A DNA stretch of 62,859 nucleotides from Cyanobacteria bacterium P01_A01_bin.123 (GTDB lineage: Bacteria; Cyanobacteriota; Cyanobacteriia; Phormidesmidales; Phormidesmidaceae). The notes beneath the pieces were generated by a model that searched no databases, was not told the DNA's origin, and saw only the letters and a list, made by a program, of their open reading frames with translations. The stretch lies in contig JBCBZT010000045.1 of the NCBI GenBank assembly GCA_039815185.1, positions 1 through 62,859 of the forward strand, read 5' to 3'. Of this stretch, positions 1 through 62,859 are shown one piece after another. The first letter of the stretch is position 1, and each line of letters starts with the position of its first letter. Made by a program: the position numbers and the translations under genes.

Positions 1-136
1 ACCCTCCCTCGCGGGAACGCCCTTGCCTTAAGCTAGTCGTTGTTGTCTCTCGGCTCCTATGATTTTCGAGCATTTGGACACTGGTTCTCCGACAGGGGAC
101 TTGCACCCCATTAGTTCACGCCCGTGCCGGGCGTAC
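1..136 (-). mobile_element. Group IIC intron, 5' end (domain I start), continuing beyond the left edge; inserted in an attC site
   Basis: Minus strand reads GTACGCCCGGCACGGGCGTGAACTAATGGGGTGCAAGTCCCC...GCTTAAGGCAAGGG, matching the class C intron 5' signature (GUGYGCCCGGCAUGG...GGUGNAAGUCCC). The 5' exon on the minus strand ends in TTGT, the IIC-attC target. Confidence 0.85.
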
Positions 137-206
137 ACAAGCGCATGCAGACGGACATTTTCACTCGCTACGCTCCTGAAAACGCCGCTGATGCGGAGAG
201 TTATGC
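137..206 (+). other. attC site interrupted by the intron (R'' split, ACAA remains)
   Basis: ACAAG-CGCAT(G)CAGACGG...CCGCTGATGCG-GAGA-GTTATGC: paired arms with an extrahelical G and a GTTRRRY R' box at 200-206. Confidence 0.8.
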
Positions 207-543
207 CGCCACTTTTAACATTCTTCAGAAGCCCCCAAGAAGTAGGGGTAAGCTGTTAAGTGTATAAATTGCATGATTTTCACTCTGAAGTCCTTTCCAC
301 AAGTGAGATCGATTGGAGCTTTAGATGCTGATAGCTCGCTTACTGTGAAAAGTTTTATATATTATGGTTCGTTTTCGTCATAGGGCAATCAACAAGGGTG
401 TTCTTGAGTTATTTAGACCGATGTTTTCGCAATACTATCTTGTATTAGGTAACCAAAGTTGAAGCGGGTCATGGTAGTCAACAATAAGATGGCAATCATA
501 CTTATGCTCTTACATTGCGGATGACTGAGGAGAGATCACTTTT

Positions 544-1122
544 ATGACTACAACTACTTTGATTGCCGAATTTTTAATATCTGGACTTATTATTATAGTA
601 ACAATCTTCTTCACCTCTCTCTCAATTCTAGGAATTCATGACCTGAGGTTTTTGATTGAGCTTAAGGATCTATCTACGATGATTATTTTGCTGATATCTG
701 CTGTGGCATATTTCTTAGGAGTACTGCTTCAAAGACTGATTTCTCCACGAGTGGTATTTAATAAACTTTGTCAGATCAGCCTACTAAAGAAATCACTACT
801 GAAACCAGGTGGACAATGGACACCTGAACATGGTGAAGCATTTTACACAGTTCTACAATATGGTTCTGAGCATTTGATCACGCGGGTTCAGTATAAACAG
901 AGTATGACTCGTTTAATTACGGCTGCAACAATTACCCTACCATTTTTAGGAGTTAGTCTAATAGCTTGGTTGTTTACTGGCTATGGTTGGCGATCTGGCT
1001 TACTATCACTCATAGCCTTTACTGTAATTTGGGTGTTAACCATAATTGCCAGTTTTCAAGCACATATGAGTTTCAATCGGATAATACTCTATTCGAGGCA
1101 AGCAATTCAAAATAAGATTTGA
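544..1122 (+). CDS. Hypothetical membrane protein (about 4 TM), integron cassette ORF
   Basis: 192-aa AT-rich ORF with four hydrophobic segments. It lies between GTTATGCCGC (200-209) and its exact reverse complement GCGGCATAAC (1147-1156). Confidence 0.75.
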   Translation: MTTTTLIAEFLISGLIIIVTIFFTSLSILGIHDLRFLIELKDLSTMIILLISAVAYFLGVLLQRLISPRVVFNKLCQISLLKKSLLKPGGQWTPEHGEAFYTVLQYGSEHLITRVQYKQSMTRLITAATITLPFLGVSLIAWLFTGYGWRSGLLSLIAFTVIWVLTIIASFQAHMSFNRIILYSRQAIQNKI

Positions 1123-1149
1123 AAGGTAAAGATGACTGAGGACTAAGCG

Positions 1150-1235
1150 GCATAACAATTCCAATGCACCGAACAAAGTCCAGTGATCAGTAAGTTATAG
1201 AGGCCTTCTGTGTCCGATGATTGGAAACGTTATAC
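1150..1235 (+). other. attC site
   Basis: GCATAAC-AATT-CCAAT(G)CA...TGATTGG-AAAC-GTTATAC, 86 bp, with R'', L'', L' and R' boxes and an extrahelical G. Confidence 0.85.
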
Positions 1236-1251
1236 GCTTTGACTTTATTGT

Positions 1252-1599
1252 ATGGCAGCACTTCTTCACATCATTTCAAAACAAGAGGCCGAAACTGCAA
1301 AAGCCTCTGGCGTTTACAAACCTAATAGTTTGAATAGTGAAGGATTCATTCATTGTTCGTACCCAAAGCAAGTGTGTCGTGTTGCAAATTATCTCTTTAA
1401 AGGAAGCGCTGACCTAGTTTTACTCGAAATAGACAAAACTCAGCTCACTTGTGAAGTTATTGATGAAGACCTTTATGAAAGTGGTGAATTGTTTCCTCAT
1501 ATCTATGGTGAATTACCTTGGAAAGCAGTAATTGCTGTACACGATTTTCCGTGTAGCAATAATGGGGAGTTCAAATTGCCAGTGTCGGTCAGAGTATAA
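1252..1599 (+). CDS. DUF952 family protein, integron cassette ORF
   Basis: EGFIHCS and FPHIYG motifs. The stop codon lies inside the R'' box GTATAAC, which complements GTTATAC at 1229. Confidence 0.85.
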   Translation: MAALLHIISKQEAETAKASGVYKPNSLNSEGFIHCSYPKQVCRVANYLFKGSADLVLLEIDKTQLTCEVIDEDLYESGELFPHIYGELPWKAVIAVHDFPCSNNGEFKLPVSVRV

Positions 1600-1657
1600 C
1601 TAAGCGCTGCAAGGGACGCCGACTCATGCAGTTCAAAATCTAGAGTAGGAGTTAGAT
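1594..1657 (+). other. Truncated or degenerate attC (left half only)
   Basis: GTATAAC-TAA-GCGCT(G)CAAGGGACG is a typical left arm. No matching right arm is visible. Confidence 0.5.
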
Positions 1658-1668
1658 CGCACACCATT

Positions 1669-1699
1669 GTAGGCTGGGTTGACGCAAGGAAACTCAGCA
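1669..1699 (+). repeat. GTAG-type REP-like hairpin
   Basis: GTAG-GCTGGGTT-GACGCAAGGA-AACTCAGC, an imperfect palindrome preceded by GTAG. Confidence 0.5.
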
Positions 1700-1748
1700 T
1701 TACCTTCTGCTCAAAACTGTTACTGTTTCTCCCATATCTGCGATCGCC

Positions 1749-1836
1749 GCCTAACTATCCGGTTGCACCCGATGGAGTACAGTTGATCAGCCAGTATAGT
1801 GAGATAATCTCCCACGGGTGAACCGGGGCGTCAACC
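1749..1836 (+). other. attC site with degenerate R' (GTC instead of GTT)
   Basis: GCCTAAC-TAT-CCGGTT(G)CACCCG...CGGGTG-AACCGG-GGC-GTCAACC. Confidence 0.65.
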
Positions 1837-2147
1837 CCCCGAGTTGAATGAAGTAAACCTCGGATATCGTTGAGTTAGCGATCGCTTCAAATAGTGGCAC
1901 AGGCGAAGCATCTTAGCGTTGCCTCGCCGGGCGGTTTCAGCCTTTCAGGTGGAGACATCGATTAAACCCGACTTAGCCATTGGCTAAGTCAGGAGTGTCA
2001 GCGACAATGGGTGAACTGACCCTCCTTTTGGGCAAAATGCAGTAGAAAAGTTGATTGCATTATCGAAAGGCTTCACTCCAATCAGTAAATAGACTGAAAG
2101 GAGTGAGCGGACAATAGAAGCTATCCCAATCGACACGACAGTACAAC

Positions 2148-5100
2148 ATGGGACAGGTTGGGCAAATTACCTATCAAGTTGGCGGTAGCTTAGCCAGTCA
2201 TGCAACGAGCTACATTCAGCGGCAAGCAGACACAGCACTTTATGATGCGCTCGCGAGGGGGGAATTATGCTATGTGCTGAATGCTCGTCAGATGGGCAAG
2301 TCATCATTACTAGTACAAACCAAACATCGATTGCAGCAGGTGGGCTATCGATGTTGCGTCATCGATATTACCAACATTGGCAGTGAAAACATTACCCCAT
2401 CGCAGTGGTATACCGGCTTGATTCACGATCTCTGGCGCGGGTTTAAGCTATTGCGGCAGATCAAATTATCTGAATGGAAAGCTGAAGAAAACTCGTTCTC
2501 CTTGCTCCACCGACTCAGTCACTTCATTGGGAATGTGCTACTCCAACAATTTCCCGATGACCCGTTGGTGATTTTCATTGATGAGATTGATAGTATCCTC
2601 AGTCTGCCGTTCTCAGTCGATGACTTCTTTGCCCTAATTCGATTTTGCTACAACCAGCGGGCGATCAATCCAGACTATGAGCGGCTCAATTTTGCTCTGT
2701 TTGGCGTGGCCACGCCCTCCGATCTGATTCGCGATCGCAGCCGTACCCCCTTTAACATCGGTTGCCCTATCGACCTCAGAGGCTTCACCTTAGCAGAAGC
2801 AAAGCCGCTGGCCCAGGGACTCACCCTTGAACAAGGCAACCCAGACGCTGTCCTAAAAGCTGTTCTAGACTGGACTGGGGGACAACCTTTTCTCACCCAA
2901 AAACTGTGTCAGCTGATCGTCGAACAGGGGCAACAAACCGCCCATGGCCAGTTGATCATCCCCCCTGGCAACGAAGCCTTTTGGATCGATAGCCTGGTGC
3001 GCGATCGCCTACTGAAAAACTGGGAATCAAAAGACGAACCGGAGCACCTACGCACCATTCGAAATCGGATTTTGAACAATCCCGATAAATCTGGCCGACT
3101 CCTAGGGATTTATCAGCAGGTTTTAGAAAGTGATCGCGGAGATATATCAACTTCCCTCCCTTCCGCCTTGTCCCACTCTCCCCCGGAATCCCTCACTCCA
3201 CTAACACTCACAACCGCCGACGATTCCCCCGAACAAACCGATCTCCTCCTCTCCGGTCTGGTCGTCAGGGAGGGCAATGTCCTGCGGTTGAAGAATCCTA
3301 TCTATGCCGAGGTGTTTAATGCCGATTGGGTAGCCCAGCAGCTAAGTCATTTGCGGCCCTACTCACAATTGTTGAAGCGTTGGATGGCTTCTGGAAAATC
3401 CGATGAGTCTCGACTTTTACGGGGACGGGCCTTGCTGGATGCTCAGCAATGGTCTCAGGGAAAACAGCTAAGTGACCTGGACTACCAGTATTTAGCGGCA
3501 TCGGTGGAGTGCGATCGCCAAGCGGTTCAACAAACTGTGGCTGCAGAACGGCTCCAAGTGCAGCTCCAGCAAGAACAAAAAACCGCCAAACTCCAGCGAC
3601 GTTTTTTAGGGGCGGTGAGTGCAGGGTTACTCACCGCATTGGGGTTTGGGTTATTTACGGTGCAGCAATCGCGTCAGGTTCGCATCAGTGAAGTCGAGGC
3701 ATTAACAACCGCCGCCGAAGGCAGCTTTGATTCCCATCGGCAGTTAGAGGCGCTGCATCAAGTGATTCAAGCTGAGGTCAAATTGAGCCACCTAATGGCC
3801 CCACCGCAAGATGTAGAGCGGCGGGTTGAGACAGTAATGCGACGGCTGATTGATGGCACCCATGCGATCAATCGGCTGGATTTGGGGGCAGGCGTCCAAG
3901 CGATGGCCGTCGATCCGACAGGTGAATTGATTGCAGTCGTGACGGTGGATGGGGTTTTGAGCTGGTGGCAACCGGACGGGCAGCCGGATGAGGAGGTTGC
4001 CGTTACCCCCCAAGGAAGCGTGACTGATGTGGCTTTTAGCCCGGATGGTAACCAGATCGCGATCGCCTTGGGGAATCAAACCATCGAGATCTGGCAACCC
4101 GACGGCACCCTGACAAACACCCTGACCGGGCTACCCGAGGATTTACGCCACCTGGAATTTAGCCCGGATGGTCAACGCTTGCTGGTGAATGCAGAGGCTC
4201 GCGGGGCATATCTGCTGAAGCTGGATGGTACCCGCCTCAAACAATGGGACAACGCCAATCCTATCGCTTTTAGCCCCAGTAGTGACTTGATCGTGACGGC
4301 AAAAATGCCCTCGCTACAGAACTTAAGCCAAAATGATAGACGTCCTTCTCCCAGAGACGTGCAGCTCACGCCAAACGCCGCTGTTGATCCGAGCAAGCAA
4401 TCGCCACCAGCCGAGGCCCCGCCCAACATAGTCATATGGGATGCGATGGGAAATCCCATCAACGCTTTCCACACGGGTTTTAGTCCAACGTTTGCCTTAG
4501 CGGTTAGCCCTGGGGGGCAGTTCATTGCGCTGGCCAGGATAGATGGCAAGGTAGAACTCTGGACGCCAGATGGGAAACTGGCCAAAACTTTCTACGGTGA
4601 ACAAGGTAAGGTGCAGGCTATTACCTTTAGCCCAGATGGCCAGTTGATGGCAACAGCCAACAGTGACGGCACAGTCTACCTGTGGCAAACCCAAGGCGGT
4701 TTACTCAAAACCTTTTCAGGCCATCAAGCAACGACTCGGCATCTCGCGTTTAGCCCAGATGGGCAATGGTTAGCCTCCGCTTCAGACGATGGCACCGTCA
4801 GACTTTGGCATCCCCAGCAACCCCTCCAAGAAACCCTGGCAGCCCATACTGATCTGATTGTGGGGCTGGCCTTCACCCCAGATAATCAACAACTCCTGTC
4901 TTTCTCTGTCGATCAGTGGATGAAGATCTGGCAGCGGAACGAAACCAAAGCTTTTCAGGCAGTGCCGATTCAGAATCAGGTGACCCGCATCTTCCATTTC
5001 GGCTTGGCCGTTAGCCCAGATGGCCAGACAATTGCTAAATTTTTACGCGGAGATCAGATCGAGTTGATGGGGGCAGACGGCAAGGTTTTTCAAACGTTGG

Positions 5101-5816
5101 CAACTGGGCGGGTCCACGGGGCAGCGTTTAGTCAGGATGGTCAGCGTTTAGTCACGGGGGGCAGCGATCGCACCGCCAAAATCTGGTCACGTCAGCAGAA
5201 TGGCCTATTCGCAACTCAGCCGAGTCAGGTGTTGACCGGGCATGAAGCCAGGGTCAACCGTGTAGCCCTGAGCCCCGATGACGATTTGATCGCGACGGGT
5301 TCAGCAGACAATAGCATCAAGCTCTGGCGCAATCACCAACTCGTCACCACACTCATCGGACACCAAGCTGAGATCACCCACCTGGCCTTTAGCCCCGATG
5401 GCAACTGGCTGGCTTCTGGCGCTGCTGACAATACGATTAAACTTTGGCGACCCGACGGTACCCTCGTCCAAACCTTGGAGGGCCACAGTGCCGCGATCGC
5501 GTCCCTAGCCTTTAGCCCCGACAGCCAACGCTTAGCCTCTGGCTCAATCGACAGCACAGTCAAAGTTTGGCAACCCAACCACCCGAACCCATTGTTGAGG
5601 ACCCTAACGGGCCATCAGGGCTATTTATCCACCGTTGCCTTTAGTCCCGATGGTCAGTTAATCGCCTCCGCTGGGATTGATCGCAAGATCATCCTTTGGC
5701 ATCTCAATGAGATTTTGCAGATGAACGAACTGGACTATGCCTGCCAATGGCTGGAGAATTATTTACACTATAGTCCAGCGGTGATAGAGCGCGCTCGCCA
5801 GTTATGTGCAAAGTAA
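2148..5816 (+). CDS. AAA_35 (STAND-like) ATPase with TM segment and C-terminal WD40 repeats
   Basis: YQVGGSL start, Walker A RQMGKSS, Walker B IFIDE, WTGGQPFLTQ, a TM segment, then many GH...AFSPDG...W repeats. Confidence 0.92.
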   Translation: MGQVGQITYQVGGSLASHATSYIQRQADTALYDALARGELCYVLNARQMGKSSLLVQTKHRLQQVGYRCCVIDITNIGSENITPSQWYTGLIHDLWRGFKLLRQIKLSEWKAEENSFSLLHRLSHFIGNVLLQQFPDDPLVIFIDEIDSILSLPFSVDDFFALIRFCYNQRAINPDYERLNFALFGVATPSDLIRDRSRTPFNIGCPIDLRGFTLAEAKPLAQGLTLEQGNPDAVLKAVLDWTGGQPFLTQKLCQLIVEQGQQTAHGQLIIPPGNEAFWIDSLVRDRLLKNWESKDEPEHLRTIRNRILNNPDKSGRLLGIYQQVLESDRGDISTSLPSALSHSPPESLTPLTLTTADDSPEQTDLLLSGLVVREGNVLRLKNPIYAEVFNADWVAQQLSHLRPYSQLLKRWMASGKSDESRLLRGRALLDAQQWSQGKQLSDLDYQYLAASVECDRQAVQQTVAAERLQVQLQQEQKTAKLQRRFLGAVSAGLLTALGFGLFTVQQSRQVRISEVEALTTAAEGSFDSHRQLEALHQVIQAEVKLSHLMAPPQDVERRVETVMRRLIDGTHAINRLDLGAGVQAMAVDPTGELIAVVTVDGVLSWWQPDGQPDEEVAVTPQGSVTDVAFSPDGNQIAIALGNQTIEIWQPDGTLTNTLTGLPEDLRHLEFSPDGQRLLVNAEARGAYLLKLDGTRLKQWDNANPIAFSPSSDLIVTAKMPSLQNLSQNDRRPSPRDVQLTPNAAVDPSKQSPPAEAPPNIVIWDAMGNPINAFHTGFSPTFALAVSPGGQFIALARIDGKVELWTPDGKLAKTFYGEQGKVQAITFSPDGQLMATANSDGTVYLWQTQGGLLKTFSGHQATTRHLAFSPDGQWLASASDDGTVRLWHPQQPLQETLAAHTDLIVGLAFTPDNQQLLSFSVDQWMKIWQRNETKAFQAVPIQNQVTRIFHFGLAVSPDGQTIAKFLRGDQIELMGADGKVFQTLATGRVHGAAFSQDGQRLVTGGSDRTAKIWSRQQNGLFATQPSQVLTGHEARVNRVALSPDDDLIATGSADNSIKLWRNHQLVTTLIGHQAEITHLAFSPDGNWLASGAADNTIKLWRPDGTLVQTLEGHSAAIASLAFSPDSQRLASGSIDSTVKVWQPNHPNPLLRTLTGHQGYLSTVAFSPDGQLIASAGIDRKIILWHLNEILQMNELDYACQWLENYLHYSPAVIERARQLCAK

Positions 5817-5829
5817 GTGGAGCGTGCCG

Positions 5830-7443
5830 TTAAGCACAGGGTGCAATTGGGGCTGGCTGGGAATTCACAATAACGCGATTACGGCCTAGATGCTTAGCCT
5901 GATAAAGTGCTTCGTCAGCAGCAGCAATCAGGCTTTCAGGCGAACGGTGAGGTTGTGGCGTGATGCTCGCAACACCCAAACTGGCGGTGACGACTTTAGT
6001 CGCAACCAGAGAGGTGACATGGGCAATTTTTAGCGCTGCAATGTTCTCTAAAAGCCTATAGGCAAGTTGTTGCGTGCCGTAGAGATCTGTCGTCGGCAAG
6101 AGCACTGCAAACTCTTCGCCCCCATAGCGCGCCACCAAATGGTTTGGGTTTTTCAAGCTACCGCGCAGGGTACGGGCTATTTGCTGCAAACAGCGATCGC
6201 CCGCAGGATGTCCGTAGGTGTCGTTGTAACCCTTAAAGTAATCGACATCGAACAAAATTAACGACAGTGGTAATCTCCTTGCCGCCAATCGTTGCCATTC
6301 CGCAGCGAGACGCTCATCAAAATAACGACGATTGGCAATGCCGGTGAGACTATCGAGATTGACTAAGGTTTTGAGCTGGGCATTTTCTTGCTCAAGCTGC
6401 TGCAAACGGGGGGTGGGTAGGTTGCGGATCAAAGCTTGTGTGGCAAAGTACTGGCGATATAGATTGCACGCAGAGACACCGCGATTGCCAACTAGCCTCA
6501 CTAAGCCTAGACTAGCCAATTGGTAAGCCGGTATCGCATCGATTTCAACGGCACTTGGGCTGGTAACGACTTGCTTTAAAGCGCTTGCCAATCGAGGTTG
6601 CTGGATAACGCGATCTAGCTGACTGCGCAAATGGTGGCTGTACACCCCAGATTGGGTTGGCGCTGTTTTTAACAGTTGGGCCAAGGAGCACTGACTGTGT
6701 TGGAGATGATAAAACGCGAGTGAGAGCAGATAGGGATGTCCGCCGACCATGGCAGTCAATCGGTCGAACTCGGATTCGCTTAATTGCCTTATGCCATAGT
6801 GCTGTGCCAGGGCTTGAATCTGCTGATGATCGAAGGGGTCTAACTGAATCGGCACCCCCACATTGAACGGCGACTGATGAATGCTTAAGGGCACATAAAC
6901 TTCGGTGGAGTGAGCTACCACCATTCGTAGCTTTTGAAAGCAGGCCAGATGTTTGGCTTGTTCGTGCCAGTATCGCAGCAGTGGAAAGAAATCCTTAGCA
7001 ATCTCAGGGTGTTCAAAAACTTGATTGACTTCATCGAAGGCAATGACGATGGGGGTCTCAATTTGATCTAGCAAATAGGCTTCAAAATAAAAGGTGCAGC
7101 TGATTTTGTCACCAATGTCGTCATCCCAGTAGTGATCTAACTCAATCGGTAAGTGAAGCTGACGAGAAACCGTAGCACAAAACCAGCGCAAAAACTTTGA
7201 CAGACTGCCGTAGACAGCCGTATCGGCCGCTTGAAAGTCGATGGAAACAGTTCGGTATTTCTGAGTTCGCGCCTGGGCTAATAACCTCAGCAAGAGGGAA
7301 CTTTTACCCATCTGTCGCGGGGCTTTAATCCGGGTAATGCTGCCTGGCTGTTTGATATTGTCGTAGGCCAGGGTTTCCAAAGGGGGCCGTTGAATGTAAT
7401 AGGGAGAGTTTAACGGTAATGTACCGGAGGGGAATGCCGACAT
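5830..7443 (-). CDS. AAA_35 ATPase-GGDEF diguanylate cyclase fusion
   Basis: APRQMGKSS, IAFDE and GGHPYL, followed by DSLTGIANRR and RYGGEEF. Confidence 0.92.
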   Translation of the reverse strand: MSAFPSGTLPLNSPYYIQRPPLETLAYDNIKQPGSITRIKAPRQMGKSSLLLRLLAQARTQKYRTVSIDFQAADTAVYGSLSKFLRWFCATVSRQLHLPIELDHYWDDDIGDKISCTFYFEAYLLDQIETPIVIAFDEVNQVFEHPEIAKDFFPLLRYWHEQAKHLACFQKLRMVVAHSTEVYVPLSIHQSPFNVGVPIQLDPFDHQQIQALAQHYGIRQLSESEFDRLTAMVGGHPYLLSLAFYHLQHSQCSLAQLLKTAPTQSGVYSHHLRSQLDRVIQQPRLASALKQVVTSPSAVEIDAIPAYQLASLGLVRLVGNRGVSACNLYRQYFATQALIRNLPTPRLQQLEQENAQLKTLVNLDSLTGIANRRYFDERLAAEWQRLAARRLPLSLILFDVDYFKGYNDTYGHPAGDRCLQQIARTLRGSLKNPNHLVARYGGEEFAVLLPTTDLYGTQQLAYRLLENIAALKIAHVTSLVATKVVTASLGVASITPQPHRSPESLIAAADEALYQAKHLGRNRVIVNSQPAPIAPCA

Positions 7444-7559
7444 TACACCTCATTAGGAGAAGTTTTCATTAATGCAAATTTATGGTTCCCAATTTCTACG
7501 GATTTTGACTAGGTATATTTACAGATCTGTGATCTTGATCACGATTAGGTCAGCTTTTC

Positions 7560-7599
7560 CCATTGGATCTTAGATCCCGTCCGCCTCAAGATCCAATGG
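7560..7599. terminator. Stem-loop downstream of the TIGR03032 gene (terminator or stabiliser)
   Basis: CCATTGGATCTT...AAGATCCAATGG, a perfect 12-bp stem. Confidence 0.45.
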
Positions 7600-7671
7600 C
7601 TCTCCTGAGCGATCAGCTCAAGCGTCTTTCCTTGTCAGGGCACAAGATTTCAAATCGGATACAAGTGAGGG

Positions 7672-8805
7672 TTACCCGCTTGATTTGTGGGTAGGTTGCA
7701 GACAGGTAAAATCTACTTCTGCCAGTGCTTCATCCGGCAACACAAAAGAATTGCCCAATAAGGCTTCGTCCCACTCGATGAGCTCGGGGAAACGAATACC
7801 GGGTAACACTGATACCGCAAAGATCTCTTGCACAGCGTCTTCAAACTTGAGAAAAGCGATCGCTTCAGCGGTTTCAATATTGATCACCCAGACCCCGCAG
7901 ATCCGCTCTTGCAACCGCTCGGTAATTGGAATCCCACTAAACACCGCCGTTTCTCTCACCTGAGACAGTCCAACAAATGCCAGTGGCCCCCAAAAGTCTA
8001 ATCCTCGGGTAAACCCGGGCAACTGCACCACGGTATGCAATTGACCCGTGGCTAAATCAACCGTGGCTAAACTACCCTGGCCAGATTCTAAAACCCAGAG
8101 TTGGTCGCGATACCACCGGGGTGAATGGGGCATCGAGAGCCCTTGAACCAAAATTTGATGAGTGGTGGTATCCATTAAAATGCCACCGTTGGCCTTATTC
8201 TCTCGCCAACCGTTGGCCGTATCGGTCATACCTAGGGCCGTAACATAGCGAGGAACATGGTCTCTAATGCCTAAGCCATTTAAGTGGCAGCGATCGCTTA
8301 GATCATAGGCACTAATAAACGGGGGCCGCCAACGGGGTACAAAGCTGTTTTTCTGATCTGAAGTGCATAGACAGGAGAAACGAGTATTCACAAACCACAA
8401 TTCATCGCCAATGTAGGCCATTTCGTGGATGTCGATATTGCCTGTCACGTGGCGATCGCGCGGTAGATAACAGCCATCATGTTTACCGGGTGGGTCAAGC
8501 TTTTCGGCCACCGCTGGCACGTTACGGAACTCCCAAATTTGATAGGCGGTGCCTAGGGCTAGCTTTTCAAGATCGGCGGCTACTCCCATAGGCTGATTAA
8601 ACACGCGGAAGTGGGTGTTAAGTTCCTCACCATCAGCCCGCACCACGATCAGTTTGCCTGCCTGGTAAGTCGACACCACGAGAGAAATGCCGCACTGATT
8701 CAAAATCTCGGTCAGATTTTGGGTGTGCACACTCCGCAACGGTTGGAGGCCATTAGGGGAAGAATGAGGCGATGGGGGGGAATTCATGGCGGAGCAATAG
8801 AACAA
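7672..8805 (-). CDS. TIGR03032 / DUF4915 family protein
   Basis: STYQAGKL, TGNIDIHE, VNTRFSCLC, DRCHLNG and SMPHSPRW motifs. Start probably at the MNSPP Met. Confidence 0.9.
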   Translation of the reverse strand: MFYCSAMNSPPSPHSSPNGLQPLRSVHTQNLTEILNQCGISLVVSTYQAGKLIVVRADGEELNTHFRVFNQPMGVAADLEKLALGTAYQIWEFRNVPAVAEKLDPPGKHDGCYLPRDRHVTGNIDIHEMAYIGDELWFVNTRFSCLCTSDQKNSFVPRWRPPFISAYDLSDRCHLNGLGIRDHVPRYVTALGMTDTANGWRENKANGGILMDTTTHQILVQGLSMPHSPRWYRDQLWVLESGQGSLATVDLATGQLHTVVQLPGFTRGLDFWGPLAFVGLSQVRETAVFSGIPITERLQERICGVWVINIETAEAIAFLKFEDAVQEIFAVSVLPGIRFPELIEWDEALLGNSFVLPDEALAEVDFTCLQPTHKSSG

Positions 8806-8973
8806 TTTATTTTTGGAATTACGCTCAGATGGCTCAATCTTTCAATCTCAATCTTTCAATCACGATCTCCAAAAAATGAAATCGGATTATCCTGTCTAGC
8901 TATTCTGAGGTAATAGAATAGCGGTAGACAAGATAGCTCTCTCGATTCAAATCAACGCTGTAGGACTTCGTAG

Positions 8974-9612
8974 ATGGTTCAAAGTATTGCCATCAGCAAC
9001 TTGACTCTGCCTGAATTGGCGGAAGCGAGAAACCTCAGACTAACAAGCGATCCACGCTTTTTCTCAGAGTGGCAGACAGAGTTACCCGAGCTGAGCCCTG
9101 AAGAAACCCACTATCTAGATCAGGTACAACAGGAGTATTTCGATCAAACCCGCAGTGGTTCCATTTCTGAGGGATTGATCAAACTCATCGTAGTTTCGCC
9201 GTTGTTACATCTGGCAGGATTTTATCGCCGTCCCTTCGAGGTCAAGCTGGAAGAGTCTGTACAGGTGGAAGTGACCGAAGCCGAGACGCTATGGCGGGGG
9301 CGAATTGATGCACTTGTGATTAAAGATAACTTTTGGGTTTTGGTGGTCGAAGCTAAAAATTCATCATTTGGGATTGATATGGCTATTCCCCAGGCGTTGG
9401 GTTACATGTTGGCAAGTCCTCATCCAGCCCATGCAGCCTATGGCTTGGTCACTAATGGCAGTAGTTTTGCATTTCTCAAGCTGATGCAAAATCCCCAACC
9501 CCGCTATGACGTTTCAGAAATCATGTTGTTGCTCCCTGGCAGAAACGTGTTGTATCGAGTCCTTCAAGGAATGAAGCAGTTGGGAAAATTGATTAATAGA
9601 CCTCTCGCATGA
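8974..9612 (+). CDS. HSDR_N-like PD-(D/E)XK (type I restriction R N-terminal) family protein
   Basis: GRID...VVEAK...QALGYM...YGLVTNG motif set typical of this cyanobacterial family. Confidence 0.8.
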   Translation: MVQSIAISNLTLPELAEARNLRLTSDPRFFSEWQTELPELSPEETHYLDQVQQEYFDQTRSGSISEGLIKLIVVSPLLHLAGFYRRPFEVKLEESVQVEVTEAETLWRGRIDALVIKDNFWVLVVEAKNSSFGIDMAIPQALGYMLASPHPAHAAYGLVTNGSSFAFLKLMQNPQPRYDVSEIMLLLPGRNVLYRVLQGMKQLGKLINRPLA

Positions 9613-9633
9613 ATTGAGGAGGTATTCTGCATA

Positions 9634-11811
9634 CTACTTTATCCGCGTATCGGGGTAAGGGGCCGTGGATTGGGCCCAGGAAGTGGAAAGGGGTTGGGGC
9701 TGTGCGGGAGAACGATAAGCCCGTTGGGCTAGGCTGGTAGTCCCCCCCAACAAGACCGCCACCGCAGGGGCAAAGATTGGAATCCAGCCGCCCTGGATAA
9801 AGCAAACACCCGCGATCCCGACGATCATGACAACACTGCCCGCTGTCCCAATACCCACCCAAAGAGAACGGTGCAGTAATCGGGGGATTGCAGCACCGAT
9901 CAAGGCCCACCCCACAATCCAGATGGCTTCAACCCAATTGGGCCAAAACCAGGGTAAGACTTGTTCCCCTAGGGCCACCGCCAGGATTTGATGAACCATG
10001 TTGGCGTGAACCACAACCCCGGCCATTTGGTGTTCATCGCTGAGTTTGGCACTGTAAGGGGTATAAAACAAATCTCGCCCGCTGCTAGCCGTCATGCCAA
10101 TCAAAACGATTTTCCCTTCAACCCAGGTGGGGTCGAAGTCTCCGGCCAATACCTCACTCAAGCTGACGCGACGAGCCACTTGATCAGGGGAATGATAATC
10201 GAGCAAAATATCATCTCCCCGCCCGTCAATTGTTTGATAGTTACCGGCGGTAGCGGTGAGTGGCTTAAAAACGGCTTCACCCAGTCTCATATGGTTAGGG
10301 TTTTGGTCACTGGCCTGGGAGTTAATGCCGTCAGCAGCCAAATATTTAAGCGCAAGTTGCAGAGAGAAGGAAAGCAAGACTTCACTGTCAGGTTGATTGT
10401 CGCGTCCTAAGAACAAGAAGCTACGACGAATCACATTGTCTGGATCCGCGGGGAAATCATTAAACCCCACCCGCTCCGGTGGAATAGACTCCGGTGGCGG
10501 AATCGTCTCGTCAGCAGTGTTACCCAACTTGGTAATCACGATGGTGTTATCGGCTTGGAGGGCCTGAATTAAGAGATCATGGCCTGGGGGTTGGGGAATT
10601 TCGCGGTGCAGATCCAGGCCGATAGCACGGGGAGAAAAGGCCTGTAAGGTTTGAATTACTTCGGCGATCGCTTGGTCAGAAGGCGTTGCCCGTTGTTGCT
10701 GACGCAAATCAGCTTCGGTAATCTCGACGATCAGCAATCTGGGGTCGGGGTCAGAGGTTGCTTGTTGCTGCACTAACGTGTCGTAGAGCTTGAGTTCGAC
10801 GGCCTGAAACCCACCCACTTGACGAATACCCAACACTAAACCCGCCGCAGCTAGAGTTGTGACGGCAAGGTTCCGCAGCAAGCGCAACCGTTGTTTGCGG
10901 GGAGCAATTGTAGAGACATCCCAAGGTACTGTGAAGTCTTGGAGATCAGCAAAGTCTTGGGAGATTTGCTCTAGGCGGGTTAAATCATGTAGCACCTCAG
11001 CAGTGGTTTGATAGCGGTAGTAGTAAGAATGGCGGATCAATTTACTCAACACCAGCTTTAAACCAATGCTGGCGTCAGCGTGGGATTGCCAAACGATTTC
11101 TGAGGTTTGCGGGTCTTCGGCCATTTGCCCCGGCGATAACCCAGTCAGGGCTTGAATGGCAGTCATCCCCAGGGCATATAAATCGCTGCCATAACGAGGC
11201 TTTCCTGTGAGTTGCTCTGGCGGGGTATAGCCCTGGGTGCCAATGCCGACGGTGAGGGTAGAGTCTTCACCAGAACTGAGCTGGGTGCGAATCTCTTTAA
11301 CGGCACCAAAATCGATCAAGACGAGCTTGCCATCTTGGCGACGGCGAATCAGGTTACCGGGTTTGATGTCTCGGTGAATGACGTGGTTGTCGTGGACAAA
11401 CTGCATCACTGGCAGCACATCTTCGAGCAAGGCAATAACGTCGGCTTCACTCAAGCGATCGCGGAGTCTAAACTCTTCGCCCAGGGGCAACCCTTCAATA
11501 AACTCTTGCACCAGATAAAACTCTTCCCCATCTTCAAACGAGTCAAGCAGTTGGGGAATGCGATCGTGCTGTCCTAGTCGGCGCAGCGTTTTGACTTCGG
11601 TTTCAAACAGCCGCCGGGCCACTTTGAGGAAGGTGGGGTCATGGCTAGCGGGTTTGAGCTGCTTGACGACACAGAGGGAAGGAGCCACATCAGTGGCTGG
11701 CGTTGGCCCTGGCGATAATTGCTCATCCCTCGCCAAATAGGTCTGACCAAAACCGCCAGACCCCAAGGTTTTTAAAATTGTGTATCGATTGGCGAGGCGC
11801 GTCCCCAACAT
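9634..11811 (-). CDS. Ser/Thr protein kinase with CHASE2 domain
   Basis: GSGGFG, HRDIKPGN and DFG kinase motifs, a TM segment, CHASE2 (DPRLLIV, IGLD, GVVVHA) and C-terminal TMs. Confidence 0.93.
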   Translation of the reverse strand: MLGTRLANRYTILKTLGSGGFGQTYLARDEQLSPGPTPATDVAPSLCVVKQLKPASHDPTFLKVARRLFETEVKTLRRLGQHDRIPQLLDSFEDGEEFYLVQEFIEGLPLGEEFRLRDRLSEADVIALLEDVLPVMQFVHDNHVIHRDIKPGNLIRRRQDGKLVLIDFGAVKEIRTQLSSGEDSTLTVGIGTQGYTPPEQLTGKPRYGSDLYALGMTAIQALTGLSPGQMAEDPQTSEIVWQSHADASIGLKLVLSKLIRHSYYYRYQTTAEVLHDLTRLEQISQDFADLQDFTVPWDVSTIAPRKQRLRLLRNLAVTTLAAAGLVLGIRQVGGFQAVELKLYDTLVQQQATSDPDPRLLIVEITEADLRQQQRATPSDQAIAEVIQTLQAFSPRAIGLDLHREIPQPPGHDLLIQALQADNTIVITKLGNTADETIPPPESIPPERVGFNDFPADPDNVIRRSFLFLGRDNQPDSEVLLSFSLQLALKYLAADGINSQASDQNPNHMRLGEAVFKPLTATAGNYQTIDGRGDDILLDYHSPDQVARRVSLSEVLAGDFDPTWVEGKIVLIGMTASSGRDLFYTPYSAKLSDEHQMAGVVVHANMVHQILAVALGEQVLPWFWPNWVEAIWIVGWALIGAAIPRLLHRSLWVGIGTAGSVVMIVGIAGVCFIQGGWIPIFAPAVAVLLGGTTSLAQRAYRSPAQPQPLSTSWAQSTAPYPDTRIK

Positions 11812-11919
11812 AGTGACAATGGAACCGTTATTCCCTTAATTATGGAGCATACAGAATTGTGGCACACTGACTCCGGGGGCTAGGCCGGTTTAAGCCCCGA
11901 TAGCACCCGATTTGCAACA

Positions 11920-12792
11920 ATGGATATCCCCGTGATTACAGGAACAACCCAGCTACTCGGTGTGATTGGCGATCCGGTTGAGCATTCCCTCTCACCCGTG
12001 ATGCACAATGCCGCGATCGCCCAATTAGGCGCTAACTTTGTTTACTTACCCTTACCTGTCCCTACCGGAAAGCTTGCCATCGCGATCGCTGGGTTTGAAG
12101 CCATCGGCCTCAAAGGATTCAACATTACCATCCCCCACAAGCAAACCATCATGCCGTTGCTGGCTGGGGTCAGCGACATTGCCCAGGCAGTGGGCGCAGT
12201 TAACACGGTTTGGTGGGAAGCTAGGGGCTGGCAGGGTACGAATACTGATGTCGCCGGATTTATTGCACCACTGCAGTTGTTTGAGCGTAGTTGGTCTAAG
12301 ACGATTGCTTTGGTGTTGGGCAACGGCGGCGCAGCCCGAGCCGTGGTGGCAGGCTGCACCCAACTGGGATGTACCGAAGTGTGGGTGGTTGGACGACGCG
12401 CCGAAAAGCTCAATGCCTTTGCCGAAAGCTGGCAGCGATCGCCGATTCAGCCCCCCTTAACAACCTTTACCTGGGACAAACTGCCTGAGCTGCTCCCCAA
12501 GGCGGGATTGGTCGTCAACACCACACCCGTTGGGATGCATCCTAAAGTAGATGCCTGTCCGTTAATGCCTGATGAAATGGCAATGATGCCATCAGGGGCG
12601 ATCGCCTACGATTTGATCTATACCCCCAGCCCAACCCAATTTTTACAACAGGCAAAAGACAAGGGCGCGATCGCCATTGACGGTTTAGAAATGCTGGTGC
12701 AGCAGGGGGCAGCGGCGCTGTCGTTGTGGCTAGACCAACCTGCGCCAGTGGACGTGATGCGGCAGGCTTTAAAGGCTCAGCTAAATCTTTAA
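11920..12792 (+). CDS. aroE: Shikimate dehydrogenase
   Basis: HSLSPVMHN, NITIPHK, GAVNT, NTD, GNGGAARA and DGLEMLVQQG motifs. Confidence 0.96.
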   Translation: MDIPVITGTTQLLGVIGDPVEHSLSPVMHNAAIAQLGANFVYLPLPVPTGKLAIAIAGFEAIGLKGFNITIPHKQTIMPLLAGVSDIAQAVGAVNTVWWEARGWQGTNTDVAGFIAPLQLFERSWSKTIALVLGNGGAARAVVAGCTQLGCTEVWVVGRRAEKLNAFAESWQRSPIQPPLTTFTWDKLPELLPKAGLVVNTTPVGMHPKVDACPLMPDEMAMMPSGAIAYDLIYTPSPTQFLQQAKDKGAIAIDGLEMLVQQGAAALSLWLDQPAPVDVMRQALKAQLNL

Positions 12793-12824
12793 GCGCGATC
12801 GTACGATGGCAATTGGCTACGGAT

Positions 12825-13000
12825 AGATGCAAGATAACACCCCAAATTCCCAGGATTAACCTTCAGATCTGACAGATAAGATTCCGAAATCCAGAAGTTA
12901 ACCTAAAAGTTTCCTGTTTAATCCCTAAAAGGCTGAGTGTTATCTCGCAGATCTGATGTATGACTACGGAAAAGTCGGGTATTATCTTGCAGATCTGACG
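12825..13000. repeat. Cluster of inverted-repeat ends (MITE or IS remnant)
   Basis: GCAAGATAACACCC (about 12829) faces GAGTGTTATCTCGCAGATCTGA (12935-12956) and GGGTATTATCTTGCAGATCTGA (12977-12998). Confidence 0.5.
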
Positions 13001-13336
13001 TTGAATATAATAGTTAGCATTCCACGCGCTAATGCACCTTCAAGGTGGGAGTAACTGTCAACCATATGGCGACAATTGGCAATTCAAAACGCTGATTAGT
13101 TTTAGTTGCTGAGTAAACATAGTTAGACCTACTCTGCCCCATCAATTCCTTCCACCATGAATTGAAGAATTAGGGCATTTGGCTTGAGTCTAATCCTCTA
13201 CTTTTGATGAGCTACAGCCTTTCAGATACTGGCTAAGCCGTGTTACCCCTTGTGAGCCATGCCAAAATCCCTAGCTGAGAAAGTTTAACGACTGACACGA
13301 GCTTTCCACACAGAACCTTTCAACTATTATTAAACA

Positions 13337-14212
13337 ATGATCGAATCTTTGAGAAATAAAGTGCGGGACGCCCTGCCGAAGAACGGAGGTGGGAGCGCAC
13401 TTCATTATTTTGCTGAAGATATTTTTTGCATTAAAGAAGTAGATATCTCTGAGTTAAACGAAACAATTTATGAGCCAGCACTATGCGTCGTACTTCAAGG
13501 TGAAAAGCAAACAAATCTGGACAATCGCACTCTTCGACTGTCAGCTGGAGATTCTATCATAATAAGTCATCACGTGCCTGTGTATGCGAAAATCACGCGG
13601 GCATCGGTCGAAGTTCCCTATCTCTCGCTGATTATAAAATTAGATATGAAAATTATTCGGAGTCTTTATTTTGAGATTGAGCAGATCATTGAAAAACAAG
13701 AACGTGCTCTCTCTGTTGATTCAGAAAGAGCAGACAGTGCGCTTATGAATACCGTTGATCGCTTCATAACAGCCATGGAGGACCCACTCGAAGCTGAGCT
13801 TATTGGCCCCTCTCTTTTTAAGGAATTGCACTTACGAGTGCTAAGGGCTCCCCATGGCGGAATGCTTCGCCAAATGATCCCAAGCAATAGCGCAGCTAAC
13901 AATATTGCCCAAGCGATCAAATACATACGAAATAATTATCGTACTAGGCTCCTTGTCACTGAAATTGCACGTGAAGTTGGCATGAGTGAGTCGTCTTTTT
14001 ACAAAAAATTCCGCGAAATAACAGCGACGACTCCGCATCAATATCAAAAAACCCTACGCCTTATAGAGGCTCACGCTCTTCTGTCATTAGATGTGTATTC
14101 TGTTTCTGATGCAGCTTTTGCCGTCGGCTATGAGAGCGCAAGTCACTTTAGTAGAGACTATTTAAAGAAATTTGGCATCCCGCCGAAGGAAACCAAAGCC
14201 ACTGCAACGTGA
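13337..14212 (+). CDS. AraC family transcriptional regulator (AraC_N_2/YqhC-like)
   Basis: YEPALCVVLQGEK N-terminal domain and a C-terminal double HTH (GMSESSF, VGYESASHFSRDY). Confidence 0.92.
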   Translation: MIESLRNKVRDALPKNGGGSALHYFAEDIFCIKEVDISELNETIYEPALCVVLQGEKQTNLDNRTLRLSAGDSIIISHHVPVYAKITRASVEVPYLSLIIKLDMKIIRSLYFEIEQIIEKQERALSVDSERADSALMNTVDRFITAMEDPLEAELIGPSLFKELHLRVLRAPHGGMLRQMIPSNSAANNIAQAIKYIRNNYRTRLLVTEIAREVGMSESSFYKKFREITATTPHQYQKTLRLIEAHALLSLDVYSVSDAAFAVGYESASHFSRDYLKKFGIPPKETKATAT

Positions 14213-14326
14213 GCGGCGAAACTAGCTTTGGTGTAGTGGAGAACCTGGCTAGTCGCTCACAGACATACAAAATGCGTTTCGAGAACACTCATAGCGTCTG
14301 GCGCAGCCGCACGTTAGACGCTGACC

Positions 14327-15412
14327 TCATATCTTGTAAAACTCGAGATCGGGACCGGCAAAGGGGGCTAATGCATCGATCCGTCTCTGAAGTTCGGCCT
14401 GGTTCCAGTTCCATGTTTCGCGCGCTATGGCAGCATTTTGGGAAACCTGTTGGACGCTTTCCATACCACTGACAAGGCAAGTGACAGGCAGGGACCATGC
14501 AAAGCCGAAGGCATCCTCCAAGGAAATAACGTCCGGTATTACCGGCTCAAGGGAGACTTCTGTACAACGCCAGCCCTGGTTTCCTCCAAAGAACCGCCCG
14601 TAGACCAGCGTTTTCATAGCCAACACGCCGATGCCAGCCTCTACGCATCTGGGCAGCACATTAGTAAGAAAGCTATTGAAGTGAGGGTCAGCAGGGTTGA
14701 CCGGCATCATCGCAGCAGCCATCCTCACCCCCCGGTTTTCGATCTCCTCCAGCATCGTGAGATGGCCTTCAAAGGAATCATGGCCGGTGAAACCAATGTG
14801 CCTGACCTTTCCTGCTTCCTGGGCCTCAAGAAAGGCATCGAGTATACCGTCTCGGATGCGCTCTTCCACACGCTCTGGGGTTTCAAGGGCATGCACCTGC
14901 CATAGGTCTACGTAGTCGGTCCTCATGCGGGAGAGGGAAGCATCGAGATCCGCTAGAGCGTCTGCCTTATTTCTGGCCAAGGTTTTGGTCATGATGAAGG
15001 AAACATCTCTGTAGTTGGGCGTGAGGAATTTCCCATAGCGTTCCTCTGCTACTCCATCACTGTATAGGGGGGCATTGTCGAAGAAACGTATCCCCTCCTC
15101 CAAGGCTTTTTCGATGATGGCCTGCGCGTCTCTTTCCGAGGCTCTCCCTATGTGGTCTCCGCCTGCCCCTAGGTTGGTCACAGCGGGACCGGACGACCCC
15201 AGATTGCGCAAAGGCAGGAGCCTGCCTAGCCGGTCGGAGGTGGAGGCGTTAGCCGCGGTCGTATTCTCACCACTGAAATAGCCAGACACTGTCAGACTGG
15301 CGGTAAAGCCCGCCAGCATAGCGATTAATTCCCTGCGATTCAATTTAGCTATACCCATATAGCCGTCAATAGCCGAGGGTTTTGATCGATGATCGGGTTT
15401 GCGAGCTTTCAT
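14327..15412 (-). CDS. Aldo/keto reductase with Tat-type signal
   Basis: NRRELI twin-arginine motif, FFDNAPLY, TK, DLWQVH and GKVRHIGFTGH. Confidence 0.9.
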   Translation of the reverse strand: MKARKPDHRSKPSAIDGYMGIAKLNRRELIAMLAGFTASLTVSGYFSGENTTAANASTSDRLGRLLPLRNLGSSGPAVTNLGAGGDHIGRASERDAQAIIEKALEEGIRFFDNAPLYSDGVAEERYGKFLTPNYRDVSFIMTKTLARNKADALADLDASLSRMRTDYVDLWQVHALETPERVEERIRDGILDAFLEAQEAGKVRHIGFTGHDSFEGHLTMLEEIENRGVRMAAAMMPVNPADPHFNSFLTNVLPRCVEAGIGVLAMKTLVYGRFFGGNQGWRCTEVSLEPVIPDVISLEDAFGFAWSLPVTCLVSGMESVQQVSQNAAIARETWNWNQAELQRRIDALAPFAGPDLEFYKI

Positions 15413-15624
15413 GCTTGAGGTCTCCTTTCAGAGTCTTTATGCATAGCGACCTCCGATAAATACCTGGTTCAACTTTCTTGAACGTATCATTGTCAGCCGC
15501 GTTGCACTTATCCGATCCTCCGCGATCCATGCCAAATCCTCCATGGCGCAAAATTGGCCTAACATGTTGCTGCAGCGAACGCTTCGATTGCCCCGATCCT
15601 GCTAAAACTTTGGAGATCTCGGCG

Positions 15625-15753
15625 CGTCCGAACGTTATTATCGAGCTGATGAACGATCCCGACGTACGCTGGCACATGCCAGTTGCCTGGGGATACTTTG
15701 AAATGTCCGATTGCGATCGCTTTGTGAGTGCAAAAGAGCGGATGTGGGAATGA
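15625..15753 (+). pseudogene. N-terminal fragment of a GNAT (RimJ/RimL-like) acetyltransferase
   Basis: IIELMNDPDVRWHMP...FVSAKERMWE followed by a stop; the rest of the domain is absent. Confidence 0.45.
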
Positions 15754-15754
15754 T

Positions 15755-16321
15755 ATGGAAAGACATTTCAGTGACATTCGATTCACGAAAGTTCAAAACA
15801 AAGTCAACGAGAAATGGTACAGTTGGCTTTCTGATGCGCTCTCTATTCCCTATCTTAAAAATAAAGAGTGTCATATTCACCTTGAATTCAATGATGATGA
15901 TCTTGATCGGTTTCAAAGAGAAATTGAGATTACAGTAAAAAATACTTTACGGCTGAACGAAAATCATCGAAATCAAACTAAACCACATCTTTTTGCCTAC
16001 TATAAAGATGTTGTGCTGGTTATTGGTGAAGAAAATCTTGAAGAGATGCCCACGCTAGAGACTGAGGAGAACATCTTCAATTATGTCGATTTAACACGAT
16101 TGAGTATTGGCAAAGGTAGTCTTTCTGATAATTTCTATGCGAACTTTAGTGGAAACTGTGATTGGGAGATAGAACATGGCGTTTCGATATCCTTTTTATG
16201 GGGAGAAGAACTGGCTATGGTATCGAGCGTCAGTCACATCTGTAATTCGGATGCCTATGCAGACAAAGATAAAGATCAATATATCTATATAGGAAGCAAT
16301 ATCAAAACAACCCTAGCGTAG
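15755..16321 (+). CDS. Hypothetical protein, DUF6985-like
   Basis: AT-rich ORF with a CDWEIEHG motif. ATG at 15755 preferred over the GTG at 15728. Confidence 0.6.
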   Translation: MERHFSDIRFTKVQNKVNEKWYSWLSDALSIPYLKNKECHIHLEFNDDDLDRFQREIEITVKNTLRLNENHRNQTKPHLFAYYKDVVLVIGEENLEEMPTLETEENIFNYVDLTRLSIGKGSLSDNFYANFSGNCDWEIEHGVSISFLWGEELAMVSSVSHICNSDAYADKDKDQYIYIGSNIKTTLA

Positions 16322-16394
16322 AACAAAAAATCAATGCCTGCTGCATTTTACCGTTAGGCTTTACCTGCCTACAAACAACAGTGATAAAGAGAAC

Positions 16395-17024
16395 ATGCCC
16401 CTAATTGAATTGGATTTGCCAAACCCCATGTCATTACGAGGAGGGTGGGCTGCAATGGCAGCAGTACTCGCTTCCCGAAGATGGGACGGTGACGTCTACG
16501 CCACCCCAAACCAATGGCTGTATCACGACGGCGGTGGCAACTGGGCTTGTTTGCGTTTTCAAGATAAGGGCAAAGCTATTCTGTTAGGACATGACCATGA
16601 GTACTCAGACACCTATTTTGGTGAAGCTGCCAGGTATTTCGAAAAGGAAGAGACTAACCTTCTGGCCGACACCCCTGACTGGTGGAGCCTAGGCTTAGAT
16701 CCGCAACCCTTTGGTGAATGGATTAGCTTTGTCTATGGTTGGGATGGTAATCGGTGGCAGCGAGCCGCATACGATAAGCGCGATGGCTTCGAACAGGTAG
16801 GTTTGCTCAGAGCCTGCAGTATCAGCAACACCCAATTATTGAGCCAGTTTGCTATGGACGCTCCAGGTCTACAAGGAGAGCCGCCTGACCCTAAAGCGCT
16901 CTCTGCGCTGGTGGCGGCTGATGGAGATGTTACAGATGTCATGCTGGAAGCCGTGGTTCCTGGCTGGGACATTGCGGCTGGCGTTGCTGCAGCCCACAAA
17001 TTCCTCGAGGCTGCCGTTGCTTAA
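16395..17024 (+). CDS. Hypothetical Trp/Gly-rich protein, integron cassette ORF
   Basis: HDGGGNW and GHDHEYS motifs. It starts just after GTTAGGC (16353) and its stop lies in the R'' box GCTTAAC. Confidence 0.75.
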   Translation: MPLIELDLPNPMSLRGGWAAMAAVLASRRWDGDVYATPNQWLYHDGGGNWACLRFQDKGKAILLGHDHEYSDTYFGEAARYFEKEETNLLADTPDWWSLGLDPQPFGEWISFVYGWDGNRWQRAAYDKRDGFEQVGLLRACSISNTQLLSQFAMDAPGLQGEPPDPKALSALVAADGDVTDVMLEAVVPGWDIAAGVAAAHKFLEAAVA

Positions 17025-17109
17025 CCCCTCACTGTGGAGAACGCGGATGCTAGTACGCTCGTTTGCGTCTCATATTTTGGCCGCGCCCCTAAGCTTGAAA
17101 ACGTTATGC
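17019..17109 (+). other. attC site (partly degenerate L boxes)
   Basis: GCTTAAC...CGCGG...CCGCG...AAAC-GTTATGC, 91 bp, directly at the ORF stop. Confidence 0.65.
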
Positions 17110-17474
17110 AGCTCTAGTTTTCGGTATATAACTCGGTATATAACAAAGCGGGAGCTAATCTATCAAACTCATATCCCTTCATTAGCTTTCTCGCAATTCA
17201 TAGGTTTTTTCTGGATCAAGGAAAGCAATAGTTCATCTCAAGGGGGAGTTAAGCGCTTCAAGTAGAGAGCTGGAATAAAAGTGGGGAAAGCTTAAAAAAT
17301 GCCTATAGCATAAGCGCCAGAGCTTAGCCTGCCCATCGTTTCTCTGTGCAGAGTCGTTTTGGTCAGTCTTGCTCCAGCGCTGGGAAATGCAATCATACAG
17401 GGCGAAAACCCGTTTCCGAGCCTTCGCCCATCGTCTTAGGTTGGTGGTGTTGCTTTCGCCCCACATGAGACGTG

Positions 17475-20400
17475 CTAAGCTACCGCCTTTGCTTCTTCCA
17501 AAGCTTTGTTAGCTTTCTTCAAAGCTTTAGAGGCTTCGCTCATCAGGATACCTCCTGTTACCCCAGTCACTAACGCAGCAGCAGCATCTGTTGCTATAAG
17601 TCCCAAATGAATCAATACTTCAGTGAAAATATCAGCCTCAATTGACCTCGCAAAGCAGGCGATATTGGGCAGCGCAGAGAAAATCTCATTGCTGAGATCA
17701 GCGCCTGTAATAGGAGCACCTTCGTCTGCAACAATTACGAACGCCACAGCAAGTGAAATGTCAATGAAGCTCAATAGAGCCCATACTACGTTGGGTATTG
17801 TTTCTATACGCCTCATTCGCTGAATCCCTTGCTTCGACATCACTGCGGCATCTAATATCAATTTTGCCCCTCTGTAACTCCACAACGTAATTTCTAAGAT
17901 AATCGCTGCACGTTCTCGCCTATCTTCTTCCTTTTTGGGAATACCTCCAGCATCTTTTTCAAATTGTGCAGGATAGCTACAGCCCCAGCTCACAAAACTC
18001 AGAACAATGCTTGACACCTCTAAGGCCTGAAGAGGCGTCAGAATGTTGAGTATAGTGGGCTCTTTATCAGGGCCAGGCACATCAAATAGATCTAGGATTC
18101 CATTGATAACGTGATTAACAGTATCCGCTACAGTCACGATGATTGTGAGCTTTAGATCTTTGCTTGCGCTCTCTACATCTTTTTCCAAGTCACTGATGTT
18201 TTGGGAGGAAGCAGTCTTGCCTGTGCTACCGGAGTCATTGGACGAGTCTGCGCTTGTGAAGGAGACAGGACTCTCGCTCGTCACACGAGCAAATGCTAAC
18301 GTGCTCTCCTTCTGATTCGACAAAGCCAGCGGTACAGGAGTTGCATTGGTAAATAGATTTTGACCCGTCACCAGCTTTGCTGTCACTGTGACTGGAATAG
18401 CCAAAACCAACGTAGCAAGATTCATTGCGGTTAGCTTGCCAACACCGATGAAGTCTAGCAAGTCTGAAATAAAAGGGATTCTGATTTCAGCATTGAGTAG
18501 ATCCTTAAAGAAGTCAATTGCAGCTCCAACCACATCTAACAGACCCAGTGCCACATTTTCGACGGCATCCAACGACTGAATAATCGCGTCTCTGAAGGCT
18601 TCAATAATGGTAATTAAGGCTACCTCTGGTTGACGCGGGTTCTCAAGCAGTGCCTGAATGCTGTCCAACACTCCTTCAGAAACCCGAAGCCCAGCCCCGA
18701 CGGCATCCTCAAACGCTTCCAGCATTTGCCTGACGAAGTTTGCTAACGGCGAGTCCCCGCTCCCGGAGTCCGGTGTGGTCTCAGAATCTGAGGATTTCGA
18801 TCCCCCCAGGAACTTGGAGAGAAACCACTCCAGCGCTTCAGGGATCTCGAAGCCAGATCCCTCCACCTCCGAAGGCTTGCCTCCCAACGTTTTAACTAGT
18901 TGGTTCATGCCATCCTCTACACCGTCTTGCAGATCATCCACAAAGGCTTTGACATGGGGTTTGGCATTGACTGCTAGCTGCTTAGCGGAATCTAAACCTG
19001 CGTTGATGGTCCTTTTCAGATAGCGCTGAGTGTCGAGAATGTCGTCCCAGTCAAACAAAAACTGCAGAAACTCGATAAACTGCTTAATGCTTTCGACGAC
19101 TTTTTCAACGACCGCTTCAACAAATTCAGCGACTTTTTCAACCGTATCCACAACAAATCTAAAGACGCCTTGGGCGGTGTCTACAAGAATATTCACCGCA
19201 TCTTCAAAAAAGCCAATCGTCGCTGAAGCGCCTGATTTAATCGCATCCCCTATCGTCTTAAAGGGATTGCCAATTTTAATAAATCTGGCTTGCCCTGGCA
19301 GAGTGGAAACAGGTGGCTTGGACACTGGGGCATCGGGAGTCGTTTCTTCTGGAATTGCTCGGCTCAGTAGCTGCGAAAACTCATCCTGGCTAATCTCTGT
19401 TTCTTGAATGGTCGATTTGGGTGTGCTGGCAGGCAGGTTTTGGCGATCATCCCTTGGATGGGCTTTGCCATCGCCCTCATTGGCCACGCTGCCTGCTGCT
19501 CTAGCAGAAAGCAGCCGACTCGTATTGCCAGCAGCCCCAAACTCAATCTTCCAGGGCCGATTGATCGTTGCACCTGAAACAACACGACTCGAAGACGTTA
19601 CAACAGACTTTACAGGGCGGTGAGTTTCCTGCGAGCGAGCAACGCCTACACTGGCATCTCATCCTCTGGCGAGATTACGCTGTCTCGCAGAGGATGGGAT
19701 GCCAGAGGGTCGATTTTCACCCACCTCATTGGCATAGACTACAGTCGCCATCACCTGCTTGATTGTATTTTGTACGCTTGCGACTTCTTCGCGACTGTGA
19801 GCCTCACGATCTACGATAAAGTTGCCCTGCGCATCTTTCGCATTCCAAAGCGCCCCCTCTTCTAGCTCAGCAATTTGCTGATGAGCCGCTTGATTAGGAA
19901 AAATCACCACGCGTTCATTCAGGGCCATAGCACTGGTGCGAATCTTCAGCCCCGGTGTATTGATGCCATCCGCTTCAGACGTGATCATAATCCGATTCAT
20001 CTGATTGGGGCTGAGGGTAACCGATCGCGATTCATCGATTTTGTAAACAGTGCCTTCAACTTCAATCTTGGTTAAATCAGTCGCTGACACCTCAACCTTA
20101 ACCTTGCGATCGCTCGGCTCAAACCTCAGCGTCGTGCGATAGGCCGAAAACTCTTCTAGTTTATCGCCAGCCATTTTATAGTCTTGGCTCAGTTTGGTGG
20201 TGTAAGAGGTAAAAACATCCTCAGGCTCCACCGTTCTAAATATTTTGATCGAAGAAATCGTATCGTCACCAATCTGGCTATCGAACAGATTTGGAGCGTT
20301 CTCGACAATATCTTCAACCAAAGAGGCTTTAACCTTCTCTCTGATATTCCGAAAGCCTCTAAACTGCCTCCCATCTAATCTTCTAGCACGGTCAAATTGT

Positions 20401-21938
20401 GGAACTGGTTTTTCTTCTAAGCTTCCACGAAACTTATCTTCTCTAAACACGGTTACACCTGTCTCTGGTCCTAACCGAATAGATGAGGTTTCATCCTGCA
20501 ATTCCTGAAAAGCAGAAAGGTTCGGATACTCACCAGAGAGATCTTTTTCAGTATCAGATAAAATCCAAGTTCTGCCGTGATAGGCAACATGTTGATACAA
20601 AGCCACCTCTCCAGGCGCTAGTTCACCTACCTGATTTTCATTGTCGGCCATTTTGGCCACACGGGCGAAAACAGCTCGCTTTTCTTCCTGGTCAGTCCAC
20701 TTAAAGGTGTTCTTTTCCCCCATCTCTAACCATTGATTCTTAGCCTGATTAACGATAGCAAACTCACCACTCAAAGGCTGTAGCTCCTCAACAAAAAGCG
20801 GAATAGCCTCCGTCTCAGGAGCCACTCTGAACAAAGTGTGTTCTTTGTTAGCGTCTTGGATCAGCTGAGTACGGGACTGATTTGACCGTTGTTGTAATTC
20901 AAAGAGTGCATTAAACGACCGCTTAGGCGATGTCATGAGCACAGATTTGATGTTTCTGAAGGGAGCGTTAATAAGACTTAGGAATTGGCCATTAGGTGCC
21001 TTGATTAACCACTTCCCGGTAAAGGGTTCTCCAATAGCTGAGCGAATGCGTACAGAGGCGGGAAAATCCTTTAATCGCGAGAGCTTAATATCTGGTAGAT
21101 CCGCGTAAAGCCTTTGGCCCGTGCCCCTAAAATCAGCCTTGTTAAATAGCGAAACTCTCGTATCCGGGCCGACTCTTAGCGTTTGAAACTCTTGTGAGAA
21201 ACGAGAGAGATCTTTAACATCTTTCCTGAGAATAACAGCAGCGCCATCGGTAGCCACTAACTCAATTTCACCTTCACTCAAGGGTCGATTTACAGGTGGA
21301 ATCAGGGCTTGAATTTCTGCGGTGTTGAGGGCCGCATGGTAGATGCGCAAGTCTTCGTATTGGGCGGTGGGCGTATGCCGGGTGTAATGACCCAGCTTCA
21401 CATCAACGGCCCGATTGATATTGGCGACCCCGGTTTTAGAGGCTCCGTCGGCCACTAGGGTGCCATCAAAGTAGACCTTGACGGTGCGCCCCTCTCTCAC
21501 TAGGGCGACGTGATGCCATTTCTTGTCAAATAAGTTCGATAAGCGAGGTGTTTTGGTGTTTGCGTGGTGCTTGCCTTTACTATTTTCGTTGACTGCAAAG
21601 GTCAATCGTCTGCCTTTGTCCTCAAGCCGTAATGAAAACCAGTTACCGTGTCCACTCATCGAGCGAGTACCGATGATATCCAGATCATCTTGACCCTGAA
21701 TATCCATGATCTTGATGCCAAACGTCACGGTGAAATCGCTGGTGCCGAATTGACCTAACTCAGGGCCAAAAACAATCCGCGACTCCCTGGAATTAAATCT
21801 AACGACACTGCCAATGCGGCCATGCCCGCCCCACGAAATAGTACGGTGGAATCGACCTTCGACGCCGGCGATCGCATCTCGCGCAATGCTTCCTTTTCTT
21901 TCGTTGAACTGCCAATGATAGTTAGGGTGAACAGCCAT
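17475..21938 (-). pseudogene. Large LamG + beta/gamma-crystallin + helical/hydrophobic C-terminal protein, interrupted by one in-frame TGA at 19659-19661
   Basis: ORFs 19659..22055 and 17475..19487 share a frame and the codons between them are open. LamG motif WHHVALVR and crystallin-like motifs (VALYQHVAYHG, SSIRLG) are present. ATG at 21938 has an AGGAGA RBS. Confidence 0.75.
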
Positions 21939-22084
21939 AAGATTTCTCCTGTTGAAGATTGTTGAAAATTGATACTTACGTTGTCTATTGCTGCCGTTAA
22001 GAGTCCAGAAATGCGTGTCTCGATTAACTCTATTAAATAGAGCAAAAGGCAACATTTAGGAGTATAAAAAAGTTGAGTTGTGGC

Positions 22085-22178
22085 TAAACCGCATCCGATT
22101 TGAAACCTGGATTAGGGGCGAGGGGCCTCTCGCCCCTGCGAAAGGAAAAACTCTGGATCTGAATGCGAACGCGGTTTA
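22085..22178 (+). mobile_element. About 94-bp MITE/REP-like element, copy 1
   Basis: Terminal inverted repeats TAAACCGC...GCGGTTTA with an internal AGGGGCGAG-GGGCCT-CTCGCCCCT hairpin. An inverted copy lies at 25725. Confidence 0.75.
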
Positions 22179-22210
22179 TCTTGTGTGACTAGGCCTGACG
22201 AAAACAGCCA

Positions 22211-25012
22211 TCAGGGGCAAGGGGCGACTCCCTCTGTACCCTCTACAAAGGCCTCATTGGTCTCAATATCAGCGGGGTTAAAGGTACCAAAATTCCTTGC
22301 GGTAACATTTGCACGGTCAAGTACTTGAAACTGACCTTCCCCATTGCTAAGGAATTCAAAGCCATCGCTACCAGGGGTGATAACAGTGTTATTGTCGAGT
22401 GCTAGGCAGAAGTCTGTATCAGCCGTGTGCTCAATTCGCACGCCATCAGCGCCAGGATTGGTAATCGTATTGTCGGTCACAGTCGCAGTGACGTTGGCAT
22501 TGTCTTCAATTAAGTTGAGTTCAATCCCGTCATCACCTGCATTGGTGATGATATTACCCGTCACTGTAATAGCCGCCGTGGTATTTTCTTGAATATCATT
22601 CAAGAAAATGCCTTCTTCCCCTACGTTCGAGATTTGATTGTTGAGGATGTTAATAGTGGCATTGGCACTGTCTTCGATAACGTCAAATTCTATGCCTTCT
22701 GTTCCAGCACCGAGAATGTTGTTATTGGCGATGGTGATATTTGACACGCTATCGTTTTCAATGTCATCAAAGAGAATGCCTTCTTCATTAGCAACTGTAA
22801 TCGTATTGTCGGTCACAGAAATGGTCGCGTTAGCACGGTTTTCAATGTTGTTAAACTCAATGCCTGTTTCATCACTGTTAATCTGATTGTCAGTAACTGT
22901 AATCGTCGCGATCGCATCATTTTCAATGTCATCAAATTCGATGCCCTCAAAGGGTACATTGCTAATTTGATTGTTGGCGACGGTAATGGTGACATTGGCA
23001 TTATTTTCAATATTGTCAAATTCTATGCCATCCCCCCCTGCGACAAGCGGATCCACATTTTCTGCATCAATCACATTCTCTGAGACCGTAATCGTGGCAA
23101 CAGCATTATCTTCAATATCATCAAAGAAAATACTGTCGAATTGAGCATCCGTAATTTGATTATTTGCCACCGTGATATTGGCGGTGGCGTCTCCCTCAAT
23201 GAGGCCAAATTCAATGCCCTCTGTACCAATTGTATTTAAGGTATTATTGGCGACGATCACTGTTGCATTATCTGTGCCGTCAATGGCACCAAAGCGTATG
23301 CCATCGTCAGCTGTATTCGAGATTTGATTGCGAACAATCGCCACCGTACCATCAATATCGGGCAGGTTAATCCCTACATTGGCATTGGTAATTGTATTGT
23401 CTTCAATCGCAATACCCTCACCATTGGCCACGATGCCATCTGCCCCAGCCGGATTGATTGCTAAGCCCGAGACCAATGTGTTGTTGCCAATAGTTGCAGT
23501 GCCGCTCACGGTCGGTAAGTTGCCGCTGCCAGATCCTGGCAATATCGCTTCCCCAAACTGAGTATCTAAAAGTTGGGTAGGCCCCACTGAGCGCACTTCT
23601 ACCCCGTCTGGCAGCGTAAAGGCACCGCCCGCATCACCCGCCTGTACATAAATAATGTTGTCGGCATTGGCTGTGGTAATAGTAGTGGCATTGGCAATGG
23701 TATCGACAGGCGCTTCAAACGTACCCGCTGCTGCGGCTTCGCCTGTGGTCGGGTCTACATGATGGAAAACATAGACCTGGCCTGTCTCTGGGTTAATAGC
23801 GATGACATCTGTTTGCGGAATAGAAACATCCACTTGGTTTTCTACCAAAACAGTGTTGGTACGGGCAATGGGTTCTCCTGCTCTAGCCCACAGCCGCGCT
23901 TGCGAATTCTCTTCCGTATTGGCTGGACGTTGCGCTGGGGCTCCTAGCAACGCACTCACTGAAAAGATCGCGTTCGTGCCAAACACCCCGTCATTTTGTA
24001 TGCCGAGACCAAAGCGCAAATTGTTTTGCAAGCGATAGTCCAGCGAGGCCCGAACACCCAAACTCTCTTGAGAGGCCGCTCCACCCAAATAATACACACC
24101 GCCTCGCCCCCACAAGCTGCTGCCTTCACCAAAGTCGAACAGCTCAAGGCCACTGTCGAGTGACACGGTGGTCAGGGCAGCTTGTATCTGGTCAACTCGC
24201 TGCTCATCAATCAACAATTGATTATTGACAAACTGAGGGTTTACAGCCTGGCTTTCGGTGGCAACGACCTGACGGGCATTGCCCAAAGGCAGGTTGGCAT
24301 TGAACGTTAAGTCCCAGTTCTCGCCTAGTAGCTCAGTGCCAACACCCGCTTGGGTAAAGGTGCGATTCTCCCCTGGAGAGGCTACGCCATCGCCCGTATT
24401 GCGAGCATCTAGCCCAGCATAAGCGCCCCATATTGTGCTGTCGTTTAGCAGGGTTCGGTAGCCAGCTTGCAAGCCACCGCCGAAGTTGCCGGTGTTATCT
24501 ATACTTACACGACCATCAATAAAGGTGACATTTTGCCCCGGCGTTTGAAACACAGGGAGAAAACCGCCAAAGCTAGTAAAGCCCGTAAAGGCAGCACCTT
24601 CGGTATGGTTGAGATTGAAGAAGGGTTCCAGACGGAGCGCAGCAGCGCCTGTCTCTGTTGGGATTGTTTCTGGGGTAAGGGTCTGGGCTTGATCAGTCTG
24701 AGTTTGAGCGATCTGATCGGCAGCAACCGGTATGGCGATTGCTTCAGCTGAAATAGCCAATACACTCGCTAAAGATAAGCAATAACTCAGACATCGCTTA
24801 ACGCCTGTATTGCCAATAGTCCGTAGCTTTTGAAAACGTTTCGAGAGACGAGATCGATCTTTAACATCCTGTGTGGAGATAGTAGCGGCACCATTGGTAG
24901 CCACCAGCTCAATTTCATCTTCACGCAAGGGTCGAACACCGATTACGGTATCCACTGCTCTTGTGCCTTGTCTTTCGTTAAACTGCCAATGATATTTAGA
25001 TTGAACTGTCAT
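22211..25012 (-). CDS. Outer-membrane inverse-autotransporter-like beta-barrel plus right-handed parallel beta-helix repeat protein, with chimeric N-terminus
   Basis: Hydrophobic signal-like segment, barrel motifs (GLQAGYR, WGAYAGLD, GVGTELLG) and about 28-aa repeats NNQIxNxxxxGIxFxxIExNAxAxITV. ATG at 25012 has an AGGAGA RBS. Confidence 0.8.
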   Translation of the reverse strand: MTVQSKYHWQFNERQGTRAVDTVIGVRPLREDEIELVATNGAATISTQDVKDRSRLSKRFQKLRTIGNTGVKRCLSYCLSLASVLAISAEAIAIPVAADQIAQTQTDQAQTLTPETIPTETGAAALRLEPFFNLNHTEGAAFTGFTSFGGFLPVFQTPGQNVTFIDGRVSIDNTGNFGGGLQAGYRTLLNDSTIWGAYAGLDARNTGDGVASPGENRTFTQAGVGTELLGENWDLTFNANLPLGNARQVVATESQAVNPQFVNNQLLIDEQRVDQIQAALTTVSLDSGLELFDFGEGSSLWGRGGVYYLGGAASQESLGVRASLDYRLQNNLRFGLGIQNDGVFGTNAIFSVSALLGAPAQRPANTEENSQARLWARAGEPIARTNTVLVENQVDVSIPQTDVIAINPETGQVYVFHHVDPTTGEAAAAGTFEAPVDTIANATTITTANADNIIYVQAGDAGGAFTLPDGVEVRSVGPTQLLDTQFGEAILPGSGSGNLPTVSGTATIGNNTLVSGLAINPAGADGIVANGEGIAIEDNTITNANVGINLPDIDGTVAIVRNQISNTADDGIRFGAIDGTDNATVIVANNTLNTIGTEGIEFGLIEGDATANITVANNQITDAQFDSIFFDDIEDNAVATITVSENVIDAENVDPLVAGGDGIEFDNIENNANVTITVANNQISNVPFEGIEFDDIENDAIATITVTDNQINSDETGIEFNNIENRANATISVTDNTITVANEEGILFDDIENDSVSNITIANNNILGAGTEGIEFDVIEDSANATINILNNQISNVGEEGIFLNDIQENTTAAITVTGNIITNAGDDGIELNLIEDNANVTATVTDNTITNPGADGVRIEHTADTDFCLALDNNTVITPGSDGFEFLSNGEGQFQVLDRANVTARNFGTFNPADIETNEAFVEGTEGVAPCP

Positions 25013-25210
25013 AGGATTTCTCCTGTCGTGAAGAACTAATACTTGAAAAAAAATCTGCGCACCCTTTTTGAGCATTGAAATAAATCAGAGAGCCACGCCT
25101 CCCAAACACTCTCAATAGAGATATCGGCACACTAAAATGTCCCTGATTAGAAATCAGGAGAATTGTTGCAGATATTCTTATTAAGAAAAGAACTAAAAAA
25201 TAAACAGGGA

Positions 25211-25317
25211 ATTATAGCGTTGGCCAGCTTACTTAATACATCAAGCATCGCTGGGATACTGATTTCAAAAGCAATCTAGCTCGCAGTCGTGTCCTAGCCA
25301 GACTGACGACTGCTATA
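25211..25317. repeat. 107-bp direct repeat, copy A (self-complementary)
   Basis: Ungapped match to 25601-25707 with 20 mismatches by manual count. Confidence 0.85.
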
Positions 25318-25394
25318 CTCTCCTATGGCAGACTTACAAGTAGCACCCTCATGAGCAAAGCTCAACAAGACCGTAATTGGTCGTTATTTATAGA

Positions 25395-25419
25395 TACGAA
25401 TAATGTTCAAAGTTGGATG
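25395..25419 (-). promoter_or_regulatory. Putative ECF (SigK-like) promoter CATCC-N16-CGTA
   Basis: Minus strand CATCC aactttgaacattatt CGTA. The same architecture recurs at 25564-25588, next to an ECF sigma/anti-sigma pair. Confidence 0.6.
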
Positions 25420-25563
25420 ACTTTATTTTGAAACTTGCTAGATAGTTTTTGTCTATTGAGATATTTAGACAGCTCATCATAGAACAAGCGTCTCTTAACT
25501 AAACCTGCCAAATCCAACGTGAACCTCCTCGTATCGATCAACATTTATCTGTCTGACTATCAA

Positions 25564-25588
25564 TACGAATGAGGTTTTGATTTGGATG
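25564..25588 (-). promoter_or_regulatory. Putative ECF (SigK-like) promoter CATCC-N16-CGTA
   Basis: Minus strand CATCC aaatcaaaacctcatt CGTA. Confidence 0.6.
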
Positions 25589-25600
25589 AAAATTTTTCAA

Positions 25601-25707
25601 ATTATCGCGCTGGCCAGATCGCTTAATGCATCAAGTGTCGCTGGGATGCTGAGTCCACAGGCAATCTGGCTCGCAGTCTTGCCCTAACCGGACTGGCGAC
25701 TGCGATA
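25601..25707. repeat. 107-bp direct repeat, copy B
   Basis: Matches copy A. Its ends TATCGC/GCGATA pair. Confidence 0.85.
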
Positions 25708-25724
25708 TCTTCAAAGCCCTGATC

Positions 25725-25817
25725 TAAACTGCGTCTAGATCCAGATCCACGTTTTTTTCTTCGCAGGGGCGAGAGGCCCCTCGCCCCTAATCCAGGTTTC
25801 CAATTGGATGTGGTTTA
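25725..25817 (-). mobile_element. About 93-bp MITE/REP-like element, copy 2 (inverted)
   Basis: Reverse complement closely matches 22085-22178. Its end supplies the TAA stop of the anti-sigma gene. Confidence 0.75.
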
Positions 25818-26576
25818 TATCGTTTCAGCGACGATCGGTCCAGTGGGTTGCGCCGGTAAATCAGCAGGTTCAACCGTGACGATCACATCTGTAACCCAGG
25901 GCCTAGACTGATAAACGGGCGGCATTGGCAAAGTTGCGAAAACGGTACCCTCTTGATCCGTTTGAAATTCACCGCAGGGAATATACCGGCCCTGGTGACG
26001 AACCCAAAGGGCATAGGTTTGATCGATGGATAGGGGGGGTAGATCTTGAAATGCGATCGCAGCCCTCAAGCCTTCCGTATCGACAATCATGCTGCCGTTG
26101 GCAGCGGTGGCCCTATCGGTACCTTCAAAGTCATAAAAGCGGGTGGAAGGCTGTTGTAAAATTAGCTGGGCTTGCTGAGCAGGCATCAACGCTAACAGTT
26201 TCTGCTGTAGCTGTTGATTAGCCAATCGTAAGCGATAGTTATTCAAGCCTAGCGCCAGCGATAGCACCGTTGCGCCAGTCGCAATGGCTCCCAACACCCA
26301 GGCCCAGGGCGAACACTGAGGTTGCAAACCAGGCATCTCAGCCCTGGCCAGAATCGTCTCTCGTAACTGGGGAGGCGGTGCCATCATGGACAGCTCATTT
26401 AGAACTAAGCCAACCGTTTTTTCCAGCCGGTTTACCTCTATCCGCAGTTCAGGATGGTCAATCATCAGACGAGCAAATTCATCCGCTTCTGTGACTGAGA
26501 GGTTGCCAGCCGCATAGTCAGCGGCGAATTCATCCATTTTTCGTTGAGAAGCCATAGGACAGAGGTCGGTAATCAA
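25815..26576 (-). CDS. RskA-family anti-sigma factor
   Basis: AADYAAGNLS, APPPQLRETIL, a TM segment, LPPL...YALW and VTVEP...PTGP. Confidence 0.9.
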   Translation of the reverse strand: MITDLCPMASQRKMDEFAADYAAGNLSVTEADEFARLMIDHPELRIEVNRLEKTVGLVLNELSMMAPPPQLRETILARAEMPGLQPQCSPWAWVLGAIATGATVLSLALGLNNYRLRLANQQLQQKLLALMPAQQAQLILQQPSTRFYDFEGTDRATAANGSMIVDTEGLRAAIAFQDLPPLSIDQTYALWVRHQGRYIPCGEFQTDQEGTVFATLPMPPVYQSRPWVTDVIVTVEPADLPAQPTGPIVAETI

Positions 26577-26596
26577 TCAAAGACCAGGAACATCAG

Positions 26597-27184
26597 CTAA
26601 TCGGCCAAATCTTGGAGCGTCCCTTTGAGCTTGAGTAAGCCCTGACGCATGCGCGACTTGATGGTCCCTAAAGGAATATTCGTATGACTGGCAATTTCGG
26701 ATTGGCTAAATCCGTGATAGTAAGCCAGCCACAACAGCGATCGCTGCTTTTCGGGCAAGGCTTGTAGGGCTTCACGGACGCGTTGCGATCGCTCTCCCTG
26801 AGACGCCTGCACTTCGGGTAGCGAAAATGCATCCACTGCTGGAACCTGGGGGGTGAGCCCTTTGAGAATCCGCCGTCGGTTACCGTGAGCACGCACGCGA
26901 TCGATGGCCCGATTGCGCGTGACGGTACTTAAAAAACGGCTGAGGGAGCTACGGTTAGGGTCATAGGCCGGCTTCTGCCAAAGATTCAGAAAAATTTCTT
27001 GAGTCAAATCTTCAGCTTCTGGACCGCTGTTTAAGATACGAAAGGCAATCGTGTAAACCAACCGCGAGTAGCGATCATACAAAACCGCTAATGCTGACTT
27101 ATTTCCCTGTTTCAGGGCCAAAAACAATGCTGCATCTGTATCGTCTCCCCAATCTGGAGATTGACTTGGACGAGAGAGAGGCAT
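26597..27184 (-). CDS. ECF RNA polymerase sigma factor (SigK-like)
   Basis: LYDRY, AEDLTQEIF, RNRAID and YYHGFSQSEIA...PLGTIKSR. Cotranscribed with the RskA-like gene. Confidence 0.93.
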   Translation of the reverse strand: MPLSRPSQSPDWGDDTDAALFLALKQGNKSALAVLYDRYSRLVYTIAFRILNSGPEAEDLTQEIFLNLWQKPAYDPNRSSLSRFLSTVTRNRAIDRVRAHGNRRRILKGLTPQVPAVDAFSLPEVQASQGERSQRVREALQALPEKQRSLLWLAYYHGFSQSEIASHTNIPLGTIKSRMRQGLLKLKGTLQDLAD

Positions 27185-27559
27185 GGGCTAAGAACCAATC
27201 GAAGGTGAAAACATAAGGAACCAGAAGCAGTTTTTCTAAAGGAAGTTGATCTATCGATGACAACAACGCATTCTATGAGAATGCGTGGACAGATAACTCA
27301 AACAGCTTTTTAGTATAAATTGAAAAGCCACCTTACTTGGAAAGTGACGCCAGCGATCATAGATTCAAAGTGTATTTTTTGATACACCACTCTGCAATCT
27401 AGTCGCAATCGACTAGGTTGGATTAAAACGCCAATTTGGAATGGGACGATTCTCGATTCAGTTCAGGCTACCTGGCAAGGGGCTAGCAAATGATGTGTAA
27501 AGCATAAAAAATGAGTACCGGAAAACTTCACATGAAGTAGTTTTCACGACCGCGTACCT

Positions 27560-28240
27560 TTAGCAAATATTCTGGGGCCAAAATTGACTGGCATACACAG
27601 CCGCTTGAGTTCGATCGCGCAGTTGAAGTTGACTCAAAATACTGGTGACATGGTTCCGGACAGTCCGTTCTGAGATAAAGAGTTTTCCTCCAATTTCGCG
27701 ATTACTGAGGCCTGCAACAATCAATTGGAGAATTTCTTGTTCACGGGGAGAAAGCGATCGCAACTTTGAGGGAAGCGTGGTTTCAGAGGCGGCAGGAAAC
27801 GTTTCTAGTGTCTGAGAAGAACCTAATGTTTTTTCAAAAAGGCCAGGTCCCATGTGAGTATAGCCTTGATAAACCGCTCGAATAGCAATCACTAATTCGT
27901 GAATGGGTGTTTGTTTGAGCAGATAACCTTTAGCCCCCCAACGCATGGCTTGCTGTACGTATTCGGTATCATCAAATGTAGTTAGCACCAGGATTTTCAC
28001 CGCTGGAAAGTCAGCACAGATTTGTTTTGTTGCAGCCACACCATCCACTTCAGGCATCCGGATATCCATCAAAATCACATCGGGTTGATTTGGGGTGTCG
28101 TAGAGTGTCTGCACTTGATCAATCGCCTGCTGACCATGAGCGGCATCGCCCACCACCTGTAAATCAGGTTGATTTGCCAGCAGATTGGCCAAGCCTTGTC
28201 GAATAATGGTTTGGTCATCCACCAGTAAGACGCGAATCAT
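27560..28240 (-). CDS. NarL/LuxR family response regulator
   Basis: MIRVLLVDD, DVILMD, LTTF and a LuxR HTH (LSNREI...RDRTQA). Confidence 0.95.
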   Translation of the reverse strand: MIRVLLVDDQTIIRQGLANLLANQPDLQVVGDAAHGQQAIDQVQTLYDTPNQPDVILMDIRMPEVDGVAATKQICADFPAVKILVLTTFDDTEYVQQAMRWGAKGYLLKQTPIHELVIAIRAVYQGYTHMGPGLFEKTLGSSQTLETFPAASETTLPSKLRSLSPREQEILQLIVAGLSNREIGGKLFISERTVRNHVTSILSQLQLRDRTQAAVYASQFWPQNIC

Positions 28241-28253
28241 CGCTTTTGCCTCC

Positions 28254-29633
28254 TTAGCTTTCCCCATCAATCCATCTCTGAGCAGGATACGTTAGAGGCT
28301 TTGGGAGGGGCAAAATCACACTAATGCGGCAGCCAGCCCCGGGGGAACTCCAGATTTGACAGGTTCCACCCAGGGCGATCGCCCGTTCTTTCATTCCCCG
28401 TAAGCCGAACCCTGTCGTGTTTTTGCTGGGGTCAAACCCCTTGCCATTATCCAGCACTTGCACATAAAGGCTGGTCGGTTTAGTGGGCGATTTGGTGGAT
28501 AGCTTTACAGATAGCTGGGTCGCTTGAGCGTGTTTCACAACATTGGTGAGTGCTTCTTGCACAATCCGGTAGGCGGCCAGGCTAAGTTCATTAGACAGCG
28601 GCGTGGTGATAGTAATCTCACACGCTGGCGCCATTGGAGTAGATTGACAGGCCTTATCAACCAACTCGGTCATCGCAGCCTGCAAAGGTTTATCGGGTTT
28701 GGGGGAGTCGCGCAGGGCCGCAACGGCTCGGGAAACATCTTTGAGGGCCTGATAAGCCGAATCTTTGGCTTCAAAGAGATAAGATTTCGCCCGTGCACCA
28801 TCTTGCTCCCAAAATAAAAGCACGTTTTCCAGCAAGATCGTTTGAGCCGTCAGGGAATGTCCAAGTGAGTCATGGATTTCGCGGGCGATGCGATTGCGTT
28901 CTTGCAATGCTGCCTGACCTTCAACCTTAAGCGCATATTGTTGTAGCTGAGCATGGGCGATCTCCAGCTTCTGTTGACTCTTGTGGACACTGAGCAAGGC
29001 ATCTACCAGTAAGACAACAAAGAGTAGTAGCAGGGTAAAGAGAATGATGCTGTTGGTGTGAAGCAAACTTATTTGCCAGGACTCAGGCGTCGATAAAAGC
29101 TGGGTCAGCAGGTCTTGATTGATGGACGTTTTGTCCAACGTTAGTGATGCAAATAGCGGCACGCTTAAGGTAAGACTGGCAATCACTAATCGCCCCTGAG
29201 TTTGAAAGATTTGGCAGCCGCGGATCATGATGACCAGTCCCAAAAACGGAATCATCCGAATGATCAGCGGATGATCAAGGCAAAGCATCACCAAAATACC
29301 GAAGAGGCTGAGTTCGATTGCACTGTAAAGAACCTTAACCCAGAGCCGAGCTAGCGGCAGGTACAGACCCATGACGCCAATCAAACCAAACAGGAGAAGT
29401 TCTGGCCAGGGGACCCAAAACGCCTGATGGAGAACCATTGCAGTAATGCTGACCAACGCCCCCATGCTGAGTAAAATACACTCAACAAATAGCAGTAAGC
29501 GCAAGGGTCTGGCATCTGTGCAATTGGGGGATAGCCGAGAAGATAAATTCAGTACCATTTCAGCTTCGACTCTTAACACAGGTTTCTGGTGTTGCTGATC
29601 TTCGGGATAATTCCATCTGAAAGATGCTGTCAT
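28254..29633 (-). CDS. HisKA_3 sensor histidine kinase
   Basis: N-terminal TMs, ERNRIAREIHDSLGH, QEALTNVVKHA, DNGKGF and GFGLRGMKER. Confidence 0.94.
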   Translation of the reverse strand: MTASFRWNYPEDQQHQKPVLRVEAEMVLNLSSRLSPNCTDARPLRLLLFVECILLSMGALVSITAMVLHQAFWVPWPELLLFGLIGVMGLYLPLARLWVKVLYSAIELSLFGILVMLCLDHPLIIRMIPFLGLVIMIRGCQIFQTQGRLVIASLTLSVPLFASLTLDKTSINQDLLTQLLSTPESWQISLLHTNSIILFTLLLLFVVLLVDALLSVHKSQQKLEIAHAQLQQYALKVEGQAALQERNRIAREIHDSLGHSLTAQTILLENVLLFWEQDGARAKSYLFEAKDSAYQALKDVSRAVAALRDSPKPDKPLQAAMTELVDKACQSTPMAPACEITITTPLSNELSLAAYRIVQEALTNVVKHAQATQLSVKLSTKSPTKPTSLYVQVLDNGKGFDPSKNTTGFGLRGMKERAIALGGTCQIWSSPGAGCRISVILPLPKPLTYPAQRWIDGES

Positions 29634-29800
29634 ATGACATATCTAACCGATCGGTTTATCTCCTAAATCAGCAACAGCGGATTTCTCTCTGATCTTCAGG
29701 AGGGTATTGCTTAAAATAATCCCTAATTTATCATTGCGAAATTGGGGCCGCCCAGTCACGCAAGTCCTAATTCTCTGTGACTTGTCGTAGGACAATACTC

Positions 29801-31036
29801 CTAGTAATCCAAAGCAGCAGAAAGTCCGTCAATCAGCTGGTTAATCTCTGCTTCGATTGTGTAATGGAGGAATGACAATCGTAGAACACCAGGGTCAATG
29901 GGAATATTCATCCCCATTAACGGGCGAACACCGTAAAAACTTCCCTGCCCTACCATCAGTTTCTTTGCGGCCAGTACCTTGCAAACTTCATCAATTGATT
30001 TCTTTTTAGGTAAGACAGATACTGTTGGCGCTCGCAACTCTGGATCATCCGGTCCAACAATGTCAATATCGTCGCGCTGCCGCAGCCATTCCAGAAGCGG
30101 TTTCAGCAGGTTTTTCTCATGATCCTGGAACAGTTTTTTAAGACGTCTTCCTTTTTCTGCCGGGTCAACTGTTTCCGAAAAATGGTGTGCATAAACGGCA
30201 TCCAAATACTGGGCGACACCGGCAGTAGCTGCGATCTGGGCATGGTCTGGCCCTGCTGGCAGCATCTTTTTGCGGATACTGTGGGCATTAAAGAAGTGAC
30301 CTTGGTTAGGCAACGTATCCATAACCGCTTTTTTGATGGTCATGAGCCCAAGATGCGGTCCCCAGGTTTTGTAAAGGGAAAACAGGTAAATATCGACTCC
30401 CAACGCTTTAATGTCTGGCAGTCCATGGGGAGCATGGGCCACGCCATCAACCACGACGCAAACGTTGGCAGTCTTTGCCTTTGAGACGATTGCTGCCACT
30501 GGATTGGTATGGCCAATGACATTGGAACAATGGGGGAATGCCAGCAGTTTAGTTTTGTCGGACAGCAGGGCATCCAGATCATCTGGATTCAATATGCCTG
30601 TCTCAGGATCAACGCGCCATTCTTTGATCACGATGCCTGTTTTTTCAAGGCGTCTCCAAAATCCAGCATTGGCTTCATGGTCTTGGTTGGAGAGGATGAT
30701 TTCGTCTCCCTCGTCCCATATTTCTCGGAAGGCATGGGCTAGAACATAGAGGTTTTGAGTGGTTGATGGCCCGAAATGGACTTCATCTTCGCCGACATTG
30801 AGATATGCGGCCAGTCGGCGGTAGGACTCGTCCATTGCCGCACCGGCTTTTTGTGCGGCTGGGTAATTGTAATAGGGTTGAACTTTGGTTTGTGTGTAGT
30901 AGTCGTTTAGACGGGAAATGACCTGTTGGCAGGTATAGGAGCCGCCTGCATTTTCGAAAAAGCTCCATCCGTTGAGTGACGGTTCTGCAAAGGCAGGAAA
31001 CTGACTTCTGATAAATTTTGAATCCAACTGCGTCAA
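29801..31036 (-). CDS. Class V aminotransferase / cysteine desulfurase-like protein
   Basis: IRSQFPA, ENAGGS, DHEAN, DGVAHAPH and SLYKTWGPH (PLP lysine). Own start is TTG at 31036 with an AAGGAG RBS. Confidence 0.9.
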   Translation of the reverse strand: MTQLDSKFIRSQFPAFAEPSLNGWSFFENAGGSYTCQQVISRLNDYYTQTKVQPYYNYPAAQKAGAAMDESYRRLAAYLNVGEDEVHFGPSTTQNLYVLAHAFREIWDEGDEIILSNQDHEANAGFWRRLEKTGIVIKEWRVDPETGILNPDDLDALLSDKTKLLAFPHCSNVIGHTNPVAAIVSKAKTANVCVVVDGVAHAPHGLPDIKALGVDIYLFSLYKTWGPHLGLMTIKKAVMDTLPNQGHFFNAHSIRKKMLPAGPDHAQIAATAGVAQYLDAVYAHHFSETVDPAEKGRRLKKLFQDHEKNLLKPLLEWLRQRDDIDIVGPDDPELRAPTVSVLPKKKSIDEVCKVLAAKKLMVGQGSFYGVRPLMGMNIPIDPGVLRLSFLHYTIEAEINQLIDGLSAALDY

Positions 31037-31062
31037 AATTTTCTCCTTATTTTCATTAGGAT

Positions 31063-32070
31063 TTCTGCAGTGACTAAACCAGTTGAAGATATCCTTCAAT
31101 GCAATTTGTTCAGTCGCCTTTTCAAGACCAACCTGCAATTGCGCCAAAGTTTTAGCTCCCCAACTCCGCAAGGAATTTTTGAGTTTTGACCAGGCATTCT
31201 CAATGGGGGAAAACTCAGGAGAATAGGGTGGTAGAAACACCAGTGAAGCTTGAGCTCGGCTCAACATCGCCAAGAGTTCTCCCTGTCGGTGAATCCGGGC
31301 ATTATCCATCACCACACAATCACCGGGTTGTAATTGAGGAATCAGCCGTTGGCTGATGAATGCCTCAAAGGTTAAGGCATTGACGGCACCTCGAATGGGC
31401 GTCAGTGCCAGGAGTCGGTGCAAACTGAGTGCCCCAATTAAGTTCACATTTTCTCCCCGATTCAAAGGTCTCTCTCCATAGGCTCGGGTGCCCGCTAAGG
31501 AACGACCATACAACCGAGTCATGGCTAAATGTACCCCCGCCTCATCGATGAAGACTAGCTTCTCAGGGGCGTGAATCCTAACCCTTGGCCAGTAGTCGAG
31601 CCGCAGTAACCGAACGCGAGGGGTGTGCTTCTCGCTAGCCTCAAGTGTTTTTTTACGGGTTAATTTTAGTCGCAGGATGGTTCAGCTAACGGTGGCTGGA
31701 CTCACACTGAGCTGAGTGCGCTCTGCCAGAAGCTCAGCTAATTCAAGCAAGGTGGCATCATTTTTCGCTTCGACCAGCTCTGCTAAGATCAGCTCTTGAG
31801 CTCCGTTCAGTTTAGCCCGATGGCCTCCCCCATGGGGTTTTGGGGCGAGACTGCCCGTCTCTCGGTATTGCTTGAGGATCTTTTGGACGAAACTGGTCGC
31901 CACACAGAATCGTTGGGCGAGGGCGCGTTGAGAAATCGTTTCGCTTTCGTAGGTTTTGACAATTCGACTGCGGAGATCCGATGAGTATGCTTTCATTAGC
32001 TGAACAGGGTGGTGATAAGGGGGCTGAGGTTCTGACATACTTGTACCTCACTCAATCGAGTAACGCTATA
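31063..32070 (-). mobile_element. IS630-family element, decayed
   Basis: End TATAGCGTTACTCGATTGAGTGAGGTAC. OrfA has MKAYSSDLR and a premature TGA at 31682. A-run slippery site at about 31647-31654. DDE motifs FIDE, MDNARIH and LPPYSPEFSPIE. The second terminal repeat is missing. Confidence 0.9.
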
Positions 32071-32395
32071 TCTTGACATCGAGGATATGGTGACGGGTAT
32101 CAAAGGAAATCCTCCAGCGCTGCCAAGAACCACAAGCCAGTTGGAGAATGAGGTTATCGTTCTTAGGCGTATACCTCACTTGCCTTGTCGGGGGACTGCT
32201 TCTGGGGATTTGGCTCTATCTGACGCCTTTGCTGATGCCCCTTTTTGAACTATAGCTTTTGGCTAATGTCGTCTGTGCCTCTGAGTTGATGGCGCAGGCA
32301 GTATCACCACTGAGTCAAAATTGAGCTAATCAGCATCGCTTTGCAAGGGTTCAAGGTCATGCAAGATGATGACTCGATAACACCCTGACATCAGG

Positions 32396-32692
32396 TCAAC
32401 GAGACTTTTGCAGCAAAAGGCCAGGCGCCATCTTCATAATGTGGTCAAAGTGCTCTGGTCCGAGCTTTTGTCTTAAATGCGCCAACGTCAGATCATTCAA
32501 GATCAAACTACCGCCAGCGTAACTGAAGTCCTTGCCAAGTTCTAAGCCTGCTTCCACTAAATACTGGCCCACGGCTTGAAGCGCAACCATAATTGCCCTC
32601 TCTTCTATGGCTCCTTCTGTGTCACGGATTGACAGGTTGTCTTGAAGAACGTCGTCTTGAATCCCAATGTCTTTGGGGTCGCCCATGCCCAA
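32396..32692 (-). CDS. Small cyanobacterial hypothetical protein
   Basis: 98-aa ORF with GxxLGKDFSY motif; no function recognised. Confidence 0.55.
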   Translation of the reverse strand: MGMGDPKDIGIQDDVLQDNLSIRDTEGAIEERAIMVALQAVGQYLVEAGLELGKDFSYAGGSLILNDLTLAHLRQKLGPEHFDHIMKMAPGLLLQKSR

Positions 32693-33193
32693 CCTCGCCT
32701 GTCTTGAATTTTGGATAACGTCGCCTCAGCCTCACTGATAAGAGCAAGACTCAGATTACTCAGGAAGATGAGCAAATAGTCTAGTTGTCTCCGTACTATC
32801 GGATGGCTGAAGCAACAAATTATGAGAATTGAATCAAAGGAAAGTAACGTTTTAAGCGTCAGCGACCCATGAAAGCTGCGTTAAAAGCCCTGAAATACCT
32901 GAATTTAGGTCATGAGGCTCAAGCTTAAAACACTTATCTTTAATCTTTGATTCATAAATTAACAATAGTTTGTATAGAGTTTATTATTATGATGTCTTCC
33001 TGGAAATGGCAATTACGAATGAGAGAAAAGGGTGGTTTCGTAATATTTATTTACAAAGTAGTCTTGAGAAGAAACCCGTTGCAGTCAACAGGGGCTTGCA
33101 GAAATGCTGGTAGAAGGCCGATCGCACTGTTGATTGCGGTCTCGGCAGCACTACGGTGTAAAAATACGTAATACCTTGATCTGTCGTTAAACA

Positions 33194-34663
33194 ATGACCC
33201 GCCTACCAAACTACATCAACGGTCAGTGGTGTTCTGCTAATGCCTCTAACCAATTACCTGTCTATAATCCCGCCACGACTGAGGTGCTAGCAGAAGTCCC
33301 CCTCTCCCCCAAAGTTGAGGTTGATCGGGCAACCCAGGCCGCGATCGCGGCGTTTCAAACCTGGCGACGAACACCGCCAACAGAACGCATCCAGCCCTTA
33401 TTCAAACTCAAAGGCTTGTTGGCAGAGCACCGAGAAAGCTTGGCCCAGACCATTACCCAGGAATGCGGCAAGACGCTCAAAGAGTCTAACGGGGAGTTGC
33501 AACGGGCAATTGAAAATGTAGAGGTGGCCTGTGGGATTCCGATGATGATGCAGGGCACGGTGCTCGAAGATATTGCGCGGGGCATCGATGAATTTATGAT
33601 TCGTCAACCTGTAGGCGTGGCCGCTGCGATCGCGCCCTTTAATTTCCCGGCAATGATTCCCTTTTGGTTTATGCCCTATGCGATCGCCTGTGGCAATACC
33701 TATCTGGTCAAACCGTCAGAAAAAGTACCGTTGACAATGCAGGCCATTTTTCAATTGATCGATCAAGCCGGGTTTCCACCGGGCGTGGTCAATTTGGTCA
33801 ACGGCGACAAAGCGGCGGTGGATGCGATTTTAGACCACCCGGCCATCCGTGCCATTAGCTTTGTGGGATCGTCTCCGGTGGCCCGCTACATTTACAGTCG
33901 CGCTTCGGCTAACGGTAAGCGGGTGCAGTGCCAAGGCGGTGCGAAAAACCCGATTATCGTGCTGCCCGATGCCGATATAGAAATGACCACACGAATTGCG
34001 GCGGACAGTGCCTTCGGCTGTGCGGGTCAGCGTTGTTTGGCGGCATCTTTGGCTATCACAGTAGGAGAAGCAGGGCCAGTGTTTACCGAGGCGATCGCAG
34101 CAGCAGCTAGCCAACGCAACGTCGGCAATGGGCTAGAGGCTGGGGTGCAAATGGGGCCTGTGATTACGCCCCAAAGTCGCGATCGCATTGAAGGGCTGAT
34201 TCAAACGGGCGTGAATGAAGGGGCCAAGCTGCTGGTCGATGGTCGCGATCCCAAAATTCCTGACCTAGAGCAAGGCAACTTTGTGCGACCTACGCTGCTG
34301 CAAGACGTGAGTCCTGACAGTGAAATTGCCACGACAGAAATCTTTGGCCCAGTGTTGGGGCTGATCCCAGTGGAAACAATTGACGACGCGATCGCACTGG
34401 TGAACCGCAGCCCCTGGGGCAACATGGCCTGCGTATTTACCAACAGTGGTGCTGCTGCCCGCAAGTTTCGCTACGAAGCCGAGGCGGGCAATATTGGCAT
34501 CAATATCGGTGTTGCCGCTCCGATGGCTTTCTTTCCGTTTAGTGGTTGGAAAGACAGCTTCTTTGGCGATCTCCATGGCCAAGGGCAACATGCGATTGAA
34601 TTTTTTACCCAAACAAAAGTAGTGGTTGAACGCTGGCCTAAGGAGTGGTCACGCCAGTTTTAA
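33194..34663 (+). CDS. mmsA: CoA-acylating methylmalonate-semialdehyde dehydrogenase
   Basis: [34 protein letters not shown] and [11 protein letters not shown]. Confidence 0.93.
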
Positions 34664-34764
34664 GTCATGGGAAAGAGCTTCCGAATCCCTAAATTTACGA
34701 GCATCATAACCCTTTTCTCACAATGGATTGAGTGGCACAAACCATAGACTCATCATCTGAAATG

Positions 34765-36318
34765 CTAGCCATCGGGAACCTGTGTCTTAAAGGGGCGGAT
34801 ATCTTCCGCACAAATTTGCTGAATCGCGTTGCGCCCGGACATCGCCACAATGGGTAAACTTCCCCCCGGTTCCACCCACTGCCCAGCCATATAAAACCGT
34901 TGTAGGTTTGGCAGGGTTTTGGGGACACCTTTAATCAGCAGCGGCAGGGTGTCTTTATTAAGCGCCCAGCCGCAGATAGATCCTTGCCAGTTGCCTGTGT
35001 TTTGTTCGTAGTTCAGGGGCGTAGTGACCTGAATGCACTCAATGTCATCGCGGATGCCGGGATAAAGTTGGGTAAACCGATCGAGCAAGGGCGCAATCGC
35101 GAGGTGGTCTGGCTGAGGCGTAAGTAGCCCATTGACGGCTTTCCCTTGCCAATTGTGATATGCCGTAGTGAGTAACAGGGTTACGACAGATTTACCGGGT
35201 GGCGCTAGAGAGGGATCAAAACAGTGGTGTTTAACGCTAAGTTCAGCGTGGGTTTCTCCCGCGATCGCGATGGGCTGATCTAACAAATGAGTCACCCAGT
35301 GGGGTTCGTGAGAAAAGTCACGATTAATGCCCAATGAAATGTGTAACTGAGACTTAGTTGGGGTGCGATCGCCGTAGAGGTTGTTTAAAGCTCGATTCAG
35401 ATAGCGTCCATCTAATAGGTGGTATAGGGTGTTGCGGCCATCACTGGCCGAAATCACGCGATCGCACTGGTGACTTTCCCCGTTGTTGAGCTTGACCCCT
35501 GTGGCCCGATCAGCCTCGACAATGATTTTTTCCACTGGGGTACCGTAGTGAACCTTACCCCCTAGTGCTTGATAGCGTTGCTCAATGGCGCGGGCAAAAT
35601 TTGACGATGCCCCCAGGGGTGCTCCAGCATTACCGTTGTATTGGTAGGCCAACATTGACATGGCTACCATAGTTGGCATATCGGGCCAGGCAATCAACTG
35701 CGCGATCGCCCGCTGTAAAAACGGGGATTGAAACCGCTGAGCAAACTCTCGAACTGGCAAGCTGCCCCATTTCGCCATGGGTCTGGCAAAAGGCAACAAC
35801 CGTCGCCCTAACCTGGCCCAATCGGCTCCGGTCATCAGCGATTTGGGCTTTTGTTGTAGCAGGGACAAATCAAACTCGGTAAAACGACGCACCCCAGCGC
35901 AAAAGCTTTCAATCAGTCGCGTATCTGCTGGTGAGAGAGATTTGAGATGGGCTTCTAAGCGCTCGGGGTCACTGTAAACGATCAGCGTTTCACCAGCGGG
36001 GCCGACGATGCGCATAAACTCATCTTGGCTGATGAAATCAAGCCCTTGCACTGCTCCCAGTTCTTGCCAAATTTGATGGAACGGCTGCCCCGTGCCGGTA
36101 CCAAACAAGTAGTGAATACAGCCGTCAAAGGTATAGCCCTGCTGCTGCCCAGCGGTGCAAAGGCCACCGGGATAGGTATTCTGCTCAAAAATCTGGCTGC
36201 GGTAACCATTCATTTGGGCATAGCAACCTGCCGCTAACCCAGCGATACCTGCACCAATAATAATGATATCTGTCTCAACCCGAGGCATCGCATTTTCATT
36301 AGTGGCCAGGCTAGACAA
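34765..36318 (-). CDS. FAD-dependent oxidoreductase, phytoene desaturase/CrtI-like family
   Basis: IIGAGIAGL dinucleotide motif, PGGLCT, TTPL and YMAGQWVEPGG. Confidence 0.88.
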   Translation of the reverse strand: MSSLATNENAMPRVETDIIIIGAGIAGLAAGCYAQMNGYRSQIFEQNTYPGGLCTAGQQQGYTFDGCIHYLFGTGTGQPFHQIWQELGAVQGLDFISQDEFMRIVGPAGETLIVYSDPERLEAHLKSLSPADTRLIESFCAGVRRFTEFDLSLLQQKPKSLMTGADWARLGRRLLPFARPMAKWGSLPVREFAQRFQSPFLQRAIAQLIAWPDMPTMVAMSMLAYQYNGNAGAPLGASSNFARAIEQRYQALGGKVHYGTPVEKIIVEADRATGVKLNNGESHQCDRVISASDGRNTLYHLLDGRYLNRALNNLYGDRTPTKSQLHISLGINRDFSHEPHWVTHLLDQPIAIAGETHAELSVKHHCFDPSLAPPGKSVVTLLLTTAYHNWQGKAVNGLLTPQPDHLAIAPLLDRFTQLYPGIRDDIECIQVTTPLNYEQNTGNWQGSICGWALNKDTLPLLIKGVPKTLPNLQRFYMAGQWVEPGGSLPIVAMSGRNAIQQICAEDIRPFKTQVPDG

Positions 36319-36425
36319 TACACCCCATAACCAGATCCAGCGGTAGCAATTGTTCCAAACGCACGTGCGAATTCAGAACTTTACTCACTACAACGATAGG
36401 AACGATATAGGACACACCCTCAAAG

Positions 36426-37526
36426 TTACTTATTCTTACTCGGATTTTTGGCCTGTTCGAGGGCAATCTCTCGAATTGATTTCAGAGAGCTGAGGTTGGC
36501 AGCCCCGTCGATCGCTTTGACAGCTAGATCTTGAACTTGTTTCAAGGCTACATTTAACTGAGTCGAAAGATTTTCAATCCGATCGCCTTGGGTTTCAAGT
36601 TTGTCTTGCAGTGACTCAATCCGAAGTTCATAGGTGCGTTTTTGACCTTCAACCTCTTGGGCCACTAAATCAGCTTTAATTTTGGCTTGATGGTGAGCAA
36701 TTCCTCTACCTTCCTCTTTGGCTTTCTTGATGGCTTTGTCTAACTGCTCTGAAAAGCCTTCTACCTTAGTTTTGAGGTCTGTAAATGCTTGCTCTCGCTC
36801 AGCGATCGCCTGTTCACGCTCAGTCCACTGTTTCTCTTGGGCTGCTTGAAGATCTTCAATCTCCTGATAACGTTGCGTCTCAGTTTGATCATAGTCTTCA
36901 TCAGCAATCCGCCGTTGTAATGTCAAGCCATAGTTATATTCTTTCGCATCTCGCTGGCGTAGTTTTGCTTGCAGTTCATTCCGCGATTTAACCGTTCTAC
37001 CGTGGTCTTCTTGCTCTGCTACCCAAACCTTGCTGGCTTGACCCATTTCTAGTTCTAATTCTTCTTGACGCTGGCTAAATTCTTCACGAAATGCTTTATC
37101 GCTGGTTTCATATTCCTCAATTAGCGTTGTCAAGCTTTCATCAGCGAACTGCAAATCATGGAGGGTTTCTAGTTTCTGTGATTCTTCTGCAATAGAGTCT
37201 TGAATTTCTTGTAGTTTCAGCGCTTCGGAGGTCAGCTGTTCCGATAAAGCACTGGCAGCACCCCCAAAATTAAACTGGAGTCGGGTTAAATCCTCAATAA
37301 TTGATTCAACACCTTGCGGGTTGACAGTAGATGTCACCTCGGGCAGTATGGCTTCTTGAATGACTGTCACTTGAGACTTTCCGTTTTGATTAGGTGCAGG
37401 GTGAGATACTGTCTTTTGGGCGGTGACGAGTTGCATCTCTAACGATTTCTTTTCACTGATCAGATCGTTGTATGCTGTCAGAATCTCAGCTTTAGTGTTT
37501 TTGGTATTGAGCCTTTTAGTCGTCAT
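36426..37526 (-). CDS. Coiled-coil hypothetical protein (paralog 2)
   Basis: Entirely helical and E/K/Q-rich, with KNTKAEILTAY and C-terminal QVQDLAVKAI. ATG at 37526 has a GGAGG RBS. Confidence 0.85.
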   Translation of the reverse strand: MTTKRLNTKNTKAEILTAYNDLISEKKSLEMQLVTAQKTVSHPAPNQNGKSQVTVIQEAILPEVTSTVNPQGVESIIEDLTRLQFNFGGAASALSEQLTSEALKLQEIQDSIAEESQKLETLHDLQFADESLTTLIEEYETSDKAFREEFSQRQEELELEMGQASKVWVAEQEDHGRTVKSRNELQAKLRQRDAKEYNYGLTLQRRIADEDYDQTETQRYQEIEDLQAAQEKQWTEREQAIAEREQAFTDLKTKVEGFSEQLDKAIKKAKEEGRGIAHHQAKIKADLVAQEVEGQKRTYELRIESLQDKLETQGDRIENLSTQLNVALKQVQDLAVKAIDGAANLSSLKSIREIALEQAKNPSKNK

Positions 37527-37559
37527 GGATTCCTCCAAAGGATAAACAAAAAGATTAGA

Positions 37560-38570
37560 TTATGCAGCCGTTTCAGGTTGACCTGAGAGTTGATTTGATG
37601 AGCTAGAGAAAGCACGCATGGCTAGATCCTGAGCTTGCCCCATCGCCGTTCGGAGTTGGGTAGAAATGGAGGTAATCTCTTCAGCCTGGTTTTGAATTTT
37701 GGCTTCTAACGATTGAATTTTGAGTTCATAACCCTGCTGAGTCGCTTCCCACTCCTTCTCTAATAGATTGGCTCGAACCTTAGCGGCGTCGTGGGTTTCC
37801 TTAATGCTGGCCTCACGGGCTTGCTTAATCGCCTCTTCCAGGTCTTGCGGGAAAGCGTCAGCTTTTTGCTGATATTCCGCCAGCTTGGTTTGGTTAGCTG
37901 CCAGGACACTTTCGCGCTCGGCCCACTGTTTTTCTTTGGCTTGAGTTGTGTCTTGAATTTGCCGTTCAGCTTGTCGCCTAGTTTCTTCATAATCATCGTT
38001 TGAGATCGTGCGCGATCGCGCCGTTTCATACTGATAGTCTTCTTCTTGGCGCTGCCGCTCTTGCCCCAACAGGTCGTCTCGAATACTGGCACTTTGGTCA
38101 AATTCGGCTTGTTCGCGCTGCCAAACTTTTTGAGCTGCAGTCTTTTCTTTCTCCAGGGCTTCCTGCTCGTGGGTGATGCGGTCTTGCAACAGGCGCAGAT
38201 TTTCCTGATGGTCTTGGTTCAGGATGTAGAGCGCGTCAGCAACGACGCGAGCTTGTTGTAAGTCTTGTAAGCGTTGGGTTTCGACCGCGATCGCACGCTT
38301 TAAGTCATCAAGCTTGTCGGTTTCTATGGTGAGCTGGTCAGACAACTGACCAATGACGCTGCTAAACGAGAGTTGCAGATCCGCAAATCCTCGCACGATA
38401 CTGTCCGTGGTGTATTGGGCAACGGCTTCTAGGACTTGAAGATTCCGTTCCTTTTCAGCCTCTTCGGCTTTCGTCGCTACTCTTGACTGCATACTGCGCT
38501 GTGCTGCCAGTACTTGCTCAAAGGCGGTAAGCACTTTAGCCCTGTTATCTTGTCCAGCAATTTGGGTCAT
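37560..38570 (-). CDS. Coiled-coil hypothetical protein (paralog 1)
   Basis: Colinear similarity to the downstream gene (LQLSF/LQFNF, EEDYQY/KEYNY, QAQDLAMRAF/QVQDLAVKAI). Confidence 0.85.
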   Translation of the reverse strand: MTQIAGQDNRAKVLTAFEQVLAAQRSMQSRVATKAEEAEKERNLQVLEAVAQYTTDSIVRGFADLQLSFSSVIGQLSDQLTIETDKLDDLKRAIAVETQRLQDLQQARVVADALYILNQDHQENLRLLQDRITHEQEALEKEKTAAQKVWQREQAEFDQSASIRDDLLGQERQRQEEDYQYETARSRTISNDDYEETRRQAERQIQDTTQAKEKQWAERESVLAANQTKLAEYQQKADAFPQDLEEAIKQAREASIKETHDAAKVRANLLEKEWEATQQGYELKIQSLEAKIQNQAEEITSISTQLRTAMGQAQDLAMRAFSSSSNQLSGQPETAA

Positions 38571-38602
38571 GGGAAATCTCTGCTAACTTTGATAGGATCG
38601 AA

Positions 38603-38622
38603 TTGCAAACTGTAGTGTGCAA
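38603..38622. promoter_or_regulatory. Palindromic operator 1 (putative XRE site)
   Basis: TTGCAAACT-GT-AGTGTGCAA, 9-bp arms with one mismatch. Confidence 0.6.
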
Positions 38623-38629
38623 TTTGCAT

Positions 38630-38643
38630 AGAACATTTGTACT
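38630..38643 (-). promoter_or_regulatory. Cyanobacterial LexA (SOS) box
   Basis: Minus strand AGTAC-AAA-T-GTTC-T fits RGTACNNNDGTWCB exactly. Confidence 0.7.
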
Positions 38644-38680
38644 GTATTTGCGGATTGATGTAAACCCTAAATGACTCATT

Positions 38681-38700
38681 TTGCAAACTACAGTTGTCAG
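38681..38700. promoter_or_regulatory. Operator 2 (inverted copy of operator 1)
   Basis: TTGCAAACTACAGTTGTCAG versus the reverse complement of operator 1, TTGCACACTACAGTTTGCAA. Confidence 0.55.
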
Positions 38701-38771
38701 GTTGCAGTGCCGAGAGGTGCTGTGGGCACTCAACCCATCAGCGCTCTGCCTGTTTCGAGGAGCGATCGCCC

Positions 38772-39152
38772 ATGAGTGACTTTGGTGACAAAATTCGCAA
38801 ACGACGTAGTGAAGAAGGATTGAGCCAAGAAAAGCTAGCCCAAACCGTCGGCATTTCCCGCAACTATTTGTCTCAGATTGAACGGGGAGTGGCAACCAAC
38901 CTGTCTTGGCAGGTGATGAATCGGTTGACCGCTGCATTGGGTCTCAAAGCCGAGCAGGGCAGTGATTCAGAAGCCACGATAGCCGGGAGGATGGATTTGC
39001 CGTCTAGCCTGGTTGCCTTTGCTCAAAAGGCAGATTTGCCAACGGATGATGTGCTGATGTTGGCTCGCCTGAAGTACCGGGGACAACAGCCAACCACCTT
39101 AGAAAAGTGGGAACTCTTATACAACGTGATCAAGATGACCGTTGAATCGTGA
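38772..39152 (+). CDS. XRE-family HTH repressor (CapH/DdrO-like arrangement)
   Basis: FGDKIRKRR...LSQEKLA...SRNYLSQIERG. ATG at 38772 has a GAGGAG RBS. The stop overlaps the next start (GTGA). Confidence 0.9.
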   Translation: MSDFGDKIRKRRSEEGLSQEKLAQTVGISRNYLSQIERGVATNLSWQVMNRLTAALGLKAEQGSDSEATIAGRMDLPSSLVAFAQKADLPTDDVLMLARLKYRGQQPTTLEKWELLYNVIKMTVES

Positions 39153-40009
39153 GTCAATCCGAAAGAAGTCAACCCTACTGCCATCCTGGACAAGCCTTTC
39201 TCTCCCGTTGCGAATGGGCAGAGGCGGCTCAGATGGCGATGGCTTATGTGGCGTTTCTAAGGTCTGAGTCGGGCTTGACTGATCAACCCCCAATCGATCT
39301 AGCCGCCATCTACCGTCATTTTGGCATGCCAGAACCGTTACGGGCACCTCTGGTTGATCAACAGGGTATTTTGGTAGACAGTAATGCGGGATTAATTTTG
39401 ATCAAAGCAGATGATCCGGTCGTTCGTCAGCGCTTTACGGAAGGGCATGAGCTGATGGAATTGCTGTTCGACGCTTGGGAACAGACATTGGCTGGGCAAT
39501 CACCCGATTGGCAAGCGGAAGAAAAGGAGCGGTGGTGCGATCGCGGTGCGGCAGAGTTATTGATGCCCCAGTCATCTTTTGTGCCTCAATTACAAACACT
39601 TGGCATGTCGCTCCAAGCGGGTCAAACCTTAGCCAAGCTGTACACAACCTCTCTGATGGCAACTTTGCTGCACATGATTCAGCACACCGTCGGTTCCCAT
39701 GCGCTGGTGATGTGGCACCCCGCGCACAGTCGCCAAGAACTCACTCATTTTGAGGCGGCAAAGTCTCTGCCACCTAAGAAGTTGAGGGTTTGGTGGCGAT
39801 CATGTAGCCCCGGATGGACGGGTGGATTTATTCCCAAAAATAAGTCAATTGCCGACGATTCCCTGATTGCCAAGGCCTATACAACTAAACAGATCCATGC
39901 AGGCTCTGGCCAAATCAATCTGGGTTATCAAGCGGTTCACTGCGACATAGAAGCACTGCCAGTCCAGATGGGGGATAAGGGTTGTGTGGTGTGCTTATTG
40001 CATCACTAA
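39149..40009 (+). CDS. ImmA/IrrE (CapP-like) metallopeptidase with HTH and GAF-like C-terminus
   Basis: PPIDL, RQRFTEGHELME, ERWCDRGAAELLMP and a C-terminal FIPKNKSI...SLI segment. Confidence 0.88.
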   Translation: MSQSERSQPYCHPGQAFLSRCEWAEAAQMAMAYVAFLRSESGLTDQPPIDLAAIYRHFGMPEPLRAPLVDQQGILVDSNAGLILIKADDPVVRQRFTEGHELMELLFDAWEQTLAGQSPDWQAEEKERWCDRGAAELLMPQSSFVPQLQTLGMSLQAGQTLAKLYTTSLMATLLHMIQHTVGSHALVMWHPAHSRQELTHFEAAKSLPPKKLRVWWRSCSPGWTGGFIPKNKSIADDSLIAKAYTTKQIHAGSGQINLGYQAVHCDIEALPVQMGDKGCVVCLLHH

Positions 40010-40023
40010 ACTGTGATTTAGGG

Positions 40024-40785
40024 TTAAAAAGTAGCTCCGACAACTCCACCATCGACGACGATGGTTTGTCCGGTAATATACTGAGCTTGCACTGAGGCCA
40101 AGAAAACAGCGGCAGCAGCGACCTCCTCGGGTGTGGCAAAGCGTTTGGCTGGGATTTGATCCACTAGGGCATTTCGTTCTGCTTCGTTAGCAAACAGATT
40201 TTCTAGGCGCTGAGTAGCTGTATAACCCGGTGCCACGTTGTTGACGGTGACCCCATCTGCGGCTACTTCGGTGCTGAGGGTTTTGGCAAATCCCGTTGTG
40301 GCTGCACGTAGCGCATTGGAAAGGGCAAGGTTGGCAAGGGGTTGCTTAATGCTGAAACTGGTGATGTTAATGATGCGTCCCCAACGTTTTGATTGCATAT
40401 CTGCCAATACGGTTCTGGCTAAACGCACGTTTGCCATGAGGGTGAGCTCGTAGCCCTTGGCCCAGGCGGCATCATCCAAGTCAACTGCCTTGCCTGCTGG
40501 GGGGCCGCCTGCATTAGAAATGAGGATATCGGGTGGGCCGAAGTTAGATCGCGTATAGGCGACCAGCGCTTCGATTTGATCCGGCAAGGTAACATCCGCA
40601 GCCATTCCCCCAACGTTGCCGCCAATATCGTGCAGATTGCTAATCGCTTGGTTGAGACGCCCAGGGTCGCGGGCACTGATGACCACCGTTGCCCCTTCTG
40701 CAGCAAGTCCCTTGGCGATCGCATAGCCAATTCCCTTTGAGCCGCCTGTGATCAATGCGATTTTGCCCTGTAGATGTAAGTCCAT
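40024..40785 (-). CDS. SDR family oxidoreductase
   Basis: TGGSKGIG, SNAGGPP, SNALR, NNVAPG and ITGQTIVVDGG. Confidence 0.93.
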   Translation of the reverse strand: MDLHLQGKIALITGGSKGIGYAIAKGLAAEGATVVISARDPGRLNQAISNLHDIGGNVGGMAADVTLPDQIEALVAYTRSNFGPPDILISNAGGPPAGKAVDLDDAAWAKGYELTLMANVRLARTVLADMQSKRWGRIINITSFSIKQPLANLALSNALRAATTGFAKTLSTEVAADGVTVNNVAPGYTATQRLENLFANEAERNALVDQIPAKRFATPEEVAAAAVFLASVQAQYITGQTIVVDGGVVGATF

Positions 40786-40873
40786 GCTTTACTTTTGCTA
40801 TCAGTGCTGATGAGCCAAACAATACCTTCCTAACCCGGCTAGAGTAGCAGCTTTACCCAAGCGCAACTTTAGC

Positions 40874-43800
40874 TCAAGACATAGAGCGAGGGAACCCAAT
40901 GCCATATCCCTGGACATAATCCACGCCGATCTGGGCCAGTTGTTTTTGAAGCACTCGGTTTTCAACCGACTCTGCAATGGTTTTGAGACCCATCACGTGC
41001 CCCACATGGTTAATTGATTGCACAATGGCATAGGTGGCCGGATCGGCAATATCTTTGATAAAGTGGCCGTCAATTTTGAGATAATCTACAGGCAGGCTCT
41101 TGAGATAGCCGAACGACGACATGCCGCTGCCAAAATCATCTAGAGCAAAGGGGCAGCCCAGTTGTTTTAGTTCATGGATAAAGTGTGTGGCTTGCTCTAG
41201 ATTAGCGATCGCGGTTGTTTCAGTGATCTCAAAGCCAATAGTTCGGGGCAAAATGCTGTACTGGGCAAGCTGTACCTTTAAGAAGTCAAGAAATTGGGCA
41301 TCCCCTATACTGGCCCCAGAAAGATTGATAAAGTGCAAAGCCTCTGGGAAAGGTTTAGCGTTTGAAGCCCTGATTGGTCGAGTCTGCTCAACATAGGCCA
41401 AAAAAGTCTGTACAACCCAGCGATCGATCTCTGTCATCAATCTGTAACGCTCTGCCGCCGGAATAAACACACCGGGTGAAATGAGTTCTCCGTCTTCATC
41501 GATCATCCGCAATAGGATTTCATAGTGAACGGTTTGTGCGCTATTCGGTTCACTGGTGTCGACAATTGCTTGGCGATGCAGGCAAAAGCGATTGTCTTCC
41601 AGAGCTTCTCTGATGCGGACAGTCCATTCTCGTTCATCCCGATGTCGGGCCAATTCAGAATCGTCTGCTTGATAAACATGGATACGGTTTCGCCCCCGGC
41701 CTTTAGCCGCATAGCAAGCGGCATCTGCAGCACTGAGAACTTCGGTCAGAACCCGACTGTTGGCATCCAAGACGACCAATCCAATACTGACACCGACCCT
41801 AAAGGTTTTGTCTTGCCAGAGAAAACGGAATTTTTGAATTGCTTCACGCAGCTTTTCGGTAATAGTCTCAGCGTGTTCTAACGAACAATGGTTGAGTAAA
41901 AGCCCAAACTCATCTCCTCCCAAGCGAGCTAAGGTGTCTGTCGTCCGGATTTGACAGCTGAGGAGTTGGGAAATCTGGCGCAAAAGTTCATCCCCGGCTA
42001 CATGACCACAGGTGTCATTGACCACCTTGAACTGATCTAAGTCCATATAGCAAAGCACATGTTGCTGATTGCCCTGCTGGGCTACTTGCAATATCTCTGT
42101 AAGCACCTGCTCAAATTGCCGTCGATTGGCCAAGCCCGTTAAGGCATCGTGGCTAGCTTGCCATGACAGTTGACGGGCAAGCTGGCGAGAGTGGGTCACA
42201 TCATGAAAGACCATCACAGCCCCAATCATTTGACCCATACGATTGCAAATAGGCGCGGCAGAATCTTCGATGCTGTATTCGATGCCCTGTCGAGAAACCA
42301 AAATGGTGTGGTTGGCTAGCCCTGTTACCTGGCCTTCGCGTAAAACGCGCTCAACCGGGCTTTCAACCGGCTCCCGCGTCACCTCATTAACGATTTGAAA
42401 GACCTCCGATAGCGATCGCCCCCTAGCAGCATTTGCATGCCAGCCAGTTAACTGTTCTGCAACCGGGTTGAAATACTCAACCTGCCCAAAAGCATTCGTG
42501 GTAATTACAGCGTCGGCAATGGAGTGGAGTGTGACCTGAGCCAGCTCTTTGCTGGCTTCAAGTTCTGCAGTACGCTGCATGACCCTTACTTCAAGCTCTT
42601 GATTGAGCCGTGCTAACTCAAGTTCAGCCTGTTTGCGCTCGGTAATATCTGTAATCGTGCCGATGTAGCCGTTGACCCGTCCATCAGAGTTGGTTTCTGC
42701 CACAGCTTGCCCAAAGACCCACGTCACATTACCTGTGGGGGTTTGAAGGCGATATTCTAGACGAAAGGATTGTCTAGCTTGAACCGCACGGTGCCATGTA
42801 GTAACGACATTTTCTCGATCTTCTTGGTAGATGCTTTGTATCCATCCAGTTCCCATTGCAGCGTCAAGCGTTACACCAGCGATCCGACACCAGCGATCGT
42901 TGACGTATAGACAGTTGCCTTCAGCATCTGTTTGAAAGATCCCAACAGGGACAGCTTCAGCCAAGTTAGCATAGCGCTGTTCCGATACCTCCACCTGGTT
43001 TTCGAGTTGGAATGCGCGGGCTTGTAGCCACTGCATGCGTTCATTTTGGAGTTGTTTTAATTGTTGTTGAAGCACCGCAACCGTTTTCTGCATTTCTAGC
43101 GGATCGAGGGCGGCTAGAATACTGGTTTGGGTGACAATTCCGACCAAAGCACCTTGGGCATTGGCAACGACCAAGCGTCTTACGCGCATTCGCGCCATCG
43201 TTTGATGGGCTTGCCACAAGGAGTCTTCGGGCCGGAGGCACGCGAGTGGCGTGCTCATGACGGTTTGGGCCTGATGAATATTTAAGTTCAGTTCCAAAGC
43301 CTGAAATTGAACAATATCGCGCTCAGTTACAATCCCAATGGGGATCGGGCTAGCTGCAGCGGGTGAGTTTTTTTGCTGCGTAATCACGACACAACTGACC
43401 CGATGGTTTGCCATCAGTTGAGCCAGACTTAGCACGGTTGTCTCAGGCGCAGCATCAATTACCTGAGTAGACATCATTTCTTCAACGTGACGTAATTTGA
43501 ACAAATCGGAGGGTTGCAAAACGCGACGGATACTGTTTGGCGTTGCTACCCCCAATACTTGCCCCTGGTTATTTAGGATAGGTAAGTGCCGAATTCGATG
43601 CCGCCGAAAGACACCCAGCGCAGTAAAGGGATCTTGTAACTCCGTTGCTAACAGCGTAATCAATTGCTGAGTCATGACGCTGGATACTGGGATGTTAGCG
43701 AGCTTGCTTCCCTGGGCTGCCAGCTTCACCACATCGCGTTCTGTCAAGATGCCAACCAGTTGGTCTGCATCCATCACAAGGGCATAGCTTGAATGCTTAG

Positions 43801-44002
43801 GCTTGTTTTGATCTAAAACAGATTCTTGGGAGGTTAAGGCACAGTCACGGATGCCCTGTCCCATTAGCGTAATCACCTCTAAGAGAGATGCCTCTGGTGA
43901 CACCGTCAGCGGATGGCGATCGAGGACGGTTGCTAAGGAAGAGGTGTGAAGAGAATCCACTTGATTTCCTTCAGTTTTGTGCAGGTCTTTATCGTCATCC
44001 AT
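40874..44002 (-). CDS. CBS-PAS-PAS-GGDEF-EAL c-di-GMP enzyme
   Basis: Four CBS repeats (GILTERD), two PAS/PAC domains, RTTD I-site, RLGGDEF, EIL and DDFGSG. Confidence 0.94.
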   Translation of the reverse strand: MDDDKDLHKTEGNQVDSLHTSSLATVLDRHPLTVSPEASLLEVITLMGQGIRDCALTSQESVLDQNKPKHSSYALVMDADQLVGILTERDVVKLAAQGSKLANIPVSSVMTQQLITLLATELQDPFTALGVFRRHRIRHLPILNNQGQVLGVATPNSIRRVLQPSDLFKLRHVEEMMSTQVIDAAPETTVLSLAQLMANHRVSCVVITQQKNSPAAASPIPIGIVTERDIVQFQALELNLNIHQAQTVMSTPLACLRPEDSLWQAHQTMARMRVRRLVVANAQGALVGIVTQTSILAALDPLEMQKTVAVLQQQLKQLQNERMQWLQARAFQLENQVEVSEQRYANLAEAVPVGIFQTDAEGNCLYVNDRWCRIAGVTLDAAMGTGWIQSIYQEDRENVVTTWHRAVQARQSFRLEYRLQTPTGNVTWVFGQAVAETNSDGRVNGYIGTITDITERKQAELELARLNQELEVRVMQRTAELEASKELAQVTLHSIADAVITTNAFGQVEYFNPVAEQLTGWHANAARGRSLSEVFQIVNEVTREPVESPVERVLREGQVTGLANHTILVSRQGIEYSIEDSAAPICNRMGQMIGAVMVFHDVTHSRQLARQLSWQASHDALTGLANRRQFEQVLTEILQVAQQGNQQHVLCYMDLDQFKVVNDTCGHVAGDELLRQISQLLSCQIRTTDTLARLGGDEFGLLLNHCSLEHAETITEKLREAIQKFRFLWQDKTFRVGVSIGLVVLDANSRVLTEVLSAADAACYAAKGRGRNRIHVYQADDSELARHRDEREWTVRIREALEDNRFCLHRQAIVDTSEPNSAQTVHYEILLRMIDEDGELISPGVFIPAAERYRLMTEIDRWVVQTFLAYVEQTRPIRASNAKPFPEALHFINLSGASIGDAQFLDFLKVQLAQYSILPRTIGFEITETTAIANLEQATHFIHELKQLGCPFALDDFGSGMSSFGYLKSLPVDYLKIDGHFIKDIADPATYAIVQSINHVGHVMGLKTIAESVENRVLQKQLAQIGVDYVQGYGIGFPRSMS

Positions 44003-44611
44003 AGTTGAGTTTTAGAAGAGAGCAGCGCTAGCAACGTGTAGTCGTTTCAAGTAATGAGCGTTGCTCGATACCAACAAGGGTTTAGCCCCTCCAACCCTAT
44101 GAACTTAGGGTAGGGACTCACTAATCTGTAGACCATTCTTAGGAAAAAATGGTTGGAACCCTGTTTGTATGGTCAACAGGGCAACTGAGATTTCTAGCTA
44201 TCTCATTTGACAACGATGCTCGTATACCAGTTTTTTGGGGGGAACACATCACTCAAGATTTTCTATTACTCATGAATCTCAAGTGGGCAATACAGAGACT
44301 GTCGCTGGCAGGGATTAATCCCTCAGCTCAGTGAATGGGGCTTCAACACATCGATAAGCTTAGCACTGCCTGTAAGTCTGCAAATGATCAAGACGGCAAC
44401 TTGCGGCTGGTTTTCACCATCAGAATCTTGGATTGAATGATTGTGCAAATGAGAATACCCTGAAAATCTGATGATTGCCGAATCAGCTAATTGCAAATGT
44501 CAATTCAGTTTGTCATCAGTGAGTCCCCAGGTAGGCCCCTTAGATTAGCAATCAAGGTCAGCAATCGATGCTGATGCCCTAACAAATCACTCATCGAATG
44601 GAGAACACATC

Positions 44612-45058
44612 ATGAAACGGATTGCATTGAGTATTGCTGGGTCTGCTGCGATCGCTTTGGCTGGATTTGGCGCATTAGCGATCGCTCCCGTACCAGTCCG
44701 GGCAGAAGTCACCACCGCCCAAGGATCTGAAATCATTTCGGGTGAATTCGTCACCGTAGAACAAGCTAAGGACACCACCGGAACCGTTCAAATTATTGAA
44801 GAAAACGGCCAAAAGTATTTGGAACTCAGCGAAGACTTTAGCACGGCTACCGGCCCTGCTGTTTACGTTCTGTTGCACCAAGATGAGACTGTTGGGGTCA
44901 ACCTGAGCGAAGACGATTATGTCGCGATCGCGCCCCTGGAAAGTTTTGATGGTGCACAGCGCTATGCAATTCCTGAAACGGTTGATGTGGATGCCTTCAA
45001 TTCAGTGGTAATCTGGTGCGAAGAATTCAATGTGACCTTCGGATACGCAGCAATCTAG
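44612..45058 (+). CDS. DM13 domain secreted protein
   Basis: Signal peptide ending PVRA, GPAVYVLL and SVVIWCEEFNVTFGYA. Confidence 0.9.
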   Translation: MKRIALSIAGSAAIALAGFGALAIAPVPVRAEVTTAQGSEIISGEFVTVEQAKDTTGTVQIIEENGQKYLELSEDFSTATGPAVYVLLHQDETVGVNLSEDDYVAIAPLESFDGAQRYAIPETVDVDAFNSVVIWCEEFNVTFGYAAI

Positions 45059-45086
45059 GGTGTTTATCAAGAGATCAATGTAAAGT

Positions 45087-45111
45087 AGCCAGGTGGCATT
45101 GCCACCTGGCT
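45087..45111. terminator. Bidirectional terminator-like hairpin
   Basis: AGCCAGGTGGC-ATT-GCCACCTGGCT between convergent genes. Confidence 0.65.
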
Positions 45112-45223
45112 GTTCTCTGATAGCACTGGCCAGATTGCTTAATGCACCGGGTAGCGCTGGGATACTCAGCACACACCCAATCTGGTTCGCAGTAGCGTCC
45201 AAAGCTTTGTGGCTACTGCGATA

Positions 45224-45643
45224 TCATACGCCCAGCATTGGCAGATGTTTTCTGCTGTGGTACATGAGAGCTAACGAAATACAATGCTTCAATTCATCTG
45301 TTGGTATTTCATCGTGCTCATCGAACACAATCGCTCGATTACCTTCAAATTGAAATTGATCTCTGTAAAGCGCCTTAAAGGTATTCAATAACTTAGTTTT
45401 GCAGTGAAAATACATGACGTATTGTTGGGGTTTTGACTGTTTCCAATCTATTCTGATTGTGCTGCCGCCTTTCGCGATGTAACTCGGTTCGCCCCATTTC
45501 AAAGTCTCTTCTACTGCCTCAATACCTTCTGTTTCTGAGGCTGTATCCAAAATCAATTGACGGAGAAAGAACAGTTTTTCCCGCATCTGTTTCGGATAAC
45601 TCTCAAATACCTCTGCCACCACAGAGTTTTCAATGGTGTTCAT
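45224..45643 (-). CDS. DUF1801 family protein
   Basis: ETLKWGEPSY, STIRIDWK, FHCKT and GNRAI. Confidence 0.88.
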   Translation of the reverse strand: MNTIENSVVAEVFESYPKQMREKLFFLRQLILDTASETEGIEAVEETLKWGEPSYIAKGGSTIRIDWKQSKPQQYVMYFHCKTKLLNTFKALYRDQFQFEGNRAIVFDEHDEIPTDELKHCISLALMYHSRKHLPMLGV

Positions 45644-45659
45644 GACGATAAACCCACTG

Positions 45660-47771
45660 CTAAACTGCCGCTTCTAGTGCCATAGATTGATCCGCAGACA
45701 ATTCTATACCTAGGCGAATCATAAAATTGCCGCTAGCTTCGACTATTGCCTGACTATTGGGGGGCAGCAGAATGGTGGAGTCTTTTTGAAAGATCACCGC
45801 AGGCCCTTCAATTTGCCCTCCAACCGGCAAGCGATCGCGCTCGAAGAAGTTCGTTGAATATTTTTCTAACTGGCCTTTTACCCGGAAGTAAGTGACAGCG
45901 GTCTTTAACCAAGCATTTTGCACATCCCCTGCTGCAGGCACCGGCAAACCTGAAAGCTTGGGCATCGGGCCAGTCCCCGTCACTCGTAGGGTAACCAGCT
46001 CCACGGTATTGTCTGGAAATGCGTGACCATATTCGGCGGTATGCAAATCGTGAAACTGCTGCCACACGGTCTGTAAGGCGGTTTCATCTAATTCTCCGCT
46101 GGGCACGAGTGCCCGCAGTTCGTAACCCTGGCCCACATAACGACAATCGGCAAAGCGCTGGAGCGTCATCTCTGCCTCGCTAAAGCCATCGGCTTGCAGT
46201 TGGGCTTTGACTTGGTCTTCCAGCGATCGCAGGTCAGCATTTAGCTTGGGCAGATTGGGAGCAGTGCTGAGGACAAATTCGTTTTGAATCAGGTCGTGCT
46301 TTAAATCGGTAGTCAGTAGCCCCATGGCGGAGGTGATGCCAGGATAGCGAGGCACAATCACCTCAGGGATCCCCAATGACAGGGCGACTTCAGCGGCATG
46401 CAAAGGGCCAGCACCGCCTTGGGCAACTAGAGCAAACTGGCGCGGATCTTGCCCCTTTTGAATCGTGCGGGAGCGGATCGCATTGGCCATGTTGTTGTTG
46501 ACAATAGTGAGGATGCCTGCGGCGGTTTCGTAGAGATCCAGCCCCATCTGGTCGGCCAGGGTCTGCACGGCAGCGAAGGCTTTATCGGGGTAGATGGCCA
46601 TTTCGCCGCCTAGAAAGTGCTCTGGATCCAGCCGATTGAGTACAACATTGGCATCGGTGACGGTCACTTCTGTGCCGCCTTTGGCGTAGCATACCGGCCC
46701 AGGTTCTGCCCCGGCACTCCGGGGCCCCACCCGGAAAGCGCCACCGTCATCCACATAAGCAATGCTGCCACCCCCAGCGCCAATAGTATGCACATCGATC
46801 ATCGGTACCATCACAGGATATCCGGCAATCCAGGTGTCGCGGGCAGTGGCTTCGGCAAAGCCGCGTTCGGTAACGATGCCAATATCGGTGCTGGTGCCAC
46901 CCATGTCAAAGGTAATCAGTCGGGCTCGGTCAGATTGTCCACCTGCGGCAGCCCCGCCCAGAACGCCAGCGGCTAGTCCCGATAACAGCAAAGTAACGGG
47001 TTGCTCTCCGGCGACTTCTGCCGTGGCAACGCCGCCGTTAGAACGCATGATGTGCAATTCTCCCCGTACCGACTGTTCTTTCAAGCTGCGGCTGAGGTTG
47101 TGGATGTAGCGCTGTACCTTGGGGCCGACGAAGGCATTGATGCAGGTGGTGGTAAACCGTTCAAATTCTCGAAACTGGGGAAAAATGCTGGCACTGGTGG
47201 TGATAAAGGCTTCGGGGTAGATCTCTCGGGCGATCGCGGCCACCTGTGCTTCATGGCGATCATCAAAGTAGGCGTTGAGAAAGCAAATGGCGATGGATTC
47301 AACCCCTGCTTCCTTCAGCTCTAGAATGGCGGTCCTCGCACCTGCTTCGTCCAAAGGCGTGAGGACTTGTCCTTTTGGATCGAGTCGTTCGGTCACCACC
47401 TTGCGATCGCGTCGTTTCACTAAGGGTCGTGCCTGCCAGGGAATATCCTGCATGATCGAATAGTGCTGGGGTCGCTGGTGGCGACCAATATGAACGATAT
47501 CTCGATAACCTTCAGTCGTTATCATGCCCGTGCGTGCCCCATCGTGGGTCAGCAGGGTATTGGTGGCGATGGTAGTGCCGTGGAGCACATGTTCAATATC
47601 TGTGTAGTCAGCTTCAGCCATCTGGCACAGCGTCTGGATGCCCTGAATCATACCAATGGAGGGATCTTCCACGGTCGTAGGCACCTTGTGAATCCAAGTT
47701 TGCTGCTGGGCCACATCTGCCAAAATCAAGTCGGTGAAAGTACCGCCAATGTCCACACCGATGAGTTTCAT
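45660..47771 (-). CDS. Hydantoinase A / 5-oxoprolinase (ATP-hydrolysing) subunit
   Basis: GVDIGGTFTD, HGTTIATN, DMGGTSTD, IGAGGGS, GGAGPLH and RYVGQGYEL. Confidence 0.93.
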   Translation of the reverse strand: MKLIGVDIGGTFTDLILADVAQQQTWIHKVPTTVEDPSIGMIQGIQTLCQMAEADYTDIEHVLHGTTIATNTLLTHDGARTGMITTEGYRDIVHIGRHQRPQHYSIMQDIPWQARPLVKRRDRKVVTERLDPKGQVLTPLDEAGARTAILELKEAGVESIAICFLNAYFDDRHEAQVAAIAREIYPEAFITTSASIFPQFREFERFTTTCINAFVGPKVQRYIHNLSRSLKEQSVRGELHIMRSNGGVATAEVAGEQPVTLLLSGLAAGVLGGAAAGGQSDRARLITFDMGGTSTDIGIVTERGFAEATARDTWIAGYPVMVPMIDVHTIGAGGGSIAYVDDGGAFRVGPRSAGAEPGPVCYAKGGTEVTVTDANVVLNRLDPEHFLGGEMAIYPDKAFAAVQTLADQMGLDLYETAAGILTIVNNNMANAIRSRTIQKGQDPRQFALVAQGGAGPLHAAEVALSLGIPEVIVPRYPGITSAMGLLTTDLKHDLIQNEFVLSTAPNLPKLNADLRSLEDQVKAQLQADGFSEAEMTLQRFADCRYVGQGYELRALVPSGELDETALQTVWQQFHDLHTAEYGHAFPDNTVELVTLRVTGTGPMPKLSGLPVPAAGDVQNAWLKTAVTYFRVKGQLEKYSTNFFERDRLPVGGQIEGPAVIFQKDSTILLPPNSQAIVEASGNFMIRLGIELSADQSMALEAAV

Positions 47772-48260
47772 ATTTCGAGTCTGCTACTGAGGGAATGGGT
47801 AGCATCTTAGGGAAGTCAGGTTGTGTCGAGTGTTCAGGCTGCACTGTTTACGGAAAGAACTAAACTACCCCACACTGATCACCAGTCCCATAGAGATGCT
47901 GACACGCTATTGGGGACATATTAACTCGTTTAGGAATGCTAGCAATCCTCAAAGACAAGTCCGTGATGATGAAGAGCTGACCTTTCCACCGAATCCCCCG
48001 TCTCATGATGTGATCAAAACCCATCCAAAGCCTTACAATATAGGTGTTTCGATGGGTTTCCAAGGCTATCGTGTTAGGCGAAAAGATTCTCTCTGATAAG
48101 TGGTTATGCTTTAAGTCTTTGCTGAGAAAGTCACAGATAATTCCTCTGATAGAGTTAGGCACAAAAAATAAAAGTCGTTATTAACCCGATACTCTCTGTA
48201 ACCCTACAAATTAACTGGATATGTCAGCTTAGATTGAGTATGTAAATAAGTTCAGCTCGT

Positions 48261-49835
48261 ATGTTAACCCTTCAAGCAAACAGCCTTAATTGGGCTTTAG
48301 ATCATGCGTTGAAATATGGTGACACAGATGTATTTCCACTCGCGTTTGAGTACGAAGCAATACAACATGACTGGACGAATCTTCGTGCATGGCTAGAAGC
48401 GCAAAATATTCTTGAGTGGCAAGTTCGACCGCATCGAACTCTTCTCTCACCTAAAGCCAAGCATGGTTTTAGAGTGATCACACAGTTAGATCCGCTTGAT
48501 TTTCTTATTTTTGCAGCCACTGTCAAAGAAATCGCTGCTGACATTGAGGCCAGGCGTATTCCAGCTAATCAGAACATAGTTCATTCCTATCGATTTGTTG
48601 CAGGCATAGATGGTCAGCTTTTCGATCACAATATTGGTTATGCAGGTTTTCTTAGGCAAGCTAAAGTTTTATTAGATAATGATTCAATTCAGTTTGTTGC
48701 CACTACCGATATTGCCGATTTTTACTCGCGAATTTATCATCATCGCCTAGAAAATGCTTTACAAGCATCTACTAGTCGTCAATCGCATGTTAAGGCAATA
48801 ATGCGACTCTTAGCTGGCTGGAATGGGACAGAAACTTTTGGTATTCCAGTAGGTAATGCACCATCAAGACTACTTGCTGAAATGACTTTGTCAGATGTAG
48901 ACGAAGCTCTTCTTGCAAATAGGATTTGCTTTATTCGTTTTAATGATGATTATCGAATTTTCACGAATAATTATTCAGAGGCTTATCGGCATATTGCTTT
49001 TCTCGCTGATGTTTTATTTCGAAATCACGGTTTGACGCTCCAACCACAGAAAACAAATATTCTTGATAGGCATACATTTCTCAATCGCTTTCTATCAACG
49101 CCTGAAGATCGTGAATTCAATTCGCTAAGAGATAGTTTTGAACGTCTCATTGCAGAACTGGATCTTTCTGACGACTATGAATCTATCGACTACGATGATT
49201 TAAATGTAGACCAGAAAGAACTAGTTGATTCGTTGAATCTGGCCGAACTCTTTCAAAACGAAATTGAAGTTGACGGAGAACCAGATTTAGCACTTATTAG
49301 ATTTATTTTGCGCCGTATGGCGCAATTAGGAGATACTTCGATAGTGGATGATGTACTAGATAATTTAGATATACTACATCCTGCTTTTCCTGACATCATT
49401 AAGTATTTAAGCAAACTACCTAGTTTAACAACCGAAGAGCGTAGAGATATTGGTGCAGAGATCATTGATTTACTAAAAGATTCAATTATTAGCGAGCTTG
49501 ATTATCATAAAATGTGGGCTTTGGATCTCTTTGCCCATTCGACAGAATGGAATAACCACGATGAGTTTTTTGGGTTGCTTGTATCAGCAAGAGATATACT
49601 AAGCAAACGGCAACTTATTCTGGCAATGGGCAGATCATCACAACGTCATTGGTTCCAGTCGCAATGGCGAAACTTATTTGATGAGCCGCACTGGTCGCGT
49701 AGAGCTTTACTTGCAGCAGCTAGCTGTATGCCCACAGATGCACGAAAACATTGGTATCGATCTGTTGAGGCTAGGCTCGATCCTCTCGAGACAGCTGTAA
49801 TGAAGTGGGCAAGACAAAATCCGTTTGGTAATTGA
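48261..49835 (+). CDS. Reverse transcriptase, UG/Abi (DRT-like) type with alpha-helical C-terminal region, carried as an integron cassette
   Basis: PKAKHGFR...LDPLD, TDIADFYSRIYHH, GIPVGNAPSRLLAE, RFNDD and GLTLQPQKT. About 230-aa helical C-terminus. No intron RNA or maturase X/En domain nearby. Confidence 0.88.
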   Translation: MLTLQANSLNWALDHALKYGDTDVFPLAFEYEAIQHDWTNLRAWLEAQNILEWQVRPHRTLLSPKAKHGFRVITQLDPLDFLIFAATVKEIAADIEARRIPANQNIVHSYRFVAGIDGQLFDHNIGYAGFLRQAKVLLDNDSIQFVATTDIADFYSRIYHHRLENALQASTSRQSHVKAIMRLLAGWNGTETFGIPVGNAPSRLLAEMTLSDVDEALLANRICFIRFNDDYRIFTNNYSEAYRHIAFLADVLFRNHGLTLQPQKTNILDRHTFLNRFLSTPEDREFNSLRDSFERLIAELDLSDDYESIDYDDLNVDQKELVDSLNLAELFQNEIEVDGEPDLALIRFILRRMAQLGDTSIVDDVLDNLDILHPAFPDIIKYLSKLPSLTTEERRDIGAEIIDLLKDSIISELDYHKMWALDLFAHSTEWNNHDEFFGLLVSARDILSKRQLILAMGRSSQRHWFQSQWRNLFDEPHWSRRALLAAASCMPTDARKHWYRSVEARLDPLETAVMKWARQNPFGN

Positions 49836-49842
49836 AGTGGTA

Positions 49843-49933
49843 GCATAACAACGCTCATGCACACCGACCGCCAAAAATCGATCGATATGGCTCAAAGGTA
49901 CTTCTTTGCGACGGGTGATGAGCAAAGTTATGC
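49843..49933 (+). other. attC site closing the RT cassette
   Basis: GCATAAC-AAC-GCTCAT(G)CAC...GTG-ATGAGC-AAA-GTTATGC, 91 bp, 7 bp after the RT stop. Confidence 0.88.
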
Positions 49934-49965
49934 CGCAAACTAATTGGTAGCAAAGATAACCTTAA

Positions 49966-50414
49966 ATGCAGCAGTATAAATCTGTAAATTCTGCTATGAC
50001 AGTTACGGAAAATTTGGCTGTGCTTCCTGTAAGTATTACCGCAATCTCATTACTTACAGGGATTGTCTATCAAGCCGTGAGTGAAGCCTTGGATCGACGC
50101 AGACATCCTCCACAGGGTGAACTTGTTGATATTGGGGGATTTCGTCTATATCTCAACTGCATTAGGCAGGGTACACCAACAGTTGTTATGGATGCTGGTG
50201 GGGGCGCTCCCTCAATTACATGGGGCTTGGTTCCATAGGCAGCCTGCCTTTGATTGTGTTGAGCCAAGGTTCTAAAGACTCAAAGATGAGTGATGAAAGA
50301 TTCCAGCAATGGACATCGCTTCAGTTAGACTTGACCCAACTACCGTCAAATAGCCAACGTATCATTGCAGAAAATAGTGAACATCTTGTGCAACTCGAAG
50401 CGGATTGCATTTAG
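49966..50414 (+). pseudogene. Alpha/beta hydrolase remnant with internal deletion (next cassette)
   Basis: N-terminal part PPQGELVDIGG...PTVVMDAG ends in a stop and is joined directly to the C-terminal part LPLIVLS...NSEHLVQ. Confidence 0.7.
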
Positions 50415-50850
50415 AGGTTTTTCACCATCAGAATGGCATCCCCCGTATAGTGAATCAGGGGGTGGGGCACAATCGCTTCACGGGCAGTTTCGGCATACCC
50501 CAGACGATCGTACAGGCGCTTAGCCACAACGTTTTGCTCAAAAACGATTAGGCTCAGCGTGCCAAACCCTTTTGTTATTGCCTGGGCTTCTGCGACCTTC
50601 ATCATCTGGGTACCAATGCCTTGCTTTCGATACTCTGGAAATACGGCTATTCCGCAGACGTAGTAGCTATTGTCGGCTTCCAACTTGCTGCACTAATACA
50701 GGGTCTTCCTCCGGTTCCGCATCTGCATCGACCACCATGGGAAAGGCAACTAACATGCCCGCGATCGCGCCATCCTGAACTGCCAAAGTGCAGTTTTGAT
50801 AAGTAAGACAGCAGTCATTGCATCCTGCCTATGCCCAGTTGCCCCAAATG
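50411..50850 (-). pseudogene. GNAT acetyltransferase, 5' part disrupted
   Basis: AVFPEYRKQGIG and NVVAKRLYDRLGY; only about 90 codons remain open. Confidence 0.6.
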
Positions 50851-51493
50851 TAGCGCCAAGCGCACCGTCAAAAACGGTCATATCCACACCGGTAAGCAGC
50901 ATTTCCTTAACCGAGGCTGCGCGTCGAAAATCCTACCGATAAACGCATTGACCAGGCGACTCGGGAACCCACTTTGCCTATAGAGCTGCATTACTACGAT
51001 AGTTAGGCAGCGATCGTAGATATGAGAGAAACCCACACAATTCTGAGCAGAAGTCAACACTGTTTTTATAGACTGTAGACCTCCACCCAAGGGTAGAAAT
51101 TTTTAATTTTGGAGAGACATTAAGTATTGCAAAACAACTTTATTTTTGGCACACAAAAGCACGTTTGATTGATTAGGCTTGCGGTATACAAACTCGTAAT
51201 GAGTATGATTTGATGCGAGTACTTGAGTTCCTGAATCTAATTAATGCTTGGTAAAACCCAGGATTTGCTAGGGCGACTCGAACAAGTTTAAGCTTGTGCG
51301 CCAACACCATGCGCAAGCGAGTGGCTAACGAGTCATCGTTTTAAGGTAACGGTTGTTTGACTATGGTGACCTAACTATTCCTTTAGAAGGTGTGAAGATA
51401 GGTCACTGTTTTTCTAAGACAGTTTCTCTACTCATCAATCTCGCAGTTAAGGGATGTCTAACTGATGTTGAATGCATGTAAGGATCTGGGCAA

Positions 51494-54480
<2,987 letters not shown>

Positions 54481-55052
54481 TCCAAGATCGCAGTAGCTAC
54501 AAGGCTTGGTGCGCTACTGCATGTAGGGAATAAGCCAAAGCCCAATCCCGGTTTGACCAAGCGTTTAATCCTTCAGTGGGCTTGATCTACGAGATTGTTG
54601 AGAGGATAGCGGTGATTGATTGATTTCTAAAATTCTGTTTCCATTGCAGACCAATCACCTCACTGGGCCGACACCCCACTAAGAATAGAAATTCCACAAA
54701 CAGCGCTTAGTGTTGGTAGTTCATTCCTTTGCGGTTATCTTCCTTAAAGGCATCGATAGTGCGATCGCGCTCCTCTTCTGTGAATGCATTAGGTTTTGGA
54801 TCAACCTGATATCTATTGAACATTGATACGGAAATTGTCAGACGCGATCGCTAAAGCAAAAGTCCTGAGAGGCTCTTAGCACTCTCAGGGCTTGCTATTT
54901 GGGTCTTCAATTCAAGATGGGCAATACTGGGTTTTAAGCGCGATCGCAAAGAATCTGTCAGTTTTAAGGAAGAGAGTAGGTGAATTGACGCGAGGAAGTC
55001 GCTAGACGATTTAACCTAACGGTTTAGGCAAAATTTTTTATTAGAAACAGCG

Positions 55053-55766
55053 CTACTTAGGGGCAGCCACTAAAACTAAAGTGATCACCAATGCAGCCAC
55101 AGCTGCTGGCGGTACCAAAAACAGAACCTTCCGGTACACAGCCGCACTGCGGTCGATCACCCCCTGACTCAGTTTACGCAGTTGACCCGTTCGATAGAGT
55201 TGATTCAGGTGATAGCTGTCATAGCGGGCCATGCGGGCCATGGGCAGTTCACCCTGGGCACGCTGGGGCAAAATGCGCCGCCTTTGGTAAGGAACCGTGC
55301 TATCGCCAAAGTGAGTTAAATATTCTTCGGTAGCTAACAAATCATCAATAAAGCCTTTCAATCCTTTCGTTGCCAGCACAATTGACCAAGCAAATTTCTC
55401 TTGATTGTTGTATACAGAACGACCCAGAACTCTCTGAATGCAAAGTTCTACGAAACGATAGTTGTTATTAGTCTCGTAATTTAATCGCCGAAATGAGTCA
55501 GAGAGCAAAAGCCCCTGGATAAAATCTCGCACAGTCATTTGACCGCCACGCAGTTGAGACTCTAGGGGATCTTGGCGATGGGCCATAATCAACTGCTGCT
55601 CATTAAAAATTTGCCGATAGGCCGCCCGGATGACGTCATCCATTTCTGCATTGGTTGGCAGGTTGTCCAGGCTGTACTGTCTGGGATGTTCGTCTCCTGG
55701 AACTTCAAAGCCATCAACACGCTGATTTTGGCTAGAGAGGGGGTAGCTGAGTAGAGGGATGGTCAT
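55053..55766 (-). CDS. cpcL: Rod-membrane phycobilisome linker CpcL (CpcG2-type)
   Basis: MTIPLLSYP, AAYRQIF, VPYQRRR and a hydrophobic C-terminal anchor. Confidence 0.88.
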   Translation of the reverse strand: MTIPLLSYPLSSQNQRVDGFEVPGDEHPRQYSLDNLPTNAEMDDVIRAAYRQIFNEQQLIMAHRQDPLESQLRGGQMTVRDFIQGLLLSDSFRRLNYETNNNYRFVELCIQRVLGRSVYNNQEKFAWSIVLATKGLKGFIDDLLATEEYLTHFGDSTVPYQRRRILPQRAQGELPMARMARYDSYHLNQLYRTGQLRKLSQGVIDRSAAVYRKVLFLVPPAAVAALVITLVLVAAPK

Positions 55767-55829
55767 CGTGAAATCTCCAAAAAATTTCAATGAATAGACA
55801 GGGGTGAACGAGTAAGACAATGGGCGGAC

Positions 55830-55857
55830 GGCAGCAGTCATTCAAATGACTGCTGCC
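55830..55857. terminator. Intra-operon stem-loop between isiA-psaL and cpcL
   Basis: GGCAGCAGTCAT-TCAA-ATGACTGCTGCC, a perfect 12-bp stem. Confidence 0.55.
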
Positions 55858-55921
55858 ACCACTTAAGCCTGCGCTGCGAATGAGAAACAACGGACATGCC
55901 TACTCGTTGCTGCCCCACCGT

Positions 55922-57484
55922 TTAAGCGAGTCCTGCTCGCGCAATTTCTAGCAAGATAAAACAGGCAAAAATGACACCGCCAACGCCACCGATCAAGAAG
56001 CCTGAGGTAAACAGACTCCAGTCTGTATAGGTGCTGATGTTGCCAGGGAGCTTGCCCCGAGGTTTGCTGCGACCTTGAAAGACAGCGCCACCATAGAGGA
56101 ACAAACAAACGCTCAAAATCACGACCAGCCCGGCGGCACTGCCAAATCCAGCAAGCAGCGCTTGATCGCTGTTGCGTAATGGCCCTAGCTTAAGAAATGG
56201 CCCGAGCAATAAGTATCCATGGGCCATGCCAATTTCTAATCCCCGCGTTAATGGGGAGAGTTTTGGGCGATAGATTGGCAAGTTCTTGATCCAAGTGAGG
56301 GCCAAAGGGCTGCCGCTAATAGGGGTGGCTAGGGTACCCAACTGGGGATCATTTTGGGGGGGCTGAATGATGCCCGAAAACAAAGGCTCACTATTGAACT
56401 GGGTGTCGCCATAAAAGGCTCCGGCATTGAACTTCATTTTGCTGAAGTTGTATCCCGCCGCGATCGCCCGCGATCGCAGACCATGCCAAAAATGACCCGC
56501 CAGCAGCAGACTGGCAAAGATCAGGTGGAACAACATTAACCAGGTGCGTGGGGTAATCACCCCATTAAACGTGGTCGTCCCCAGCGGGCCATAAAACACC
56601 TCGGGATAAACGGTGTCATTCACCCAAACGAAGTACGCGGCAAAGTAGCCCATGTAGGCCAGCGCGGCTTGACTATAGGCTAAATACGCCTCCCCGGACC
56701 ACACAAATAATCCCTCTGCCCAACGGGTTGGGACACTACGGATGTGCCAGATACCGCCCAATATCAAGATGCCCCCGATCCACAGGTGCCCGCCGACCAC
56801 ATCTTCCAAATTGTTCACGGCAGCCATGCCCTTAAGTGTCCAGCCCTCTGACGTGATACCCACCAAATAGCCAAAAATGGTTAACGGGTTAAAGGTGGGT
56901 TGACTCACCAGACGAACAGCCCCCACTGCCGGATCATAAAGGCCGCTGGCATAGGTGGCTTTGACCACCAGCAGTAGGGCCCCGACCCCGAGCAGCACTA
57001 AATGGGCACCCAAGATGGTCGTCATTTTGTCTTTGTCACGCCACTGATAGCCGAAGCCGTTTTCATCAAGCTTCTCTGGCCCCAAGACGGCGTGGTAAAC
57101 CCCACCGGCCCCCAAAATGGCTGAGCTCACTAAGTGGACGACCCCAATGACAAAGTAGGGATAGGTATCGACAATCGCGTTGTCAGGGCCAACCCCAATG
57201 CCTAAGGTTGCTAGATGGGGCAGCAAAATCAGCCCTTGTTCGAACATGGGCACACTGGGGTTATAGCGCGACAGCTCAAACAGCGTCATCGCCCCAGCCC
57301 ACAGCACAATCAGCCCAGCATGAGCCACATGGGCTCCCAACAATTTGCCAGAAAGATTGGCAAAGCGAAAGTTACCGGCCCACCAAGAGTAGGGATCAAG
57401 AGAGTCTGCAACATAGTTGGTCGAGGCAGCGGTATCGGTTGAAAAGCCTAGGGGTTTGAGGGGGTTGGGTTGGGTCACAGTCAT
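55922..57484 (-). CDS. isiA: IsiA/CP43-family chlorophyll-binding protein fused to a C-terminal PsaL-like domain
   Basis: WWAGNFRF...[18 protein letters not shown], then [24 protein letters not shown] and GPLRNS (PsaL). Confidence 0.92.
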
Positions 57485-58521
57485 GATGCACCTACCTGAC
57501 CACGGGTCGATTCAACAACACGGCCTTCGGCAAAGCTATAACCGGCTGCTCTGAGCGCGTGAAAGATGTGGCCCTGCAAGAAGAAGAACCCCAACCAAAA
57601 GTGAGCATTCGCCAGCCAGACCCGGGCGGTTAAGCTGCCGTCACTGCTGACAAACACGGGGAAACGGTCAAACACCAGCTTTAGGGTGGGGCCAAAAAAT
57701 TCCGTGGGAAATACCAAGGAATTGACTGAGACAAATAGGGTGGCGACAAATGCCATTAGACTCACAGCCCCAATGCTGTAGGACAGATAGGCTTCCCCTG
57801 ACCAAACAAACAAGTTTTGGGTCCAGGGCAACGGTTTTGTAGCGATATGCCAAAGGCCACCCAAAACGCAAATCACGCCAATCCAGATATGGCCCCCAAC
57901 CACATCTTCTAGGCTGTTGACCCCCGCTAACCAGAAGCGTCCTTCTGTGCCAAACAAGTAGCCAAAAATCGTGGCTGGATTCAGCGTTGGGTTAGTCACC
58001 ACCCGTACGTTTTGCACGATGGGGTCGTAGAGACCGCCGAAGGCGATCGCCTTTGCCACTAATAAAAAAGCACCGACCCCCAGCAACACGAGATGAATCC
58101 CCAAAATGGTGGTCATTTTATTGGTGTCATCCCAGCGGTACCCAAAGAACGAAAATTTGCCCTCTAGCTTAGCTGGGCCTTTGATCGCATGAAAAATGCC
58201 GCCCGCCCCCAAAAAGGCTGAACTGATCAGATGCAATACGCCAATCACAAAGTAGGGATAGGTATCTGTCACCTGCCCCCCTGCACCAACGCCTAACCCT
58301 AACCGGGCCAGGTTGGGCAAGACAATCAGCCCCTGCTCATACATTGGCAAGGTCGGATCAAACTGACCCACTTCAAACAAGGTAATCGCCCCGGCCCAAA
58401 GCACGATGAGCCCAGCATGGGCTACATGAGCCCCTAAAAGTTGTCCCGATAAATTAACGAGTCGAGCATTGCCTGCCCGCCAGGGAATCTGCGTGTTGAT
58501 ATTTTCTGTGGCAGCCGCCAT
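57481..58521 (-). CDS. isiA: IsiA/Pcb-family chlorophyll-binding protein
   Basis: [32 protein letters not shown] and [17 protein letters not shown]; lacks the CP43 luminal loop. Confidence 0.93.
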
Positions 58522-58574
58522 CGATGTCGTTCTCCTAAGTTAAGACTAAGCAAGTCAGCATGTAGGGTTGAGCC

Positions 58575-59720
58575 TTATGCAGATCTGGGCATAACCCCTG
58601 ATGCGAGTGGGGCAGTCCCATTCGCGATAAAGTCAAAAAAGGTGCCGTACTGGACACCGCGGGTGGCAGCACGGGCATGAAAGGCGTGCCACAAATGCCC
58701 AAGTAAGGCCAAAAAGCCTAATCCCGCATGAACACTCGCTAGCGCCGCTCGAATTGAGTCGGTCGCGCTGCCAACAGGCCCATAAAATACGCTGGGATAG
58801 ACAATTTCATTGGTAGAGACAAACACGGCGACGCTAAAGCCTGCGATCGCCAAAGCCCCCAAGCTATAAGACAAGTAAGCTTCCCCTGACCATAGCAGTC
58901 GTGCTTGAGCCCAAGCCATGGGTTTGGAAAAGATATGAAATACCCCTCCCCCAACACAAAGCAAACTCACCCAGATATGTCCACCTACAACATCTTCTAA
59001 GTTGTTGACACTAGCCATGCCGGTCAGTGTCCAACCCTCTGGCCCAAATCCCAACAAGTAGCCAAAAATTCGCACGGGGTTAATGTTGGGTTGCACCAAG
59101 CGCACCTGATCCACCAGCGGATCGTATAGCCCACCAAACCGAGTCGCCTTAAGCACCAGCAGTAAGGCTCCAACTCCCAACAGCAGCAAGTGAATACCCA
59201 GGATGGTGGTCATCTTGTCACGGTCTTGCCAGTTGTAGCCAAAGCCTTCCGGGTCGAGCCGTTCTGGCCCCAATACAGCATGGTAAATCCCACCAGCGGC
59301 CAAAACCGCCGAGCTGATCAGATGCACCATGCCGATGGCGTAGTAAGGATAAGTATCAACAATCTCTCCCCCTGCCCCCACCCCGATGCCCAGGGTTGCC
59401 AAATGGGGCAGCAAAATCAAACCTTGCTCGTGCATGGGCAAACTGGGATCAAATCGCGCCAGCTCAAATAGTGTCATCGCGCCAGCCCACAACACAATCA
59501 ATCCAGCGTGGGCAACATGGGCACCTAACAACCGTCCAGAGAGATCTTTGAATCGATTGTTGCCCGCTAATAGCGGTGCTCCGGTATCTTTGGTAACTCG
59601 ATAAGACCAACCCAGCGCTCGTAAAAGCGGTATCCAGAAAATGCCGTCCCCGCTTGTTTTCGATTCTACTGCTGCAACCGAGGCTCCACCTTCTCTATTG
59701 TCAGAGGATTGCATAGACAT
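58575..59720 (-). CDS. isiA: IsiA/Pcb-family chlorophyll-binding protein with N-terminal extension
   Basis: [24 protein letters not shown] and GHLWHA. Confidence 0.92.
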
Positions 59721-59757
59721 GTACGTTCCTAATGAGAGAAACCGAGTAGTTCACTAT

Positions 59758-59772
59758 TGACAATTCTTGTCA
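59758..59772. promoter_or_regulatory. Fur-like palindrome upstream of the isiA operon
   Basis: TGACAA-TTC-TTGTCA about 40 bp upstream of the start codon. Confidence 0.5.
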
Positions 59773-60268
59773 TAAAGATGATGTCACTATAGATCGGAAT
59801 GATTCACAATAAGCAAATGTAAAAAAATTTGTAGTTTCTGGCACCATGGCTCGACAGATAAAGGCTGGAAGCTAAGCGCCTGGTATGTTGGCAAATTAAC
59901 TTCTTGCACGGACCTCGGATCTGAAGGCTGAAATTTCCGTAGTTTCATTATGATTTTCGATTTATGCAAGCGGTCTAATTTGATGCCTAGACTTAAATCA
60001 GGTCTGGGTTCCCCAAAGCAGCCTTAAAATCGCAGGCCAGTGGGCGGCGATAAAGCCATCTCCTGCAATCGCCAATTATTTGTATTTACTAGGGTAGTTA
60101 TCTCTGGATTTGAGCTGGTTTTTGAGGGTTTTAATAGGAAAGATTATTGTTAGTTGACTTTTGCTCTCAGGTATAGAGGCAGTTGCCACAGCGCTAAGTA
60201 GGCACCTGACTGCGATTGCCCCTGTTACAGCTTTTCATGGAACGCCCGATGCAGTTTGTGAGCACAAC

Positions 60269-60778
60269 CTAAAGCATCAAATTATCAACGAACCGTTGGC
60301 TTTGAATCTTAGTTCGCACCATGACTTTAGTTAAAGCTTCTAATTTTTGGGTCTGACTATAGAAACTTGCTAGACGGTTAAAAGCCCGGCGCAGTCCATG
60401 ATACGCTGCCTGACGGGTGGGCGACGATAAGCCTTCATTATTCATTAATACAATCATCCGACTATGAGCCTTGAGCAAGCTAACCTCAGCTTCTTCAGGC
60501 TCTCTGAGCACTTGGCAACTGTCGGCTAAGTTGTTGCAGGATAGGAGGTATAGATGAATAAGACTAGTTGGTTGCTGGCATTGGAGCATAGTGGGCTGGA
60601 TCAATTTTTCAGCCAGTGCTAGGGCTTTTCGGTAAAAACTTTGAGCTGCTTTAAGATCACCAAGCTGCATTTGGCGGTTGCCCGCTTCGGTACATCGCAC
60701 CCAGGTTGAGTTGGGTTGGGGATTTTGGGATTCAGATCGGGACGTCTTGATATGCATTCGTGTCGTGGCAATCGGCAT
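60269..60778 (-). CDS. TPR-like helical hypothetical protein
   Basis: W...GN...A...Y..AL..AE helical-repeat pattern, located in the iron-stress cluster. Confidence 0.65.
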   Translation of the reverse strand: MPIATTRMHIKTSRSESQNPQPNSTWVRCTEAGNRQMQLGDLKAAQSFYRKALALAEKLIQPTMLQCQQPTSLIHLYLLSCNNLADSCQVLREPEEAEVSLLKAHSRMIVLMNNEGLSSPTRQAAYHGLRRAFNRLASFYSQTQKLEALTKVMVRTKIQSQRFVDNLML

Positions 60779-60790
60779 CCTCAGACTTCT

Positions 60791-60817
60791 TATTATTGAT
60801 ATATAATCTCAATAATA
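60791..60817. promoter_or_regulatory. Fur-like palindrome
   Basis: TATTATTGA-N9-TCAATAATA, a perfect inverted repeat. A second, GAGAATTTTTCTC, lies at 60937-60949. Confidence 0.55.
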
Positions 60818-60996
60818 GAACATGTCAAATAATTCAAAACCGTCGCTAGAATCAATCAGATACGTCGAATTCTTCTTCTGATAAGCATTAGGGGCACTTA
60901 TGAAGATTAAGGTTGACAACCCTGATTGATTTAGAAGAGAATTTTTCTCATCAATGCTAGACAAAAATATCCCTATCGAATTGTTACTGCCTGGAG

Positions 60997-61962
60997 ATGA
61001 ACGCCTTGGATATCTATGAATTTGATGTCGTTATTGTTGGAGGTGGCCCAGCAGGCTGTTCCTGTGCGTTATATACATCAAGGGCAGACTTGAAAACCGT
61101 TATCCTCGATAAAAATGCGGCGGTTGGCGCGCTTGCAATTACCCACAAAATTGCCAACTATCCTGGTGTACCGGGCGATGTCAGTGGAGAAACTTTGCTT
61201 ACTATTATGCGGCAACAGGCGATCGCCTTTGGCACCCACTATCAACGTGCCCAGGTCTTTAATCTCGATGTCAGTGGCCCCAAGAAAAAGGTGTTTACAC
61301 CTGAAGGCACGTTTGTCGGTCGGGCTTTGGTGCTGGCAACGGGGGCCATGGGTCGCACAGCATCGTTCAAGGGTGAAGCTGAGTTTCTAGGGCGGGGAGT
61401 GAGTTACTGTGCCACCTGTGACGCCGCTTTTTATCGAGACCGTGAAGTAGCTGTAGTGGGAGGTAATCTAGAGGCAATCGAAGAAGCCCAAGTGCTGACG
61501 AAGTTTGCCGCTACAGTGCATTGGATCACCTTCAAGGAGCCACCGCTTGAAGACCCCCATACTCAGGATCTCTTAAGCATGGCCAACGTCAAGCACTGGA
61601 ACCGCTCCCGACTGCTGTCGATTCAGGGAGATCATATGGGGGTGAATGGGATAGAAGTTAAATCCAAAGATCAAAAGACCTCCTTACACGTAGAGGTGGA
61701 TGGGGTTTTTGTCTATCAAAACGGCTCCAAACCGATAACTGACTTCATTGACGATCAGGTGCAGTTGAAAGCAGATGGTGGGGTCAGGGTTGATGAATTC
61801 ATGTCAACCAATATGGAAGGGGTTTGGGCCATTGGCGATATCCGCAACACCCCTTTTAAACAGGCTGTGGTTGCAGCGGGGGATGGCTGTATTGCAGCTA
61901 TGGCAATTGACCGCTTCCTCAACAGCCGTAAAGGGATTCGCCCTGATTGGGATCATTCCTGA
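60997..61962 (+). CDS. trxB: Thioredoxin reductase family FAD oxidoreductase
   Basis: GGGPAG, NYPG, LATGA, GRGVSYCATCD, VVGG and AIGD. Confidence 0.9.
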   Translation: MNALDIYEFDVVIVGGGPAGCSCALYTSRADLKTVILDKNAAVGALAITHKIANYPGVPGDVSGETLLTIMRQQAIAFGTHYQRAQVFNLDVSGPKKKVFTPEGTFVGRALVLATGAMGRTASFKGEAEFLGRGVSYCATCDAAFYRDREVAVVGGNLEAIEEAQVLTKFAATVHWITFKEPPLEDPHTQDLLSMANVKHWNRSRLLSIQGDHMGVNGIEVKSKDQKTSLHVEVDGVFVYQNGSKPITDFIDDQVQLKADGGVRVDEFMSTNMEGVWAIGDIRNTPFKQAVVAAGDGCIAAMAIDRFLNSRKGIRPDWDHS

Positions 61963-61983
61963 TCAGCGCCTGCTGTTGGGCAC

Positions 61984-62724
61984 TCACGGCATCAGCTCCA
62001 CCAAAGATAATCCCGACCGATAAGCAGTCTGCTGCCAAAACTCCAGAATCACCTGGCTTGTGCGCTGGGGATGGTCATGGTGAAAGAAATGGCGACCTTG
62101 GGGGCAACACCAAACGCGATCGCCGGGTTTAAGCCATTGGTTCCACTGGATCTGCATGTTGGGGTCAACAATCATATCCTGGGCACCATGGCAAACGAGC
62201 AAGGGTGGCTCCACCCCGCCCGGGGGTAATGTACTGCGCGTCGCTAAGGAGTGGGGGGCCAGTTCCGTATCGAGCACCTGTTCTAAAATGTCAGCAATAT
62301 TAGTTGTTCTCGCAAGTGGTTGCGGCCCAAACAGCAGCCGCACCATCTGCTGGAGAACCATGTGACGACTGCAAGGCAACAATTCTCTCAACGCATAGTA
62401 GTGCGCATGCCAGCTAATTGCTGGATTTGTGCCTACCGATAAAAGCGTTAAGGATTTGACCCGATCAGGATGTCGGTAGGCATACAGCAACGCGATCGCA
62501 CCGCTTAAACTATGGCCAATTAAATGGACAGGCCGAGCCTGCGGATGGAGATAGTCATGGAGTAAAGCCAGGGCGGTTTCAAGACAACAAGGCTCATCAG
62601 CAGTTTGAGCATAATTCCAGCAGCGCACATCGGTCTGCTGGTCTAATCGTTGCAAGAGGCGTTGATCAAATCGTCTGAGATTTGGGTTGACACAAAGCCA
62701 CAACCCATCGGGAGTATCTGACAT
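61984..62724 (-). CDS. isiC: IsiC-like alpha/beta hydrolase
   Basis: LWLCVNP, DEPCCL, HLIGHSLSG, WHAHYY and GRHFFH, in an iron-stress cluster. Confidence 0.75.
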   Translation of the reverse strand: MSDTPDGLWLCVNPNLRRFDQRLLQRLDQQTDVRCWNYAQTADEPCCLETALALLHDYLHPQARPVHLIGHSLSGAIALLYAYRHPDRVKSLTLLSVGTNPAISWHAHYYALRELLPCSRHMVLQQMVRLLFGPQPLARTTNIADILEQVLDTELAPHSLATRSTLPPGGVEPPLLVCHGAQDMIVDPNMQIQWNQWLKPGDRVWCCPQGRHFFHHDHPQRTSQVILEFWQQTAYRSGLSLVELMP

Positions 62725-62859
62725 AAGTTCATCCCACTAAACCTTAAGAAAGCTGACAGTCAGGCACCCGAGTAGATTGCTGACTGCCAGCGAGCCTCTG
62801 GAACATCGCAGCGCAAATGCGCTACAGCCCCATTTCTGATTTAAGTTGAGTACACCAGG

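Follow-up and report, generated by a model that had tools for sequence, protein, structure and literature searches.

According to bioRxiv 10.1101/553073, the coiled-coil proteins ZicK and ZacK of Anabaena PCC 7120 (Alr4504/Alr4505) form a 1:1 heteropolymer, contact ParA and MreB, and cause filamentation when co-expressed in E. coli. In that study, the double mutant shows condensed DNA and intercellular DNA strings and, when undamaged, has zigzag trichomes and does not grow in liquid; single zicK or zacK deletions were not obtainable, no joint transcript of alr4504/alr4505 was found, and the pair is described as a trichome-shape scaffold with LexA or DNA damage nowhere mentioned. A native ZicK/ZacK filament has not been observed in wild-type cells. 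BMAA raises Alr4505 20-fold and Alr4504 4.35-fold, Alr4504/5 are listed as NtcA-regulated, and alr4504 is not on the published list of LexA predictions for PCC 7120. In Limnospira (Arthrospira) PCC 8005, a strain without LexA, arhD and arhE of the arh operon (arhX-arhR / arhA-E; a divergent XRE gene, arhR, then the M78 gene arhX) are top-ranked under gamma rays with a sustained 15–23-fold increase, and neither nitrogen starvation nor light-dark shifts induce arh genes (PMC4398503, PMC4550399, PMC8400943).

Two described repressor-peptidase pairs resemble the regulators found here. In DdrO/IrrE of Deinococcus, IrrE binds zinc through H86, PprI works with Mn, and released zinc also stimulates IrrE. 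CapH/CapP of CBASS loci form a divergent cassette that shares the promoter region of its target (bioRxiv 2022.04.27.489752).

The coiled-coil pair and its described orthologs

In the window (the whole stretch of DNA analysed, 62,859 nucleotides), two adjacent coiled-coil genes lie divergent from an XRE gene and an M78 gene (Table 1). Their products are paralogous (31% identity, E 1e-50) and fall, in gene order, into families 3891 and 3747 of the Springstein survey. The zicK product is 50–59% identical to the leading genes of pairs from Nostoc and Crinalium, and family 3891 contains PCC 7120 WP_010998637 and Arthrospira PCC 8005 WP_008056749; the zacK product shares 49% identity across 366 aa with Cylindrospermum WP_015208944, which belongs to the same family 3747 as PCC 7120 WP_010998638, and its N-terminus agrees with the printed ArhE translation (compared by eye). 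Four observations tie the pair to alr4504/5: family membership, accessions that follow one another, sphR synteny, and coiled-coil counts of 5 and 4. The pair agrees with Anabaena ZicK/ZacK in gene order and in gene sizes, is about 50% identical to Nostocales-type copies and likewise has no transmembrane segment; it is orthologous to ZicK/ZacK of Anabaena and to ArhD/ArhE of Limnospira. The initial annotation had put the module forward as a candidate undescribed one and had named a match to something characterised as a refutation; the pair does match these characterised genes, and the claim is wrong. Our literature search found no paper joining ZicK/ZacK to ArhD/ArhE; the supplements of bioRxiv 10.1101/553073 might already show the XRE neighbour.

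The pair had also been described as entirely coiled-coil with no catalytic motif, and this held. The AlphaFold model of the zicK product consists of a single helix (residues 72–320) and three short N-terminal helices, the maximal Kyte-Doolittle 19-mer values of the two proteins (0.95 and 0.58) mark no hydrophobic segment, and family scans, model and hydropathy revealed no catalytic or transmembrane feature. No family in Pfam, NCBIfam or PADLOC matched either protein, nothing was found among PDB sequences, Foldseek returned merely non-significant long-helix matches, and the ESM Atlas matches were unnamed clusters. Heteropolymer formation, as initially proposed, is likely here by analogy with the orthologs, which polymerise 1:1. 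The description of the two genes, separated by 33 bp containing GGAGG, as cotranscribed finds no counterpart in the transcript data available for the Anabaena orthologs.

The genomic setting differs from that in Anabaena, where zicK/zacK adjoin sphR; here the pair adjoins the XRE/IrrE cassette. Nostocales-type loci are stably syntenic with phoU-sphS-sphR (all4501-4503), and their zicK/zacK promoters carry a LexA box in place of the cassette. Neighbouring genes within the window are metabolic, and the GC content of the locus equals that of its flanks. The pair is absent from 22 of the 24 same-family relatives searched, and one copy sits on a 1.2-Mb plasmid.

Table 1 Features of the locus (positions in the window).
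Feature	Position	Strand	Description
zacK/arhE ortholog, second gene	36426..37526	-	366 aa from ATG, coiled-coil protein
zicK/arhD ortholog, first gene	37560..38570	-	336 aa, coiled-coil protein, all-helical model
Proximal palindromic operator	38604..38621		1 mismatch to TGCAAACT-N2-AGTTTGCA; just downstream of predicted zicK start site
LexA box AGTACAAATGTTCT	38630..38643		Exact pattern match; overlaps predicted -10 element
Predicted sigma-70 promoter of zicK-zacK	38636..38664	-	TTTACA, 17 bp, TACAAA; inferred from aligned spacers
Distal palindromic operator	38682..38699		2 mismatches to TGCAAACT-N2-AGTTTGCA; between -35 element and XRE gene
DdrO-like XRE repressor	38772..39152	+	126 aa; HTH_3/HTH_31
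IrrE/PprI-like three-domain protein	39149..40009	+	286 aa, Peptidase_M78; HELME (39446-39460) replaces HExxH

A DdrO/IrrE-like cassette with an HExxE motif

The XRE gene is separated from zicK by 201 bp and overlaps the M78 gene by GTGA, consistent with the divergent, translationally coupled arrangement read initially. Over residues 6–121, the XRE aligns with the Deinococcus XRE 6JQ1 (best PDB match) and also with DdrO 6RNX/6RMQ; the alignment takes in the C-terminal dimer domain and the cleavage loop, whereas similarity to CapH is confined to the HTH domain. Y102-R103-G104 is invariant in 13/13 sequences and lines up with L106-R107, where DdrO is cleaved. The model of the IrrE-like protein (pLDDT 88.8) has three domains, peptidase-HTH-GAF, with IrrE/PprI (E 1e-11) and then CapP (E 2e-6) as the best Foldseek matches. 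PADLOC matched the regulators to capH and capP (E 2e-10 and 1.5e-17, respectively). In sequence and fold, both regulators match DdrO/IrrE of Deinococcus best, ahead of CapH/CapP. Both likenesses had been offered initially; that to CapH/CapP persists in the PADLOC matches and in the divergent layout across the target's promoter region, but the match is weaker and the target here is no known immune system. The cassette also differs from DdrO/IrrE, in that its genes are adjacent and coupled and serve one local promoter, with no regulon found.

The term peptidase, used initially, has to be qualified, as the motif is non-canonical. RFTEGHELxELL occurs in 120/120 homologs, with the second zinc-binding His changed to Glu (HExxE, compared with the HExxH plus Glu metal site of IrrE). 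The catalytic Glu, first His and third ligand Glu are invariant, an extra invariant Glu lies two residues ahead of the first His, and R93, which corresponds to the ssDNA-binding Arg85 in PprI, is likewise invariant. Repressor cleavage is left in doubt because all 120 homologs have HELxE instead of canonical HExxH; the invariant HExxE may mean that IrrE-family peptidases have a metal geometry not described before, or else that this version of the switch does not cleave. We consider cleavage of the XRE at Y102-R103 by the HExxE site to have a little better than an even chance.

Control of the pair in the spacer and across cyanobacteria

Both palindromic operator copies and the exact LexA box of the initial annotation were recovered in the spacer. 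The operator pair is kept in 11/11 loci with a DdrO/IrrE-like cassette, the copies being 76–79 bp apart; of 162 other promoters, 4 have a single weak match and 1, L063 on a cut contig, has a pair. The proximal operator is the best site genome-wide, and in the genome scan no sites besides the two in the spacer rise above the rest. Five further sites have 2 mismatches, one of them (C113:7179) inside an ORF, and no XRE regulon was found when sought genome-wide by operator sites. Taken together, the XRE very probably binds the two operators, and the distal copy is likely also autoregulatory for the XRE gene. The operator is presumably unlike the RDRM motif of DdrO. The promoter in the spacer went unreported by a consensus scan; it was deduced from aligned spacers, in which relatives carry TTGACA/TTGCAT and TATAAC/TAGAGT at these positions.

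By itself, the LexA pattern carries little weight in the window, with 2 matches against 0.5 expected and 13/100 shuffles reaching 2. The stricter AGTAC-N4-GTWCT occurs at only 7 places genome-wide (8.09 Mb), of which 5 are intergenic, and the host carries lexA as well as two recA genes, each of them having a box with 1 mismatch. In L059 and L189, the two closest relatives, the box has degenerated, and a box at ≤1 mismatch is found in 2/11 loci with the DdrO/IrrE-like cassette; by a looser, after-the-fact definition, LexA-like sites are found in 4/11 (0.5 expected), and L067, L094, L188 and L191 have variant boxes one helical turn away. On balance, we lean slightly towards a functional LexA box at the present locus. 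Gating by two damage sensors, as initially proposed, is plausible in the present strain but is not conserved among loci with this cassette.

In front of the pair, controls of damage type are swapped for one another across cyanobacteria. In 66 of 77 genomes, the pair is preceded by a LexA box, an XRE cassette or the operators of such a cassette: ArhR with an HExxH-peptidase cassette in 31, a LexA box without a cassette in 23, ArhR or its operators alone in 11, and the DdrO/IrrE-like cassette in 1; the counted genomes are kin, and the tree indicates few regulator switches, not dozens. A LexA box at ≤1 mismatch was found in 37/58 promoters without XRE (2.2 expected) and in 3/48 with the ArhR cassette (1.95 expected). 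Neighbour clustering revealed a second, unrelated XRE and M78 cassette in 51 further loci. No cassette adjoined the 21 non-cyanobacterial loci (12 obtained by a narrow pattern, and 9 stretches from one phylum sample).

The arh operon of Limnospira PCC 8005 carries the same pair behind a similarly ordered cassette, but arhA, arhB and arhC are absent from the window here, and the host here has LexA. The ArhR operator is TTGA-N8-TCAA, as opposed to TGCAAACT-N2-AGTTTGCA, and the XRE here belongs to a different family with another C-terminal domain; the peptidase-like protein here has its full length, a GAF-like domain and HELxE, whereas arhX has HEIGH, an HExxH-type motif.

A proposed damage-inducible filament and its alternatives

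We propose, as a reasonably probable reading of the whole locus, a damage-inducible ZicK/ZacK filament under a DdrO/IrrE-like switch that steadies cell and chromosomes in repair. The DdrO-like repressor would hold zicK-zacK off through its two operators until DNA damage leads the IrrE-like partner to inactivate it; in the present strain, LexA release would probably add to the induction. The two products would then co-assemble into a filament, which likely steadies cell and chromosomes in repair. Damage induction at this locus can be predicted with considerable confidence, in line with the initial view of the pair as the regulated output and with the strong gamma induction of the orthologs; for a protective role of the filament, the odds appear evenly balanced.

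Alternatively, the HExxE protein may work without cleavage, as a sensor or antirepressor which binds the XRE and sequesters it (or is kept inactive), with LexA giving part of the damage signal here. This is unlikely in our judgement, but it draws on the substitution of the H86 zinc ligand in 120/120 homologs together with the added invariant Glu, on LexA-like sites in 4/11 loci by the looser definition but at background level (3/47, 2.8 expected) where the HExxH cassette is intact, and on fold similarity to a Mycobacterium transcription regulator as well (6CZ6 family), which we take to be the non-proteolytic PrpR. Against it stand the invariant catalytic Glu, first His and third ligand Glu, the capacity of Glu to bind Mn or Zn, and the invariant DdrO-type cleavage loop in the repressor, for which a dead enzyme has no obvious need. 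Less probable still is a mainly constitutive cell-shape scaffold raised by general oxidative, metal or protein stress rather than by DNA damage specifically. The undamaged Anabaena phenotype, the BMAA response, the stimulation of IrrE by released zinc, and the oxidative stress that gamma rays cause besides breaks would all fit; but three unrelated damage-sensing-type repressor systems, one of them RecA/LexA, converge on the pair, its absence from most same-family relatives is odd for a core shape element, and arh genes do not respond to nitrogen starvation or light-dark shifts. BMAA induction, the NtcA listing and the sickness of the Anabaena mutant without damage do argue for a role of the pair in unstressed cells also.

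The initial suggestion of an abortive-infection or membrane-remodelling effector, here under a CapH/CapP-type switch and directed against phage, fared worst and is quite improbable. The divergent repressor-peptidase layout typical of CapH/CapP loci, the PADLOC capH/capP matches, the patchy distribution with one plasmid-borne copy, and the toxin-antitoxin-like trait of unobtainable single deletions speak for it. However, the pair itself has no PADLOC match and no transmembrane or catalytic feature, it was found neither in 50,697 phage records nor in a scan of viral contigs, and the metabolic neighbours, stable sphR synteny in Nostocales-type loci and unremarkable GC content do not suggest a defence locus. 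Furthermore, the defence-island enrichment looked for around 23 loci yielded PADLOC matches in 7/99 neighbouring ORFs (no background set), scattered and with no recurring system. Membrane remodelling was dropped because the family scans and Foldseek showed no PspA/ESCRT-III, SPFH or vault likeness of the pair.

The damage-inducible filament reading joins two separate literatures, in that the unexplained top radiation-induced Spirulina genes arhD/E are the filament-forming ZicK/ZacK of Anabaena. This suggests that what has been regarded as a scaffold for cell shape serves in the damage response as well: the arh genes gain a molecular activity, and ZicK/ZacK gain a trigger and a reason for unseen native filaments in unstressed cells. 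More tentatively, with the balance somewhat against it, ZicK/ZacK could be a two-subunit cytoskeleton that filamentous cyanobacteria build on demand upon DNA damage, holding cells and nucleoids while repair proceeds, and wired across the phylum to whatever damage sensor a lineage offers, be it LexA, ArhR with an ImmA-type peptidase or a DdrO/IrrE-like pair, and here freed by an IrrE with a previously unreported His-Glu-Glu metal site. Similarly, arhX, an HExxH M78 peptidase annotated as unknown, becomes a candidate inducer in a LexA-less cyanobacterium.

The four-gene locus and the identity of the coiled-coil pair

The four ORFs proposed in the initial annotation were found at their positions, with the pair divergent from the XRE and Peptidase_M78 genes (see the table); the pair is indeed paralogous (31% identity between the window's ZicK and ZacK homologs, genes 33 bp apart), and the 201-bp spacer contains the LexA pattern and both palindromes. 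Neither ZicK nor ZacK of the window matched protein families or solved structures, and neither has a hydrophobic segment; ZicK is predicted to be a single helix of 250 residues that carries a short helical head. The GC content of the locus equals that of its flanks, and its neighbours are metabolic genes.

Features of the window and of compared loci (L-numbers)
Feature	Position	Strand	Detail
Split transposase	29801-32038	-	
DDE_3 ORF	29801-31522	-	fused in frame to class-V aminotransferase (cysteine desulfurase-like)
Transposase HTH half	31682-32038	-	
zacK ortholog	36426-37526	-	366 aa
zicK ortholog	37560-38570	-	336 aa
Operator palindrome	38604-38621		
LexA box	38630-38643		
Operator palindrome	38682-38699		
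XRE gene	38772-39152		126 aa, divergent from zicK/zacK
Peptidase_M78 gene	39149-40009		286 aa, start overlaps XRE stop
Reverse-transcriptase ORF	48261-49835	+	RVT_1, 524 aa
Second LexA-pattern match	51218-51231	+	AGTACTTGAGTTCC
Redoxin gene	51494		
Catalase-peroxidase-like gene	52030		
CP43/IsiA-like antenna genes	55922-59720	-	three in tandem
DdrO/IrrE-like cassette without pair	L191:7020-8500		genome G266
ArhA, ArhB, ArhC homologs	L085:2178-2948, L089:2196-2678, L107:3453-3908		about 50 similar loci
ORF interrupting arhB	L154:4554-6374, L156:440-2230		two genomes

The link between the window pair and alr4504/5 (zicK/zacK of Anabaena PCC 7120) is indirect but threefold. WP_015208944, a named homolog of ZacK (49% identity over full length), shares family 3747 with PCC 7120 WP_010998638, which has four coiled coils, and its neighbour shares family 3891 with WP_010998637, which has five (supplement table, PMC7002697); bioRxiv 553073 gives ZicK five coiled coils and ZacK four; and Nostocales-type loci, where phoU and a kinase gene precede a PhoB-like gene that is divergent from the pair, show the same arrangement as all4501-all4503 with alr4504/5 after them. 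In Arthrospira PCC 8005, the N-terminal halves of arhD (ARTHROv5_10470) and arhE (_10471), printed in the PMC8400943 supplement and compared by eye, carry conserved motifs of the window pair, e.g. YTVDSLVKGLADLQL; that of arhX (_10465), annotated there as unknown, contains ESTIAHEIGHW. Because of these common motifs and the family, coiled-coil and synteny ties, ZicK/ZacK and ArhD/ArhE are one family. This identity appears to be new, and no literature linking ZicK/ZacK with arh, LexA or IrrE was found in a search outside subscription journals and bioRxiv supplements. The module had been claimed as undescribed; its individual parts are in fact already known, and it is the wiring of the pair to its regulators that appears new.

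In the accessible parts of bioRxiv 553073, ZicK/ZacK assemble into a heteropolymer at an obligate 1:1 ratio, both in vitro and in cells of Anabaena and E. coli; they elongate E. coli cells when co-expressed, and contact MreB, SepJ, SepI and ParA. The double mutant has zigzag trichomes and does not grow in liquid; its DNA is condensed, and strings of DNA run between cells. Single mutants were not obtained, and neither a joint transcript in Anabaena nor native filaments were seen. Neither LexA nor DNA damage is mentioned in those parts. In the Arthrospira papers, the arh genes are the top and sustained gamma-ray response (15-23x for arhD and arhE), are not induced when nitrogen or light is shifted, and have been proposed by others to be controlled by the divergent XRE ArhR, in a strain without LexA. 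BMAA raises Alr4505 20x and Alr4504 4.35x (PMC8147232).

In a phylum-wide sample of 401 cyanobacterial genomes, 80 had matches to zicK, almost always in an adjacent pair; among 24 same-family relatives only 2 did. The host genome has one pair. Outside cyanobacteria the pair is present in Myxococcota and others, with no XRE/IrrE detected beside the homologs in 21 stretches. Single-gene homologs of about 340 aa in Aerophobetes, Altarchaeum and Clostridia bins (L045, L048-L051), some adjoining AbiEi/AbiEii genes, are possibly an unduplicated, homopolymeric form.

The DdrO/IrrE-like cassette and its operators

The best structural relatives of the XRE protein are Deinococcus DdrO-type proteins, aligned across both domains. 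DdrO is cut by IrrE at L106-R107 in an EL-RG loop, whereas the window protein has KY-RG there, residues invariant in 13/13 homologs. The M78 protein has a confident structure model, best matched by IrrE/PprI with CapP next, and by this model it would resemble IrrE/PprI more than CapP. Its metal motif is HELME instead of the HExxH expected of IrrE. RFTEGHELxELL and a third ligand Glu are kept in all 120 homologs listed (of 280 found; 48-99% identity), and the HELxE site is therefore under selection, yet not HExxH; an HExxE site appears to be new.

Alignment of the spacers from the 11 cassette loci revealed two 18-bp palindromes (TGCAAACT-N2-AGTTTGCA), 76-79 bp apart in 11/11 and flanking a predicted sigma-70-like promoter. 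Among 162 other promoters, four had a single weak match and one cut contig the pair; no wider XRE operator regulon stood out in the host genome. We infer operator binding, repressor cleavage, induction at the window locus and a protective role of the filament.

A close IrrE homolog was present in 4/401 genomes, two of them without an adjacent zicK/zacK pair, and one of these two keeps both operators before a gap at the former pair site. At L191 the cassette, both operators, the promoter and a LexA-like site are intact; zicK/zacK are gone from the site and were not found elsewhere in that genome. In seven loci of the window's clade (L060, L061, L062, L063, L094, L187, L188), a KTSC-domain gene, absent in the window, lies directly 3' of zacK on the same strand, possibly as a third operon gene.

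LexA boxes and regulator classes across cyanobacteria

The host genome encodes lexA as well as two recA genes, each with a LexA-type box at one mismatch. The recA genes lie on separate contigs (C35 and C39), and one may be foreign, since contamination is estimated at 6%. The strict pattern occurs at 7 sites in the 8.09-Mb genome; one of them is the window LexA box, which overlaps the predicted -10. The closest relatives (ZicK 81-83% identical) keep only the -10 half of this box. At one mismatch or fewer, 2/11 cassette loci have the box (0.45 expected), and 4/11 under a looser definition adopted afterwards (0.5 expected). Of the claimed dual gating by LexA and XRE/IrrE, control by both is likely in the window strain and is not a fixed trait.

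Clustering the neighbours of all zicK/zacK loci revealed a second, unrelated cassette in 51 loci (ArhR-type XRE, short HEIGH peptidase, TTGA-N8-TCAA operators), with arhABC present or absent between it and the pair. Of the 79 genomes in the sample that had a match, two with weak ones were left out; the classes in the remaining 77 were: ArhR cassette in 31 (in one of them the peptidase falls beyond the end of the fetched sequence), LexA box without regulator in 23, ArhR alone in 8, ArhR-type operators alone in 3, arh genes with no cassette seen in 3, the DdrO/IrrE-like cassette in 1, and none of these regulators, operators or boxes in 8. Shuffles predicted 3.2 LexA-like matches across all 77.

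Boxes were further counted by promoter. Left out of this count were 12 loci from outside cyanobacteria, truncated arh loci, one locus with a frameshift, promoters identical to others and loci with less than 900 bp of upstream sequence. Boxes were found in 37/58 promoters without XRE (2.2 expected), 3/48 with the ArhR cassette (1.95 expected) and 0/8 with ArhR alone. Because the classes track clades of the ZicK tree, this pattern reflects a small number of switches and does not amount to independent trials; the absence of alr4504 from a published PCC 7120 LexA prediction (PMC3091678 supplement) counts against it. Seven loci (L109, L117, L126, L131, L133, L153, L166) have TTGA-N8-TCAA operators upstream of zicK, two or three each, and no adjacent regulator, which suggests that in these genomes ArhR acts from another locus.

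The ArhA, ArhB and ArhC homologs, members of the radiation-induced operon, belong to no Pfam family. The ORF interrupting arhB stands between the pair and its regulators and resembles, on visual inspection, a group II intron reverse transcriptase.

The defence option and other features of the window

That the pair is the effector of a defence system is favoured only by the cassette layout, as in CapH/CapP loci (bioRxiv 2022.04.27.489752), and by the lethality of single deletions in Anabaena. However, the pair matched no PADLOC model, no phage or viral copies were found, and the PADLOC matches in 7/99 neighbouring ORFs from 23 loci were to scattered models with no recurring system (no background set). 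One plasmid copy of the pair was found.

Elsewhere in the window, the second LexA-pattern match lies about 260 bp upstream of the redoxin and catalase-peroxidase-like genes. The split transposase is probably an insertion directly before the enzyme gene. GC is low (0.40) around the reverse-transcriptase ORF, and a PsaL domain is fused to the last of the antenna genes.
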